Origin: an uncultured Clostridia bacterium
GTDB taxonomy: Bacteria > Bacillota > Clostridia > Christensenellales > UBA3700
DNA length: 64,000 bases
Direction of reading: 5' to 3'
Assembly (NCBI GenBank): GCA_947038565.1
Contig: CAMQWP010000003.1
Span: 85,183-149,182, forward strand
The notes beneath the pieces are model-generated. The model ran no database searches, had not been told where the DNA came from, and was given only the letters and a program-made list of their open reading frames with translations. How positions within the stretch are numbered: the stretch's first letter is position 1; each line of letters starts with the position of its first letter. Made by a program: the position numbers and the translations under genes. Of the stretch, positions 1 through 64,000 are shown in pieces.

Positions 1-108
1 GATGCGTTTATCGACGTTCTTCGCCCATACGACATCATCGAGCTTGCAAGGTCGGGAGTAAGTGCACTACACCGCGGTCAGTGCGTTATAAAAAGCCTTT
101 GCAAATAA
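1..108 (+). CDS. ilvN: acetolactate synthase small (regulatory) subunit, last 35 codons only (5' part outside window)
   Basis: Frame 1 is open from base 1 and reads DAFIDVLRPYDIIELARSGVSALHRGQCVIKSLCK*. This resembles the conserved ...DAF...ARSGV..L.RG C-terminus of IlvH/IlvN. A hairpin terminator follows. Confidence 0.6.
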   Translation, partial: DAFIDVLRPYDIIELARSGVSALHRGQCVIKSLCK

Positions 109-144
109 TAACTAGCTTCCTTTTACAATTAAGTTAAGATTACA

Positions 145-181
145 AATGCCCGACTTCTTTATGATGTCGGGCATTTTTTTA
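145..181 (+). terminator. rho-independent terminator after ilvN
   Basis: AATGCCCGAC (145-154) pairs with GTCGGGCATT (166-175): 10-bp stem, 11-nt loop, then a T-run to 180. Confidence 0.8.
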
Positions 182-201
182 TACAAATCACGATAAAAGC
201 A

Positions 202-230
202 TTGACAAAATGCTCGATTTATCATATAAT
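202..230 (+). promoter_or_regulatory. sigma-A type promoter for the trpB leader
   Basis: TTGACA (202-207), 17-nt spacer, TATAAT (225-230); both hexamers are perfect consensus. Confidence 0.7.
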
Positions 231-534
231 GAATAAAAGTAGTAGTGATAGGCAAGGGATTTATTGGGCTATTTTATAGGTTTGAGAGATATTTAAGATT
301 TTTCTTCGACACCTATTAGTTATTAGACTGCACAAAACAAGACTAGATTAGAGGAGATTAGTGATATGTATAATGGATATAGCTGGCGTGTTTGACGCTG
401 TTTTAGTTGCATAAGGATATTTTTTCTTTATGTATTTTTTTATTTCAATTATAACTTTAGGTTATGTAAATTAACTTGATTTGCTGACTTTTATATAAAT
501 AACGGCTATTTAAGCCACTAATGAGGATATTATT
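231..534 (+). promoter_or_regulatory. long 5' leader of trpB with candidate attenuator elements
   Basis: About 300 nt lie between the promoter and the trpB ATG. The leader contains a TAG/TAG/GAG/TAG ladder (344-361), a 9-codon ORF with one TGG (366-395), and hairpins at 385-399 and 410-432 each followed by T-runs. Confidence 0.35.
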
Positions 535-1764
535 ATGATACTTAACGATATTAATTTTGAAACATACCACAAAAACTACCCTGACAAAGACGGCTATTTT
601 GGAAAATATGGCGGATCATATTTACCACCAGAGCTAGTTGCTCCAATGCATGAGATAAATGACGCGTATATGACTATTTGCAAGTCGTCTAAGTTCGTAA
701 ATGAGCTTAGAAGAATTCGTAAAGAGTTTCAGGGTCGTCCTACTCCTATCACTCACCTAGAGAGATTATCTACTAAGATAGGCGGAGCTCAAATCTATGT
801 TAAGCGTGAAGACTTAAACCATACTGGTGCACACAAACTTAATCACTGCATGGGCGAGGGACTTCTTGCTAAATATATGGGTAAGAAAAAATTAATCGCG
901 GAGACTGGTGCTGGTCAACATGGCGTTGCTCTTGCTACCGCTGCTGCTTTCTTCGGTCTTGAGTGCGACATCTACATGGGTACTGTCGACATCAAAAAGC
1001 AAGCTCCAAACGTAGCTAGAATGAAAATTCTAGGTGCTAGAGTTATCGAGGTAACTCATGGTCTTCAGACATTAAAAGAGGCAGTAGACGCGGCTTTTGA
1101 TGCTTACTGTTTAGAATATAAAGATAGTATTTACTGTATCGGTTCTGTACTTGGACCTCATCCGTTCCCTTCAATGGTACGTGACTTTCAGTCAGTAATC
1201 GGTGTAGAGGCTAGAGCTCAATTCTTAGAGATGACTGGCGAGTTACCTGACGCTGTAGTCGCTTGCGTAGGCGGAGGCAGTAATGCAATGGGAATTTTTA
1301 GCGGATTTTTAAATGATCCAGTAGAGCTTTTCGGCGTAGAGCCACTAGGCAGAGGTACTAAGCTAGGCGACCATGCAGCGAGCTTGATGTACGGTACAGA
1401 GGGCGTTATGCACGGCTTCAACAGTATCATGCTAAAAGATGAGAACGGTGACCCTGCTCCAGTTTACTCTATCGCAAGCGGTCTTGACTACCCTTCTTCA
1501 GGCCCTGAACATTCTTTCCTTATGGAAAAAGGTAGAGTTAAATATGACGCTATCTGTGATGAGGAGTCTATTGACGCATTTTTCGAGCTTTCAAGAATGG
1601 AGGGAATTATCCCTGCTATCGAAAGTAGCCATGCACTAGCTTACGGCATCAAACTTGCTAAGACCATGAATAAAGGAAGTATACTTGTGAACTTATCTGG
1701 ACGTGGAGATAAAGATCTTGCTCATGTAATTGAGTGCTACGGATTTAGAGACGGGGAGAAATAA
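535..1764 (+). CDS. trpB: tryptophan synthase beta chain-like PLP enzyme
   Basis: 409 aa. Motifs [20 protein letters not shown] and GGGSNAMG are typical of TrpB. A GAGGA RBS lies 6 nt upstream of the ATG. Confidence 0.85.
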
Positions 1765-1798
1765 TTCCCTATTTTAACCAAAATAACCTATTTTAAAT

Positions 1799-1837
1799 CC
1801 CTTGTCGCATTATTTTATGCTAGACAAGGGATTTTTT
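1799..1837 (+). terminator. rho-independent terminator after trpB
   Basis: CCCTTGTC (1799-1806) pairs with GACAAGGG (1823-1830), then ATTTTTT. Confidence 0.75.
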
Positions 1838-1921
1838 GGTCAGTTATATTATAATTATATAGACATATTATTATTTATGTGGTATAATTGTATTATTAAT
1901 TTATTATGCATCGAGGTAAAG

Positions 1922-3151
1922 ATGGAGAAAAAATATAGTGCAAAAAAAATAATTAATATGATTATTTTTGGGCTTGCAATTACAATATTTATTACCATGT
2001 TGATAATCTTTTTGACTGGGGATATTAATCAGATCGCTATAAATATAGGAAATATTAATATTTCTTATCTATTAATTGCTATTGCTTTTTTACTAGGGTA
2101 CGCTACGCTTTACCCTTTATCACTATGCATTCTTACACGCAGTAAAAAGTGTGATATCTCTATGCCTAAGACTTATCTGATCGGTTATACTGAGCATTTC
2201 TTTAACGGCATTACTCCTTTTGCTACTGGCGGACAGCCATTTCAAGTATATGCTTATAGTCGTTTAGGCGTCAAAACCGCCGACTCTACTGGTATTATCA
2301 TGATGAACTTCATTATATTCATGTGCGTAACTAATCTTTTTGCACTTGGCTCTCTGTTCTTCTACCCACAACTAAGCGTGGGCGTAAGCAACTTGATAGT
2401 GATGGTAATAATAGGCTTTTCTATTAACTTTTCTGTATTGATTTTCTTTTTCGTAATAGCTACTTCTAAGAAGTTTTCAAGACTTCTTTCTAAGGCAATG
2501 CACTTTCTGTGCAGAAGCAAACGCTTAGCAAAGATCGTCACACCTATCATACCGGCTTTTGAAGAGTATTGCACTCAGGCTCAGTCAGCTTTCAAAGAGC
2601 TCGGAAAAAATGCATTTGCAACTATTTCTGCGTTTGTAATAAAAGCTATTTCTATGGCACTTTACTACTCTATGACTTTTTATGTGCTTAAAGCATTTAA
2701 CATAGATATAGGCTATGATCAGTTCGTGTTCGTCATGTTCTCTACATCATTTGCTATTACAATGAGTGTTTTTATCCCGACTCCGGGTGCAAGTGGCGGT
2801 ATCGAATTTGCTTTCAAAGCTATTTTTGTAGCGATAGCAATGGACGTTTCTCCGTCGATCGCAACTAGTGGTATGCTAGTATGGCGAATGCTTACTTATT
2901 ATCTAATGCTTTTGATAAGTTTCATGTCATACATTGCACTAGAGAAGATCACTAAAACTTACGAGAAAAACCACCCTGCAAGCAGTGAACCTCCAGCTGA
3001 TGATAGCACATTAAATAAAAATGAAACTACTATAATCATACAAGACACTGACATAATATCGGATACCGAGATCAGTGATATATCACAAGACTGCACGCAA
3101 GTATTAATACAAACTTCAGAGTGCGAATGCAAAGGAGAAGCTCATGATTAA
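1922..3151 (+). CDS. polytopic membrane protein, flippase-like / LPG-synthase-TM (UPF0104) family
   Basis: Multiple hydrophobic spans and a GGQPFQVYAY motif typical of the family. Start moved to ATG 1922 (GAGGT RBS), because the ORF-track start at 1802 lies inside the trpB terminator. Confidence 0.65.
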   Translation: MEKKYSAKKIINMIIFGLAITIFITMLIIFLTGDINQIAINIGNINISYLLIAIAFLLGYATLYPLSLCILTRSKKCDISMPKTYLIGYTEHFFNGITPFATGGQPFQVYAYSRLGVKTADSTGIIMMNFIIFMCVTNLFALGSLFFYPQLSVGVSNLIVMVIIGFSINFSVLIFFFVIATSKKFSRLLSKAMHFLCRSKRLAKIVTPIIPAFEEYCTQAQSAFKELGKNAFATISAFVIKAISMALYYSMTFYVLKAFNIDIGYDQFVFVMFSTSFAITMSVFIPTPGASGGIEFAFKAIFVAIAMDVSPSIATSGMLVWRMLTYYLMLLISFMSYIALEKITKTYEKNHPASSEPPADDSTLNKNETTIIIQDTDIISDTEISDISQDCTQVLIQTSECECKGEAHD

Positions 3152-3965
3152 TTTAGTATATTCTGGTAATAATATCGTATTTAAAGGCATATTACTTTCT
3201 ACAATGTCAGTTATAAAGCACTGCAAAGAGCCTATTAACATATTTGTATTATCTATGTCAATGACCGAGTTAAGACCAAAATACACCGCAATTTCAGACA
3301 GTCAAATAGACGTACTAGACAGAGTTCTAAAGCGTGCTAACCCTGAGAGTAGTGCAATATTAATAGATGTGAAAAAGTACCATGAACAGTTTTTTGCAAC
3401 TAGCCCAAACCGCAATACTGAGTATACACCATATTGTCTTAATAGATTGTTTTTAGACATAATCGACGCAGTACCAGATGAGAATGTATTGTATCTTGAT
3501 AGTGATACTATGGCAACAAGTGATGTTTCAGAGCTTTTCAATATGGATATATCTGATTACGAGTTTGCTGTAGCACTAGACTACATGGGCAAGTTTTGGA
3601 TAGCAAGAGACTACTTTAATTCAGGAGTTATGCTACTTAACATGGCTAAGATTCGCGAGACAGGGCTTATGGTAGAATGTAGAAAATTAGTCGCTACTAA
3701 GTGGCTAAAACTACCCGACCAATCCGCACTATACCGCCGTTCTGTGTCTCGACTATATCTTGATGGCAGATTTAATGAGCAACGCGATATAAAGCCTAAC
3801 ACAGTTATTAAACACTTTTGCAAGGGAATAAAATACTTTCCTTTCTTTCATATCTATAACATAAAACAATGGGATTTTGAGAAAGTGCATAATAATTTAA
3901 ACATATTTGATTTTGACGATATTTTCAGCGAGTATGTTCTAATTAAAAAAGATAATCATATTTAA
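3144..3965 (+). CDS. glycosyltransferase family 8-like
   Basis: 273 aa with a YLDSDTM (DxD) motif and NSGVMLLN, as in GT8 LPS/glycogenin-type transferases. The 8-nt overlap with the upstream gene suggests translational coupling. Confidence 0.7.
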   Translation: MINLVYSGNNIVFKGILLSTMSVIKHCKEPINIFVLSMSMTELRPKYTAISDSQIDVLDRVLKRANPESSAILIDVKKYHEQFFATSPNRNTEYTPYCLNRLFLDIIDAVPDENVLYLDSDTMATSDVSELFNMDISDYEFAVALDYMGKFWIARDYFNSGVMLLNMAKIRETGLMVECRKLVATKWLKLPDQSALYRRSVSRLYLDGRFNEQRDIKPNTVIKHFCKGIKYFPFFHIYNIKQWDFEKVHNNLNIFDFDDIFSEYVLIKKDNHI

Positions 3966-4065
3966 CATGATTATCATGTATGTGAGCAAATTATCAAGCA
4001 GGAAATTACTAAGCATAAATATTAAAGCATAAATATTATTTTTACAGAAAAGGAAATATCTTATC

Positions 4066-5442
4066 ATGACTAAACCAGAAGCAAAAAACTTCATTCAAAA
4101 CATAATTTATAATCCCCTATTCATTGTGATACTGGGGCTTATTACTTTCCTTTCTTGGATGACAGATCAAAGCGTTACTGGTATGGTTGCACTACTCCTT
4201 ATCGGATCAGTGATACTTATATTTAATAAAGATATTCTCCCTCTTCTACCGTGTTTGATCTATACTATATACTGCACTTCAAATAGTAATATTCTTTCTA
4301 TAAAATCAAATATTATTATTTTTGTAATCGTTTGTTTGATTTTTTCAATATGCCTAATAGCACACTTTTTTATATACAAACCTAAGTTTAAACTATTTAA
4401 GCTGACCATACCTCTTATACTGGTAAGTCTTGCTTTATTCCTTGGTGGTATTGGTTTCTTATCCTTTAAAGAGTATTTCAAAGGCATTACCTTTATGCTC
4501 TCTCTCGGACCACTTCTACTATTCTTATACTATTTTATCATGTTGTTTTTAAGCCCACCATCGTGGGTAAATGCACGCAATTATCTTTGCTATATTATGA
4601 TTGTACTAGGCGTAGTAGTGCTAGGTCAATTCGCAATGTTCGTAATACGTGCCGATCTTCCTATCTTAGACCTTATCCGTGTAGTCATGGACGTAGGCTG
4701 GGGAAATCGTAACGGTATAGCTATGACTCTTGTACTTTGCTTTCCGTGCGCTTTCTATATTGCTTTTGGCAAGAAACGCATGGCAGTACCATTCTACCTT
4801 CTTAGTTTTATAATGTACTTTGTTGTTATATTTATCTATTCAAGAGGTGGCGTAGTTGCAAGTTCTATCACTATGCTTGCACTTGTAATATACTCTACGA
4901 TTAAAGCACCAAATAAAAGTTATTTCTTTAACAGTATTGCTATCGTCATAATAATATTGTCCATTTTCGCTATTATTAGTCCAGATACCATACTCGCTAT
5001 TATTGATAAACTTACTAGTTTTGATGGTATTGGTAGTAGCGGTAGAGATTCGCTATTTAAAGAGGCTTATAAACTGTTTATTGAAAACCCTATCTTCGGT
5101 GCGGGTGTTGGCTATATTGGAAATATCTTCTCTGTACCAGAGTTTTGCATGTACTGGTTCCACTCTACTCTTTTCCAAGTAATCGGAAATATGGGCTTAG
5201 TCGGTATCATAGCTTACTCTATCTTCTACATCACTAGAGGTATTACAATGTTCAGCTCGCTGAAGCCTTTCAATATTCTTTTGTCAATGGCTATTATAGG
5301 TTTTGAGATTCATTCAATGGTCGATGTCGGGACTTTCAATCCGTTCCCGTTCATGTTCATTATCATAGTGATGTCGGCATTCCTAGAGTATTCAAATTCT
5401 CTTGATCATGTATCGACTGATACTATACAGCTAGCAGTATAG
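4066..5442 (+). CDS. O-antigen ligase/polymerase-like (Wzy_C) membrane protein
   Basis: 458 aa and highly hydrophobic. It has a central SRGG-containing loop and overall architecture like the O-antigen ligase family. Confidence 0.6.
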   Translation: MTKPEAKNFIQNIIYNPLFIVILGLITFLSWMTDQSVTGMVALLLIGSVILIFNKDILPLLPCLIYTIYCTSNSNILSIKSNIIIFVIVCLIFSICLIAHFFIYKPKFKLFKLTIPLILVSLALFLGGIGFLSFKEYFKGITFMLSLGPLLLFLYYFIMLFLSPPSWVNARNYLCYIMIVLGVVVLGQFAMFVIRADLPILDLIRVVMDVGWGNRNGIAMTLVLCFPCAFYIAFGKKRMAVPFYLLSFIMYFVVIFIYSRGGVVASSITMLALVIYSTIKAPNKSYFFNSIAIVIIILSIFAIISPDTILAIIDKLTSFDGIGSSGRDSLFKEAYKLFIENPIFGAGVGYIGNIFSVPEFCMYWFHSTLFQVIGNMGLVGIIAYSIFYITRGITMFSSLKPFNILLSMAIIGFEIHSMVDVGTFNPFPFMFIIIVMSAFLEYSNSLDHVSTDTIQLAV

Positions 5443-5545
5443 AGAATACCAAGTTAAAACAATCAGTACTCAAATTAATTATCATTACTTACCTAACTAT
5501 AAGTTATATAATTGATAGGCTTTTGATTATTAATTAGTACAGTTA

Positions 5546-5579
5546 ATACCCCCCTTGCAAATGCTAGGGAGGTATTTTA
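5546..5579 (+). terminator. hairpin terminator after the glycosylation module
   Basis: ATACCCCCCT / AGGGAGGTAT stem with one mismatch, followed by TTTTAT. Confidence 0.5.
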
Positions 5580-5686
5580 TATGCTATAACTAAATATTAT
5601 ATACTTAATCTTGCTATGATTCATATGCAATATATTATTAATTTTATTGTAATATATTCATTATTATATCATAACTCCGTATGTTT

Positions 5687-5868
5687 AAGTGGGAGGTCGG
5701 CTTTCGCCCACCTCCCACTATTCAGGTTTATTTCGCGTTCGCTGCCGCATTATCTCGCGCTGCGATAATGCTTGGTATATCAAGTGGGAGGTCGGCTCTC
5801 GCCCACCTCCCACTATTCAGGTTTTATTTCGCACTCGCTGCCGCATTATCTCGCGCTGCGATAATGCT
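5687..5868. repeat. tandem duplication (period 95 bp) of the ntpD 3' end plus its downstream hairpin
   Basis: 5687-5772 and 5782-5868 are near-identical direct copies separated by TGGTATATC. Each holds the last 14 codons plus stop of ntpD and an AGTGGGAGGT...ACCTCCCACT hairpin. Confidence 0.9.
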
Positions 5869-6480
5869 CTTAACCTTCATCAATCTAACAATATTACCAC
5901 GCTCGTTTTCGTCAAGTTTCATAGTGATGTCCTTTATTGCCTCAGTAGTCTGAGGTATCATAACATACTCTAACGCATTGACACGTCTACGATTTTTCTC
6001 TATCTCGTAAGCTAGCATGTTTGTAGTCTTCTCGACCTCAGCTAACTTTATAAGTTTCTCTGATAATTTTGATATAACAGCAATAGATGAGTCAAGCTCA
6101 CTCGTTACTGTCGCAAATGAATAAGGATATAAACTCTTAGAATCTGACTTTTTGATACCTATCTTAGGAACATTTACGCTCATTACATTATGCGTTGATA
6201 GCTCCAACTCCATAGATACTGCAGGCATGCTAAGAGCCTCCTCAATAGCAGAACTCTCACTAACAGCCTTAGCCAACATAAAGTTTGTTAATGCCTCACC
6301 TAGCTCCTTTTCCACTTCAAGTCGCACTTTCATATTCTCTTTTGCATATCCAATAAACTGTCTAATCATCTCATCAGACTTATCTTTAAGTAGTTTATGA
6401 CCACGCACAGCAGTCTTACGGCGGTCTTTTAACCGTCTAAGCTCCATTCGTGTTGGATTTACCTTTAACTTCGCAGCCAT
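5824..6480 (-). CDS. ntpD: V-type ATP synthase subunit D
   Basis: 218 aa. N-terminus MAAKLKVNPTRMELRRLK... is typical of V/A-ATPase D. It is the last gene of the ntp operon. Confidence 0.85.
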   Translation of the reverse strand: MAAKLKVNPTRMELRRLKDRRKTAVRGHKLLKDKSDEMIRQFIGYAKENMKVRLEVEKELGEALTNFMLAKAVSESSAIEEALSMPAVSMELELSTHNVMSVNVPKIGIKKSDSKSLYPYSFATVTSELDSSIAVISKLSEKLIKLAEVEKTTNMLAYEIEKNRRRVNALEYVMIPQTTEAIKDITMKLDENERGNIVRLMKVKSIIAARDNAAASAK

Positions 6481-6481
6481 A

Positions 6482-7864
6482 TTACTCCACCTTCATCTTA
6501 TCAAAATACTCTTCAAGATACTTATCACGGATACGCTTCATCTCAGATCTAGGTAGTATTGTAAGCAATTCCCAACCAATGCGTAATGTATCCTCAATAG
6601 ATCTATCAGTATTATTACCTTGAGATACGTATGTTTCCTCAAACTCTTCAGCAAACTTAGCATAAAGCCTATCTACTGGAGTAAGTGCAGCATCGCCAAG
6701 GATAGCAGATAACTCTTTCGCTTCTTTACCACGAGCATAAGCGGCAAACAACTGGTTCATAGTGTCTGCATGATCCTCACGAGTCTTACCTTTACCAATA
6801 CCTTTATTCTTCAGTCTTGATAGTGATGGTAATACGTCGATAGGAGGCTTAACGCCTTTCTTATTTAGCTCACGACTAAGTATAATCTGTCCTTCGGTAA
6901 TATAACCAGTAAGGTCAGGAATAGGGTGAGTTTTGTCATCCTCTGGCATTGTTAAGATAGGTATCTGTGTGATACTACCTTTACATCCACGGATACGTCC
7001 TGCTCTTTCGTACATAGTAGCAAGGTCGGTATACATGTAACCTGGGTAGCCACGACGTCCTGGCACTTCTTTACGAGCGGCAGAAACCTCACGCAATGCC
7101 TCAGCGTAGTTAGTGATATCAGTCATTATAACTAGCACGTGCATACCTTTCTCGAAAGCAAGGTACTCAGCAGCAGTAAGCGCCATACGAGGAGTCGCAA
7201 TACGCTCTACAGCAGGGTCATTAGCTAAGTTCATGAATAGTACAGCACGCTCTATCGCACCAGTCTTACGGAAGTCTTGCATGAAGAAATCAGCCTCTTC
7301 GTAAGTGATACCAATAGCAGCAAATACTACTGCGAATTTGTCATCGTCATTTAAAACTTTTGCTTGTCTTGCGATCTGAGCAGCCAGCTCAGCATGAGGA
7401 AGACCTGCACCACTGAAAACTGGAAGTTTCTGACCTCTAACAAGAGTGTTAAGACCATCAATAGCTGATACACCAGTCTGGATAAACTCATCTGGGTAGT
7501 CACGGGCAGCAGGGTTAATCGGCTGACCATTGATATCAATCCTCATCTCTGGGATAATAGGAGCACCATCGTCACGAGGGTTACCTAGACCGTCAAAAAC
7601 ACGACCTAGCATATCCTCACTAACAGCAAGATCAAGGCTTTTACCTAAAAATCTAGCTTTAGAAGTACTCATTTGAATACCCTGAGAGCCCTCGAACAAC
7701 TGAACTAACGCTTTATCCGCGTGTATTTCTAGTACTTTACCACGACGAAGCTCGCCGTTAGCTTGTATTATCTCTACTAATTCATCGTATTTAACACCTT
7801 CAACACCTTCAACTAACATCAAAGGTCCGACGATTTCTCTAATTGTTTTATACTCTTTTAGCAT
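6482..7864 (-). CDS. ntpB: V-type ATP synthase subunit B
   Basis: 460 aa, non-catalytic nucleotide-binding subunit pattern (…[11 protein letters not shown]…[15 protein letters not shown]…). Confidence 0.9.
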
Positions 7865-9627
7865 TACATAACTCCTTCAGCAATAAGTGAATCAATTTGC
7901 TTATTCATCTCTACAAGGATAGTGTCGAACTTATCTAAGTTTGACTCTTCTATATACTTACACCTAGACACTGACTCTCTTGCAGGTAGCTCTAAGATAT
8001 CATCTATTTCGATATCTTCGTGAACAGCCTTAAGACCTAAGTCATGGCACTTTAGGATAAGTTTTAGCATTTTGAATTGTTTAGTTAAAGAAGCGTAAGT
8101 ATCTACTTCATGGAACGCGTCCTGATGCAAATAATCCTCACGGATAGACTTAGCTGTCTCCATAGTCATACGGTCAACGGGACTCAATGCGTCCACACCA
8201 ACAAGTCGTACTATCTCATCAAGACTAGCCTCTTCTTGTAGAATTCTAAGTGCACTAGTTCTATAGAATGCCCACTCTTCATCTACATTATCACGGTACC
8301 AGTCCTCTAGCTTATCGCCGTATAGAGAGTAACTTGCTAGCCAATCAATAGCTGGGAAGTGACGCTTATAAGCAAGCGATGCTGAAAGACCCCAGAAAAC
8401 TTTTACTATACGTAGAGTTGCCTGTGATACTGGCTCTGACAAGTCACCACCCGGAGGTGAAACCGCTGATATTGCTGTGATAGAACCTACTCTTTGATCG
8501 CTACCTAGAGCAGTAACGATACCCGCACGCTCATAGTACTCTGCAAGTCTAGAAGATAGGTAAGCAGGATATCCTTCCTCACCTGGCATTTCCTCAAGTC
8601 GACCTGACATCTCACGAAGAGCCTCCGCCCATCTTGAAGAAGAGTCCGCCATGATAGCGACATTATGTCCCTGATCACGGAAATACTCTGCGATAGTGAT
8701 ACCAGTATAAATACTAGCCTCACGAGCAGCAACTGGCATATCTGAAGTATTCGCGATAAGCACGACACGCTTCATTAAAGACTCGCCAGTCTTTGGATCG
8801 ATAAGCTCTGGGAATTCATTAAGAACGTCAGTCATCTCGTTACCACGCTCACCGCAGCCAACGTAAACTATAACGTCAGCGTCCGCCCACTTAGCAAGCT
8901 GATGCTGAACTACAGTCTTACCACTACCGAAAGGTCCTGGAATACATGCAGCACCACCTTTAGCAACTGGGAAGAAAGTGTCTATAACTCTTTGACCACT
9001 GATAAGCGGTTTTGTAGGAGACATTTTAGTCTTATAAGGACGGCTACGTCTAACAGGCCACTTTTGCATCATTGTAAGTTTGCGATCGCCCTTAGCAGTC
9101 TTGACAGTGCAAATGATATCATCAACGGTATACTCACCGCTTTTGATGCTCTTGATTTCACCTTCAACGCCTACTGGCACCAAAATTTTATGTGTAAAAA
9201 CGTTATTTTCCGCAACAGTACCGATGACATCACCAGCGACTACTTTATCACCTTTTGCCATAGTAGGAACGAAATCCCACTTTTTCTCATGGTTAAGCGC
9301 AGGCATAGAAACGCCACGTGCGATCCTGCTACCACTAGCCTCTAGAAGTTTGTCAAGCGGTCTTTGAATACCGTCATACATACCTTCAAGAAGACCTGGG
9401 CCAAGCTCGACAGAAAGTGGCTCATTAGTAGAAACGACTATTTCGCCTGGGCCAAGTCCACTAGTTTCCTCGTAAACCTGAATAGACGCTTTGTCACCTC
9501 TAAGCTCGATAATCTCGCCAATAAGGTTGCTTTTACTTACACGAACAACGTCAAACATTTTGCAATCGTCCATGCCTTCCGCCACGATTAGTGGACCAGA
9601 AACTTTTATTATTCTTCCATCACTCAT
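7864..9627 (-). CDS. ntpA: V-type ATP synthase catalytic subunit A
   Basis: 587 aa. Walker A GPFGSGKT and a non-homologous insert typical of the A subunit. Confidence 0.9.
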
Positions 9628-9674
9628 CTTTTAGACCTCTCTAAATCTTATAATCATACGACTAGCTAAGCTAA

Positions 9675-9995
9675 TCAGTCGTTAAACAGAATATCTGTAC
9701 CGACAGCACGCTCGACATCTTTCTTAATACCTTCGATACCAATTCCGCTAGCACCCGCAGAAGACGGGATAGGAATAATCGCTGGATAAGCCTTTGTCTT
9801 GAACTTTGCTATTTGATCGGGAATGCCGACTGCAATCTCTTCAGTGACGAAAATCACCGAATAATTTCTTGCAAGCAACTTAAGCTGTTCTGACGCCTCG
9901 CCTGCGGTATTCGCACTAAAAACGTCCATACCGATAGCTTTAAAGATCAAAACCAAATCGCCATCGCCTAAAACGGCTATCTTCTCTTTACGCAT
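9675..9995 (-). CDS. ntpF: V-type ATP synthase subunit F
   Basis: 106 aa; MRKEKIAVLGDGDLVLIFKAIGMDVF pattern and operon position. Confidence 0.75.
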   Translation of the reverse strand: MRKEKIAVLGDGDLVLIFKAIGMDVFSANTAGEASEQLKLLARNYSVIFVTEEIAVGIPDQIAKFKTKAYPAIIPIPSSAGASGIGIEGIKKDVERAVGTDILFND

Positions 9996-10992
9996 AGAAA
10001 CCTCTCAGTCTAGCCTTGATATCACTTTCACTAGCTTTATTTTTAATAGCTGTAAGTATCATCCTGACCATCTTAAGCTCGATCTTTTTCGCGATATAAA
10101 ATCCTGCGATAGGAGCGACACTAAAGATATCAGCTTTATCTACTTTAAATATCTCCATAAGGTAGTTATCCCACTCAGCTTCATAGCTGATAAGAGCCTT
10201 TCCCGCTACAGAATCTGACACTGCAAGCTCTACGAGTTTCGCATAATCAGTATATTTAAGTTTCTCACCAATTGCCTCAAAGCTATCATCAATAAGCCTT
10301 GAAAGCACATAGTCATTGATATCTCCACCAGGCATAAAGTTCTCTAGGAAGAATTTTTCATCAGCCTCGATACGCTTACACCTAAATAATGTTGAAATAT
10401 TAGTTATGTCTATATGGCTAGTCCAATACTTAGTAAGGCTCTTCACCTTAGCTTTTTTAACCTTTGTCATAATAGCAGTGAACTGTGCTTTGTCTAACTC
10501 TATATCGATCATTCTAGGAGTAATCTCACCGCTAGCAGTAGCAGTAGCTATCACAGCTAAAGCACTTGCCATTGGATTAGGTAGCATAGAAGTATCTCCA
10601 GTAGAGACAGCCTCTTGCAATACGTCATGAGAAATAGTCCCGACTGGTGCAAGTAGAATTGATGCGTCTTTCATACCAATAGCTTTAGCCTTAACAAAAG
10701 CCTTTGCATTGTGGTAATCAAGAGGCATAAGCAAAGTATCAAGCCCACTATCATCAGGCATTGCCTCACGCATGAACTTAGCTACACGCTCTTCTTCAGC
10801 ATGTAAAACTTCAGCAAAAGCATAAGGGTTATCCACCATCACGCCACCGCCGTAGTTGCTTTCGTATAAAATTTTCACTGCTTCTGCAAGGCTATCAGCG
10901 TAAGTCATTCTCGTGATCTTCTCCGCTGACAAAAGAGTATTCTCCATCGCCTTAACTCTAGCATTAGAATATATTAAACTCTGACCTGCCAT
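9988..10992 (-). CDS. ntpC: V-type ATP synthase subunit C (eukaryotic d-like)
   Basis: 334 aa. Size and position between E and F; overlaps neighbours on both sides. Confidence 0.75.
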   Translation of the reverse strand: MAGQSLIYSNARVKAMENTLLSAEKITRMTYADSLAEAVKILYESNYGGGVMVDNPYAFAEVLHAEEERVAKFMREAMPDDSGLDTLLMPLDYHNAKAFVKAKAIGMKDASILLAPVGTISHDVLQEAVSTGDTSMLPNPMASALAVIATATASGEITPRMIDIELDKAQFTAIMTKVKKAKVKSLTKYWTSHIDITNISTLFRCKRIEADEKFFLENFMPGGDINDYVLSRLIDDSFEAIGEKLKYTDYAKLVELAVSDSVAGKALISYEAEWDNYLMEIFKVDKADIFSVAPIAGFYIAKKIELKMVRMILTAIKNKASESDIKARLRGFYA

Positions 10993-11579
10993 TACTGCTC
11001 CTTAAAAATCTTACTCGCAAGCTCTGTTTCGCTATCATTACGGATAGCATTAAGCTCGACTTCGAAAGTCAAGTTAGTATCATAGCTGTCACCAGCCAAG
11101 ATGATACCGCCCTTAAACTCGCCAAACTGCTTAGCGATAGTAAGTTTTATATCCATAGCTTTCGCTATATCCTCGACAAACTTTTTAGTAATACGTTTGC
11201 TGTCGTCTTCCGCGATAATGATTTTATCACCAGACTTTGCATTTTCCTTTATCATACCTTTGATAATGCTAAGATAAACTTTCTTATCCATATCAAAAGC
11301 AGACGCAAGAGCACTCTCGAAAAGAGTATCCATAGAGGCACGTTTTGCACCCATCAAGACTTTCTTTGCATCAAGATTAGCAACAGAAACTCTACGTCTA
11401 ACCACTTCTTTGAAAGTGGCAGCAGTAGTTGCATTAAACTTATCAAGCATGTCATTGCTATCCATAGTTGCTTTATTGATAATTTCGTCCGCTTGCGTAG
11501 TGCCTTCAGCAATATTTTCAGCTATTTGAGCCTCGCTAACCTCGACGATTTTATTCAAAATACTATCTCTATTATTCAT
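10992..11579 (-). CDS. ntpE: V-type ATP synthase subunit E
   Basis: 195 aa, coiled-coil N-terminus; operon position. Confidence 0.7.
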   Translation of the reverse strand: MNNRDSILNKIVEVSEAQIAENIAEGTTQADEIINKATMDSNDMLDKFNATTAATFKEVVRRRVSVANLDAKKVLMGAKRASMDTLFESALASAFDMDKKVYLSIIKGMIKENAKSGDKIIIAEDDSKRITKKFVEDIAKAMDIKLTIAKQFGEFKGGIILAGDSYDTNLTFEVELNAIRNDSETELASKIFKEQ

Positions 11580-11593
11580 AAATAATTAAGTCC

Positions 11594-12106
<513 letters not shown>

Positions 12107-12374
12107 TTATTATTTAATATATAACACTGATATTATCAGTAATTATTAATTGATGTAGGCGTAAAATAATGCCTACTAGTAAGGTTTTTGCTAATGCCAT
12201 AACGGTCAATACTGACCTTATAGCTATAATACTGCAAAACGCAGAAATTATTTATTTTTCATATAACGATGTCTATTACTACCGAATATAAAGCAATAAT
12301 CATATTACATGTCTTTTAGATAACGCACTAAAATCGACTATTATTATCTAACTTTTTACTTAAAGATATATCTC

Positions 12375-14480
12375 CTAAGCAAAAGGTACAATAGCTATCT
12401 CGTCGGCACTAGTATCATTTTTGTCTTTTTTACCTTTTTTACCTTTCTTTTCTTTAGGCACGTCAATAAGATTTGGTGCTGACTCTAGAGTAAAGTTGTA
12501 ATTAGTCATAGTACTGCCTAGAGGAGCAAAAAGATAACCGCCACCCTCATAGAACTTACCGAAGAACTCAACGAATTGAAGTCTTGAGTTATGAACGTAA
12601 GCACCAAGAGTATTTATACCGATATTGAAAGTATGACCTACTATTAATATAAGCGGAGTCATGATAACGCCGATTACAATATTAATATCAAGCATAACCA
12701 TACCGATCTGGTTGAATACAAGAGCGATAACGCCTGTTGCTAGACCTAGACCGAAAAGTCTTGTGTAGCTTAGAAGATCACTGAAGAAGTTTACTAGTGA
12801 GTAAAGGTTACCAAACGCACCACCTACTTTCTTAATTCCTCTCTTGTGCAACGCACCTGCTGCCATAAGACCTAAAAGTCCCGCCGCAAGAAGAGCAATA
12901 CCAGTGTATTTAATGCCTGCAATACTTCCGCCTAAAGCGAACATTGCTAAGCCTATAACTAACGCGTACCAACTAAAACAACCAAAAATGGCGTCTAGCG
13001 GTTTGTGCTGTTTGAACAGTGCATAAGCATTTACTGCGATACCTGTCATCATCTGCATGATACCAAGACCTAAAGACAATGCAAGCATCTTTATAGGGTC
13101 ATTTACTGGACTGAACCAATAAGGAATACCCGCAGCCTCGATAATAGCTGTATCAATACCGAAGTAACCGCCGAATGCTATACCCCAACACATTGTAGAA
13201 ATACCACCAGCGACAAGGATTTTAACTAGGCTCATCTCATTCTTACGAGGTTTCTTGATAGCAAGAACGATAAGAGAACCAAGAGTCATGATGACGCCGT
13301 ATCCAAAGTCGGAAATCATTACACCGAAGAACAGTATAAAGAAGAATGCGACAAAAGGATTAGGATTTATCTCCGCATAGCTCGGCACGTTAAACATATT
13401 AGTTACGTCCTGATAAGGAGTAACGATACTATTATTAAGACAAAGCGTAGGAGGACACTCACCCTCTTCGATATCTCTAAGAATATACGCAAGAGTTAAA
13501 GGCGACTGCTCTAGCTTATTATCAACAGCCTCAGCACTTACTGTAGGCACCCAAGCCTCAAATAAGAATGTTGATTTGATTTGTTTCATATTCCTCATAG
13601 CATTTACTTTTTGAAGCTCTACACTGTAGAAATCCCTAAGCATTGCTATATTACTTAAAAAGTCAACAGTCATGAACTGATCACATACTGTCTTAGTTAT
13701 CTCCTCACGGCGATAAATAATCTCACGCTGTCTTATCTTAATATCGCTAATAAGATTTGCAGGGACATCACTAGTATCAGCAGCACACACTGCAAACTCT
13801 AACTCAGTTAGTTTAGCAGTAAGCTCTTCCGCCACATCATTTAAGCAAATAAGTCCGATAGCTATATCGCCACGTTCTCCGACCTCTTCTATCACAACGC
13901 TCGGGAAAGCGTCGACTAACATCTGAAGTAGTGCTTTCTTGCCCTGCGGAATAGTTCCTAGCATGACAGTCGCGAACTTAGTACTGTGAAACTCTGATAA
14001 CTTCATGTTGATATTAGAATATATCAATAATTGCTCAAGTCTATTTGCTAGCTTAGACGACTCAGCTTTCAGCTTGATAATCTCGCTATTGTACTCTTCT
14101 AGCGTCGCAAGACCCGCAAACACTGAATGCTCCCAAGACCTAGCGTCAGAGAATTTCTCGAATTCTACTTCTGGCTTAGGGCCTAGTTTTGCCTTCTCAG
14201 GACTGCAATCAAGTTTTTCTTCTTTGTTTTTGCCTTTAGTTTTGTTAAGAGTCTTTAAGAATGTTTTCTCATCTCTTATAAACCTATCAGCAAACTCTAT
14301 CTTAGCTAATTTAAGTGTAGCCTCGTCATACTCTCGCTCAGTATCTACCGCCTCGCCTACTATCTCTTCGTTTGCCTGAGTTACCTCAACGCAACCTAAC
14401 TTAGTAAGCAATTTCAGTAAAGACTTTTGCTCAGAGACTGATCCTACACCTATTAACTTTTTCATAGTTGCATTAGGCAT
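12375..14480 (-). CDS. ntpI: V-type ATP synthase subunit I (a-subunit)
   Basis: 701 aa. Soluble N-terminal half plus a polytopic C-terminal half; operon position. It carries a Lys-rich C-terminal tail. Confidence 0.85.
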   Translation of the reverse strand: MPNATMKKLIGVGSVSEQKSLLKLLTKLGCVEVTQANEEIVGEAVDTEREYDEATLKLAKIEFADRFIRDEKTFLKTLNKTKGKNKEEKLDCSPEKAKLGPKPEVEFEKFSDARSWEHSVFAGLATLEEYNSEIIKLKAESSKLANRLEQLLIYSNINMKLSEFHSTKFATVMLGTIPQGKKALLQMLVDAFPSVVIEEVGERGDIAIGLICLNDVAEELTAKLTELEFAVCAADTSDVPANLISDIKIRQREIIYRREEITKTVCDQFMTVDFLSNIAMLRDFYSVELQKVNAMRNMKQIKSTFLFEAWVPTVSAEAVDNKLEQSPLTLAYILRDIEEGECPPTLCLNNSIVTPYQDVTNMFNVPSYAEINPNPFVAFFFILFFGVMISDFGYGVIMTLGSLIVLAIKKPRKNEMSLVKILVAGGISTMCWGIAFGGYFGIDTAIIEAAGIPYWFSPVNDPIKMLALSLGLGIMQMMTGIAVNAYALFKQHKPLDAIFGCFSWYALVIGLAMFALGGSIAGIKYTGIALLAAGLLGLMAAGALHKRGIKKVGGAFGNLYSLVNFFSDLLSYTRLFGLGLATGVIALVFNQIGMVMLDINIVIGVIMTPLILIVGHTFNIGINTLGAYVHNSRLQFVEFFGKFYEGGGYLFAPLGSTMTNYNFTLESAPNLIDVPKEKKGKKGKKDKNDTSADEIAIVPFA

Positions 14481-14793
14481 ACTTTTTCTCTAGCCTCCTG
14501 ATAATGTCTGATATGACATCAGGCGACTGTTTAACAGCCTCCGATGAAATGTAAGCGGCGTCTTTATCCGCATTTTTCATTATCTCATCACAAAGCACTT
14601 TCGCCTCGGCTTCAGCCTTAGCTACATTTGCAGTGTCGATTGACTTTATCTGCTCACGGCAAGCCTTATCAATAACTATAACTTTTGCTTTTGCTACTGA
14701 AACGATATCCTTAGAAGTACCCACGCTCTCACGAACACGACTCTCCCACTCACTTTCAGTCTTAACTATATCTAATAGTAACTCTTCTATCAT
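14473..14793 (-). CDS. small coiled-coil protein, putative V-ATPase peripheral-stalk subunit (G/H-like)
   Basis: 106 aa, Ala/Lys/Glu-rich. First gene of the operon, overlapping ntpI by 8 nt. Confidence 0.45.
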   Translation of the reverse strand: MIEELLLDIVKTESEWESRVRESVGTSKDIVSVAKAKVIVIDKACREQIKSIDTANVAKAEAEAKVLCDEIMKNADKDAAYISSEAVKQSPDVISDIIRRLEKKYA

Positions 14794-14810
14794 CTCTAAT
14801 GCTCCTTATA

Positions 14811-15257
14811 TTAAGATTTACTCTCTATCTCAGTGATCATATTCACACGGTTCAAATGTCTTTCACCGTCACAAGTAGGTGCATCAAGCCAAGCCGACAC
14901 GATATTCACCGAATTTTCTTTAGTGACTATTCTGCCACCTAATGCGATCATGTTAGCGTTGTTATGCTCAGCAGTCATACGAGCAGTGAATTCGTCATGA
15001 ACGATACCACATCTTATCCCTTTGACTTTATTCGCAGCGATACCGATACCGATACCAGTACCACATAAAACGATACCCTTATCACACTCGCCAGCAGAAA
15101 CTAATCTCGCAACCTTTTCGCCATAAATAGGATAATCGACACTTTCGCCATCAAAACAGCCAACGTCAATTATTTCAATACCTCTCTCAGAAAGCAGTTT
15201 CAATATACTGTCTTTAAGAACTATACCACCGTGATCACAACCTATTGCTATTTTCAT
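14811..15257 (-). CDS. rpiB: ribose-5-phosphate isomerase B
   Basis: 148 aa; MKIAIGCDHGG...LCGTGIGI motifs. Confidence 0.9.
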   Translation of the reverse strand: MKIAIGCDHGGIVLKDSILKLLSERGIEIIDVGCFDGESVDYPIYGEKVARLVSAGECDKGIVLCGTGIGIGIAANKVKGIRCGIVHDEFTARMTAEHNNANMIALGGRIVTKENSVNIVSAWLDAPTCDGERHLNRVNMITEIESKS

Positions 15258-15716
15258 ACAAATACCTCTTTCTTATAATTTCATATGGCACATCATACCA
15301 ATTATCGACTACATACATGAGAAATATACTTATAAATTATAATATACTTCACCATATTAATATCCGAAACGCTTATATGTTAAATTTTTAACTTACGTAA
15401 ATACTATATATTATTATATCACTTCTAATGATATTTTTCAAGACTTTTTGCAATGTTTTGATAAATGTTTACGATAATATTAAATAACCTCATTTTTAGC
15501 TCTACAAAATGACATTTTGATTAGTTTTAGTACTGAAAATATTACAATAAATAGTGCTATTGCTTTGATTTAGTCAGTTATTGTCTATTTTAAGTCTAGT
15601 AAAATGGAGTGTTTTAATATATAATAACGAATTTACAACTATTATTGAACATTTATAACTTTTTCCATTTATTTACTTATATTATCTTTTGTCTTATTTG
15701 TTATTTTTTTGTTGCA

Positions 15717-16166
15717 TTATTTTCGTGTTTGAAATAGCTTATTTGCCATTTTGTCTATCATCTCGATTAAAATATCTCTGCATTCTCGATATTGATTAGT
15801 GCTACCGCCGAAAGGGTCAGGCACATCACTCATTCCGACATACTCGCCTAAGGTCATCACGTTTTCACTAGCGTTCATATTATTCTCTAGCCAGCTTACA
15901 TGACTTGACGTCATCGCAAATATATAATCAGCGTCGATCAGTTCTCTTAATGTAATAGACTGCGACAAGTGTGAGCTAGCGTCTATACCTATCTCGGATA
16001 AAACTTGCATACTGTCTATAGATATACCTCCGCTATTGTCACCGCTGATACCGCATGACATCACTTCAATATCTATTATTTCATTTCGAATTAAATAATC
16101 TTTTAGCAAATACTCCGCCATAGGAGATCTGCATGTATTGCCCGTACAGCAAAATACTATCTTCAT
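15717..16166 (-). CDS. low-molecular-weight protein phosphatase (YwlE-like arginine/tyrosine phosphatase)
   Basis: 149 aa with a CTGNTCRSPMAE P-loop. Syntenic with tsaC and rpiB as in the Bacillus ywlC-ywlE-ywlF block. Confidence 0.85.
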   Translation of the reverse strand: MKIVFCCTGNTCRSPMAEYLLKDYLIRNEIIDIEVMSCGISGDNSGGISIDSMQVLSEIGIDASSHLSQSITLRELIDADYIFAMTSSHVSWLENNMNASENVMTLGEYVGMSDVPDPFGGSTNQYRECRDILIEMIDKMANKLFQTRK

Positions 16167-17152
16167 ACTACCTTGCCCCCTGCGGACTTTGTAAGCCTAT
16201 TCATCACGGACGCACACACGCCCTCGAATCCCAAATGTATACACACTATATATCCGTACTCCTTCTCGGCATCTCTCATGATCTTGTATATATTTCTACA
16301 TACTTCCTCATCAGTAGCCCCGATATCTATGTAATTCCTTCCCTGCATAGACCCCACGCTCTCTGAACGCACTAACGCCACTACCTTCAAGCCTCGACCA
16401 CTCATCTCATCGTACTCAGCGATTAGACTATTTACGCTCTCAGCAAGCACCATAGGCACGCTAGTCGCGTAATGTTTATACTTCATGCCCGGAGCAGGTG
16501 CCGATGACAACACTTCGCCCTCATGAGTCTTTACCGTTCCGAGTACTGATAACAGCATTTCAGCGGTAACAGCACCAGGTCTAAGGATAGTAGGTATGTC
16601 TGAAGTCAAGTCAAGCACGGTAGACTCTATGCCTACCTGACATTCGCCGCCGTCTATGATAAGTGGAATTCTGCCGTCCATGTCTTCAAGAACATGCCCT
16701 GCCGTAGTAGGGCTTACTCTAGTACTTGCATTTGCACTCGGTGCCGCGATAGGCACACCACACGCTGATATAAATTGCCTTGCGACTTCACAGCTTGGTA
16801 TCCTGATACCTACAGTACCAAGCCCCGCAGTCACTTCTATAGGCACTAACTCACTTCTAGGGAATAGCAATGTAATAGCACCTGGCATAAACTCCTGAAC
16901 AAGCCTACGATTTATCTCACTGAATTCCTTAACTAGCGGATCAATGTCCTCTACGCGTGATACATGCACGATAAGTGGATTATCAGACGGACGACCTTTA
17001 GCCTTATATATTTTAGCGATCGAGTTAGGGTCAAGTGCATTACCACCTAGCCCGTAAACTGTCTCAGTAGGGAATGCTACTACCTCACCACTCTGAATAA
17101 GCCTTGCACCCTCTTCTATTGCTTTTTCTCCACTTAGAACTTTAGTTACCAT
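16163..17152 (-). CDS. tsaC: L-threonylcarbamoyladenylate synthase (Sua5/YwlC long form)
   Basis: PTETVYGLG and KGRPSDNPLIVH motifs. Start moved to ATG 17152 (MVTKVL), preceded by a GAGGAG RBS. Confidence 0.85.
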   Translation of the reverse strand: MVTKVLSGEKAIEEGARLIQSGEVVAFPTETVYGLGGNALDPNSIAKIYKAKGRPSDNPLIVHVSRVEDIDPLVKEFSEINRRLVQEFMPGAITLLFPRSELVPIEVTAGLGTVGIRIPSCEVARQFISACGVPIAAPSANASTRVSPTTAGHVLEDMDGRIPLIIDGGECQVGIESTVLDLTSDIPTILRPGAVTAEMLLSVLGTVKTHEGEVLSSAPAPGMKYKHYATSVPMVLAESVNSLIAEYDEMSGRGLKVVALVRSESVGSMQGRNYIDIGATDEEVCRNIYKIMRDAEKEYGYIVCIHLGFEGVCASVMNRLTKSAGGKVV

Positions 17153-17464
17153 ATTCACTCCTCGACCATTTATGTAAAATCGATTACTCACGCGGTCAAA
17201 AATTATTTTAATCAATTACTTTATTAAAATACATTATACCACATTTCTCCTCGCGAGGTAAAGTGTTTAGCATAATTTTATTATTAAGAGACTAAGTGAA
17301 GTGTTCGGATTTAACAAAATCTTTTATCATCTTGATGGATAATCACGCCTCATCATCAAAAATCGCTCCTTAAAAAATATTCATAATGCGGTTTACTTTT
17401 TAAATCAATTATGATATATTTTATATAGAAACAATTTTTTAAACTTTCATTATCGGAGGTATGT

Positions 17465-18691
17465 ATGTCTAATTTTGGTCAAATCATGAAAGACTTTTTT
17501 TTATCCGAAGCATTCGAGGGCGTGTGCTGGTGGGTCATAACGACGGTGATACTATGTGTCGCATCTCTTGCCATGCTTATAACCATGACTTACACTCTTA
17601 CCCGACGCGCTAAGATTAATGCTAAGTTTGTGTACGAGCAAATCAACGCTGTACATACAAACAATAGCAAAGACTCAACGTTATACGCCCCTCATGAAAA
17701 TATATCAATCAATACCGACGAAGAGATCGCCGTCACTGATAGTACATTATCTAGCACTGAAAACACTTTCATAGATATAGTAGAAATAAAAGAAGATATA
17801 CCTATCACACCCGATAGAGTAAGATCTCAAAATAAGTCAAGTGTTAGCAAAATACTAAAAGTCGCTAAAACCGATAGAAAATATGGAGAACATGAGCATA
17901 ATTATTTTGCTATAAATTTTAGTGACAAATCATCAAATGACAATGACACTAGTATGATACCTATCTCTAAAATGAAAGCACTCAAGCCGACTAATTCCGA
18001 CAAGTCAAAAACTGCAACTACTACAAAAGTTACATCGGTTACTACTAAATCAAATGTAAAAGCTAAAACTACTACAACATTAAAGCCAATAATTAAAGCA
18101 AATAATACTATCAAACCTATTACAACAGCTAAGCCAGTTGCAAAGATAAGCAAATCATCTAATGCTACTAGTGCAGTAGCAAAGCCTACTACTAAACAAA
18201 TAAATATCGCTAAAACTATAAAGGTACTAGATAAACCTACTACTAAGCCTATAAGCAAAACTAAACCTATAGTTACGGTAGCAAAGCCTACAACTAAAAC
18301 AAAGAGTACACAAAGCACTGACAAGTCAAAAACTGCAACTAAGGCAAAACCTACATCGGTTACTATCAAACCTACTACAACAGCTAAGCCAGTTGCAAAG
18401 ATAAGCAAATCATCTAATACAGCTAGTGCGGTAGCAAAGAATACTACTAAGCCTATAAGTATCGCTAAAACTATAAAGGTACTAGATAAACCTACTACTA
18501 AACCTATAAGTAAAACTAAACCTATAGTTGCGGTAGCAAAGTCTACAACTAAAACAAAGACTACACAAAGCACTGACAAGTCAAAAACTGCAACTAAGGC
18601 AAAACCTACATTGGTTACTATCAAACCTATTACAACAGCTAAGCCTACTACAAAAAATACAACGCCGTCTACCAAGGCTAAGAATAAATAA
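17465..18691 (+). CDS. single-pass membrane protein with a Lys/Thr/Pro/Ala-rich tandem-repeat tail (function unknown)
   Basis: 408 aa with a GGAGG RBS. One N-terminal TM helix is followed by RRAK; the C-terminal ~230 aa are basic low-complexity repeats. Confidence 0.7.
   Translation: MSNFGQIMKDFFLSEAFEGVCWWVITTVILCVASLAMLITMTYTLTRRAKINAKFVYEQINAVHTNNSKDSTLYAPHENISINTDEEIAVTDSTLSSTENTFIDIVEIKEDIPITPDRVRSQNKSSVSKILKVAKTDRKYGEHEHNYFAINFSDKSSNDNDTSMIPISKMKALKPTNSDKSKTATTTKVTSVTTKSNVKAKTTTTLKPIIKANNTIKPITTAKPVAKISKSSNATSAVAKPTTKQINIAKTIKVLDKPTTKPISKTKPIVTVAKPTTKTKSTQSTDKSKTATKAKPTSVTIKPTTTAKPVAKISKSSNTASAVAKNTTKPISIAKTIKVLDKPTTKPISKTKPIVAVAKSTTKTKTTQSTDKSKTATKAKPTLVTIKPITTAKPTTKNTTPSTKAKNK
18122..18650 (+). 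repeat. in-frame 255-bp (85-codon) tandem repeat, 2 full copies plus a partial copy
   Basis: ACAACAGCTAAGCC... restarts at 18122, 18377 and 18632. The two full copies differ by scattered substitutions. Confidence 0.9.
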
Positions 18692-18823
18692 TGATTGAAA
18701 TTAAAAATTAGCGTACAGCTTAAACAAAAGCATGTCAATTAGACGGATACACTAGTGAGATTATATCCCCAATAATTAATACGCAACTTGCAAAATGATT
18801 TTAGTAACGATTCATAAAACAAA

Positions 18824-18866
18824 TAAAAAAATATCCCCGACGATAAACGTTGGGGATATTGTTTTA
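18824..18866. terminator. bidirectional hairpin terminator between convergent genes
   Basis: ATATCCCCGACG / ACGTTGGGGATAT hairpin (18831-18859) is flanked by an A-run on the left and a T-rich stretch on the right. Confidence 0.7.
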
Positions 18867-18902
18867 TATTTAATTATTTATCACCACAAGCAATTACGAC
18901 TA

Positions 18903-19427
18903 TTAAAGTGCGTAACCTACTTCGAATGCGGCAAGGTTAGAAGGGATAAACTTAGGCTTTTTCGCGAATATCTTACCGATAGTCTCTAATGCATTTTCTT
19001 TATTTAGAGTACCGCAGTGCTTTACATAAGTACCGAATATTACAAGATTAGCAGCCTTAGGATTGTGAGCCTCAATTGCTAGTGCATTTGCGTCCACGTA
19101 AATAACATTTACATCATCTCTATCTACCTTTACAGTGATAAGTGAGCTATTAACTATGATTGTACCGCCGCTCTTAACTTTGTCTACAAACTTAGTAAGA
19201 CTAGGCATATTCATAGCGATAAGCGTATCGGGAGCTGATATGATAGGTGATGCGATAGGACTCTTATCCACGCACACGCTACAGTTAGCAGTACCACCAC
19301 GCATTTCTGGGCCGTATGACGGCAACCATGATACTTCCATTCCTTCATACATTGCAGAGTATGCAATAAACTGACCTAAACTAAGTACGCCTTGACCACC
19401 AAAGCCTGCTACAATAATTGCGTCCAT
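18903..19427 (-). CDS. korC: 2-oxoacid:ferredoxin oxidoreductase gamma subunit
   Basis: 174 aa; AGFGGQGV motif; last gene of the 4-gene operon. Confidence 0.8.
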   Translation of the reverse strand: MDAIIVAGFGGQGVLSLGQFIAYSAMYEGMEVSWLPSYGPEMRGGTANCSVCVDKSPIASPIISAPDTLIAMNMPSLTKFVDKVKSGGTIIVNSSLITVKVDRDDVNVIYVDANALAIEAHNPKAANLVIFGTYVKHCGTLNKENALETIGKIFAKKPKFIPSNLAAFEVGYAL

Positions 19428-19428
19428 A

Positions 19429-20175
19429 TTATGCCTCCTCCTTAGTAGTGTCTTTGTATACTCCTAATGGATAAACTTTACACATTACATCTTCAACATA
19501 CTTAAGAGAGTCTTGAGGACTCATTCCCCAGTTAGTAGGACAAGTAGCAAGTATTTCTATCATGCTGAAACCTCTGCCCTCTACTTGGTTCTGGAAAGCC
19601 TTATCAATAGCCTTTTGTGCTTGCTTGATGTGCTTAACGTCATAGCATGCTACTCTCTCTATGTAACAAGGTCCTTGTAACTGAGATAACATCTCGCTTA
19701 CATGTATAGGATAGCCATTAAGAGCTACGTCACGACCTGACTGGCAAGTAGTAGCCTTTTGACCTATCATAGTAGTAGGAGCCATCTGACCGCCTGTCAT
19801 ACCATAAATAGCATTGTTTACAAATATTACAGTGATATTCTCGCCACGTGCAGCAGCATGAACTATCTCCGCCATACCGATACTAGCAAGATCTCCGTCG
19901 CCTTGGTAAGCAAATACGATCGCATCTGGGATAACTCTTTTGATACCTGTTGCTACCGCTGGAGCACGGCCATGAGCCGCCTCTTGCATATCGCAGTTGA
20001 AGTATTCGTAAGCGAACACTGCACAACCTACTGGAGCAACACCTATAACTTTTTTCGCATTAAGTTTATCGATAGCTTTAGCAGTAAGGATATGAGCTAG
20101 ACCGTGAGTACAACCTGGGCAATAATGCGTAGGTTTGTCTGTAAGCATTTTTGGTTTTTCAAAAACTATAGCCAT
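19429..20175 (-). CDS. korB: 2-oxoacid:ferredoxin oxidoreductase beta (TPP-binding) subunit
   Basis: 248 aa; CPGCTHG and GDGD...NN TPP motifs. Confidence 0.85.
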   Translation of the reverse strand: MAIVFEKPKMLTDKPTHYCPGCTHGLAHILTAKAIDKLNAKKVIGVAPVGCAVFAYEYFNCDMQEAAHGRAPAVATGIKRVIPDAIVFAYQGDGDLASIGMAEIVHAAARGENITVIFVNNAIYGMTGGQMAPTTMIGQKATTCQSGRDVALNGYPIHVSEMLSQLQGPCYIERVACYDVKHIKQAQKAIDKAFQNQVEGRGFSMIEILATCPTNWGMSPQDSLKYVEDVMCKVYPLGVYKDTTKEEA

Positions 20176-20177
20176 GA

Positions 20178-21242
20178 TTACTTGCCCTCCTTAGTTATAT
20201 ATTCCGCGATATCCTCGCTTGTCATTACATTACCGCCACATCTGCCGTAGAACTCTACAGGCTTCATGCCGTTCACTGACAGGCGAACATCTTCTACCAT
20301 TTGTCCCATAGAAAGCTCTACTGACACAAATTTCTTTACATTAGGCATTGCTGCAAGTCTAGCAAATCTATCACAAGGGAAAGGGAATAAAGTGATAGGA
20401 CGTAAAAGACCCGCCTTAACTCCGCTAGCTCTAAGCATATCTACAGCACTCTTTGCAATACGCGCAACAGTACCATACGCAGTGATGATCACGTCAGCGT
20501 CGTCACATAGATACTCTTCATATCTACACTCTTTCTCAGCAAGCACATCGTACTTAGCGAAAAGTTTATGATTCATAGCCTCTAGATCATCAGGCTGGAT
20601 ATATAACGAATTAACTACACGTCTATCCGCACCATATCTAGTACCATCAGTAGCCCACTCAGCATTAGGAACATTTGAAAAGTCTTTCATAGGAGGAAGA
20701 GTAACCGCCTCCATTATCTGACCTAGCATACCGTCACCAAGTATCATGATAGGCATGCGATACTCAAATGCCTTATCAAAAGCAGTGTACATGATGTCCA
20801 CACACTCTTGAACGCTATTCGGACCGTAAACTAGCATTTTATAATCGCCATGACCACCGCCCTTTACAGACTGGAAGTAATCGCACTGAGCAGGCTGGAT
20901 ACCACCAAGACCTGGACCAGAACGAACCATATTAACTATAACGCAAGGGATTTCCGCACCAGCAATATAACTGATACCTTCTTGCTTCAAAGAAATGCCG
21001 GGAGAACTACTACTAGTCATAGCACGTGCACCAGCACCGCCAGCACCGTAAACCATATTAATAGCACTTACTTCACTCTCTGATTGAATGAAAACTCCGC
21101 CTACTTCAGGCATGCGAAACGACATATATTCTGGGATCTCATTTTGAGGAGTAATAGGATAGCCAAAGAACGCTCTACAACCACCACGGATTGCCGCCTC
21201 TGCTATAGCCTCATTACCCTTTAATAATTTTTTCTCTTCCAT
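20178..21242 (-). CDS. korA: 2-oxoacid:ferredoxin oxidoreductase alpha subunit
   Basis: 354 aa; N-terminal LLKGNEAIAEAAIRGGCR pattern. Confidence 0.85.
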   Translation of the reverse strand: MEEKKLLKGNEAIAEAAIRGGCRAFFGYPITPQNEIPEYMSFRMPEVGGVFIQSESEVSAINMVYGAGGAGARAMTSSSSPGISLKQEGISYIAGAEIPCVIVNMVRSGPGLGGIQPAQCDYFQSVKGGGHGDYKMLVYGPNSVQECVDIMYTAFDKAFEYRMPIMILGDGMLGQIMEAVTLPPMKDFSNVPNAEWATDGTRYGADRRVVNSLYIQPDDLEAMNHKLFAKYDVLAEKECRYEEYLCDDADVIITAYGTVARIAKSAVDMLRASGVKAGLLRPITLFPFPCDRFARLAAMPNVKKFVSVELSMGQMVEDVRLSVNGMKPVEFYGRCGGNVMTSEDIAEYITKEGK

Positions 21243-21448
21243 TATTTTTCCACCTCTATAACACAGTCAGGACACATAGTCGCGCAGAATGCACAGCCTA
21301 TACATTTATCCATCTCTAATACTTCAGCTACAAAATAGCCTTTACTATTAATCTCGCTTTCACTAATGCTAATGATGTGCTTAGGACAAACGCCTATACA
21401 CAAACCACAGCTTTTGCAAAATGCTTTGTTAAAACTTACTTTTGCCAA
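21242..21448 (-). CDS. korD: 2-oxoacid:ferredoxin oxidoreductase delta subunit (2x[4Fe-4S] ferredoxin)
   Basis: 68 aa with two CxxCxxCxxxCP clusters. Confidence 0.85.
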   Translation of the reverse strand: MAKVSFNKAFCKSCGLCIGVCPKHIISISESEINSKGYFVAEVLEMDKCIGCAFCATMCPDCVIEVEK

Positions 21449-21815
21449 AATCTCGCTCCTTTACTAAGCTCACTTTAGTAGTGAATCTACTAGCACGCCT
21501 AATACTTATATTTTACCTTACATACATTATACAATAACAATCAAATTTTGTAAACTAAAATTGCCATTATTACTCAAAATAAATAATATACTTACTCATT
21601 CGATTTACTTCTGTTGTTTCATTGCACGCTTTATTATCTACGCAATTTGCGACATGATCAATGCAACTTACCATGACAAGTAGTCACCTGATATTATACT
21701 GCTCTAAGCATTGATATCTTGCTATCAACTATCAAATGCAGTAGATATTTAAATTAGCTAAATCGCATGCATTATAGCCGTATTCATGCTATTACGATTG
21801 GTAATAATTATCAGT

Positions 21816-23420
21816 TTATTTTCTTACCATATTTCGTACATGCTTAGTCTTGATAATAGGCTTTTCACAGCCCGAAACTTTATTGAATGCCCATACTACA
21901 CCATCAGTATTTTTAATAAGTGCAAGTCTAGGACTAGACAAAATAAACTCATTATTTTCTACTGCGATACCGCTATGAACAGTCTTCCATCCTAAACACT
22001 CAGGCTCGATACTGATAGGATAAGTTCCGCACTCTACAAACTTATTATTGCGAATAGTTACGTCACATACCATACCACTTTCATACCAGCTTTTAGCATC
22101 ATCAGCGATCAATATACTTGCCATTATATTCTTGTGGAATATTGAGTTTTGGACTACTACTTTCTTTCTTGTAGTCACTAAAATACCACGAGTAGGGACA
22201 TTGTAACAAGCTAGGTTATCTACAAATAATTCTGTTGTCCAAGTAATATTTTCGATCATGTCACCCTTTCTTGCTGACACCTTATTATCTAGTATTAATA
22301 CCTGAACTCTAGGCGATTCGCATACCACTGATTTGATCGTGGCACGACTCTTTTCACGTAGAGAATTAGTACCTACTACTGCAATCTTATCCCCCGATTC
22401 AAAGCATTTAAAACCGTAAGATTGAGCATGAGGGAATAACACCTTAATACGATTATTCTCCACACCTAATATTTTAAAGTGAATACCGTGTACATTTATC
22501 ACATCATCTCGCGTTCCATCGACAACGCAATTAGTTACAGTCAATCTTCCTCGACAATTACAGCTATGTATAACGTCTGCAAAAGTAGCAGTAGTACGAC
22601 CTCTATCTTTGTTCGGAACAAAGTTACAGCCGTCTATATTAATGTTTTTAGAGTGCTGACAAAGCACGCCCATACCATGCATAAACTTATAGTTATTATC
22701 TATAAAGCTTACTTCTGATGAGTCCGATACAAACACGCCCGCACCGTCCCTGATAACTGAACAAATTTGATAAATATATCCCTTTTTATAAAGACAATTA
22801 CAAGTCAAATATATCCTTATACTACCGTCGTCATTGACATGACAGCCTTTAGAACTTTCAAAGCAGCTTACGCGATTAGAATACCATTTAACACGTTTTG
22901 TAATGCCGGCTATAGGATCACATTCTTGTACTTCTATATTTCCGCCGATATCACTATCAAACTTAAATAATCCACTATCTAGCGTATATTCAGAGTCGAT
23001 GTTTGGCATTATATCTATGTACCCATTCTCGCTGTTTAAGACGGTAAATTCCGCAACAGTGGGGTGTATGTAGTCGAAGTTAAAACCTTTTATTGTGATG
23101 TCATAACTGTCAATTATCGCCATCTGTACCATGCGTCCATCGTACTTTAAAGTATTACCCTTGCCATCAATAGTAAGACCACTGACATTCATGATAGGAA
23201 ATCCTACTAGCCTACGAGCATGAGGTATCTCTTTCTCACTTGCAGTATTAGTCAAGTACAGTTCTTTAACTATCGCATTATCCGATTTGATCACAATACC
23301 ATCTATATCCCATATCAGCTCTACGTGACCTTTATCTTTGACATCTTTAATCACCTCTACAAGTCTTGAAGACGATAACTCTTGTCCATTGGTAAGCCCG
23401 TATTCACTCAGCTTAATCAT
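21816..23420 (-). CDS. right-handed beta-helix repeat protein, possible glycoside hydrolase (GH110-like guess)
   Basis: Periodic beta-helix-like repeats (…VTNCVVDG…INVHG…). Start moved to ATG 23420 (MIKLSEYG) with a GGAGG RBS. Its neighbour is a GH97-like gene. Confidence 0.45.
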   Translation of the reverse strand: MIKLSEYGLTNGQELSSSRLVEVIKDVKDKGHVELIWDIDGIVIKSDNAIVKELYLTNTASEKEIPHARRLVGFPIMNVSGLTIDGKGNTLKYDGRMVQMAIIDSYDITIKGFNFDYIHPTVAEFTVLNSENGYIDIMPNIDSEYTLDSGLFKFDSDIGGNIEVQECDPIAGITKRVKWYSNRVSCFESSKGCHVNDDGSIRIYLTCNCLYKKGYIYQICSVIRDGAGVFVSDSSEVSFIDNNYKFMHGMGVLCQHSKNINIDGCNFVPNKDRGRTTATFADVIHSCNCRGRLTVTNCVVDGTRDDVINVHGIHFKILGVENNRIKVLFPHAQSYGFKCFESGDKIAVVGTNSLREKSRATIKSVVCESPRVQVLILDNKVSARKGDMIENITWTTELFVDNLACYNVPTRGILVTTRKKVVVQNSIFHKNIMASILIADDAKSWYESGMVCDVTIRNNKFVECGTYPISIEPECLGWKTVHSGIAVENNEFILSSPRLALIKNTDGVVWAFNKVSGCEKPIIKTKHVRNMVRK

Positions 23421-24109
23421 AAATATACCTCCAGCATTATACACATATAATAAATCAATTTTATACATTATAGCACTTATAGTCGCATTAGTCAATACAT
23501 GCAAGAAAACTAACTAATCTACACAATCATTATATATGATATATTATTTTTTACTATTTAGCATAGATATACACACAGTTGCAGTAGGATATAATGCGAT
23601 TATTAAACGCCACTTTGTGACATATCATTTCTGATATATGATAAGCCTATAAATCAATAATTGATCCATACAAAAATACTTGCATTTACACATAATATCA
23701 GTCTACAAAATCAAGCGAAAATACTACTACAAAATATGCCACTTTTAATAGCATAGAAATCACTAAAACTATAAGATGTGAATGCAATATAGTATCTATG
23801 TAATACAAGAATTATATATTTACAATTAACGAAAATATTCTATATTTTAGCACTACTTTTACGCAAATGCATATAAAAGTATTAAAACCCCTCGTTTTTG
23901 ATAAGTTTACGTGAAAACAAGTGATTAAATCGGCTATTTTACATCTAAAAACACTAATAAAAATCTTATTTATATGTTTTTGATCAATATTCGTCGATAA
24001 AGACCATTATTCACATCAAAACCCTATTTTTTAACACCGACCTACTAAAAACTATAGTTTTTTTATTACAAATTAATCAATTTTTGTTTTTATTCGATAC
24101 TATTCGATT

Positions 24110-24146
24110 AAAAAATCGCGGTGCTAATTTTATAATAGCACCGCGA
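24110..24146 (-). terminator. rho-independent terminator after the GH97-like gene
   Basis: On the minus strand: TCGCGGTGCTA, loop, TAGCACCGCGA, followed by TTTTTT. Confidence 0.8.
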
Positions 24147-24205
24147 CTGTATTATTTATACTTTTTGCATTTATTATTTTTTCTCATATAAGCGATATTT
24201 ATTGA

Positions 24206-26059
24206 CTAGTTAGGCTTCACAACTAGAGCAAAACCGCCACCTGGTTTCATTTTAATATTTACTATACTGCCCCATGTTACTGACTTAAATTTCGTTACAC
24301 AATCACCTGGGTTTTTCTTGTAATGAGCAAGATCTCCATCAATATACATTTCCACATCATAATCATCATTTTGCAAGAAATCCAAGTTGACATTTATTGT
24401 TCTTTCTTTTTCATTATTGATGGCACCTACAAACCAGTCCTTGCCTTTGCGTCTAGCGATGACTACGTACTCACCGATTTTACCATCAACAAATACGGTT
24501 TCGTCCCAAGCCGGATTAGGAAAATCTTTAATAAACTGCAATAGATTCGGCTTAGCGTTGTACGAATTTGGAGTATCAAGCAATGTCATAAAACTTGAGT
24601 TAATACTGATCATCTGTCCGAATTGACTAGCTATTGTACATCTACAATTACGGAAAGAGTTCTTTCTCTTGCCTACATTCTCAGTATCAAAAAGACCATA
24701 ACCCCTATCAATAGGCCCCGCCAAACAGTTAGTAAATGGCAATGCTGTCAGCATTTTAGGAGTCGCATATTTAGATCTCTTTCCTTCTAATTGGAAGTTA
24801 CAAAACTGAAAGCCAATGACATTAGGATGAGTCCTATTCAGCCCCCAAGGCGAGACTGTTTTGTATCCAACATACAGCAGATCGTTTTGAGCACAAATAG
24901 ACGCGATAGTATCAAGATGTTTTGGAGCACCCTGTCCTACACTACGACAATATCCATGCTTAATACCTGCGCAATTCCAATATTTAATAAGTGCTATCAT
25001 GCCCTCGAAGTCATAATTTTTCAGTATGTAATCATCTAGGAATATAAAGATCCCGATACCCTTTTCTATCGCATGATAAGATACTTCTTGCATGTTTAGT
25101 CCAGCAAGCGGAACTCCTGGATTGATAGTATCTTTGTTAAAATTATTCCAACCCGCATCAATAGTCACAAAGGGGATATTATTGTCAGCTGCAAAGTCTA
25201 TATATCTGAAAACGCTGTCCGTATTTATTTGATATTGAAAGTCATTATATATGCAATCAGTATTATAAATAGTAGACATGCTAAGACCAGTTCTTATCCA
25301 ATCAGTGTCTTCATCTAAAGCTGGTGGATTAAGCTCTTCTATTAAAGATGATTTTAAAAGTCCAGCCAAGCCTTTTGCTATGATAATCACTCGCCACGGC
25401 GAATCAAGAGGAAGCTCTTTTACACAAACTGAGTTCATGTTAAATCCTGCAACAGCCTGATCAGGCAGCATATTTTTTTGTAGCGGAGACATAAATCCAG
25501 CGCATGATCCAACATCGTCAGACTCATGAATAGTAACGAAAATATCGCTACCCATCTCTATAGTAAACGGTGTATGTTTGAATTTGCATTTTTGTATAGT
25601 GCCAGCGCCTTTATTAGTACCATCAATATCACAACCCCAGCACTTATAATTCGCATCGAAATTGAACTGAGTGCACTCTGAGATAATATTCAAAATTTCA
25701 AAATTTCTTTGGCATTTTAGACGATACCTGAAAGCTATTCCGTCTTCATACATTCTAAATACAATTTGCATTTCTCTAGTAAGCACTGAAGACTCTTTTA
25801 ATGTAAAAATAGTTTCTGTATAAGCATGCTCTTCGGTAAGCGAAGACGCACCAAAAGTTCTTTTAAAACTCTCTCTACGAGAAGTAGTTTTTTCGTCAAT
25901 TACAGTTAAATTTATGAAGCGGTCACGTGCCAACTCTAGACCTAAAATCGACTTAACGATAATGGTGCGACCATGTCTTGCTACGGTATAATAAATGACA
26001 CCGTTTTCTACTATGAAGTTGCAAGTTAATGACCCTTTAGGCGATGTTATTATACTCAT
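24206..26059 (-). CDS. glycoside hydrolase family 97-like (alpha-glucosidase/alpha-galactosidase type)
   Basis: 617 aa. N-terminal SP.G.L...F...G.IYY.V pattern and a central ...TIDAGW... segment, as remembered for GH97. Confidence 0.55.
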   Translation of the reverse strand: MSIITSPKGSLTCNFIVENGVIYYTVARHGRTIIVKSILGLELARDRFINLTVIDEKTTSRRESFKRTFGASSLTEEHAYTETIFTLKESSVLTREMQIVFRMYEDGIAFRYRLKCQRNFEILNIISECTQFNFDANYKCWGCDIDGTNKGAGTIQKCKFKHTPFTIEMGSDIFVTIHESDDVGSCAGFMSPLQKNMLPDQAVAGFNMNSVCVKELPLDSPWRVIIIAKGLAGLLKSSLIEELNPPALDEDTDWIRTGLSMSTIYNTDCIYNDFQYQINTDSVFRYIDFAADNNIPFVTIDAGWNNFNKDTINPGVPLAGLNMQEVSYHAIEKGIGIFIFLDDYILKNYDFEGMIALIKYWNCAGIKHGYCRSVGQGAPKHLDTIASICAQNDLLYVGYKTVSPWGLNRTHPNVIGFQFCNFQLEGKRSKYATPKMLTALPFTNCLAGPIDRGYGLFDTENVGKRKNSFRNCRCTIASQFGQMISINSSFMTLLDTPNSYNAKPNLLQFIKDFPNPAWDETVFVDGKIGEYVVIARRKGKDWFVGAINNEKERTINVNLDFLQNDDYDVEMYIDGDLAHYKKNPGDCVTKFKSVTWGSIVNIKMKPGGGFALVVKPN

Positions 26060-26674
26060 TTTTCCCTCTTTACTTTGATAATTTGATAATAATAAATAAT
26101 CTATTGTTATTAAAATACAGACACTTATTACCTACCATTACATTATACCACATATTCAGTTTTTTTTCAATATGTATAGGCAAATAATTTGATAAATTTT
26201 TACAAATTTAAAGCGATATTTTTACAATAAAAATATTATAAGCACACAATTTTATATCAAAATACAATATATAATAATGAGTATTGTTTATGAAAAAATT
26301 CTTTACCGAAAAAATAATTTTTTCATTATTTTTTATTGTGTAACAATAATGATGTTGATAATACAGCCCAATTATTTAAAAGATACATAAAGTCAATATG
26401 CAATAATCAAATCTTGCAATTCAATGTCTAAATCATTTTGCATATATGATATATTCTTAAGGATAAATTAAGATAGATAATTTTCATTAATAATGCATAC
26501 TTTATAATTGAATGCAATTTGGCTGCTTACATGTTTGCTACTGAAATAAACAGTATATTCACATCAAAATTGCTATTTAATATAGATACTTAACTTAATT
26601 GTAGTCACTATTTAACAAGTCTTAAATGGCATATAATCAGCTCTTTAATAGTCCTAAATAAATTTTTGAATAGC

Positions 26675-26700
26675 AAAAAACCACCAGTAAACTGATGGTT
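26675..26700 (-). terminator. terminator after tRNA-Asn
   Basis: On the minus strand: AACCATCAG, TTT, ACTGGTGGTT, followed by TTTTTGC. Confidence 0.6.
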
Positions 26701-26704
26701 GTTT

Positions 26705-26780
26705 TGGCGCCTTAAACAGGACTCGAACCTGTGACCCTGCGGTTAACAGCCGCATGCTCTACCAACTGAGCTATTAAGGC
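26705..26780 (-). tRNA. tRNA-Asn (anticodon GTT), CCA encoded
   Basis: Folded by hand into a 76-nt cloverleaf: acceptor GCCTTAA/TTAAGGC, D arm GCTC..GAGC, anticodon arm TGCGG-CTGTTAA-CCGCA, T arm ACAGG-TTCGAGT-CCTGT, 3' GCCA. Confidence 0.95.
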
Positions 26781-27063
26781 ATATTGGTATATTAAATGTT
26801 ACTAGCATAGTATAGTAAATTATCACGGATTTGTCAAGCGATTTTATGAACTTTTTTTAAAATATTTCAAAAAGTTTTTTTATTCATAATATATCATAGC
26901 AAAAACAAGTGACTATAACTTTTAGCACTAGTGGCATGTGATAAATATACCGTAATGCTTATAATATTATATGTCAATATCGTGTTTTTGTTACTATTTT
27001 ACAAGAATAATCACTCTATTTCTTAGGAAATTTTTATTTTACCTCAATATTCGATTTTTTATA

Positions 27064-27109
27064 TAAAAAATGCCTATAATTATTCGAATTTCATCGATAA
27101 TTATAAGCA
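27064..27109 (-). terminator. terminator after the aminotransferase gene
   Basis: 12-bp stem with one mismatch (27071-27109), followed on the minus strand by TTTTTT. Confidence 0.6.
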
Positions 27110-27127
27110 TATTATACATTTATTCTA

Positions 27128-28402
27128 TTATTTATCCGCCATTATTTTCTCAATACAAGCTATTTTAGTACTGCAAACCAATATTTTGCAAGCCTTATCA
27201 AGCTCATTAGTATTAGTAAAAGTTGGTGCAATACGAATATTACTATCCTTGTCATCACGACCATAAGGGAAGGTATCGCCTACTGTAGTTATGACTAATC
27301 CTGCATTTTTGCAAAGCTCATATACACGCTTTGCACAACCATTCATCACGTCATAGCTTATAAAATACCCGCCTAGTGGCTTACTCCATGATGCTATATC
27401 ACTACCACCGAACTCATCTTCTAGCACGTTTAGTATAGCTTGGAACTTAGGACGAATGATGTCAGCATGTTTTTTCATGATTGCACGAACCCCGTCAGCG
27501 TTGCCTAAAAACTGTGCATGTGCAAACTGATTAACTTTGTTTGGCCCAATAGTTTGATACTTGATTATTTCTAATACGTCTTTAATATTTGCATCACTAC
27601 TTGCAAAACAAGCGACGCCTGCACCAGGAAGAGTGATCTTTGAAGTACTTGTAAACATGTAAACCCTATTAGGATTTCCTGCATTATCACAAGAATCGTA
27701 AATATTTTTAAGAGGAGTACTGTCTTCATATAAGTCATGAACTGCATATGCATTATCCCAGAATATTCTGAAGTCACTTGCCGCACATTCCATACTAGCA
27801 AGCCTATCTACTACCGCATCACTATAAGTAACACCTGTAGGATTAGAATACTTTGGCACACACCATATACCTTTTATGCTATCATCAGATTTCACTAAAG
27901 ACTCTATCACGTCCATTATCGGGCCCTCATTATCCATAGGAACAGTGATCAGTTCTATACCAAACGCACTAGTTACAGTGAAGTGCCTATCATAACCAGG
28001 AGACGGGCAAATGAATTTAACTTTCTCTAATTTGTTCCAAGGAGTAGATCCCATAACGCCAAACTGCATACATCTCTGCACACTATCATACATCATGTTA
28101 AGACTGCTATTATCGCCAGCCATAACCTGAGAAACTTTCACGCCAAGCAAATCAGCAAATATCTCTCGCATAGGTAATACGCCTTGAAGTCCGCCGTAAT
28201 TTCTAACATCCGCAGGTCCAGTCGGCAATGCACAATCTTTAAGAATGGTCAATAGTTCATTTGACAAGTCTAGCTGTTCGCTACATGGCTTACCTCTTGA
28301 GATATCAATATTGATGCCCTCTTTAAGCACGGTATCGTAGATATCTTTTTCTATTTTCAATTCTTTTTTTAGTGTCTCAATTGTCTGTTCTCTGTATTTC
28401 AT
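27128..28402 (-). CDS. PLP-dependent aminotransferase (class I/II fold, aspartate-aminotransferase-like)
   Basis: About 424 aa with a TSTSKITLPGAG putative PLP-lysine segment. Start moved to ATG 28402 (MKYREQ) with a GGAGG RBS. Confidence 0.65.
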   Translation of the reverse strand: MKYREQTIETLKKELKIEKDIYDTVLKEGINIDISRGKPCSEQLDLSNELLTILKDCALPTGPADVRNYGGLQGVLPMREIFADLLGVKVSQVMAGDNSSLNMMYDSVQRCMQFGVMGSTPWNKLEKVKFICPSPGYDRHFTVTSAFGIELITVPMDNEGPIMDVIESLVKSDDSIKGIWCVPKYSNPTGVTYSDAVVDRLASMECAASDFRIFWDNAYAVHDLYEDSTPLKNIYDSCDNAGNPNRVYMFTSTSKITLPGAGVACFASSDANIKDVLEIIKYQTIGPNKVNQFAHAQFLGNADGVRAIMKKHADIIRPKFQAILNVLEDEFGGSDIASWSKPLGGYFISYDVMNGCAKRVYELCKNAGLVITTVGDTFPYGRDDKDSNIRIAPTFTNTNELDKACKILVCSTKIACIEKIMADK

Positions 28403-28549
28403 CAGTAAAACCTCCGTTTTGTTGTTATTAATATAATACCATACTATATAATATGCCGTCAATAATTTTTTGCTAATAAATTAAATGTATTAATAAATTT
28501 TGCGTAATTTCCTCAAAAATGACTGATAATACTAGTCAAAGCAGGTAAA

Positions 28550-28598
28550 TATATAAAACAATACTCATATCTTCTTAATATAAGACACGAGTATTGTT
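28550..28598 (-). terminator. hairpin terminator after der
   Basis: AACAATACTC / GAGTATTGTT 10-bp stem with a 22-nt loop; a T-rich tract follows on the minus strand. Confidence 0.5.
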
Positions 28599-28612
28599 AA
28601 AAATCTATTTAA

Positions 28613-29935
28613 TTAAAATGCTTCTTTATCGTTTTTGTTTCTAAATATTAGTCTGATAGGAGTACCTCTGAACTCAAAAGTTTTCCTAATAACATTCTCT
28701 AGATATCTCTTGTATGAGAAGTGAATTATCTCTACATCGTTGACGAAGAAAATAAATGTTGGAGGATTAGCACTGTGTTGAGTAGCAAATAATATCTTAA
28801 GTCTTTTACCATTATGTGCAGGTGGCTCCACTAGTGTTACCGCATCTTGGATAACGTCATTTAATACTCCAGTAGTGACACGCTTTGACGCTTCGTCATG
28901 TACAGCAACTACTTCCGACATAATATTTCTAACTCTCTGACCAGTCTTAGCTGATACATAAAGAGGCACGAAATAATTCATAAATTTTAGATCCTCGTCA
29001 AGTCCCTTATTGAAAACATTGATAGTATGAGTATCTTTTTCTATAGTATCCCACTTATTCATAAGGATTACTGAAGGCTTGCCTTGTTCATGGACATATC
29101 CACAAATACGAACATCCTGTTCACTTAGTGGCTCCGACGCATCTACCACGATCAAACAAACATCACATCTACGAACAGCAGCAAGACTTCGCATAACGCT
29201 ATAGCTTTCTATGCTCTCATCTATACTACGTTTGCGACGCATACCAGCAGTATCAATAAGGTTGAATTCAGTATCTTGATAAGTGAATGCTGTATCGATA
29301 GCATCACGAGTAGTACCAGATATATCACTTACTATAACACGGTCATAGCCAAGCATTTTATTAACCATACTACTCTTACCAGCATTAGGTCTGCCGACAA
29401 CAGCGATATTGATAATATCATCATCTTTCTCTTCGCCTACTTTAGGCAACTTATCGCAAATCTCGTCTAAGATATCGCCGATACCCTTACCTTGCTCACA
29501 AGAAATAGCAAATGGCTCGCCAAGACCTAACTGGTAGAAATCATAAGTCTTCTCTACTTCATTACTATCTAGCTTATTAACAGCTACGATAACTGGTTTC
29601 TTACAACGTCTTAAGTAGTTAGCAACGTCCATATCATCAGGAACAAGACCTTGTCTACCATCAACGAATAGGACTATAACATCAGCAACGTCTACTGCTA
29701 CCTCTGCCTGAGCCTTGATATGCATCCACATCTCATCTTCACTATTGATCTCAAGACCACCCGTGTCAATGATAGTAAAATTATAGCCACACCACTCAGT
29801 GTCATAGTACAATCTATCACGAGTAACACCCGGTTTGTCCTCTACGATAGAAACTCTTCTACCTATTACTTTATTAAAAAATGTTGACTTTCCGACATTA
29901 GGTCTGCCGACGATAGCCACTATTGGTTTAGTCAT
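28613..29935 (-). CDS. der: ribosome-associated GTPase Der/EngA
   Basis: 440 aa with two tandem G domains (GRPNVGKST and GRPNAGKSS) plus a KH-like C-terminus. Confidence 0.95.
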   Translation of the reverse strand: MTKPIVAIVGRPNVGKSTFFNKVIGRRVSIVEDKPGVTRDRLYYDTEWCGYNFTIIDTGGLEINSEDEMWMHIKAQAEVAVDVADVIVLFVDGRQGLVPDDMDVANYLRRCKKPVIVAVNKLDSNEVEKTYDFYQLGLGEPFAISCEQGKGIGDILDEICDKLPKVGEEKDDDIINIAVVGRPNAGKSSMVNKMLGYDRVIVSDISGTTRDAIDTAFTYQDTEFNLIDTAGMRRKRSIDESIESYSVMRSLAAVRRCDVCLIVVDASEPLSEQDVRICGYVHEQGKPSVILMNKWDTIEKDTHTINVFNKGLDEDLKFMNYFVPLYVSAKTGQRVRNIMSEVVAVHDEASKRVTTGVLNDVIQDAVTLVEPPAHNGKRLKILFATQHSANPPTFIFFVNDVEIIHFSYKRYLENVIRKTFEFRGTPIRLIFRNKNDKEAF

Positions 29936-29943
29936 ATACCCTC

Positions 29944-31221
29944 CTAGATACTTGCGATAATCCTAACAAGATGTTCGCCACTTTGTGCTACATGCACGAT
30001 CACGCCTAGTTCTTTTTCCAGTTCTTTAATAGACATGCCGTCTAAAAAAGTAGTAGTAAATTCTCTAAGCATAGTTGCAGGCAAGATAACATTCTTCTTA
30101 AGCTTACCCTTGTACTGCGAGATAATATCCCCCGCGGTAATAAGTCCAGCGACAGTTATACTTTCGCCAAAAAAATCATTAGTAACAGCATTGACATCAA
30201 TGTCAAGGCGTGAGAATTTGTCTGTGAGCAAACTTAGATAACTCTCTAAGAATGGAGCGAATGATACTCCCGTCACCAAACTAACACTCTTTTTCTTCTT
30301 CGAACTGCGAGCATTATCCAGTCCTTCGTTAAGGTCACACTCAAACATTCTTATGAGTCCCACCCCGTTTTCGATCTGATCAAAGTCACCGTATTCGTTA
30401 TATGATGGCAGGTTTAAGCCCGCTCTTATATAGAATTCATCACTAGCCCACGCGAACTGACCAAACTTTTTATTTATATCATCTATTATAGCAATGCTCT
30501 CTATCGCCTTCGCTCTATCTACTTCTTGCAAATGATATAGTCCTTCGCGGTGTTTTGTAAGACCGACTGGAACTACAGCACAAGTCATCACCATAGGCAT
30601 AAGTTGTGCTAGATCCGACAGCGTACGCTCGAGTACTTTTCCATCATTTTCATCAGGACACATTACTATTTGCGTATTGACTTTTATACCGTTTGCGACT
30701 AGGTATTTTATCTTTTCAAAAGTTTTACCTGCCTCAGGATTTGCAACAAGTCTTGTTTTTACAACAGGATTAGTAGCATGAACTGATATATATAGAGGCG
30801 AAAGTTTGAGACGAATTATCCTCTCCAACTGCACTTCGCAGACATTAGATAATGTGATAAAGTTTCCGCTTACGAATGACAATCTATAATCATCATCCTT
30901 CACGTATAAAGTATCTCTCATGCCTTTAGGCAACTGATCAACAAAACAAAAAGAACATTTATTTTTACATCTAATAGGAGTAAGATCCATACTCTCATCA
31001 AGGTCAAGACCTATCAACTCATGGTCATCTTTTTCTATTTCGAAGTCGACGATTTCATCGTCTATTTTGACAGTCATAACAAAACTATCCATACTATCAT
31101 AATAACAATAATCTAAAACGTCATCAATAGGAGTGCCATTGAAAGCTAGTAATTCGTCATCAATTTTTATACCAAGTTGCTCTGCTATACTACCACTTGC
31201 AACTCCGACTATCTTAGCCAT
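29944..31221 (-). CDS. DUF512 / PDZ-containing radical-SAM-like protein commonly found upstream of der
   Basis: About 425 aa; CxxxCxFC motif (CKNKCSFCF). The start is either ATG 31221 or GTG 31227. Confidence 0.65.
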   Translation of the reverse strand: MAKIVGVASGSIAEQLGIKIDDELLAFNGTPIDDVLDYCYYDSMDSFVMTVKIDDEIVDFEIEKDDHELIGLDLDESMDLTPIRCKNKCSFCFVDQLPKGMRDTLYVKDDDYRLSFVSGNFITLSNVCEVQLERIIRLKLSPLYISVHATNPVVKTRLVANPEAGKTFEKIKYLVANGIKVNTQIVMCPDENDGKVLERTLSDLAQLMPMVMTCAVVPVGLTKHREGLYHLQEVDRAKAIESIAIIDDINKKFGQFAWASDEFYIRAGLNLPSYNEYGDFDQIENGVGLIRMFECDLNEGLDNARSSKKKKSVSLVTGVSFAPFLESYLSLLTDKFSRLDIDVNAVTNDFFGESITVAGLITAGDIISQYKGKLKKNVILPATMLREFTTTFLDGMSIKELEKELGVIVHVAQSGEHLVRIIASI

Positions 31222-31228
31222 AAACACC

Positions 31229-31837
31229 TCAATTTATATTATCACCATACACAAGATACTCATACTCATCGAGCATACATATGTCATGGATATTACTATC
31301 ATTTATATATTGCTTTTTCTTCGGCTCATTCGCATGCGGGCAAAAACACCCTTTTATCCAGCCGTAACCATCAGCAATCTCGTAACAATCCGACTCACCA
31401 GACATGATCTTATAATCCGAGATACACTGCTCATAAAAAAGCATCGCACCTGCACTATTACCGATAATAAGCCCACCTTTTTTATAGAAATCATTAAGCA
31501 GCTTGTCCATGCCCATACGCGAAAACTCATCTACCAACACATCAAATCGACCTCCGCCTATATAGATCGCGTCTACTTTATCGAATTTCTCTTTTATATG
31601 TTCATAATCCATCTCGCCATCTAGCCAAAGCCCGCAAGTTGTCTTGCACTTTAATCTAGTTTTGAACTCTCTATTGAATGAATTGACATAAGGCTTACTC
31701 TCAAAGCTCGCAGTAGGGAAGAATAAAACACGCGGTTTTCTCTCTTCGCTAGTGCGAATATCATCAAGCAAACTGACTATATAATCATTAACAAGTGGCA
31801 TTTCTCTCATATTACCACCGCCTATTACTACTAACAT
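31229..31837 (-). CDS. peptidase S51 (dipeptidase E-like)
   Basis: 202 aa; FFPTAS, YIGGG and GNSAGAM motifs. Confidence 0.65.
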   Translation of the reverse strand: MLVVIGGGNMREMPLVNDYIVSLLDDIRTSEERKPRVLFFPTASFESKPYVNSFNREFKTRLKCKTTCGLWLDGEMDYEHIKEKFDKVDAIYIGGGRFDVLVDEFSRMGMDKLLNDFYKKGGLIIGNSAGAMLFYEQCISDYKIMSGESDCYEIADGYGWIKGCFCPHANEPKKKQYINDSNIHDICMLDEYEYLVYGDNIN

Positions 31838-31888
31838 ATCACCTCACTACATTATAATACAGCTAAATAATATGCAACAAGCAATCTA

Positions 31889-32674
31889 TCAAGCCACGCT
31901 TTTTACCATCTCACTGTATCTACCTAAGTACGAACAAATATCATCAATTCTAATAGCAAACCCAATACCGAAAACAATATCTTTATTGCTAGTGCCATCA
32001 GACACTTGACGCATAGTAATAATACCGATAAGCTCACCACGCATGTTATAAAATCCACCACCCGAATTACCAGAATTTACTGGAGCATCGACAATAATAT
32101 GATTAAATGTATTACCGAAATCATCGTCTATAGCTATAGTCGGATTAGCAACCATCGCCTTTGACGCAAGCAACCCTATATTATTAGGATTTCCGACCAT
32201 AAGCCCTGAAACACCAAAATCCACATCATCTACATGTCCAAGCACAATAGCTGGAGCAGTAAAAGGCGTAAGACTAGTGATCTTTATAAGAGCCAAGTCG
32301 ATCTCACTATACTTAGTAGTATCAGGCTCAGGCAATACTTTTCCGTTGAAAGATTTATATTTACCATTGCCTATAGATAGAGAAACAGTAACAGCGGTAT
32401 GACCTGCCACAACATGATCATTTGTTAAAACCAAACCATCACCTACGACAACACCACTACCTCTAGAGCTTCCCGCAGCTATAATAACTGACGACGGCAC
32501 AACGATATCTGCTACTTTAGCGTAAGCATGATCAAGGCTCTCGAGCTGTACATTTTCGTGCACATTAATAGGCACAATAGTATCTACCACATACAAATAT
32601 GTAAGCGTAATAATTGAAATTAAAATAACACCATACGCTACTAAATTAGAAAATCTAAACTTATAACCTGTCAT
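31889..32674 (-). CDS. membrane-anchored trypsin-like serine protease (S1C, no PDZ)
   Basis: N-terminal TM helix. Catalytic segments are TNDHVV (His), IDLALIK (Asp) and GNSGGG (Ser). Confidence 0.8.
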   Translation of the reverse strand: MTGYKFRFSNLVAYGVILISIITLTYLYVVDTIVPINVHENVQLESLDHAYAKVADIVVPSSVIIAAGSSRGSGVVVGDGLVLTNDHVVAGHTAVTVSLSIGNGKYKSFNGKVLPEPDTTKYSEIDLALIKITSLTPFTAPAIVLGHVDDVDFGVSGLMVGNPNNIGLLASKAMVANPTIAIDDDFGNTFNHIIVDAPVNSGNSGGGFYNMRGELIGIITMRQVSDGTSNKDIVFGIGFAIRIDDICSYLGRYSEMVKSVA

Positions 32675-33582
32675 AAAATACCCCCTACTTTAAGCCCTGA
32701 TACTATTGAATTTGATTTTATTGCAAAACCGATACTGAATGATAAATCCGTATTTGGTTCAGTCTGATTAACTTTCATTAAGTAATTAAATCCTACCACC
32801 TCGCCCTTGCTATTGAACATAACTGAGCTTGTTGAAGTGTACTGAAGAAATTTATTATTCTCAATATGTCCTGAATACGCGTCCGAATCGTCTATAAGAT
32901 GATTACCAGAAGTATACATACTTGCAGGCACTATTCCGTCTCCGAAAATATCCATACCGTCCTCTTCCGAGTCTTTCGAAAAGTCAAGTTGAGTATTAGA
33001 TACCAATACCTCAAACAATCTACACTCACCCATAAAAGTAGATATCGCAAGCGTATTACTGCCAAAGACAAGCTCGTCCGAGTCGCCAAAAACGCAAGGG
33101 ACTAACTTCCTAGTATCATTTGGAATATCTGGATTAGGTATATAATCTTCAAGCTGAAGAAGCACCAAGCCTATATCACTAGCCTTATCAATTTTAGGAT
33201 AAAGCTCTACTGGTTTCTCACACTGATATTTGTAAGATTTACCTTCTGCACTTTTTACAGTTGCGAACAATTTGATATTACTAGAAAATCCTGAAATTGG
33301 ATAGTACTTCGGAACACTTTGCTTGTTTACTAGCAAGTTATTATCATCGACAACAAGTCCTGTGATATAATTTACAAGATACCATTCGCCTTCTATCTTT
33401 TGATGTACCTCAATATTTGCTATTGATGGCATAGCAGTAACAGCGACTCTCTCATAAACCGTAGCGTCGTTGGCGATGTCTACATCTATATCACGTGTGT
33501 CAAAGTTACAGCCCGTCAAGGCGAATACTGATAACACAAGCACTATAGAAAGCACTAGAATTTTGCTAAACTTAGCCTTCAC
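32671..33582 (-). CDS. lipoprotein paralogous to the adjacent S1 protease, with altered catalytic residues
   Basis: Lipobox LTGC at residues 22-25. Hand alignment to the neighbour gives VNKQSV vs TNDHVV and TSTSSVMF vs GNSGGGF, with a shared …IGFAI… end. Confidence 0.6.
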   Translation of the reverse strand: MKAKFSKILVLSIVLVLSVFALTGCNFDTRDIDVDIANDATVYERVAVTAMPSIANIEVHQKIEGEWYLVNYITGLVVDDNNLLVNKQSVPKYYPISGFSSNIKLFATVKSAEGKSYKYQCEKPVELYPKIDKASDIGLVLLQLEDYIPNPDIPNDTRKLVPCVFGDSDELVFGSNTLAISTFMGECRLFEVLVSNTQLDFSKDSEEDGMDIFGDGIVPASMYTSGNHLIDDSDAYSGHIENNKFLQYTSTSSVMFNSKGEVVGFNYLMKVNQTEPNTDLSFSIGFAIKSNSIVSGLKVGGIL

Positions 33583-34480
33583 TAATCATCTCCATAACTT
33601 GTTTTTGCAAGCTATCGTTCTGATGCATTGTCCATATTTCCACATGGTGAGCAGTGTCTCCAGCATTGATATTTAAAAGCTGAGACAGTGCCTCTACTTC
33701 GATAATATGCTCTGAAGTGTAAAGCTCAGTACTACAACTAAAATCTACATAATTCCCTGACCTATCAGCTTTATCGAATTTTTTCTCAAGCATTTTGCCA
33801 TTACGAATAAAATAGACAGCACCTTCAGTATTAAGCACACCTATCTTAAGTGGGCCGTCGCAAATCTCTTTTTGTTGCAAAGATATGTAAGTTTGATTTA
33901 GAGTAAGCCTATCATCTCTAATATTAGTGTAAGGCCATAATACTATGTTTCTATTTGCAAGAAGACCAGTATCATCAGTAGCCATAGGTACGATCGCAAG
34001 ACCACCCTTATTCATAACTGACAATGCCCAAAGAGCAAGAGTCACGGTTTTATCAGTAAAATTAAAGAATGTGTGATCAAGAGTTACCACTCCATTATCG
34101 TCCATTGTCACAGAGATACCTTTTCTGATACCAGTAGTGCACTCGTTAGCGCTGAAAAAAACAGCACCATTATCTAGCATCTTAACTTCAACAGGGTAGT
34201 TGTCAGGAAAATAAGACGCCTCATTCTCTGGAGAAGTCCAAAGTCTATGACCGCCGTAAATATGCCACATTTCACCTTTTTTAAAGTTCGCGTCTAGGTA
34301 ATCGCTAGAACGATTAACATTATCATCAACGTCGCAAAACATCATATTGTCTTCATCAGTAGTACCATAATAGATAATACGAGGGCCAACATCAGTAGTG
34401 ACTCTAAGCAGAACATCACCATTAGTTATCTCGATACAATTACCATACATCATATATTTAACTTTATTAATATTAACCAT
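33572..34480 (-). CDS. hypothetical protein, mutarotase-like/DUF4380-like (tentative)
   Basis: 302 aa. GPRI… and GGHRLWTSPE segments are recalled from DUF4380. Overlaps the downstream gene by 11 nt. Confidence 0.35.
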   Translation of the reverse strand: MVNINKVKYMMYGNCIEITNGDVLLRVTTDVGPRIIYYGTTDEDNMMFCDVDDNVNRSSDYLDANFKKGEMWHIYGGHRLWTSPENEASYFPDNYPVEVKMLDNGAVFFSANECTTGIRKGISVTMDDNGVVTLDHTFFNFTDKTVTLALWALSVMNKGGLAIVPMATDDTGLLANRNIVLWPYTNIRDDRLTLNQTYISLQQKEICDGPLKIGVLNTEGAVYFIRNGKMLEKKFDKADRSGNYVDFSCSTELYTSEHIIEVEALSQLLNINAGDTAHHVEIWTMHQNDSLQKQVMEMISEG

Positions 34481-34486
34481 GAAAAA

Positions 34487-34705
34487 TTACTCCTCAATTT
34501 TTATAATGTCTGAAACACCCAAAAGGTAATCACACGTCACACCGAACAAATTAGCAAGATCTATAAGCGACTGGAAATTAGGTTCTTTAAGACCTCTCTC
34601 CCAATTACTAATGGATACTTGCGATACGCCCATGTATACAGCAATATAATTTTGGTTGTAACCTTTATTTTTCCGTAAACTTACCAATCTTTCTCTAAAC
34701 TTCAT
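34487..34705 (-). CDS. XRE-family helix-turn-helix transcriptional regulator
   Basis: 72 aa; canonical HTH_3 pattern (…NQNYIAVYMGVSQVSISNWERG…). Confidence 0.85.
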   Translation of the reverse strand: MKFRERLVSLRKNKGYNQNYIAVYMGVSQVSISNWERGLKEPNFQSLIDLANLFGVTCDYLLGVSDIIKIEE

Positions 34706-34782
34706 AATTCACACCTACATATTTATATACTACATTACATTATAACATAATATTAAATACTTTACAACACTAATGGTTATAT

Positions 34783-35454
34783 TTACAAACAAATTTCTAC
34801 AGAATCTAGATCATCAACGATTTCATCATCTATCATAATTAGCGTAGACAAAACATGTTCGACATAATGACTATTATTTGACTTTAATAAAACTTCTTTA
34901 ATGTCATTAATTATGTCAATCATTTGCATATGAAAGTTTTTAAGCATTTGCTGAATAAACGGGAAACAATCATGAATATCACCGACAACATGCTTAACAG
35001 CATAAGCGACAACTCCCGCAACATCGGTATACTGCATACCCTCGCCTACAGAATCATAATCAACGCCATAACATCTACCATCTTTGATGATAAAATTTAC
35101 AAAATTGATGTCTTGGATAATATAACCCTCAGCAAGCGAATAAAATATTTGCAGAAACACACTAAGCTCGTTCGCAAGACGGATAAGCCCTGCATTATCA
35201 TCAGTCATAGTGTAATTTATATACTTATCAAGAAAAGAATCACCCTCGATATATTCGTATATAATATAATCGCTTCCCTGCTCTACCACCATTGGTGCAT
35301 AGCCCGATATAGACAACTGGTTCAAAATAGTCATCTCTAACTTTCTAGAACTCATGTCGCGATATTTTTTCAAGACAACAAGCTCACCCTCATTATTTTT
35401 AGCGAGGTAAACTTTATCAGTCCTACTCATTTGTTTTAACAATTCAATTCTCAT
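34783..35454 (-). CDS. small protein-kinase-fold protein (atypical kinase/phosphotransferase)
   Basis: 223 aa. It has VVLKKY (VAIK-like Lys), a YEYIEG hinge, IQDINFVNFI (D..N catalytic-loop-like) and GVDYD (DFG-like). Confidence 0.5.
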   Translation of the reverse strand: MRIELLKQMSRTDKVYLAKNNEGELVVLKKYRDMSSRKLEMTILNQLSISGYAPMVVEQGSDYIIYEYIEGDSFLDKYINYTMTDDNAGLIRLANELSVFLQIFYSLAEGYIIQDINFVNFIIKDGRCYGVDYDSVGEGMQYTDVAGVVAYAVKHVVGDIHDCFPFIQQMLKNFHMQMIDIINDIKEVLLKSNNSHYVEHVLSTLIMIDDEIVDDLDSVEICL

Positions 35455-35615
35455 TATAACCCCTTAATATGAACACACATATTCGATTATTCACACAAGT
35501 ATATTGTGCTATATTATAGTGATAAAGTCAAGTAAAATCGTGCAATAATTAGTATTATTGTATAAAGATGTATTATTAACATATAATAAGGATACCAAAG
35601 GTTAAGGAGGGAAAT

Positions 35616-35924
35616 ATGAAAGGAATTAAATGTACTACAAGCAATTGCGAATTTAATGAAGGATGTCACTGTAGAGCTGGCATAGTAAATGTCGATAAAA
35701 ACGGCAATTGTGACACAAAACTTAAGCGTGAGAATGGTGTAATCGAGCAAGAATTTATAAACATGGAGACTGCATCAGAGTTTGCATTCGACGAAAGTGA
35801 TGATACTTTTATCGAATGTAGCAGTACAGGATGTGCTCACAACAAAAACAATAAATGCATGTCTGAGCATATTAATGTCGGCGACAAAATGTTGCATACA
35901 AAGTGCAAAACTAGAGAAAAATAA
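35616..35924 (+). CDS. DUF1540 cysteine-rich protein (two repeats)
   Basis: 102 aa with an AAGGAGGG RBS. Two C-x-x-x-C…C-x-C modules (IKCTTSNCEFNEGCHC and IECSSTGCAHNKNNKC). Confidence 0.7.
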   Translation: MKGIKCTTSNCEFNEGCHCRAGIVNVDKNGNCDTKLKRENGVIEQEFINMETASEFAFDESDDTFIECSSTGCAHNKNNKCMSEHINVGDKMLHTKCKTREK

Positions 35925-36091
35925 CCTGAAACAGCACTAAAACTAATCAAAACATGTCATATGCTATAAAACATTAGTCAAGTGTACAATAATGCATGAT
36001 CAATTATTTGGTAATGCACAATGCATAATATTCTAATTTTTTTGTTACATTTACTATGCTATGCAGCAACTATGATATATAGTACAACAAA

Positions 36092-36129
36092 ATTACCCAC
36101 AGACATAGTCTGTGGGTAATTCTTATTTT
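36092..36129 (+). terminator. strong hairpin terminator after the DUF1540 gene
   Basis: ATTACCCACAGAC (36092-36104), ATA loop, GTCTGTGGGTAAT (36108-36120), then TCTTATTTT. Confidence 0.8.
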
Positions 36130-36502
36130 GTATTAACAATCTATCATAAACTTTAACTAATCAGATTAGTTTATATTATATAGATTTATCTATTAAATTG
36201 TCTAATCATTTTCATTTTAAAATATTGTCTCATAATACAATATCATTCATTTTAGGCATTTGCAAAGTAATCTATACTACTTCTAATTACTAATTATGCA
36301 AGCTCATAATACTTGCTTTTGAAGGTATTATTTACTTAAAATTCCTATCTAGAGCCGTCGCTTTTCTTGATTATATTTCTATCGGAATTCAATTATGATC
36401 CTATATAATTTAGCGGTTTTGCTCTCATTAAAAAATAAAATTATTCAATTGTTGTTAAATTTCAATTTGCTCATTGATATCACATCAAAGCATTCTTTTT
36501 TA

Positions 36503-36656
36503 GCTTGAGTTGCTACACGTACACTTAGACTCTAGCTCGTAGACTATTGGTCATATTCGGTCTTTGGCTCATCATGATACTGACTCCAACTCACCGTCGA
36601 TCGGTCACAATTGAGTCACCTCGTACAAACACTCTCAGCCTGTAAGGCATTTAGCC
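36503..36656. repeat. degenerate copies of the 57-bp unit family
   Basis: The block opens with GCTTGAGTT like the array flank. It contains …CATGATACTGACTCCAACTCAC… and …ATCGGTCACAATTGAGTCACC…, alignable by eye to the 57-mer, and ends with GCCTGTAAGGCATTTAGCC. Confidence 0.6.
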
Positions 36657-36911
36657 TATTATTACATGCAATACTAATATGTTTATTTACATTATTAGTA
36701 TTATTTGCTACTACTAAGATATAAGATTTTACCTTATTCTAATCTTTAATCGAGGATAAGTTTTTATATCGTGCGCTAAATTTTTACAATGATATTGTAA
36801 ATTGCTATTTCACAACTTCTTATGCCTCTAGTATTTTTTTTTGCTTTTCGCACTATTATTATAAAATAATATGCTTGGCTTGAGTTCGCCTTTCGGACAT
36901 TTTGACACCAG

Positions 36912-37268
36912 CTCATGGACTTCTAGTCTTATTTATCGGTCATCGTCTCTCTTGATACCTGACTCAAACTCTTGGACTTCTAGTCTTTTTTATCGGTCAT
37001 CGTCTCACTTGATACCTGACTCAAGCTCTTGGACTTCTAGTCTTTTTTATCGGTCATTGTCTCACTTGATACCTGACTCAAACTCATGGACTTCTAGTCT
37101 TTTTTATCGGTCATTGTCTCACTTGATACCTGACTCAAACTCATGGACTTCTAGTCTTTTTTATCGGTCATTGTCTCACTTGATACCTGACTCAAACTCA
37201 TGGACTTCTAGTCATTATTATCGGTCATCGTCCCACCTGATACCTGACTCAAACTCATGGACTTTTGG
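36912..37268. repeat. 57-bp tandem repeat array, 6 full units plus a partial 7th
   Basis: Units start at 36912, 36969, 37026, 37083, 37140, 37197 and 37254. Units 4 and 5 are identical, and the outer units carry a few substitutions. Confidence 0.95.
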
Positions 37269-38130
37269 GCCGTAAGGTCATTTCGTCTCTAGCTCTCTCC
37301 GTCAATGCTTCAGTAGCATTAATATTTTAGGTTAAGAGATACGATTTCCCCATTTCTCTTCTTTGAGGTAAGGTTTTGTAACACTACTTATATGCTATTT
37401 TTTTCATGTAACATATTAGATAGATCTCACAACTTCTTACTGCTCTACTATTTCCTTTTACTTTGCTTTTCTTAAACAATACTTCCTAGACAAATAGTCT
37501 TACGGACATTTAGCTCACGCCCAACGTATTGCTATTATTAAGAGATCATAATTTTTCCCAATATAATTATCTCTTAGTAGAAGAATGCACATGTCGTTAC
37601 GTATTTTTGCATCTAATTAGTTGCAAATCCGCTAACATATTATTTCCTCATAGTAAACTTTTTGTGCTGATAACACTAGCTATCAGAGTATGTAACCAAT
37701 AAGCGAATAAACATTCTCATAATGCTTGACACTTCTAGAAGGATGATATGCAATCATCAAGTTTCTACTTGGTTCGTATTTATAGTCTAGCACCCATGAT
37801 AGCAATTGTCAATACACATTTTGAATATTTTACAAATAAATTATAATAGTGTATTGATTTTATAAGTTTTGCCTACTTTTCGAAGAAAATCTCAATCTTT
37901 TGATATTGATTAGAGTGATTATAGCCTAAATTTAGCTAAATCAATAATCATATCTATATTTTCTAGTCACCATATTTTATGATCAGCAATAAAAAAAAAT
38001 GACTTAAAAGCCATCTTTTTTTTATATCTATTTATTTTGATGTTGTTATATTCATTTTTGCAACATTATATTGCTAGTGTATTTATCTCATATATAGCTA
38101 ATTATGAACAGTTTTTACTTAAATAATAAC

Positions 38131-39702
38131 TTATGCAACTACTATTTCTTCTACAGTTTCATCATTCTCAGGGTCGATATCAGTATCTTTTTTCTTAAGT
38201 TCTATCTTAAAGTTATCATAATCATTTGACATCTTCTCTGATATTGGACGTCTATCCGAAAGTGAACCGATCCATAATGCAGCAGTTGATAGTATAAATC
38301 CTGGTATCAACTCGTAAATTTCGAATATTCCGCCAAGAGGGCTTAGTCCATATCTCCATACAATAGTAGTAACAGCACCAGTTACAATAGATGCTATAGC
38401 TCCTCGAAGTTTTAACTTCTTAGAATACAATGAGAATACGATAAGTGGTCCGAATGACGCTCCAAAACCGCCCCATGCATACTGAACTAACTCAAATATT
38501 TTAGATTCAGGATCTAATGCTAGAAGAATCGCAGCAGCCGATACAGCAACAATAGTTAATCTAGACACTAGCATTATTTCTTTGTCCTTTGCATTGCGTC
38601 TAAAATGTCTTTTATAAATATCCTCAGCAAACGAACTACTTGCTACTAATAATTGGCTATCAGCAGTAGACATAATAGCCGCAAGAATTGCTGATAGCAA
38701 TAGTCCTGCAACCACTGGCCCGAATGACTTTTGTACAAGTAGCATGAATACGGTTTCCGCACTATCATTATTTATTGCACTGTTTAAAACAATACGACCA
38801 ACTATACCTATAAGTATTGCACAAGCCATAGTTATCACTACCCATACAAGGGCGATAACAGTAGCGGGTTTGATTGTCTTTTTATTTTTAGTTGCCATAA
38901 ATCGAACAAGTACGTGTGGCATTCCAAAGTATCCAAGACCCCAACTTATTGCGGTCATTATAGTTATCCAAGAAAATTCCTCACCTTCTACGGGCATTAG
39001 ATTTCCAAGTGCACCACCAATTTGACCAAGTGCATTAAATTGATCGTCAGTAAAACCTTTTAGTACAAGAACTGGCACAATAATAAGTGCGAAGAACATA
39101 ATCAAGCCCTGAACTAAATCCGTCCAAGACACTGCAAGGAAACCACCTAACAATGTGTATATTACGATAATTGCCGCACCGATAAGTAGTGCGTAATGAT
39201 AATCTAGTCCGAAAACAGCATTAAACATTTTAGCACCAGCCGCGAACATTGACGCAGCATAGAAAGTGAAAAAGAATAAAATCACCATGCCTGAAATAGC
39301 CTGCAGAATACCCTTTTTATCGTCAAATCTATTTTCAAAATAACTAGGTACAGTTATAGAGTTAGACGCAACTTCAGTATAGACACGTAGGCGTTTAGCT
39401 ACAAATATCCAGTTAGCTGCCGTACCCAAAAGCAATCCTATTGCAGTAAAGATAGCTTCTTTTATGCCAGCAACGCTATTTACAGCAATACCCATACAGC
39501 ACAAACCCGGTAAACCCGTAAGCAACCATCCGCTCATGTCCGATGCCTGTGCGGAAAATGCCGTAACCCATGGATTAAGACTTCTGCCGCCTAGCATATA
39601 GGTAGATGATGTCATCTTTCTCCTATAGAATATAAATCCGATACCTATCATTAGTAATAGGTATAATCCGAATATTAATAATATTATGTGATTATCTTTC
39701 AT
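38131..39702 (-). CDS. putP: sodium/proline symporter (SSS family)
   Basis: Polytopic, with …GGRSLNPWVTAFSAQASDMSGWLLTGLPG…. Start moved to ATG 39702 (MKDNHII) with a GAGGGA RBS. Confidence 0.85.
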   Translation of the reverse strand: MKDNHIILLIFGLYLLLMIGIGFIFYRRKMTSSTYMLGGRSLNPWVTAFSAQASDMSGWLLTGLPGLCCMGIAVNSVAGIKEAIFTAIGLLLGTAANWIFVAKRLRVYTEVASNSITVPSYFENRFDDKKGILQAISGMVILFFFTFYAASMFAAGAKMFNAVFGLDYHYALLIGAAIIVIYTLLGGFLAVSWTDLVQGLIMFFALIIVPVLVLKGFTDDQFNALGQIGGALGNLMPVEGEEFSWITIMTAISWGLGYFGMPHVLVRFMATKNKKTIKPATVIALVWVVITMACAILIGIVGRIVLNSAINNDSAETVFMLLVQKSFGPVVAGLLLSAILAAIMSTADSQLLVASSSFAEDIYKRHFRRNAKDKEIMLVSRLTIVAVSAAAILLALDPESKIFELVQYAWGGFGASFGPLIVFSLYSKKLKLRGAIASIVTGAVTTIVWRYGLSPLGGIFEIYELIPGFILSTAALWIGSLSDRRPISEKMSNDYDNFKIELKKKDTDIDPENDETVEEIVVA

Positions 39703-39745
39703 TATGTAAATCCCTCGTTTTGTTGTAAATTTTGCGTATACATTT

Positions 39746-39774
39746 ATTTTACTAGATATACTTTGTAATGTCAA
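39746..39774 (-). promoter_or_regulatory. putP promoter
   Basis: On the minus strand: TTGACA (39774-39769), 17-nt spacer, TAAAAT (39751-39746). Confidence 0.5.
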
Positions 39775-39990
39775 GCAAAATACCTTTACACGTGTGATTA
39801 TAATGAACATATACTAAATTAATGAAAAATATGTGGATATGCCATATATATTCGTTATTAAACTATAATATACTAAGATATACTATTTGTATAATTATGA
39901 GCAGATATTGCATATACTTATAAATATTTATAAACTCCAACTATTCTATAACGTGAGCTTTTAACCAAAGTCATAACAATAATAAAATGT

Positions 39991-40305
39991 TTATTTGACC
40001 CACTTCTCTCCCCAGCACTGCATATTTTTAATTGTGCAATCTACATCCAAGCCTTTTTCAGTAAGGGTATAACTGACATTAGGAGGTATAACAGGCAACA
40101 CATGTCTAGTTATAATACCTTGAGTTTCCAAATCCCTTAGGCATGAAGTAAGCGTTTTAGGACTTATATTATTTAAACACTTTCTTATCTGTCCAAATCT
40201 CATTTTGCCTTCAAATAGATTTTTAATAATTAGGAAAGACCACTTTCCACCAATTACGTCTAAAGTCTTTTCCACATAGCACTGAATAGTTTTTTCACAT
40301 TTCAT
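39991..40305 (-). CDS. HxlR-family winged-helix transcriptional regulator
   Basis: 104 aa; …LDVIGGKWSFLIIKNL..G..RFGQI…ISPKTLTSCLRDLE… pattern. Confidence 0.85.
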   Translation of the reverse strand: MKCEKTIQCYVEKTLDVIGGKWSFLIIKNLFEGKMRFGQIRKCLNNISPKTLTSCLRDLETQGIITRHVLPVIPPNVSYTLTEKGLDVDCTIKNMQCWGEKWVK

Positions 40306-40428
40306 AATAAATTCTCCTTATATATTTCACTTTTATTTATTTTACTTACATAAATATATTAACTAATAATTAGTATCAAATGTATACTAATTATCATTTT
40401 TGAAATTATATTACAAATATATCACTAC

Positions 40429-40461
40429 TTGACATTATATACTAAGCGTATATAATGTCAA
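40429..40461. promoter_or_regulatory. palindromic divergent promoter/operator between hxlR and the nitroreductase gene
   Basis: TTGACATTATATAC-TAAGC-GTATATAATGTCAA is a 14-bp perfect inverted repeat. It reads TTGACA, 16-nt spacer, TATAAT on both strands. Confidence 0.6.
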
Positions 40462-40496
40462 TAGTAGTACTACAATAACAACATTTAGGAGAAAAT

Positions 40497-41015
40497 ATGG
40501 ATTTTATAAAACTAGCAAAAAAACGCTGTTCAATGCGAGCATTTACTACCAAGCAAGTCGAATGTGACAAAGTTGATATTATATTAGAAGGCGGTAGAAT
40601 AGCTCCGACAGCAGTGAACTATCAACCACATACAATTTTAGAAATAACTGATCCAACATCACTAAATAAGCTCAAGAATAGTGCAAATGTATTTAATGCA
40701 CCTTTAGTTCTAATTGTATGCTGTGACAAGGCAAAATCATGGATAAGAAAATTTGACAACAAGTCTATGACTGATATAGATGGCACAATAGTAGCTGATC
40801 ATATGGTTATGACTGCCGAAAGTCTAGGACTTGGCACTTGTTGGATAACTTACTTTAATCCATCATCACTTAAAGCTGACTTTAATATACCTGAGAATAT
40901 AGAGCCTATTGCGATCATTGCCATAGGCTATGATGGTGCAGTAAGAAGCTCAGAAAATAGACATAATGGTGTCCGTAAATCTATCAGTGATATGGTAGTA
41001 AGTGATACATTTTAA
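40497..41015 (+). CDS. nitroreductase family protein
   Basis: 172 aa with RCSMRAFT… and RIAPTAVNYQP motifs. Divergent from hxlR, which is a common pairing. Confidence 0.8.
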   Translation: MDFIKLAKKRCSMRAFTTKQVECDKVDIILEGGRIAPTAVNYQPHTILEITDPTSLNKLKNSANVFNAPLVLIVCCDKAKSWIRKFDNKSMTDIDGTIVADHMVMTAESLGLGTCWITYFNPSSLKADFNIPENIEPIAIIAIGYDGAVRSSENRHNGVRKSISDMVVSDTF

Positions 41016-41257
41016 TCTACACTACAATTATATTCTTGATATAAAATAATTATAAACTATATAACTTATTGTTATTGATAATACATATTGCAACATCAAA
41101 AGCTAATAATTCAAAATATGAATACAATTATTTTATCATGTATTAACATAAGGTAATACAAATTGCTGTATATCTTTGAAATTCTTTTCCACACTGAAGT
41201 CTATCTAAAATATAAATATTCGCTTGGTTGAAAACACTAAGCGAGTATTTTTTGCAA

Positions 41258-41291
41258 CAAAAAATGACCCAAGCTATACCGCTTAGGTCAT
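41258..41291 (-). terminator. rho-independent terminator after tuf
   Basis: On the minus strand: ATGACCTAAGC, loop, GCTTGGGTCAT (11 bp including one G-U), followed by TTTTTT. Confidence 0.8.
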
Positions 41292-41343
41292 TAGTTTATT
41301 TAATATTAGTTCGCCTTAAAGGCTGGATAGCGTTAGCTATTAA

Positions 41344-42546
41344 TTACTTAATAATGCTCGCAACTACACCAGATCCTACAGTTCTACCACCCTCACGGAT
41401 AGCGAAACGTAGACCTTCTTCGATAGCGATTGGAGTGATAAGCTCGATTTTCATATCGATGTTATCACCAGGCATAACCATCTCAACTCCCTCTGGAAGT
41501 TTGATAGAACCTGTAACGTCAGTAGTTCTGAAGTAGAACTGTGGACGGTAACCATCAAAGAATGGAGTATGACGACCACCCTCAGAAGCAGTTAGTACGT
41601 ATACTTGTGACTCGAAAGCTGTATGAGGCTTGATAGTACCAGCCTTACATAAAACTTGACCACGCTCGATATCAGTTCTCTGGATACCACGAAGTAGAAC
41701 ACCTACGTTATCACCAGCATAAGCCTCGTCAAGAAGCTTTCTGAACATCTCGATACCAGTACAAGTAGTCTCTACTGTATCACGGATACCAACGATTGTA
41801 ACTTTATCTTGTATGTGTAAGCTACCACGCTCAATTCTACCTGTAGCAACAGTTCCACGACCAGTGATAGTGAAAACGTCCTCAACTGGCATTAGGAAAG
41901 GCTTATCAGTGTCACGCTCTGGAGTAGGAATATAGCTATCAACAGCGGCAAGAAGCTCGCCGATACATTTACAACATTCAGCATCTGCGTTACCAGCTGC
42001 AGCAGCTTCAAGAGCTTTAACAGCAGAACCCATGATAACTGGAGTATCATCGCCTGGGAAGTTGTAATCAGAAAGAAGATCACGGATCTCCATCTCAACT
42101 AACTCAAGTAGCTCTTCATCATCAACAAGATCTGTCTTGTTCATGAAAACAACGATGTAAGGAACACCAACCTGACGTGCAAGTAGGATATGCTCACGAG
42201 TCTGAGGCATAGGACCATCAGTAGAAGCAACAACTAGGATAGCGCCGTCCATTTGAGCAGCACCAGTGATCATGTTCTTAACATAATCGGCATGTCCAGG
42301 ACAGTCAACGTGTGCATAGTGACGAGTCTCAGTCTGATACTCAACGTGTGCAGTGTTGATAGTGATACCACGCTCTTTCTCTTCTGGAGCTTTGTCGATA
42401 TCAGCATAGTTCATCTTGTCAGCGAAGCCTCTAGCTGCACTATACATAGTTATAGCAGCAGTAAGAGTAGTCTTACCATGGTCAACGTGACCGATTGTAC
42501 CAATGTTTACGTGTGGTTTGGTTCTTTCAAATTTAGCTTTTGCCAT
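41344..42546 (-). CDS. tuf: elongation factor Tu
   Basis: [27 protein letters not shown]…. Start moved to ATG 42546 with a GGAGGA RBS. Confidence 0.97.
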
Positions 42547-42687
42547 TTTTGTAAATCCTCCTAAATAATTCAATTTAATTAATTATATTTGTTTATTAAT
42601 TTGCTATATATAATATACACTAGCTTAAGCCACGATATGCAACTAAAGCTAGTAATTATATAATATTTTACTACATCTTAAGATGAC

Positions 42688-44769
42688 TTATACAGTCGCC
42701 TTATTTCTCTCACCGATAATCTTCTCAGATATACTCTTAGGTACTTCAGCGTAGTGTGAGAATTGCATTGAGAATCCTGCACGACCTTGTGATGTACTTC
42801 TTAAAGCAGTTGCATATCCAAACATTTCACTTAGAGGTACGTCAGCAGAAATAGCTTGATCTCCACCACGAACTTCCATAGTTTTAATGCTACCACGACG
42901 AGCATTGATAGTACCAAGAACGTCACCTAAATACTCCTCAGGAGTAACAACGTCAACGGCCATCATAGGCTCTAGTAGACAAGGATTACCTTTCTTAGCA
43001 GCTTCTCTTAGTGCCATACTACCAGCGATTTTGAACGCCATCTCTGATGAGTCAACGTCATGGTAAGAACCATCGTTAATAGTAACATGGAAATCAACTA
43101 GCTCATAGCCAGCGATAACACCACTTAAAGCAGCCTCGCGGATACCTTTCTCGATTGCTGGAACATACTCTTTTGGAATAGAACCACCAACAGTTTTATC
43201 AATGATAACAATGCCCGAACCTTGCTCACCTGGAGACAAAGTAATACGACAGTGACCATACTGACCTGAACCACCTGACTGACGAATGAATTTACCTTCA
43301 GCGTCAACCTTGTTACGAACAGACTCACGATAAGCAACCTGTGGCTCACCAACGGTAGCCTCAACCTTAAACTCACGAAGCATTCTATCTACGATGATTT
43401 CTAGGTGAAGCTCACCCATACCAGCGATGATAGTTTGTCCAGTTTCTTGATCTGTGTAAGTCTTGAAAGTTGGATCTTCTTCAGCTAGTTTAACTAGTGC
43501 CATACCCATTCTATCTTGACTTGCTTTAGACTTAGGCTCGATAGCTACTTTGATAACTGGCTCTGGGAAATCCATACTCTCTAAACAAATAGGGTTATCT
43601 ATATCACAAAGTGTATCACCAGTAGTAGTATCTTTAAGACCTACTATAGCTACGATATCACCAGCGTATACTTCGCTAACATCAGTTCTAGTATTTGAGT
43701 GCATACGAACGATACGTCCGATACGCTCTTTCTTACCCTTAGTAGCATTGTAAACATAAGAACCAGTAGTAAGTTTACCACTGTATAATCTAAAGAATGC
43801 AAGTCTACCGAAAGGATCAGTAACTATTTTGAATGCAAGACCTGCCATAGGCTGATCATCAGCAGATAAACGTTGCTCATCTTCGCCAGTATCAGGATTA
43901 GTACCGCTGATATGTGGAACGTCAAGAGGAGTAGGAAGTAAATCAACGATAGCATCCATAAGAGCTTGAACGCCCTTATTACGATAAGCACTACCACAGT
44001 AAACTGGAGTAACTGTCATCGCGATGGTAGCCTTACGAAGTGCTTCCATTATCTCTTCAACAGAAATATCTTCGCCTTCTAAGAACTTGTCCATCATAGC
44101 ATCGTCATAATCTGAAAGTGCCTCGATAAGAATCTCACGACCCTCATTAGCTCTATCGATCATATCCTCTGGGATAGGTCTGATATCAAACTCTTTACCC
44201 TCTTTATCAGTATAAACAATAGCATGCATGTGGACAAGATCAACTTGACCAGCAAAATATTCTTCTTTACCGATAGGGATTTGGATAGGTACTGCATTAG
44301 CCTTCAAACGAGTTCTCATCATCTGAACAACCATATCAAAGTCAGCACCTTGGCGATCCATCTTATTGACAAACGCAATACGAGGAACGCTATATTTAGT
44401 AGCCTGTCTCCAAACTGTCTCAGACTGTGGCTCAACACCACTCTTAGCACAGAATAAAGCCACGGCACCATCTAGTACACGTAAGCTACGCTCAACTTCA
44501 ACAGTGAAGTCAACGTGCCCTGGAGTATCAATAAGATTGATACGAGTATCTCTCCACTCAGTAGAAGTAGCAGCAGAAGTGATAGTAATACCACGCTCTT
44601 GCTCTTGAACCATCCAGTCCATTGTTGCGCCACCGTCATGAGTCTCACCGATCTTGTGAACACGACCAGTGTAAAATAGAATACGCTCTGAAATAGTAGT
44701 TTTACCAGCATCTATATGTGCCATGATACCTATATTTCTAGTATTCTCTAACGAAAACTCTCTTGGCAT
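42688..44769 (-). CDS. fusA: elongation factor G
   Basis: 693 aa; [15 protein letters not shown] domain; position between rpsG and tuf. Confidence 0.97.
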
Positions 44770-44798
44770 AATGCCCTCCTGTAATTATAAATAAAATC

Positions 44799-45269
44799 CT
44801 ACCAACGGTAGTGAGCAAATGCTTTGTTTGCTTCAGCCATTCTGTGCATATCTTCTTTCTTCTTAACAGAATTTCCTGAATTGTTATAAGCATCCATCAA
44901 CTCGCCAGCTAGACGCTCCATTGTAGTCTTCTCATTACGCTTTCTAGCGAATAAAACAACCCAACGAATTGCTAGTGTTTGTCTTCTCTCAGTTCTGATC
45001 TCGATAGGTACTTGGTAAGTTGAACCACCTACACGACGAGCTTTAACTTCAAGAACAGGCTTTACGTTCTCAATTGCTTGAGTGAAAACCTCCATAGGCT
45101 CTAAGCCTGTTTTGTTCTTTATTATTTCAAATGCTCCATAAACTATATTTTGAGCAGTTCCTCTCTTACCGTCAAGCATGATCTGGTTAACTAGTTTAGT
45201 TATAACCTTACTGCTGTGTATTGGATCAGGAAGAACATCTCTCTTGGGAACACCACTTCTTCTTGGCAT
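44799..45269 (-). CDS. rpsG: 30S ribosomal protein S7
   Basis: 156 aa; MPRR…VLPDP… and C-terminal …AFAHYRW. Confidence 0.97.
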
Positions 45270-45367
45270 AATTAATTACCTCCATTAAAATTTTTTTGAT
45301 CATTCCAAAATAGCACTAAGCTATTAATGATCGTATAAAGTTGCTTTTATACATCCGATTTGCTAGT

Positions 45368-45739
45368 TTATTTAGGGCGCTTAGCACCGTACTTTGATCT
45401 AGACTGTTTACGATTAGCGACACCGCTTGCATCAAGAGTACCACGAATAATGTGATATCTAACACCCGGTAAATCTCTAACCTTACCACCACGTATCAAA
45501 ACTACGCTATGCTCTTGAAGATTGTGACCGATACCTGGAATGTATACAGTACCCTCTTGACCGTTTACAAGACGAATTCTTGCAATTTTACGCAAAGCTG
45601 AGTTTGGTTTCTTAGGGGAAGTAGTAGTAACAGTAAGGCAAACACCACGCTTCTGAGGACATGCGTCCATGATTGGAGCATTGCTTTTTCTTACTTTGTC
45701 TTTTCTTCCTTGTCTAATTAATTGGTTAATAGTTGGCAT
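45368..45739 (-). CDS. rpsL: 30S ribosomal protein S12
   Basis: 123 aa; MPTINQLIR…[10 protein letters not shown]…. Confidence 0.97.
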
Positions 45740-45825
45740 ACTTTGGACCTCCTTGAAAAAATATAAATAATCGGATGAGTCTATCCAGCAACCCCTTGAA
45801 GGATAAATCTCAATTTAACATGCTA

Positions 45826-46077
45826 CTACTTTAGTATACCGACTACCGCACAGGCAACATCAATCCCGCATAACTTGCCTAGTTTGTGTTTACCACAAAC
45901 AGTCTGGACAAGAATATCCTTTGTTGATACTGCGTCTGAAATAGCACGCATTACAAAGTCATCGCTATCACAAGATACGAGAACACACCGAACCGCATCA
46001 TTTGTGACGCCCGCCAAAACTTGTTTTAATCCAACAAGCCTTGATGAGTTTTTAATAAGAATAGTATAGTCTTGCAT
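45826..46077 (-). CDS. L7Ae-family ribosome-associated protein (YbxF/RplGB-like)
   Basis: 83 aa. Sits directly upstream of rpsL as in Bacillus ybxF. GTGAGGTG RBS. Confidence 0.7.
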   Translation of the reverse strand: MQDYTILIKNSSRLVGLKQVLAGVTNDAVRCVLVSCDSDDFVMRAISDAVSTKDILVQTVCGKHKLGKLCGIDVACAVVGILK

Positions 46078-46119
46078 AACACCTCACTAGATATTAAGCA
46101 TAATTATCCTATATAGGGT

Positions 46120-46148
46120 ATTCTAACAACTTTCAAGCAAATTGTCAA
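46120..46148 (-). promoter_or_regulatory. promoter of the L7Ae-rpsL-rpsG-fusA-tuf operon
   Basis: On the minus strand: TTGACA (46148-46143), 17-nt spacer, TAGAAT (46125-46120), about 40 nt upstream of the L7Ae ATG. Confidence 0.65.
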
Positions 46149-46239
46149 ACAAAATGCGACCATTTATTAAATAAAAGTCAAAAAGATTTCATTATCATAC
46201 CACTTTTATAGAATTACTCATATCATATTGTATTTTGTA

Positions 46240-46272
46240 GATAAAAACGGCTAAAAACAAGTAAATTTAGCC
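46240..46272 (-). terminator. orphan minus-strand intrinsic terminator
   Basis: On the minus strand: GGCTAAA (46272-46266), 10-nt loop, TTTAGCC (46255-46249), followed by GTTTTTATC. No annotated gene lies directly upstream of it. Confidence 0.5.
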
Positions 46273-46581
46273 TAAAAACAACTAAACTACCTTTCGCATT
46301 AAAAATGCAAAATAATAGTATATATATATAATAGTTATATTAATAACCATATATAATGCTAAAACGAATTGAATATTTAAATATTTATTTAAGACAGCAT
46401 AATGCAGAGTTTTTTAAACTTACAAAGCCGTTATACATGGTGATTTGATAAAGTATTAGAGAGTAATACTCTAAACCTACTGCTTAAACTTGGAATGCTT
46501 CAAACTCTCACTGATAAGTTATAATATTTGAAAACTTTATCACAATATTATATTTAAAATTATAAAGTTGAATTAATAGTG

Positions 46582-47101
46582 TAACGTTGATATTATCTCT
46601 TATCTCATACGCTGTCTATTTTCATATTGTATATGATTTCTTATTATCTCTATCTCTGTATTTTCTTACGCTCTGTATTCCCTTAATGTCTTATTATCTC
46701 TCATTCCCTGTATTCCATTACTCTCTTATTCTCATATGGTATTTAAAAAAGGATTAGAGTGTGTGCTTGGCAAGGAATAAATTGCAAACCCTAAAGGAGC
46801 GTACATATGGTACGTGACTGCGATGATGACAACACACTTAAAGCCCACAATATTGCCCTTGAAGATATAACGTTGATATTTTCTCTTATTCTCATACGCT
46901 GTCTACTTTCATATTGTATATGATTTCTTAATCCCTGTATTTTCTTACTCTCTTATTCTCATATGGTATTTAAAAAAAGGATTAGAGTGCGTGCTAGGCA
47001 AGGAATAAATTGCAAACCATAAAGGAGCGTACATATGGTACGTGACTGCGATGGTTTGTGATTTAATGACGACGCATAGTGCGTGCTATAATCCTTTTTT
47101 T
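46582..47101. repeat. two tandem copies (286 and ~233 bp) of a structured non-coding element
   Basis: TAACGTTGATATT… restarts at 46582 and 46868. The shared core …CTCTTATTCTCATATGGTATTTAAAAAAGGATTAGAGTG.GTGCT.GGCAAGGAATAAATTGCAAACC.TAAAGGAGCGTACATATGGTACGTGACTGCGATG is present at about 46725-46824 and 46958-47052. Confidence 0.9.
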
Positions 47102-48161
47102 AGTCTGTAATTTTAACACTAGCACTAGCATCAAGATCTATATCGGAACACAAACCGCCGTTTCTAACTAGTATCCTAGCTTCGCTTGCTATCATACCCG
47201 CGTTATCGGTACAAAGTATCAAAGGCGGATAGATTATATTAATACCGCAAGCACCGCACTTGTCGCTCATTGATTGCCTTAGAAGTTTATTAGACCCTAC
47301 GCCACCAGCTATTACGATAGTCTTGATATTGTGTTCTTTTGCTGCCCTCATGGTATTGTCTACCATCATGCCTATTGCACGAGCTTGAAAGCTACATGCT
47401 ACATCAGCGCGAGAGTACTCTTCGCCTTTTTGCTCGTGGTTATGAATGTAGTTAATAACAGCAGTTTTAATCCCGCTATAACTAAAGTTATAATGTTTCT
47501 CACTTTTAAAAGGAGTTGGCATATATACACTAGGCTCGCCCTCTAAAGCAAGTCGTTCTACCTCCACACCACCTGGATAAGGAAGACCTAAAGACCTCGC
47601 TACTTTATCGAACGCCTCACCACAAGCATCATCTACTGATGTGCCTATAATCTCCACGCTGTCAAAGTCATTTACTTTAGCAATAGCCGTATGCCCACCG
47701 CTAGCGATAAGGCAAAGATAAGGCGGGGTAAGTGTAGGACAAGCTATGTAATTTGCTGCTATATGCCCCTTTATGTGATTGACTGCGATAAGCGGTTTGC
47801 CTGTAGCATAAGCTAAACTTTTCGCAAAACTAACACCTATCAAAAGTGCACCTAAAAGCCCTGCACCATAAGTTACACCGATAACGTCAATCTCGTCCAT
47901 AGTCATGCCCGCATCAGCGAGTGACTGTGAAACGACATTTTCTATTGCCATAGTATGATTACGCGACGCGATCTCTGGCACAACGCCACCAAAACGTCTA
48001 TGGATCTCTATTTGAGATGCAATGACATTAGATAATAGCTCTTCGCCACGCATGATAGCACAAGCCGTTTCGTCACAAGACGACTCAATAGCAAGGACAA
48101 TTAAATCTTCCTTGCTACGTAGTTTTTCTAGTTTTATATTAGCTGTTTCAAAATATGACAT
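47100..48161 (-). CDS. tsaD: tRNA N6-adenosine threonylcarbamoyltransferase TsaD
   Basis: 353 aa; …ILAIESSCDETACAI… and …HIKGHI… motifs. Confidence 0.93.
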   Translation of the reverse strand: MSYFETANIKLEKLRSKEDLIVLAIESSCDETACAIMRGEELLSNVIASQIEIHRRFGGVVPEIASRNHTMAIENVVSQSLADAGMTMDEIDVIGVTYGAGLLGALLIGVSFAKSLAYATGKPLIAVNHIKGHIAANYIACPTLTPPYLCLIASGGHTAIAKVNDFDSVEIIGTSVDDACGEAFDKVARSLGLPYPGGVEVERLALEGEPSVYMPTPFKSEKHYNFSYSGIKTAVINYIHNHEQKGEEYSRADVACSFQARAIGMMVDNTMRAAKEHNIKTIVIAGGVGSNKLLRQSMSDKCGACGINIIYPPLILCTDNAGMIASEARILVRNGGLCSDIDLDASASVKITD

Positions 48162-48162
48162 A

Positions 48163-49269
48163 TTACGCCTTTATAAGGTAATCTTCGATAAATCTACCTA
48201 TATCGCCGTCCATAACAGCGGAGATATTACCAGTTTCACAGCCTGTCCTATGATCCTTTGCCATTGTATAAGGACAGAAAACATACGACCTGATCTGTGA
48301 ACCCCACTCGATTTTCTTAAGATTTCCCTTGATCTCATTATCTGAGTCAATTCTATCTTGCTCTTGCTTAGCAACAAGCTTACTCTTTAGCATTTTCATT
48401 GCTTCTTCACGATTCTTTATTTGGCTTCTCTCGTTCTGACACTGTACAACAATATTTGTTGCAAGATGTGTAATACGCACAGCCGAGTCAGTAGTATTAA
48501 CGTGCTGACCACCTGCACCACCACTCCTATAAGTATCTATCCTGATATCCTCAGAATTAATAACGATAACGCCATCATCTTCTAGCTCTGGCATTACCTC
48601 TAGTGAAGAAAACGATGTATGTCTACGGCTCTGAGAGTCAAAGGGTGATATTCTAACAAGTCTATGCACGCCCTTTTCCGCCTTCAAATACCCGTAAGCA
48701 TTATCACCAGATACTATAAAAGTAACAGTCTTTATTCCTGCTTCGTCGCCATCAATCATCTCTAAAATTTTCACGCTGAAACCAGTTCGTTCTGCATATC
48801 TAGTATACATACGATAAAGCATACTTGCCCAGTCTTGAGCCTCAGTACCGCCCGCACCAGCATGCAGGGTAAGGATAGCATTATTACCATCATATTGACC
48901 TTTTAGTAATGTTTCCAATCTTAAAGCTTCGATGTCTTTCTCTAATTTTTTTATATCGTTTATAATATTCTCTGTCTCCGACTCATCGCCCTCTTCAATA
49001 TACATTTCTATAAATGCCTCAATGTCCTCAAACCTATCCATAAGCCTTGACCAGCGATTGATTTTATTTTCTGCCTGTTTACACTCTTTATTGACAGACT
49101 GTGCTTTCTGCATATCTCCCCAAAACTCAGGCTCATTCTGTACAGCCTCCAGTTCTAGCTTCCTTGCCTTTAATGTTTCTAAACCTAAAGCATTAGCCAC
49201 TCCATTAAGAGCGTCCCTTACCTTGCTTATATCTAGTGCTACTTGTTCTAATAATACCATTTTTGCCAT
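48163..49269 (-). CDS. prfB: peptide chain release factor 2 (single uninterrupted ORF)
   Basis: 368 aa with SPF tripeptide (RISPFD) and GGQ (GGAGGQHVN). Classic secA-prfB synteny. Confidence 0.93.
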   Translation of the reverse strand: MAKMVLLEQVALDISKVRDALNGVANALGLETLKARKLELEAVQNEPEFWGDMQKAQSVNKECKQAENKINRWSRLMDRFEDIEAFIEMYIEEGDESETENIINDIKKLEKDIEALRLETLLKGQYDGNNAILTLHAGAGGTEAQDWASMLYRMYTRYAERTGFSVKILEMIDGDEAGIKTVTFIVSGDNAYGYLKAEKGVHRLVRISPFDSQSRRHTSFSSLEVMPELEDDGVIVINSEDIRIDTYRSGGAGGQHVNTTDSAVRITHLATNIVVQCQNERSQIKNREEAMKMLKSKLVAKQEQDRIDSDNEIKGNLKKIEWGSQIRSYVFCPYTMAKDHRTGCETGNISAVMDGDIGRFIEDYLIKA

Positions 49270-49420
49270 CCTTTATCATCATATTATCTATCTAATTATG
49301 CTCAAGATACTATGACTGTATACTAATATCAAAGGATAGCCAACATATAATGTCACTATCCTTATGACTAGTAATTTTGATTAATTTATTATCGTGTAGA
49401 TTTTTATCGTCTAAACGTTA

Positions 49421-52096
49421 TTACCTACCGCAACAATTCTTATATTTTCTACCGCTTCCACAACCACAAGGGTCATTACGACCTACTTTGCTCGCGTCTT
49501 TTTTCGCACTGCCAGTAACAGCGTCTTCATTAGTAGAAGACTCACGCACTACTTGCTTTCTCTCTACTTTTCTCTCAACAGTAGACTTGCAGATTACAGT
49601 TACAGTATCGCGATTGATTGCGTCTATCATCTCGTCAAACATCTCAACGCCTTCTTTCTTATATACCAATACTGGATCACGCTGTGCGTAAGAAACAAGA
49701 CCGATACCCTGCTTTAGTCTGTGCATGTTGTCGATATGATCCATCCACTTAGAGTCAACATTTCTTAAAAGCACGACTTTCTCTATGTCGCCGTATATAA
49801 TACCAGCTTCTTTAGCATTAGTAACTTTCTCATCATACTGACGGAATACTTCGTCCATGATGGTATTTCTGATCTTGTCATAGTTATATATCTTACATAG
49901 CTCAGGTGTTACGATAGACGTACCGTCTGCGATAACTCTTTGCTCAAGTGCGTTATTGAACCCGTCAACATCCCAGCTGATCGCTCCGACTGAAAAATCC
50001 ATGTAGTTTGAACATATAAGCTCTACTTGATCAATTATCATCTTTTCTATTTCTTTGCTGATGTCTATATCGTCAAGGACTTTATTTCTCTCACCATAAA
50101 TAATATTTCTTTGAACATTCATAACATCATCGAATGCAAGCACGCTCTTACGGATAGAGAAGTCTCTACTCTCGATCTTAGCCTGTGCACTTTCGATCTG
50201 TTTTGTAACTATCTTTTGCTCGATAGAAACATCTTCATCGAAGTTAAATCTATCAGCCACTTTTTTCATAGTCTCGCCACCGAAGATACGTAACATGTCA
50301 TCTTCCATGCTTAGGTAAAACACGCTTGAACCAGGGTCACCCTGACGTCCGCTACGTCCACGAAGCTGATCATCAACTCGCCTAGAGTCATGTCTGCCAG
50401 TACCGATTATTCTAAGGCCGCCAAGCTCTACCACTTCACCCTTTGCGATGTCAGTATCTGCCTTGAACTTGTCAAAATAATGCTTATACTCCGCTCTTGC
50501 CTTTATGATATCTTCATCCTCGCTTACTGCGAAAGACGTAGCCGCCGCAATAATATGATCAGGATAACCCAGCCTTGATAGCTTATCTAAAGCCATGTAC
50601 TCCGCATTGCCACCTAGTACGATATCAGTACCACGACCAGCCATGTTAGTAGCTATCGTAACTGCCGAACGCTTTCCAGCCTGAGCAATGATCTCTGCCT
50701 CGTTCTTATGGTTTTTTGCATTAAGTACATTGTGAGGGATCTTGTTTGTCTTTAAAAGTTTTGATAATTCCTCTGATTTCTCAACACTCGGAGTACCTAC
50801 AAGCACTGGTTGACCTTTGTCGTGATGTTCTTTCACATCAGCAACAACTGCACGCATTTTACCCGCAATACCAGTATACAATCTATCAGTCTCATCAAGT
50901 CTTTGGATAAGTGTATTAGTAGGAAGTACTACTACATCAAGCCTATAAATATGATTGAACTCCTCTTCCTCAGTCTTAGCAGTACCAGTCATGCCTGATA
51001 ACTTATTGTATAGTCTGAAAAAGTTCTGAAAAGTAACTGTTGCAAGAGTCTTAGACTCAGACTGCACGCGAACATTTTCTTTAGCCTCTATAGCTTGATG
51101 AAGACCTTCGCTGTAACGTCTACCCGCCATAAGACGACCAGTAGACTCGTCAACGATAACTATCTCGCCATCATTAACTACATAATCTACGTCCTTCTTC
51201 ATGATGACAGTAGCTCTTAGTGCGTTGTTTATGTAATGTACAAGATCTTGATTCTCGATATCAGAGTAATTTTCTATCTTGAAGAATTTCTCAGCCTTTT
51301 CAACGCCCTCTTCAGTAAGTCTTACAGTCTTTTCTTTTTCTTCTATGATATAATTCTCGTCTTTAAGACCTTTCGTGAATACATTCGCTGTCTTGTAAAC
51401 TTCACTTGACTTATCGCCAGCTCCGCTTATAATAAGTGGAGTTCTAGCCTCATCGACTAGGATACTATCCACCTCATCAATTATCGCAAAATTCAATCCG
51501 CGTTGAAGTTTCTGTGATTTATTAATTATCATGTTATCACGCAAATAATCGAATCCAAGCTCGTTATTAGTAGCGTAGATAATATCAGAGTTATAAGACG
51601 CTTGCTTTTGCTCGCCAGTCATGCCGTGTAAAATAACTCCGACAGTCAAGCCTAAGTACATATAAATCTTACCCATCCACTCAGCATCACGCTTAGCTAA
51701 GTAATCATTTACAGTAACAACGTGCATGCCCTTGCCAGACAATGCATTAAGATAAGCTGGAAGAGTAGCAACTAGAGTTTTTCCCTCACCTGTACACATC
51801 TGAGCAATACGCCCCTGATGCAAACAAACACCACCAAGCAATTGTACATGGAAATGTCGCATACCAAGCACACGATCACCCGCCTCACGGACAGTAGCAA
51901 ACGCCTCTACAAGCAAATCATCTAAAGTCTCACCCGCCTCGAACCTAGCTTTAAACTCAACAGTTTTTCCCTTAAGCTCAGCGTCAGTCAATGCCTTAAA
52001 CTCATCAGACAACAGCTCGATTTTATCAGCGATCTTTTCTAATTTTTTTATTTCTTTATCATTAGCATTAGTAAACATTTTACTTAATAATCCCAT
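49421..52096 (-). CDS. secA: preprotein translocase ATPase SecA
   Basis: MGLLSKMF… start at 52096 with an AGGAG RBS. DEAD-like motor motifs and a C-terminal zinc finger, CGCGSGRKYKNCCG. Confidence 0.97.
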   Translation of the reverse strand: MGLLSKMFTNANDKEIKKLEKIADKIELLSDEFKALTDAELKGKTVEFKARFEAGETLDDLLVEAFATVREAGDRVLGMRHFHVQLLGGVCLHQGRIAQMCTGEGKTLVATLPAYLNALSGKGMHVVTVNDYLAKRDAEWMGKIYMYLGLTVGVILHGMTGEQKQASYNSDIIYATNNELGFDYLRDNMIINKSQKLQRGLNFAIIDEVDSILVDEARTPLIISGAGDKSSEVYKTANVFTKGLKDENYIIEEKEKTVRLTEEGVEKAEKFFKIENYSDIENQDLVHYINNALRATVIMKKDVDYVVNDGEIVIVDESTGRLMAGRRYSEGLHQAIEAKENVRVQSESKTLATVTFQNFFRLYNKLSGMTGTAKTEEEEFNHIYRLDVVVLPTNTLIQRLDETDRLYTGIAGKMRAVVADVKEHHDKGQPVLVGTPSVEKSEELSKLLKTNKIPHNVLNAKNHKNEAEIIAQAGKRSAVTIATNMAGRGTDIVLGGNAEYMALDKLSRLGYPDHIIAAATSFAVSEDEDIIKARAEYKHYFDKFKADTDIAKGEVVELGGLRIIGTGRHDSRRVDDQLRGRSGRQGDPGSSVFYLSMEDDMLRIFGGETMKKVADRFNFDEDVSIEQKIVTKQIESAQAKIESRDFSIRKSVLAFDDVMNVQRNIIYGERNKVLDDIDISKEIEKMIIDQVELICSNYMDFSVGAISWDVDGFNNALEQRVIADGTSIVTPELCKIYNYDKIRNTIMDEVFRQYDEKVTNAKEAGIIYGDIEKVVLLRNVDSKWMDHIDNMHRLKQGIGLVSYAQRDPVLVYKKEGVEMFDEMIDAINRDTVTVICKSTVERKVERKQVVRESSTNEDAVTGSAKKDASKVGRNDPCGCGSGRKYKNCCGR

Positions 52097-52198
52097 AATT
52101 ATAAATCTCCTAACATGTAAATATTTATACATTTATTATTATACACTAATTGCTTGCTTGTGTCAATAAACTTCTTTCAAGATAATCAATAATATCAA

Positions 52199-52230
52199 AT
52201 ATCCTGTCGAAAACATGCTCGACAGGATAT
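52199..52230 (-). terminator. hairpin downstream of comFC
   Basis: ATATCCTGTCGA / TCGACAGGATAT 12-bp perfect stem with an 8-nt loop. Only a weak T-rich tail follows on the minus strand. Confidence 0.45.
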
Positions 52231-52384
52231 ACATTATGATTTTATTGCGTATTATTTACAAAAACAAACGTTTATATATTAAAAATATTTAATTATATAT
52301 ATATAAATTGCGTTGCTATATGTGAATTCATCTACTCAAAACGCCGTTATAACAGTAATTTCGCTACAGAATGACGCTATTATG

Positions 52385-53506
52385 CTATATCACCACGACT
52401 TCTACTGGTAGCAAATCCATTAACTCATAATCAGATAAATTCTCACCAGTTACTTTGTATTTAGCACTAGCAAATACTAGCACATACACCGTAGTTGCAC
52501 CTGCGATCTTTAGCTGTCTTGCTATCTCGCTAGCCGTGCTACCAGTGGTCAATATATCATCAATAATTACTACTTTCTTACCCTTTACTGCCGACCTATC
52601 TTTGAGCTTGTATACACCTTTTACATTATCATGTCTTTGCCTTCCTGAAAGGTCGCTTTGTCTTAAATTGTCCTTGTATTTTATCACGGTATCATTTGCT
52701 ATTTCCAAGCCCAACATGCCCGATAAATGCTTTGCGATCTCAAGTGATTGATTGTATCCACGCTCCGCTAGTCTTTCCTTCGAAATAGGTGTAGGAATAA
52801 TCACATCAGCGTCTAAAACGTTTGCAGTATAAGTATCCGCCATCATCATAGCAATGTACTTAGCGAGCCATTTACAGCTATTAAACTTCAGCTTAGCTAC
52901 GAGTCTAGCACAGTCACCTTCATATACAACGCTACTTCTTGCAAGATCAAAATACCTATGATTGTTTTGGCATTGATTGCAATAAACGGACTCGTTCTCG
53001 GTGGGTTTGCCACAGCGTATACATATCTTTCCGTCGTTAAATGGAGTAAGTCGCATATGCTTTTCGCAAAGTCCATATTTGCTACCTCTTGGTATCTCTT
53101 TGTCACAAATAATACAATTACAATCATCAGGGAATATTCCTTGAACGAAGTTCTTGTAAGAATTAATTACATCAGATTTAAAATTGCATTTGAAGTATGT
53201 CATGAGCCTATCTTTAATAGGAAGTTTATTGATATCACCACTTTCGCATAGTGATATAAGCTCATCAGCCTCGTCCACACTCATGTGTTCTTTTAGCCTG
53301 TCAGTCATAAGTCTTCGCTGACGTTGACTAGTAGAATTTGTATCATTTTGATTTTGATCAACTATTATTGACGCTGACAAATTCGTACTTTTCTCGGTGG
53401 TTTTACGCCTGCATGAAGAGTGATTTTGCATGTCTTGAGATAAATTCTTATCGTCGTTTTTATTAACTTTATTATCAATATCAGCCATGATTTCACTCCT
53501 TAACAC
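52385..53506 (-). CDS. comFC: ComF family protein (ComFC-type phosphoribosyltransferase) with a long N-terminal extension
   Basis: C-terminal PRTase motif VVIIDDILTTGSTA, preceded by Cys-rich zinc-ribbon-like CxxC pairs. The first ~110 aa are polar low-complexity. Confidence 0.8.
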   Translation of the reverse strand: MLRSEIMADIDNKVNKNDDKNLSQDMQNHSSCRRKTTEKSTNLSASIIVDQNQNDTNSTSQRQRRLMTDRLKEHMSVDEADELISLCESGDINKLPIKDRLMTYFKCNFKSDVINSYKNFVQGIFPDDCNCIICDKEIPRGSKYGLCEKHMRLTPFNDGKICIRCGKPTENESVYCNQCQNNHRYFDLARSSVVYEGDCARLVAKLKFNSCKWLAKYIAMMMADTYTANVLDADVIIPTPISKERLAERGYNQSLEIAKHLSGMLGLEIANDTVIKYKDNLRQSDLSGRQRHDNVKGVYKLKDRSAVKGKKVVIIDDILTTGSTASEIARQLKIAGATTVYVLVFASAKYKVTGENLSDYELMDLLPVEVVVI

Positions 53507-53610
53507 CGCATTTAGGCTATTAGATGAGTTGTAATTTCACTCTTTTTAGTGCAAAAAGCACTGTATTACTGCAAAAAATCGTGCATTGCTTTTACTACTC
53601 TTTACGCTGT

Positions 53611-55824
53611 CTACTCGGCACATTGTCTACTCATCTCTTCGGCCAACATTTCCTTCAGTAGCGTGTATCTTTTAGCTGTAAAGTTATTACTAACCATGTG
53701 ACTCATATTTCCACTACTACCGACTATTACACTCATGCTCTTTGCACGCGTAACTGCCGTATACAGTAGGTTTCTCGTCATAAGTGTAGGCATTCCGCCC
53801 ATCAATACTATAACTACCACATCAAATTCGCAGCCTTGTGACTTATGCACAGTAATCGCATAAGCTAGCTTTATTTGCTCAAATATATCCCTCGAGTATG
53901 TCGCAACTCGCTCATCATCAAATTCGATAGTCAATGTATTGTCCACATGATTTACTTTTCTTATAAAACCGATATCACCGTTGAATACGCCCTGTCCCAC
54001 TTCTGAGCCTCTTAGCCAGTCAAGATCATAGTTATTTACAATATGGATTACCTTATCACCTTCTCTGAATATCCCGTCCATAAATCGCAATTCTGCCTTT
54101 GTTTTGCTCTCTGGATTGATAGCTCTTTGCAGTTCTTTATTCATATTATTGACACCGCTAAGTTGTTTTTTCATCGGACATAGTACTTGAATAGCCGACG
54201 GATTTATGTTTAGATAATTAGGTATTCTTTTAGCAACCATATTCACGACAGTGTCAAGCACTGCCGATTGATTATCTACTTCGCTGAATAAAAAATCACT
54301 GTCTTTATTGCGAATAATAGGCATATCGCCATTATTTATCCTATGTGCATTAGCTATAATAAGACTCTCTTGACCTTGCCTATAAATGTATGTTAGTTCA
54401 CTAATAGGTATATCTCCAAACCCTATAATATCACCTAATACATTACCAGCACCAACTGATGGTAACTGATCTTTATCGCCTACAAGTATAAGCCTACAGC
54501 CTCTATTTATAGCTGATAATAACGCATTAAATACGTACTCATCGCACATACTTACCTCGTCTACAATGATAACATCAGCTTGCAATTTCGTATCACTATT
54601 GAAAGTAAAGTTTCCTTTTCCGTTTTTAAAATCAAGATCTAATAGCCTATGAATAGTCTTTGCCTCTTCACCAGTCGACTCGGATAGTCTCTTTGATGCA
54701 CGACCTGTAGGTGCACATAAACTGACTTCCAAGTGTCTGCTTTTAAAAATAGATAAGATACATTTTATAATTGTTGTTTTACCTGTTCCGGGCCCACCAG
54801 TTATGATATTTACACCGTTATTTACAGCATTCTTGACAGCATTTCGCTGACCTTCGTGCATTACGATACCGCTGATCCTCTCGTATTCTGCGATATCACC
54901 CTCTATATCCATGTGTAAATCGGAGCAATTAAGTGATAAACTAACTAGTTTATTTGCAATATTTCGCTCTGTCAAATATACCTTACTAAACATCACTGCG
55001 GTGTCGATATCTCGCTCTATAACGGCAACAATACCAGTCACCTCAAGAGTAGTTATAGCCATCTCGCACAAATCAGTTACCACGTCATACTCTAAGCCAA
55101 GAAGGTCAAAAGCCTTATTTAAAAGCTCTTCCTTTGGCAAATAAGTGTGACCCTTTTCCGACGCGATATTTTTCAATAAATGTATAATGCCAGCTCGCAC
55201 TCTAAACTCTGAGTCTACAGCAATACCAAGCCCGCCCGCTATCTTGTCAGCAGTCGCAAACCCAACACCGTCTATATCTTCTATAAGCCTATAAGGATTA
55301 GAATTTATAGTATCAAGCGTTGCTCTGCCATATATTTTATATATTTTCAGTGCCATATTAAGTGTTATATCTAACTTTTGAAGTCCTAATATAGCATTTT
55401 GCATATCCTTTAAGCTGATAAATGTCTCATGAATATCCATTGCTTTTTTCGCACTAACACCCCTTATTGACTTTAGCTTTATAGGTTTTTTCTCTATAAT
55501 ATCGAAAGTATCCTCTCCGAACTCATCGACAATAGCGTCAGCCGTAACTTCGCCTATGCCCTTGAATAGTCCGCTAGATAGATACTTTGCTATGCTATCC
55601 AGTCCAGTCGGCAAGCATACTGTAGCTTTCTTAACATTAAATTGCTCTCCGAACTTTTGATTTACACTGTAATCGCCTTCAAGCTCTAAAGTTTCGCCTT
55701 CAGTGATTTGTGGCATAACGCCAACAGCAGTGACACTATGACTAGCATCACTTACTATTAGTACGGAATATCCATTTTCGGAATTCCTAAATATTACCTT
55801 TTCAACCGTTCCCGATATTAACAT
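53611..55824 (-). CDS. recD2: RecD2-type SF1B DNA helicase
   Basis: 737 aa; Walker A GGPGTGKTT, then …VDEVSM… and …YAITVHKSQG… motifs. Confidence 0.9.
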   Translation of the reverse strand: MLISGTVEKVIFRNSENGYSVLIVSDASHSVTAVGVMPQITEGETLELEGDYSVNQKFGEQFNVKKATVCLPTGLDSIAKYLSSGLFKGIGEVTADAIVDEFGEDTFDIIEKKPIKLKSIRGVSAKKAMDIHETFISLKDMQNAILGLQKLDITLNMALKIYKIYGRATLDTINSNPYRLIEDIDGVGFATADKIAGGLGIAVDSEFRVRAGIIHLLKNIASEKGHTYLPKEELLNKAFDLLGLEYDVVTDLCEMAITTLEVTGIVAVIERDIDTAVMFSKVYLTERNIANKLVSLSLNCSDLHMDIEGDIAEYERISGIVMHEGQRNAVKNAVNNGVNIITGGPGTGKTTIIKCILSIFKSRHLEVSLCAPTGRASKRLSESTGEEAKTIHRLLDLDFKNGKGNFTFNSDTKLQADVIIVDEVSMCDEYVFNALLSAINRGCRLILVGDKDQLPSVGAGNVLGDIIGFGDIPISELTYIYRQGQESLIIANAHRINNGDMPIIRNKDSDFLFSEVDNQSAVLDTVVNMVAKRIPNYLNINPSAIQVLCPMKKQLSGVNNMNKELQRAINPESKTKAELRFMDGIFREGDKVIHIVNNYDLDWLRGSEVGQGVFNGDIGFIRKVNHVDNTLTIEFDDERVATYSRDIFEQIKLAYAITVHKSQGCEFDVVVIVLMGGMPTLMTRNLLYTAVTRAKSMSVIVGSSGNMSHMVSNNFTAKRYTLLKEMLAEEMSRQCAE

Positions 55825-57008
55825 TAAAGAGTTTTTGCAAGTGCAGCTATTTCGTCTGCTTTATTAGTAGCTTCCCAGCTAAATCCATCACGACCAAAAT
55901 GACCGTAACTAGAAGTTTTCTCATATACTGGAGCTCTTAAGCATAAGTAATCAATAAGTGCTGACGGGCGTAGGTCAAATACACTATCTATTATGAACTG
56001 GATTTGTTCATTAGTATATTTGCTAGTACCGAAAGTATTTACCTGAACTGATACAGGCTTTGCTACGCCGATAGCGTAAGCAACGTCTAGCTGACACTTA
56101 TCAGCGATACCACTTGCTACGATATTTTTGCATACGTGTCTTGCCATATAAGCAGCTGATCTATCTACTTTTGTAGGATCTTTACCACTGAAAGCACCGC
56201 CACCATGAGGGCAGTATCCGCCGTAAGTATCTACGATTATCTTACGACCAGTAAGACCGCTGTCGCCTACAGGTCCACCCACTACGAACCTACCAGTAGG
56301 ATTAATAAAGAATTTAGTATTTTCATCAATAAGATCTTTAGGAATAACATTGCTTATAACATGCAACTTTATGTCATGTCTAATAGTTTCTAAATCCACA
56401 TCAGCACTATGCTGAGTAGATACTACAACCGCTTCTATACGGCTTGGTTTATCATCAATATACTCTACTGTTACCTGTGATTTTCCATCAGGACGAAGGT
56501 ATTTTAATGTTCCATTTTTTCTAACTTCAGTAAGTCTTGCTGATAATTTATGAGCTAGGTGAATAGGCATAGGCATAAGTGATTCAGTTTCGTTAGTCGC
56601 AAAACCGAACATCATTCCTTGATCACCAGCACCATTTTGGTCATAATCATCACCGCCATCTCTGACCTCGACACTATTGTCTACACCTAATGCGATATCA
56701 GGCGACTGCTTGTCGATACTTACCATAATGGCACAAGTATTGCCGTCAAAACCGACCTCGCTATTGTCATAACCGATGTCACAAACTGCCTTTCTTACTA
56801 TAGCTGGTATATCGACCACTGCAGTAGTAGTGATCTCTCCCATAACCATTACAAAACCAGTATTGCAACAAGTCTCACATGCAACACGAGCCATTTTATC
56901 CTGTGCGAATATAGCATCAAGAACACTGTCTGATACTTTATCACATACTTTGTCTGGGTGTCCTTCAGTAACACTCTCACTTGTAAATAATCTTCTGTTC
57001 ATTTTCAT
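55824..57008 (-). CDS. metK: S-adenosylmethionine synthetase
   Basis: 394 aa; …[13 protein letters not shown]…GDQG…GGGAFSGKD…. Confidence 0.97.
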
Positions 57009-57249
57009 TTCTCCATAATTAGCATAAGGTATTATTATGCTGATACTTATTTACTGACTTATCATTTTATCGACTATAATCAGTACTTTTTGTTATTAAT
57101 TTATATTGTATTTTAATTTAACACTATATGATATAGTTTTTACTTCATTTTATCAACTTACTTTTCTCATACATAGTACTTACGCCGTAAGTTAAATATG
57201 ACGCGAGTATTATCTATTCACTATCGAGTCAAGACTACAATTAAATAGA

Positions 57250-57405
57250 TATATAATAAAAGACCACCATCTTTCGATAGCAGTCTTATATTTTATATAA
57301 TCACTCTATCTTCCAAGAAAAAATTCTTGCGGAATTTAGCACCTCACAAAGTCGGTTGCTGTACAATTAACGGGTCCGTTCCCTCCTGTATCTCACAATA
57401 GATAT
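57250..57405 (-). promoter_or_regulatory. SAM-I (S-box) riboswitch with terminator expression platform
   Basis: The minus-strand RNA reads …ATCTATTGTGAGATACAGGAGGGAACGGACCCGTTAATTGTACAGCAACCGACTTTGTGAGGTGCTAAATTCCGCAAGAATTTTTTCTTGGAAGATAGAG…, containing the GAGGGA/GGnCCC, GCAACC and GGTGCTAAATTCC blocks. It is followed by a 12-bp GAAA-capped hairpin (57260-57287) and TTTTATTAT. The CTATC in the terminator arm can pair with the P1 3' strand GATAG. Confidence 0.85.
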
Positions 57406-57452
57406 ATTAAATTGTTGTTATATGAGTATAATATCATCACTTTCATGACTAA

Positions 57453-60400
57453 TTAGTCCTCTTTATTCTCACTTAGATCAGCACCGAACATGTCATCTAA
57501 TGACGTATTAGGCTCTTCTTCTTTAATAGTAAGATTATCAAATACAGAAGTCTCTATATCACCTAACTCCTCAATGTAGCTAGCGATATCGTCTTTCTCA
57601 TTTGATGTACCTACGTAATTGTCATCATGGTCAAAGTCGATGTATTCATCAGACTCATTGATATTCAAATCAACACCGTCGATAAGAGTAGCATCAACAT
57701 TTTGATAACACTTCATACCAGTACCAGCTGGGATAACTTTACCTAGTAATACATTCTCTTTAAGTCCTACAAGATGATCAACCTTATTCTTGATAGCGGC
57801 AGCAGTAAGAACCTTTGCAGTTTCTTGGAATGACGCAGCAGAAAGGAATGAATCAGTAGCAAGTGAAGCCTTAGTAATACCTAGAAGAGTACGCTTAGCA
57901 GTAGCAGGAGCTCCGCCAGCAACTAGTGCCTTCTCATTATTATCCTCATACTTGAATATGTTGTATAAATCGCCTGGTAACATATCAGTGTCGCCCTGTG
58001 TCTCTATACGAACTTTTCTAAGCATCTGACGGATAATTATCTCCGTATGTTTATCATTGATCTGAACACCTGATGTACGGTAAGCTGACTGAACTTCCTT
58101 GATTAGGTAGTCCTGTACGCCCTTAACACCACGGGTTCTAAGCATATCTTGAGGGAATACACTACCCTTAGAAAGAGGAGTACCAGCAAGAACTCTATCA
58201 CCATTTTGAACGATGATCTTCTGTCCATGATTGTACTTGTATTCTTTTTGCTCACCGTTAGTCATAGTAACAGTGATGATACGTTTGTCTTTATCGTGAT
58301 ACACTTCACCATCAATCTCTGATAGTATAGCCTCACCACCCGGACGGCGAACCTCGAAAAGCTCCTCGACACGTGGAAGACCCTGTGTGATATCATCGGC
58401 AGTAGCGATACCACCGGTATGGAATGTTCTCATTGTAAGCTGAGTTCCTGGCTCACCGATAGACTGAGCAGCGATAACGCCGACTGCCTCACCGATTTTA
58501 ACAGCGTTATTTGACGCCATATTAGCACCATAACACTTAGAACAAACACCATGTTTTGCTCTACAAGAAAGAAGACTTCTGATACGAACTGACTTAACGC
58601 CAGCTTTCTCTACTTCTAAAGCCTGTTCTTTTGTAAGCATTGTATTAGCAGGAACAATAATCTCGCCTGTAACAGGGTTGATAATATCGTCCATACAGTT
58701 ACGACCTCTGATTCTATCATTGATAGGCTCAAGTGGTCTATCACTGTCCGCTGCCATGATAGCAGTAACGATGAATCCCTTAGTATCGCAACAATCCTCT
58801 TCATTGATAATACAGTCCTGAGCAACGTCAACAAGTCGACGAGTTAGGTAACCTGAGTTAGCAGTTTTAAGAGCTGTATCGGCAAGACCCTTACGTCCAC
58901 CATGCGAAGAAGTAAAGTACTCTAGTACAGTAAGTCCCTCACGATAGTTTGACTTGATAGGAAGCTCGACAGTTTTACCAGCAGTATTTGCTACAAGTCC
59001 ACGCATACCACAAAGCTGTGCGATCTGTCTCATGCTACCACGGGCACCAGAATCGGCCATCATGTAGATAGGGTTGAACTTGCCTAGACCACCGCTCTCA
59101 AGAAGGGTATTAACCTCATCTTTCGCTTTAGTCCATGTATCAATAACTTGGTTATATCTATCATTCTCAGTAAGTAGTCCACGACGGAACTTCTTCTCGA
59201 TCTCAAGGATCTTCTTCTCAGCGTCAGCAACGATATCATACTTAGCAGGTGGGATGTGCATATCAAATACTGATGTAGTAATCGCACCGATAGTAGAATA
59301 TTTAAAGCCTAAAGACTTGATTTCATCTAGTACGGTAGCAGTGCCAGTAGCACCGTTGTATTTGAAGCAATTCTCAACTATTTTAGATAGCTCATTTTTG
59401 CCGACAAGGAAGTCTATTTCAAGGTCAAGATTTAATAGTGGATTGTTATAATCACTACTGCTCTCGTCAGTACATATGTCCTTAGCAGGATTATATCTCT
59501 TAGTGAAAGCGATATCTTGAGGAATAGCCTCATTAAATATAAATCTACCAGTAGTAGAAATGATATTTTTAGAATACATTTTATTGATCTTAGTACCGTA
59601 AACATCTATCTCAACATTCATGTCGCGACGGATAGATACGATATCTTGCAAGCCTATCTCTTTAAGCTGATAAGCCATCAATGCCTCATTAAAACTCTTG
59701 AAAGATCTAACTTTTAGATCCTCGCCAGCCTTGATACGAGCATAAAACTCTTCAGCAGGGATAGCAACTATACCGTCTTCAGTTTTAACTAATGCATCTC
59801 TATCAATAGTTAGGTAGTAAGCTCCGATAACCATATCCTGAGAAGGGGCAACAATCGGGTTACCATCAGAAAGTTTAAGAATATTATTAGTAGCAAGCAT
59901 AAGGAATCTAGCCTCAGCTTGAGCTTCTAAACTTAGAGGAACGTGAACAGCCATCTGGTCACCATCGAAATCGGCATTAAACGCACCACAAGCTAGAGGG
60001 TGAAGTTTAATAGCACGGCCTTCAACTAGTACTGGCTCGAAAGCCTGAATACCAAGTCTATGAAGAGTCGGTGCACGGTTAAGAAGAACTGGGTGGTCCT
60101 TGATAACAGTCTCTAATATATTCCAAACGACAGTAGTCGCTTTCATAACGAACTTACGCGCTACACGGATATTAGCACAGTGATTATACTCTACTAATTT
60201 TTTGATAACGAAAGGTTTGAAAAGCTCTAGAGCCATCTCCTTAGGAAGACCACACTGATACATCTTTAGCTCTGGGCCAACGACGATAACAGAACGACCT
60301 GAATAGTCAACACGCTTACCTAAAAGGTTTTGACGGAAACGACCTTGCTTACCCTTAAGCATACCAGTAAGAGATTTCAACTCACGGCCACCAGGGCCAG

Positions 60401-61316
60401 TAGTAGCTTTACCACGACGACCATTATCAAATAAAGCGTCGACAGCTTCTTGAAGCATTCTTTTCTCATTACGAACAACTAGATCAGGAGCACCCTGCTC
60501 AATGTGCTTTTTAAGACGTTTGTTACGATTGATAACACGTCTGTAAAGATCATTAAGGTCAGAAGCTGCGTATCTACCACCATCAAGTGGTACCATTGGT
60601 CTAATTTCTGGTGGGATAACTGGAATTACGTCCAATACCATCCACTCAGGTTTGTTACCGCTTAGTCTAAATGACTCGATAATATCAAGTCTTTTAGCAG
60701 CTTTCTGTTTCTTTGCGCCCTCGAAAACAGCGACATCTCTCTTAAGTTTATCAGCCTCTTCATCAAGGTTGATAGCACCTAATAGCTGTTTAATAGCAGC
60801 AGCACCCATAAGAGCCTTGAAACTATCACGACCATAAGTAGCCATAGCCTCACGATATTGCTCGTCATTGATTACTTGCTTATATGTGAACTCAGTTTTG
60901 CCTGGTTTGATAACGATGAATTTATTAAGATATAATACATCATCAAGATCTTTAACGGCTACGTCAAGACACATGCCGATAGCACTAGGAGCACCCTTGT
61001 AGTACCAAATATGTGATACTGGAGCTGCTAGCTCGATATGACCCATACGCTCACGACGAACTTTGCTATCAGTAACTAAAACGCCACATTTATCACAGAC
61101 AGTGCCTGTATATTTTTTCTTATATCTACCGCAACTACACTCGCCACTGCGAGTAGGTCCGAAGATAATCTCGCAGAAAAGACCGCCTTTCTCTGGTTTT
61201 TGAGTTCTGTAATTAATAGTCTCGCCATTAACTACTTCACCCTTTGACCACTCACGAATCTTCTCAGGAGAGGCTACGCCAATTTGTATAGAACTAAAGT
61301 TATTTAACTCGAACAT
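57453..61316 (-). CDS. rpoC: DNA-directed RNA polymerase beta' subunit with an acidic C-terminal extension
   Basis: 1287 aa; [12 protein letters not shown] catalytic motif; zinc-binding Cys clusters. Confidence 0.97.
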
Positions 61317-61330
61317 TACTTAACCTCCAA

Positions 61331-64000
61331 TTACTCATTATCTGAGTCTAAATCGATGTCTAGGACATCACTAACCTCAACGTCTTTATCCTCATCGGCA
61401 GTACCGATTTCGAAGATATCACTAGTTGAATTGCTATCATCGCTAGAACCGATGTCGAATAAATCTCCACCATCGAAGCTAGAATCATCATCACTTTCAA
61501 CATCCATGCTAAAACCGAAGATATCCTCATCGGTAGCATCGTCGCCGATAGCACTGAAGTCATCAGAAACATCTGAACCGAAGATATCAAGACCATCACC
61601 ATCATCAGTGAAACCAAGAGAAATCTCTTTAAGCTCACGAGAATCAGTCTCTTGACGAGCATTAAGTTTAGCACTGTAAGTATCTAGGCTGATCTCATCG
61701 CCATTCTCATTAAGAGCACGTACGTCAAGACATAATGACCTAAACTCACGGATAAGAACCTTAAATGACTCAGGAATACCTGGCTCACAGATAGGATTAC
61801 CGCTAACGATAGCGTTATAGATATTAGTACGACCTTCAACGTCATCCGACTTAACAGTCAAGATTTCTTGAAGGATACGAGATGCACCATAAGCCTCAAG
61901 AGCCCATACCTCCATCTCTCCGAATCTCTGTCCGCCAAATTGGGCTTTTCCGCCTAACGGCTGTTGAGTAATTAGCGAGTATGAACCAGTAGCACGGGCA
62001 TGGATCTTATCATCAACTAGATGGATAAGTTTAAGCATGTACATGTAACCTACTGTTACGCGGTTTTCGAATTCTTCACCAGTTCTACCATCGCAAAGCT
62101 GGATTTTACCGTCTTGATCAAGGTTGTTCTCGATAAGAAGCTCTTTGATATCATGCTCTGAAGCACCATCAAATACAGGAGTCTCAATCTTCCAGCCTAG
62201 TAATTTTGATACATAACCTAGATGCACCTCAAGTACCTGACCGATATTCATACGTGATGGAACGCCTAGAGGGTTTAAAACGATTTGAAGAGGAGTACCA
62301 TCAGCCATGAAAGGCATGTCTTCTTTTGGTAAAACTCTAGAAACTACACCCTTATTACCATGACGACCAGCCATCTTATCACCAACGCCTAGCTTACGTT
62401 TTTGAGCAACGTAAACAACGACTTTCATCTTAACGCCTGGAGATAACTCATCTTTATTAGCACGAGTAAAGACTTTAACGTCTACAACAACACCGTGTTG
62501 ACCATTATCAAGTCTAAGAGAAGTATCACGAACATCACGAGATTTCTCGCCGAACATAGCTCTAAGCAATCTTTCCTCTGGAGTAGGATCAGCCTCGCCC
62601 TTAGGAGTAACTTTACCTACAAGGATATCTTGGCTACGAACCTCACTACCGACTTGAATGATACCATCCTCATCTAAGTTTTTAACCATATCATCACTAA
62701 GGTTAGGGATATCACGAGTGATAACCTCAGCACCTAGTCTGCTATCACGAGACTCTATAACGTACTCTTCTATATGGATAGAAGTAAATATATCGTCTTT
62801 AACAAGATCTTCACTGATAAGAATCGCATCCTCGTAGTTATAACCTTCCCATGACATGAAGCCAATAAGAATATTCTTACCTAGAGCAAGCTCACCATTA
62901 GAAGTAGCTGGACCATCAGCGATGATCTCACCACGGCTAACACGTTGACCGTGCTTTACGATAGGACGTTGGTTTACACAAGTACTTTGGTTTGATCTCT
63001 CAAACTTACGCATAACGAACTCGTCGCATACGCCGTCATCACCAGTAACGATGATTTTATTACCATCGATATAAGTAACTTCACCATCACGCTTAGATAC
63101 ATGACAAGCGCCACTATCTAAAGCTATACGATGCTCGATACCAGTACCGATAATAGGAGAATCAGTTTTGATTAGAGGCACAGCCTGCCTCTGCATGTTA
63201 GAACCCATCAGTGCACGAGAAGTATCGTCATTCTCTAGGAATGGAATAAGTGCTGCGGCTACTGAAACTAACTGCTTAGGACTTACGTCAAGATAATCAA
63301 CTCTAGAACTCTCAGTCTCACGGATATCCTCACGGATACGACAAACTGTACGATTACTAGTAAAAGAACCGTCTTCATTTAGAGGTACACTTGCTTGAGC
63401 GACAACATACTTATCCTCTTCATCAGCCTGTAAGTAATGAACTTCATTAGTTACGATATGCTTATCAGGATTAGACTTGTCCACTTTGCGGTAAGGAGCC
63501 TCGATAAAACCGTACTCATTAACGCGAGCAAAAGTAGCAAGAGAAGATATTAGACCGATGTTCTGACCCTCGGGAGTCTCTATCGGACACATTCTACCGT
63601 AGTGAGAGTGATGTACGTCACGAACTTCGAAACCAGCACACTCTCTGTTAAGACCACCGGGTCCAAGGGCTGAAAGTCTTCTCTTATGAGCAAGCTCAGC
63701 GATAGGATTATGATGATCCATGAACTGTGAAAGCTGAGAAGAACAGAAGAACTCCTTAATAACGCTTGTCACAGGTTTGATATTAATATATGATTGAGCA
63801 GTTTGCTCACCGTCGTCTTGAGTAACACTCATACGCTCTTTAATAACCTTATCAAGTCTAACTAGACCGATACGAAGTTGGTTCCTAAGAAGCTCGCCGA
63901 CAGCACGAACACGTCTATTAGCTAAGTGATCGATATTATCGATAGTACCGAAGCCAGAAGTGTGAGAAAGGCTGTAGTTCATTGTCGCGATAACGTCATC
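61331..64000 (-). CDS. rpoB: DNA-directed RNA polymerase beta subunit, 3' ~890 codons (5' end outside window), with a long acidic tail
   Basis: The frame stays open to base 64000. It has …[15 protein letters not shown]… and …[15 protein letters not shown]… motifs, and sits 14 nt upstream of rpoC. Confidence 0.97.

Follow-up and report, generated by a model that had tools for sequence, protein, structure and literature searches.

Internal tandem repeats that vary between isolates have been described in RsaC of Staphylococcus aureus, an RNA in which 2 to 4 copies of a 133-nt repeat are followed by a truncated one, with a conserved 3' domain alongside (PMC6765141). RsaC is confined to a very narrow clade, its length depends on the isolate through the number of repeats, and the role of these repeats is an open question (PMC6765141). 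Another precedent is the sibling sRNA cluster, in which several related small non-coding genes stand side by side in one intergenic region (reviewed in PMC4211561). The LhrC1-5 RNAs of Listeria are CU-rich sibling sRNAs, and their pyrimidine-rich single-stranded motifs, lying beside hairpins, pair with AG-rich Shine-Dalgarno regions (PMC5880928). Here we describe a set of intergenic elements, one of them bearing a 57-bp tandem array, which by analogy appear closest in kind to RsaC and to sibling sRNA clusters and which lie outside every Rfam family. To our knowledge, variable internal repeats are rare among bacterial RNAs, and RsaC is the example at hand. The LhrC siblings are ~100 nt long and are not known to have internal tandem amplification, and in CsrB/RsmZ and CrcZ the GGA or A-rich motifs are repeated in degenerate form and not in tandem. 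Tandem arrays are also found in type III antitoxins, whose short repeat arrays are transcribed and then processed into single units, and in sopC-type centromeres, which are made of 43-bp repeats with an inverted repeat in each.

The locus lies in the gap between a DUF1540 gene and putP, within a window of 64,000 nt (the whole stretch of DNA that was analysed). Its central element, E2, belongs to a ~170-nt non-coding type with a head (GGCTTGAG...), modules and a tail (AGCTCTCTCC), beyond which lie a hairpin and a T-run. Like RsaC, E2 combines an array of variable length with a truncated last unit and a conserved 3' tail, and it occurs in a narrow clade: the order and number of units differ between strains (L001, L003, L004 and L031), the truncated unit starts at 37254, and the tail at 37276-37303 is conserved across species. 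It differs from RsaC in having no sequence relation to it and no Rfam match, in its unit length (57-59 nt in the arrays of the window species, W, and of a related lineage, V, versus 133 nt), in standing behind a strong terminator as an apparently free-standing element, and in the age of its module, which is ancient and present in all paralogs. As in a sibling cluster, the elements E1, E2 and E3 of the window and S_A and S_B of a second lineage share one layout, and their conserved AGCUCUCUCC tail is like the CU-rich seeds of LhrC; paralogy and a U-run hairpin after each element were seen, and the promoters are weak consensus matches that are missing in V. LhrC itself shows no homology to the elements. 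The sponges CsrB/RsmZ and CrcZ likewise concentrate many copies of a short protein-binding motif in one RNA, and E2 holds at least 14 copies of YGGWC, but its repeats are near-identical tandem copies and about half of the motifs are GGU rather than GGA. A CsrA sponge of the CsrB/RsmZ type was rejected on the motif counts, as 13 of 29 YGGWC motifs contain GGA (CGGAC/TGGAC) and 16 contain GGU (CGGTC/TGGTC); E1 and its counterpart T_E1 in lineage T have no GGA at all, and the GGA of the W unit lies inside a predicted stem. ToxI and sopC resemble the locus in being tandem arrays of units of a few tens of bases with internal dyad symmetry, but here no ToxN-like toxin lies directly downstream of the array and no par or rep genes are nearby.

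The array sits in a 2.2-kb gap in which the sole open reading frame of at least 60 aa is the one that passes through it (134 aa, 36871-37275, plus strand). It is also the sole such frame between the terminator of the DUF1540 gene (36091-36121), which has a 14-bp stem and a T-run on both sides, and the putP stop at 38131; putP is convergent with DUF1540, so that both 3' ends face the island, and the neighbours of the array are housekeeping and conserved unknown genes. The sequence-only reading had called the island gene-free, which holds in that no other reading frame of 60 aa or more is present, but it is not featureless apart from the array, since it contains two further paralogous elements and other conserved blocks. 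Over the 6 kb profiled around the island (34000-40000), the cumulative GC skew drops monotonically, and a replication origin or terminus at the island was rejected on this ground.

By Tandem Repeats Finder, the array spans 36912-37264 with a period of 57, 6.2 copies, 95% matches, no indels and a score of 622, and it is by a wide margin the strongest intergenic array of the window. Six full plus-strand units start at 36912, 36969, 37026, 37083, 37140 and 37197, with a truncated seventh from 37254. Against the central unit, units 1 to 6 carry 3, 3, 1, 0, 0 and 5 mismatches in order; units 4 and 5 are identical and the outer units are 1 to 5 bases off. On the plus strand, pyrimidines make up 65% of the unit, and the place of the array, its unit starts and its roughly two-thirds pyrimidine content were all as first read from the letters. 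The same applies to the exclusion of a CRISPR array, because there are no unique spacers between the head-to-tail units (period 57, 0% indels). Each unit carries the motifs TGGAC, CGGTC and GACTC and a small hairpin, GGUCA..UGACU, and the units align to positions 25-107 of a cross-species element profile.

In unit register, the array (36912..37264, plus strand) corresponds to the amplified internal modules of E2. The conserved head of E2, GGCTTGAGTTCGCCTTTCGGACATTTTGACACCAG (36877..36911, plus strand), aligns with the heads of T_E2 (L023 4497-), V_E2 (L032 5190-) and S_A/S_B (L016). At the other end, a truncated terminal module is followed by a CU-rich tail, GGTCATTTCGTCTCTAGCTCTCTCCGTC (37276-37303; module and tail together 37254..37303, plus strand). 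This tail is the best conserved part of the family, with 81% identity to S_B over 58 nt and 88% to S_A over 26 nt, and its AGCTCTCTC is also found in V_E1 and V_E2. Directly behind it, the plus-strand hairpin AATGCT-TCAGT-AGCATT followed by AATATTTTA (37304..37329) is a candidate weak intrinsic terminator. About 40 nt upstream of the head lies a plus-strand promoter-like site, TTCACA-17-TATTTT (36809..36837), with homologous blocks in T and S, and upstream of E2 there is also an AT-rich inverted repeat, TTACAAT-GAT-ATTGTAA (36784..36800, plus strand), which in T (CACAAT-TAATT-ATTGTG) and V (ATTGATT-ATTCTAAA-AATCAAT) is replaced by another inverted repeat at the same place, all of these being read by eye. 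Element E1 (36503..36660, plus strand), a paralog of E2 with ~1.7 degenerate modules, lies 375 bp upstream; it was found with nhmmer and the family profile, aligns with T_E1 and is followed by an AT-rich hairpin (about 36664-36716; -12 kcal/mol, z = -2.6). On the other side, E3 (37424..37530, plus strand) is a remnant composed of a copy of the E2 upstream block (37424-37464; a direct repeat with 80% identity at 617-bp spacing) and a short piece, GTCTTACGGACATTTAGCTCACGCC. Directly after E2 comes a plus-strand hairpin with a C-rich loop, AAGAGAU..UUUCCCCAU..UCUCUU (37334..37360), which has a second copy at 37539-37580, is 90% identical to L016 12205-12176 and is present also in L020 and L032.

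Related lineages were found by PutP and DUF1540 homolog searches followed by contig look-ups. The putP -> island <- DUF1540 layout recurs in four related uncultured Clostridia-like lineages: S (L016 and L017; PutP 81% identical to W), U (L020; PutP 83%, right part of the island only), T (L023; DUF1540 91%, left part only) and V (L032, whole island). Among more distant relatives, L019 and L030 have unrelated protein genes at the locus and L025-L029 lack putP beside DUF1540; the L018 contig ends just beyond putP, and synteny is lost in L021. Lineage S has no 57-bp array. Its island instead holds the two ~170-nt elements S_A and S_B, each beginning with GGCTGGAG..GCCCCTCGGAC, continuing with two modules and closing on CGTCTCAAGCTCTCTC.GTC, before a small hairpin and a T-run. 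With the array reduced to a single unit, E2 is matched by nhmmer to S_B at E = 2.7e-7 and to E1 at E = 4e-6, S_A and S_B match each other at E = 1.6e-17, and E1 matches the family profile at E = 7e-37. A profile built from five elements found matches in island copies only (416 kb searched) and detected T_E2, which lay outside its training set, at E = 2.9e-7. The W and S islands share few alignable blocks, the element tails among them (81-88% identity), and the W and T islands about 74% column identity, where the DUF1540 protein is 91% identical. Scans of genome, metagenome and viral contigs for exact TACCTGACTCAANNNNNTGGACTT gave chance single matches only, for example in L011 inside a coding region, and neither a viral scan for the conserved tail nor blastn against plasmids and phages gave a real match. 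Within the 416 kb searched, this family of paralogous non-coding elements, small and clade-specific, is confined to the DUF1540/putP island, and E2 is one of its members. The sequence-only reading had held that a lack of homologs elsewhere would speak against it; this objection falls because related species carry homologs.

The module is shared more widely than the array. The E2 homolog of V (L032) has its own array at the same position, whose 58/59-bp units are 94-99% identical to one another and flank a 100-N gap in 2.9 + 2.8 copies, and a module alignment shows the V unit to be homologous to the W unit though much diverged. In T the contig runs out within the first E2 unit, and in U just to the right of the would-be array position; an unresolved repeat would leave such ends, though they do not prove an array. 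All eight elements seen contain at least two modules, those of S two each, and the module must be old, because every element has at least two and the V unit is homologous but diverged. We conclude that the array arose by tandem amplification of an ancient ~57-nt module, through slippage or unequal recombination, and that it is strain-variable. The earlier impression of recent expansion therefore stands for the central units but not for the module, which is ancient and present at least twice per element in every lineage. The multi-copy state occurs in at least two lineages (W and V), each internally homogenised, a pattern that fits arrays under concerted evolution. Across 14 modules from four lineages, the invariant positions are G1 A2 C3 C5 C11 G15 C17 G23 G35 T37 C38, and the module reads as a core, GACyC.A.C.C...G.C.T...G, a U-rich linker and CGGTC, after which internal modules lead into a short hairpin region and terminal modules into TTCGTCTC.AGCTCTCTC. 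The eight elements hold 29 YGGWC motifs on the plus strand and 0 on the minus strand (25 per kb versus 0.9-2.5 per kb elsewhere in the window), or 2 to 5 per element versus 0.5-0.9 in dinucleotide shuffles; as the elements are homologous, these counts are not independent observations and describe what stayed while the rest diverged. The two motifs of one module are 7 to 21 nt apart, start to start, and module length varies by lineage.

Strain variation was followed in a same-species set of 10 contigs from independent assemblies, obtained through an exact-protein look-up with the DUF1540 product. The array is present in 10 of 10 assemblies and cleanly crossed in none: scaffolds bridge it with 100 N and SPAdes contigs stop inside it. 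In L001, whose flanks are identical to those of the window, the units run a, b, c, d, gap, d, e, e, giving at least seven against six in the window; L003, L004 and L031 have other unit variants in changed order, and L031 has at least six units on one side of the array alone, again in a different variant order. The 6.2 copies of the window are therefore a lower bound and probably not the true number, and the array is polymorphic between strains. Strain polymorphism gave no measure of constraint, as the strains are a recombination mosaic and their differences are too few. The array also accounts for short-read assemblies of this organism breaking at the locus. A copy-number-variable contingency element had been among the first suggestions; copy number does vary between strains, but the island is not a promoter-spacing switch for its neighbours, because both of their 3' ends face it.

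Several signals differ between the two strands. In W and T, the unit hairpin GGUCA..UGACU and its inner stem contain G.U/U.G pairs that become A-C mismatches on the minus strand, and in T_E2 the hairpin shows one A-U to U-A swap. Single-unit folds have z of -1.9, -1.8 and -1.0 on the plus strand and -0.6, -1.6 and -0.1 on the minus strand, and for two units folded together z is -2.9 (plus) and -2.3 (minus). Folded whole, the array does not outperform its shuffles in either orientation (z about -1.3), and the V unit may even have less structure than its shuffles (z = +1.3). Consensus folds (RNAalifold) are weak for the units (-3.6 kcal/mol) and for whole elements on both strands (-4.8 plus versus -6.4 minus kcal/mol). 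The covariation check suggested at the outset, made on homologous unit hairpins, was not significant, with the observed score reached by 85 of 500 shuffles, and a 5'-3' closing helix (GCUUGAG with CUCNAGC) was rejected for a mismatch in every element. Hairpins of differing sequence followed by U-runs end S_A, S_B, T_E1 and V_E2, as they do W_E2. A terminator scan called those of S_A and T_E1 terminator-like in plus orientation, and weaker ones stand at W_E2, S_B and V_E2; the end hairpins of W_E2, S_B and T_E1 have fold z of about -2, and these terminator hairpins are short and weak. The weak hairpin first noticed after the array (37304-37329) was confirmed at -5.1 kcal/mol with z = -1.8 and, given a plus-strand reading, is likely a terminator. 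The promoter-like block at 36809-36837 has counterparts in T (TTAACA-16-TAATAT, L023 4429-4456) and S (ATTACA-16-TATATT, L016 12745-12718) and is absent in V; this evidence is weak because such sites are no commoner than in shuffled sequence. Taken together, motif polarity, wobble pairs, 3' hairpins with U-runs and the promoter-like block shared by W, T and S favour the plus strand. The purine-rich minus-strand transcript that had been anticipated is not favoured, and the signals point instead to a pyrimidine-rich plus-strand one.

We propose, from sequence signals and with a probability of about 0.5, that the elements are plus-strand, pyrimidine-rich small-RNA genes. Among the options of the sequence-only reading, the evidence thus favours a repeat-module ncRNA, but on the strand opposite to the one expected. 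Each element would have a weak sigma-70-like promoter and a head, GGCUUGAG; at least two modules, each with a GACUC motif and two YGGWC motifs that a U-rich linker connects; and an end formed by the CU-rich tail AGCUCUCUCC and a small terminator hairpin. The E2 RNA would be ~485 nt or longer in the window species, versus ~200 nt with a single unit. Its amplified modules could make it a multivalent RNA for a recogniser of the YGGWC / CGGUC / GACUC set, so that the modules may serve as a sponge or scaffold for many copies of a protein or RNA partner, or may be a tolerated variable domain, and the conserved CU-rich tail might base-pair with Shine-Dalgarno-like, purine-rich sequences in the manner of CU-rich sRNAs from Gram-positive bacteria. 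The stronger proposal, that E2 is a new multivalent sponge or scaffold RNA whose valency, counted in YGGWC-U-rich-CGGUC-GACUC modules, would be tuned by repeat gain and loss, with concerted evolution homogenising the modules in at least two lineages, is speculative and we hold it to be quite improbable. In Rfam 15 (4227 models, gathering score), the only matches in the window are a tRNA and a SAM riboswitch, both elsewhere, and at E values up to 10 there is no match over the elements of the window island or in the unexpanded sister island of L016.

The alternative that survives best is a neutral minisatellite, in which a slippage-prone, functionless repeat occupies a fast-evolving spacer and the likeness across species is residual ancestry. 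Several observations fit such a repeat: copy number and unit order differ between strains, neither structure nor covariation is significant, the island diverges faster than the flanking genes (~74% of columns versus 91% for DUF1540, W versus T), and more distant relatives have unrelated protein genes at the locus. Residual ancestry is harder to reconcile with the few blocks that still align to S, with element tails among them at 81-88%, with module-core positions that are invariant in four lineages, and with at least two modules of the same motif polarity in every element. Nor does it sit well with arrays at one position in two lineages, each internally homogenised, or with the retention of a gene-free stretch of ~2 kb in five related lineages of compact genome. 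We therefore regard the minisatellite as unlikely, if a serious contender.

A DNA-level role would make the array a platform for protein binding, either iteron- or centromere-like or for a nucleoid protein or regulator, with each unit presenting YGGWC direct repeats and a GGTCA/TGACT inverted pair. Short motifs do recur in fixed orientation, the architecture recalls sopC-type centromeres, and the RNA structure is weak. Against this, the 7 to 21 bp between motifs and the lineage-dependent module length are ill-suited to helical phase, and the supposed inverted repeat is complementary only if G.T is counted as a pair; the motif spacing and the reliance on wobble pairs better suit a flexible RNA linker, which argues for RNA over DNA. 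With both neighbours convergent, the array has no promoter beside it to control; the island is not accompanied by rep, par or regulator genes, species without it still keep the block of flanking genes, and there is no plasmid or phage similarity. Membership of the sopC/parC-like iteron or centromere class was rejected for the missing rep/par genes, the lack of a plasmid or phage match and the 7 to 21 bp spacing, and the iteron or centromere option raised at first is thus disfavoured. Both forms of DNA-level binding appear improbable to us.

Similarly improbable is a long (~1.7 kb) purine-rich minus-strand ncRNA that would start at a promoter at 37812-37784, run antisense through E3, E2 and E1 and end at the bidirectional DUF1540 terminator. 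This promoter, TTGACA-17-TG.TAGACT on the minus strand, is the best conserved of the island; it is invariant across W, S, U and V and faces the array. From it to 36121 the minus strand has no called canonical terminator, the DUF1540 hairpin has a T-run both ways, and the minus strand holds most genes of the window. However, the unit hairpins lose their wobble pairs on this strand and fold with the weaker of the two sets of single-unit z given above, the U-runs of the element-end hairpins are on the plus strand, and conservation downstream of the promoter is poor. A hairpin ~110-130 nt downstream of it in each lineage (alignment read by eye) could end a separate short RNA, and a minus-strand RNA from the right half of the island is no more complementary to the elements than shuffled sequence (z = +1.3, -0.3 and -0.6). 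We provisionally treat this promoter as a feature separate from the elements, one that could drive either a long antisense RNA or a short one.

The weakest readings can be dealt with briefly. That the 134-aa frame at 36871-37275 encodes a Ser-rich protein with a 19-aa repeat is suggested by a period divisible by three (57 = 3 x 19) and by one of six frames being open through the whole array, but it is hardly credible given an ATG with no preceding Shine-Dalgarno sequence, unit differences that are mostly non-synonymous (variants read by eye), a 1-nt indel between the W and T heads that shifts the frame, stops in every frame of the S, T and V homologs, and no Pfam match. Six-frame translation of the homologs gave no conserved frame, with stops in all six frames of S_A, S_B and T_E1, and tblastn found no trace in the island of a decayed copy of the genes at the L019/L018 locus. 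A toxin-antitoxin locus, whether type III with a ToxI-like antitoxin RNA or a type I repeat locus, would share short tandem arrays with type III antitoxins and, with type I loci, which are often ~500 bp tandem repeats, the organisation of the island into paralogous super-units, but it is highly implausible because neither strand has a toxin gene after the array, the island has no reading frame of at least 60 aa outside the array, and of the small reading frames scanned for with a ribosome-binding site, none is conserved among W, S, T and U; a ToxIN-like type III system was rejected specifically, as no frame of at least 60 aa lies between the array and putP, and likewise in L016 and L032.

If the elements are not transcribed, the array would be an ordinary minisatellite in a variable intergenic hotspot. 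If they are transcribed, they would form an undescribed sRNA family of an uncultured Clostridia-like gut lineage, and if the array acts as a rheostat, strains would differ heritably, at the RNA level, in their titration of an RNA-binding partner. Module number is visibly evolving: one species has two per element, two others have homogenised arrays with at least six, and the arrangement differs among strains. The locus would in that event provide a second independent case beside RsaC, with a conserved motif grammar that may serve as a handle on repeat number as a regulatory dose.

The island between the DUF1540 gene and putP carries a predicted promoter on the minus strand, a near-consensus TTGACA-17-TG.TAGACT at 37784-37812, that is directed towards the 57-bp tandem array. 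Counterparts are found in the homologous islands of the sister lineage (contig L016, 11930-11959) and of two further lineages (L032, 6119-6147; L020, about 2805-2835), and comparison of the four lineages shows the motif to be invariant within surrounding sequence that has diverged. It could drive either a short RNA of its own or a long antisense transcript. A hairpin of the form AAGAGAU-loop-AUCUCUU is also conserved, occurring twice in the window (37334-37360 and 37539-37580), once in L016 (12176-12205) and twice in L032 (about 5726-5752 and 5933-5968). It adjoins a conserved box, TTGAGGTAAGGTTTT, and its plus-strand loop, UUUCCCCAU, is C-rich and resembles the seed loops of Gram-positive sRNAs.

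Across the whole window, the sole Rfam matches at gathering score are a SAM riboswitch (57303-57404, 55 bits) and a tRNA gene (26708-26780), both on the minus strand. Two other tandem repeats were identified. The first, 1.9 copies of a 96-bp unit with 95% identity (5687-5868), occupies AT-rich sequence with a plus-strand gene, which ends at 5442, on one side and a minus-strand ORF (5824-6480) on the other; the 3' end of this ORF extends over the final 45 bp of the repeat. Every unit contains a pair of strong GC-rich hairpins, GTGGGAGGT..ACCTCCCAC and GCATTATC..GATAATGC, and the repeat matched no Rfam family at gathering score. The second, 2.1 copies of a 255-bp unit with 93% identity and an inner 51-bp periodicity (18106-18645), is probably a repeat inside a coding region.

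Repeats of another kind occur in the sister species, where 11-, 21- and 32-bp repeats with TTTTTGCACGT-like units (L016, 13428-13540) sit just past the DUF1540 stop codon and before the DUF1540 terminator; the window species lacks this TTTTTGCACGT-like array. Within the window species, comparison of the window with contigs from other assemblies (L002-L004) revealed long identical stretches interrupted by patchy differences at 33200-35200, 37200-38000 and 39800-40600, which are densest near 39800 (up to 26 per 200 bp). One such strain-variable patch spans the right half of the island. This patchiness in the aligned sequences suggests recombination mosaics. Among more distant relatives, putP is absent from the locus in L025-L029 (from 6312 onward), two FtsX-like genes are present in L030 (6309-9004), and L019 (6911-12493) carries genes for a 1007-aa protein, a member of the sigma-70 family and a 397-aa protein. 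The DUF1540-putP interval is a hotspot of variable content.

Follow-up and report, generated by a model that had tools for sequence, protein, structure and literature searches.

Genes and repeat units at the locus

The element described here lies in a 1022-nt spacer of the window, by which the whole 64-kb stretch of analysed DNA is meant. All the genes around it are on the minus strand, which is also the leading strand, as indicated by GC skew: prfB (48163-49269) and tsaD (47100-48161) come before the spacer, while an 83-aa L7Ae-like gene (45826-46077), rpsL, rpsG and fusA lie beyond it. The tsaD product, recognized by Pfam TsaD, is 353 aa long, a length common to its homologues; the stop codon (TAA, 47102-47100) is, in gene-sense orientation, the start of the A-run of the hairpin described below. 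The operon formed by the L7Ae-like gene, rpsL, rpsG and fusA (S12 operon) is preceded on the minus strand by a near-consensus promoter (46148-46120: TTGACA, 17 nt, TG-TAGAAT; 11 of 12 matches), located outside the element and also present in the related species L028, L029 and L031. Just upstream of this promoter, at 46250-46283 on the minus strand, a terminator-like hairpin GGCTAAATTTACTTGTTTTTAGCC is followed by GTTTTTAT; it falls outside the species-specific insertion, and was missed by the terminator scanner because its loop is of 9-10 nt.

The insertion, which is non-coding, spans 46415-47099, from the tsaD stop codon to the point where homology to sister species resumes, as shown by blastn comparison with the L028, L029 and L031 spacers. 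With L028, homology resumes only at position 689 of the gene-sense spacer, at about 46414: about 690 nt are therefore specific to the species of the window. Two tandem repeat units, described here on the plus strand, are found at this position. Unit 1, distal to tsaD (46541-46845), features an opener, a long pyrimidine-rich stretch and a degenerate core, as defined by pairwise alignment and by repeat families D1-D5; unit 2, adjoining tsaD (46846-47102), features an opener, a short pyrimidine-rich stretch and an intact long hairpin.

Two tandem copies, starting from 46582 and 46868, had been reported in a preliminary description of the locus: they are confirmed by repeat families, unit alignment and coordinate check. 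The start positions are real, but the copies already resemble each other from about 40 nt before these, at CACAATATT (46541 and 46846). The shared parts are also as reported: the opener CATACGCTGTCTA[T/C]TTTCATATTGTATATGATTTCTTA is present in both copies, with one difference in 38 nt; the pyrimidine-rich stretch is longer in copy 1, the extra sequence amounting to 8 + 51 nt; the cores share 95% identity over 84 nt; the inner hairpin CGTAC-ATATG-GTACG is the same in both. Chance is excluded for the conserved blocks, as none of 100 shuffles gave even one match. No further copy of these blocks is present in the 64-kb window.

The opener blocks of unit 1 (46582-46643, plus strand) and unit 2 (46868-46930, plus strand) are 95-97% identical to each other. 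The former is also 96-98% identical between the haplotype of the window and the L007 haplotype, described below, while its surroundings diverge. On the plus strand, the unit 1 opener carries a promoter-like site, composed of TTGAAT (46568-46573), 17 nt and a TG-extended TATTAT (46591-46596), where the extended -10 reads TGATATTAT (46588-46596). A weaker site (TAGACA, 17 nt, TAATAT, 46618-46590) is found on the minus strand, and the opener also contains a 6-bp palindrome, TCATAT-TGT-ATATGA. The -10 of unit 2 is weaker (TATTTT), and no -35 is present at proper spacing. Promoter-like sites are not enriched relative to shuffled sequences (12 vs 8.5 +/- 2.9).

The pyrimidine-rich stretch of unit 1 (46644-46741, plus strand) is minisatellite-like, with periods of 17 and 25 and 68-70% matches, as reported by Tandem Repeats Finder; it is the part that diverges most between strains, where 50 nt may contain as many as 22 mismatches. 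Its shorter counterpart in unit 2, defined by the same program and by unit alignment, is at 46931-46968 on the plus strand. When read on the minus strand, these stretches are purine-rich. The motif which had been described there as present three times, GGAATACAG(G/A)G, occurs twice; a shorter form, AATACAG(G/A)G, is found at three places in copy 1 and at one in copy 2, four in all.

The element had been described as non-coding, and this holds: no ORF is conserved between copies or strains, and Pfam finds no match in the ORFs of the element. The plus strand of the apical hairpin contains AAAGGAG, with an ATG 7 nt on, but the frames starting there differ, being MVRDCDGL* (8 codons) in copy 2, 38 codons in copy 1 and 17 in hairpin B of L007 (L007B). 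A 56-aa hydrophobic ORF at 46587-46757 has no ribosome-binding site, and is frameshifted both in copy 2 and in L007.

The long hairpin of unit 2 and its strand asymmetry

The core of unit 2 is predicted to fold into one long hairpin (46971-47102, plus strand), an imperfect palindrome of about 132 nt with 52 pairs, flanked by A7 on the 5' side (46972-46978) and by U7 on the 3' side (T7 at 47095-47101). A7GGATTA/TAATCCT7 forms the closing part of the stem, and the tsaD stop codon is complementary to the last 3 nt of the hairpin; the apical loop is AUAUG (47033-47037). The outer 29-nt arms of the core inverted repeat are 79% complementary, when only Watson-Crick pairs are considered; the 52 pairs include G.U. 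An 11-nt direct repeat, AGTGCGTGCTA, is found on both sides of the inner 82 nt of the core. The core helix of the preliminary description missed this main feature. The strings from which it was drawn are exactly in place (AGTGTGT at 46758-46764 and ACACACT at 46832-46838 in copy 1; GTGCGT at 46987-46992 and ACGCAT at 47072-47077 in copy 2), but in copy 2 the latter two do not pair with each other: instead, AGUGCGUGCUA (46986-46996) pairs with UAGUGCGUGCU (47077-47087). The 7-bp helix of copy 1 is the remainder of a much larger structure.

When folded as RNA, the long hairpin scores -60.3 kcal/mol on the plus strand (z -8.1) and -36.5 kcal/mol on the minus strand (z -6.4); with DNA parameters, the values are -31.3 and -22.8 kcal/mol, respectively. 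Unit 2 as a whole (46868-47105, plus strand) reaches -64.5 kcal/mol (z -4.4), contributed by the hairpin; in the centroid structure, hardly any pairs form in the pyrimidine-rich part. In its sequence the hairpin has the features of a bidirectional terminator, i.e. a stable stem-loop with a U-run after it and an A-run before it; it is invisible to a simple terminator scanner, because only loops of 3-8 nt and up to 20 pairs are allowed by the scanner. The other terminators of the window are typically short hairpins, with 8-12 G+C-rich pairs: the 52-bp hairpin is therefore exceptional.

Two tandem G.A/A.G modules are present within the stem, where 47003-47004 face 47068-47073 and 47025-47026 face 47044-47045. 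By inspection, the right arm, reading UGACGAC, permits a K-turn-like register, in which the stem runs from A47005-U47067 onward and is followed by a 3-nt GAC bulge (G47068-A47069-C47070) and then by G47071.A47004 and A47072.G47003. The minimum-free-energy fold uses a different register. An L7Ae-family gene is located about 900 nt from this K-turn-like module; sister species keep an L7Ae-like gene without the element.

In the degenerate core of unit 1 (46745-46838, plus strand) the left arm and the apical hairpin are retained, while the right arm has suffered a 12-nt deletion; the closing TAATCC-T7 is missing, and unrelated sequence is found where the closing arm belongs. Copy 1, analyzed as a 286-nt unit, is no more stable than shuffled sequences (z +1.1 on the plus and -0.5 on the minus strand). 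Contrary to what had been proposed, the fold is therefore not conserved between the copies, being intact in only one of the two copies of the window. The replacement of a T-A by a C-G pair in the closing helix, which had been regarded as compensatory, is derived from two sequences, and requires one particular register of the two in which pairing is possible; in the strain variant L007B the left arm has a T, while the right arm still has a G, resulting in a U.G pair.

Covariation adds negligible support. Six near-identical core versions, all from one species, are available for it, no homologue being found outside that species in the collections searched. The sole double compensatory change found is in a small hairpin at 46490-46503 (plus strand), UUGGAAUGCUUCAA, which reads UCGGAAGGCUUCGA in the L007 haplotype, with a U-A pair turned into C-G; this hairpin has a G.U on the plus strand, where the minus strand would have A.C. 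The non-repeated flank where it lies (46380-46640, used for the covariation check) features equal energies on both strands, and the one double change is equally valid on either. Support for the predicted fold of the long hairpin comes from thermodynamics and strand asymmetry. Of the conserved structured RNA initially proposed, what stands is a strongly structured non-coding element (z -8.1 for the copy 2 hairpin, plus strand), while conservation does not. Rfam gives no match in the region at gathering thresholds; when E is raised up to 10, three snoRNA matches appear, all at chance level (17-21 bits, against cut-offs of 39-50). A C/D-box-like UGAUGA in copy 1 was discarded, being a product of the 12-nt deletion with a chance-level score.

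The oppositions that are not Watson-Crick pairs are unevenly distributed between the strands: in all 13 of them (7 G.U and 6 G.A) the G is on the plus strand. The six G.A oppositions correspond to two single ones and two tandem GA/AG, while C.A and C.U are absent. If the 13 are conservatively taken as eight events independent of each other, the calculated binomial p (two-sided) is about 0.008. Three tandem UG/GU motifs would fit CpG-to-TpG changes on the plus strand, in both arms. As the minus strand is both the leading and the coding one, the ordinary C-to-T bias predicts the opposite asymmetry. Similar differences are seen in the L007 hairpins A and B: plus and minus strand energies are -59 and -36 kcal/mol for window copy 2, -50 and -30 for L007A, -38 and -20 for L007B, and in all three there are 7-8 G.U pairs on the plus strand vs 1 on the minus. 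Strain substitutions in the left arm, changing G.U to A-U and C-G to U.G, preserve pairing on the plus strand. The non-Watson-Crick pattern indicates that the hairpin has evolved as a single-stranded molecule of the plus strand, either RNA or, possibly, ssDNA. On the basis of these predicted folds its orientation, left open in the preliminary description, can be called as plus strand; G.U/G.A asymmetry may be seen as an example of how orientation can be called without homologues.

Distribution among strains and related species

Exact look-ups with the TsaD and L7Ae-like proteins of the window led to 14 metagenome contigs, all of the same species, one of them a scaffold broken by Ns at the element. 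Two haplotypes are found among them. Starting from tsaD, the haplotype of the window is composed of hairpin, tail, opener, truncated hairpin, tail and opener, and that of L007 of hairpin A, a 15-nt spacer, hairpin B, tail and opener: the element is tandemly duplicated in different ways in different strains. In all, six distinct core versions are known, each from this one species. Between haplotypes, the neighbouring genes differ by 0-2.5% at third codon positions, and the insertion by 6-10%, with far higher values in the pyrimidine-rich stretch; hairpin and opener are 96-98% identical. The intact hairpin beside tsaD is retained in every strain.

Related species were reached via TsaD homologues in a protein database, followed by contig look-ups. 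In L028 (TsaD 90% identical) the spacer (L028:5063-6309) is occupied by a frameshifted APH/choline-kinase-like gene, without the element. L029 (84%) and L031 (74%) feature short spacers, of 408 nt (L029:5063-5470) and 325 nt (L031:5063-5387), with neither the element nor other cargo. The spacer of L032 (75%; L032:4063-5207) contains a 181-aa ORF with a weak Phage_30_3 match, and that of L035 (72%; L035:4063-4734) is 672 nt long and lacks the element. The spacer between tsaD and the S12 operon (46078-47099 in the window) appears, across related species, as a site of variable cargo. For L032 and L035 no L7Ae-like gene was called, and a long leader precedes rpsL. Derivation of the element from the APH-like gene of L028, as a decayed remnant, was discarded, as no nucleotide or translated similarity was found.

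Exact-pattern scans with three invariant blocks gave zero matches in genome contigs (GTDB species), JGI metagenome contigs and IMG/VR viral contigs, and blastn of the whole element found no match among plasmids and phages. When blastn and nhmmer were run on the window, on 36 fetched loci and on the spacers of six relatives, nothing beyond the known copies was recovered. Among GTDB species genomes, searched with TsaD, no close relative appeared, the best match being 49% identical; the organism is recorded only from ENA and Logan metagenome assemblies. Homologues at about 65% identity carry Clostridia/Christensenellales-like labels. As far as these searches reached, the element is restricted to one species: it is a local, lineage-specific sequence, not a conserved RNA family. 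The sRNA or cis-regulatory element, among the explanations first offered, would have to be a lineage-specific one.

Possible function and origin

The explanation that fits best, with somewhat less than even confidence, is that a fold-back insertion specific to this lineage serves as a terminator in both directions, and possibly closes a small plus-strand non-coding unit. The A7-hairpin-U7 arrangement, flush with the tsaD stop codon, would form a factor-independent terminator working both ways. In the gene-sense direction, it would halt transcripts of the tsaD operon ahead of the S12 operon promoter; in the plus direction, transcripts begun inside the insertion would be halted before entering tsaD as antisense. 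The duplicated unit may itself be a small plus-strand non-coding transcription unit, with the TG-extended -10 of the opener at its start, an unstructured, C/U-rich, fast-changing body, and the long terminator hairpin at its end; unit 1 would be a decayed copy of it. Terminator activity, plus-strand transcription and any regulatory target are all putative, being deduced from the sequence.

Several observations argue for this terminator reading. The hairpin, with its 52 bp, its z of -8.1 on the plus strand and its A7/U7 flanks overlapping the tsaD stop codon, is exceptional beside the short terminators of the window and belongs to a non-coding element; its strand asymmetry, opposite to the mutational bias, is shared by window copy 2, L007A and L007B. 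As for the transcription unit, the repeat unit starts at the promoter-like opener and finishes at hairpin and U7, the polarity is the same in L007 (opener, body, two hairpins), and opener and hairpin are conserved blocks, while the body is hypervariable. Other observations are less favourable. The promoter matches are weak (9/12) and not above those of shuffled sequences, and the base of the stem, with only 2 G-C pairs, is poor for a terminator. A T-run in gene-sense orientation follows all four of four core versions (T7, T6, T8, T6), while the one in plus orientation is present in the tsaD-proximal copies only: judged by sequence, such a pattern is no less in keeping with a terminator on the tsaD side than with a plus-strand one. 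The body evolves faster than the synonymous sites of the neighbouring genes, unlike a conserved seed, no homologue was found outside the species in the collections searched, and foreign DNA left behind as a neutral relic would have much the same appearance.

If the element does work as a two-way terminator, a lineage-specific fold-back insertion would insulate an essential tRNA-modification operon from the S12/EF-G ribosomal operon and, if the rest also holds, a non-coding transcription unit could be in the course of being born, duplicated and decaying within one species. Otherwise no wider reach is visible, as there is neither a family nor a conserved partner, and relatives manage without it.

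The element probably works most like a bidirectional intrinsic (Rho-independent) terminator, while its form is closest to the fold-back intergenic repeats of bacteria. As in bidirectional intrinsic terminators, an A7/U7-flanked hairpin, which may be read as a terminator on either strand, is located right after a stop codon and between two transcription units. In contrast to the intrinsic terminators of the window, with their 8-12 G+C-rich pairs, its stem has 52 pairs over about 132 nt; also unlike intrinsic terminators, it has an A/U-rich base, contains tandem G.U and G.A modules in its interior and has been duplicated along with the sequence upstream of it. Bacterial fold-back repeats and MITEs include pneumococcal BOX (formed by A-Bn-C modules), RUP, Bacillus cereus bcr1 and the Neisseria Correia repeats, which are multi-copy families with tens to hundreds of members per genome. 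The element resembles them in being a 100-150-nt fold-back, intergenic, near gene ends and lineage-restricted, as well as modular, with a variable number of short internal repeats, and in that it may be co-transcribed; it differs in being seen at one locus, without a partner transposase or a clear target-site duplication.

A serious rival to the terminator reading, although on the whole unlikely, is that of a neutral relic: foreign or scrambled DNA, received in a spacer that exchanges cargo, would have been reshaped around the palindrome by slippage and unequal crossing-over, with only incidental termination. The content of the spacer does differ from one relative to another, with the APH/choline-kinase-like gene in L028, the 181-aa ORF in L032 and none in L029 and L031; duplications arose independently in the two haplotypes; the region diverges by 6-10% and more, against 2.5% or less at neighbouring synonymous sites; copy 1 is decaying; another tandem duplication of hairpin-bearing DNA, of 96 nt, is present in the same window (5687-5868); and no homologue is found in any collection searched. 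On the other hand, the 13-to-0 G.U/G.A asymmetry is contrary to the expected mutational bias, hairpin and opener are 96-98% conserved between haplotypes despite the strongly diverged sequence between them, and the intact hairpin on the tsaD side is retained in every strain.

A MITE-like fold-back, already among the earlier candidates, is improbable. According to this explanation a non-autonomous transposon of about 130 bp would have inserted at the TA of the tsaD stop codon, and would later have been duplicated along with flanking DNA. Its fold-back shape fits, as the core consists of a single long inverted repeat, comparable in size to a MITE, with terminal inverted repeats, and can be read as TA + A6GGATTA...TAATCCT6 + TA; the inner 82 nt are flanked by the 11-nt direct repeat AGTGCGTGCTA, and the insertion is missing from sister species. 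Dispersed copies, however, do not appear: a second locus is absent from the 64-kb window and from about 20 kb of additional flanking sequence, as well as from the other fetched loci and from related species, and no match was obtained in the three public collections or in the plasmid and phage BLAST. No transposase is found nearby, the 'TA' duplication is indistinguishable from an extension of the palindrome, and a precise empty site is lacking because the sister species are without all 690 nt.

There is a rather small chance that the element is a regulatory RNA of the plus strand, i.e. a newly born gene, whose C/U-rich repeats would target purine-rich ribosome-binding sites by pairing, or act as a sponge for an RNA-binding protein, while the K-turn-like G.A modules of the hairpin would be bound by the L7Ae-like protein. 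C/U-rich sRNAs of Firmicutes include RsaE/RoxS, and UCCC motifs are featured by the staphylococcal Rsa RNAs and RNAIII. Like such sRNAs, the element starts with a promoter-like site, continues with an unstructured, pyrimidine-rich body in which UUCCC/UCCCU motifs occur, and closes with a hairpin followed by a U-run. Unlike them, it has no sequence or Rfam match, a hypervariable minisatellite takes the place of a conserved seed in its body, its terminator is about ten times the usual length, and its plus-strand transcript is putative.

Very unlikely is a hairpin working as ssDNA, i.e. the relic of a rolling-circle or HUH-type element, either a single-strand origin or an IS200/IS605-like subterminal hairpin, with TAACGTTGATATT in the opener as nick or target site. 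The asymmetry between strands does persist with DNA parameters (-31.3 vs -22.8 kcal/mol); AACGTTGATATTA in the opener would resemble CTTGATA, the phiX174 and pC194-type nick motif, as well as TTGAT, the target of ISDra2. Yet the resemblance to the nick motif is short, AT-rich and requires an indel, no Rep, TnpA or TnpB gene or remnant is found, and plasmid and phage searches gave no similarity.

Least credible of all is the type I toxin-antitoxin-like locus of the preliminary description, with a small toxic peptide whose ribosome-binding site would be sequestered in the hairpin: the AAAGGAG-ATG at the hairpin apex (plus strand) and the hydrophobic ORF at 46587-46757 could suit it, but the apical ORF varies in frame and length among copies and strains, the hydrophobic one is without a ribosome-binding site and broken in copy 2 and L007, and Pfam gives no match. 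Examples of such systems are par/Fst of pAD1 and the type I systems of Clostridioides difficile; like these, the element is compact and intergenic and has a hairpin resembling a bidirectional terminator and, as in par/Fst-type loci, a ribosome-binding site and start codon are buried in structure, whereas a conserved toxin ORF is absent. A few further identities were discarded by inspection: an integron attC (R''/R' boxes absent, and a clade belonging to the Firmicutes), a retron msr-msd (no reverse transcriptase), a dif/Xer site (arms matching poorly) and the template/variable repeats of a diversity-generating retroelement (copy differences not adenine-specific, no reverse transcriptase), as well as oriC or iterons (no switch in GC skew).

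Some minor features of the window were also recorded. At 5687-5868, between convergent ORFs, a sequence of 96 nt is tandemly duplicated (1.9 copies, 95% identical), overlapping with the minus-strand ORF 5824-6480 at its 3' end; each copy contains two G+C-rich palindromes, AGTGGGAGGTCGGCT(T/C)TCGCCCACCTCCCACT and GCATTATCTCGCGCTGCGATAATGC. This is the second case, in the window, of a duplicated hairpin-bearing sequence at a gene end. Before the ribosome-binding site of rpsL, at 45770-45812 on the minus strand, a leader motif reads GAG(A/T)(T/G)T(TA)TCCTTCAAGGG(G)TTGC(T/G)GGA(T/A)...ACTCATCCGATT; it has no Rfam match at gathering thresholds, and is conserved in all the relatives examined, L032, L034 and L035 included, whether the L7Ae-like gene is present or not. 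It may be an r-protein leader of the S12 operon. Between rpoC and the S12 operon, the window features metK, recD2, comF, secA, prfB and tsaD; a tRNA is located at 26708-26780, and a SAM-I riboswitch (57303-57404, minus strand) precedes the metK-like ORF 55824-57008, as expected.
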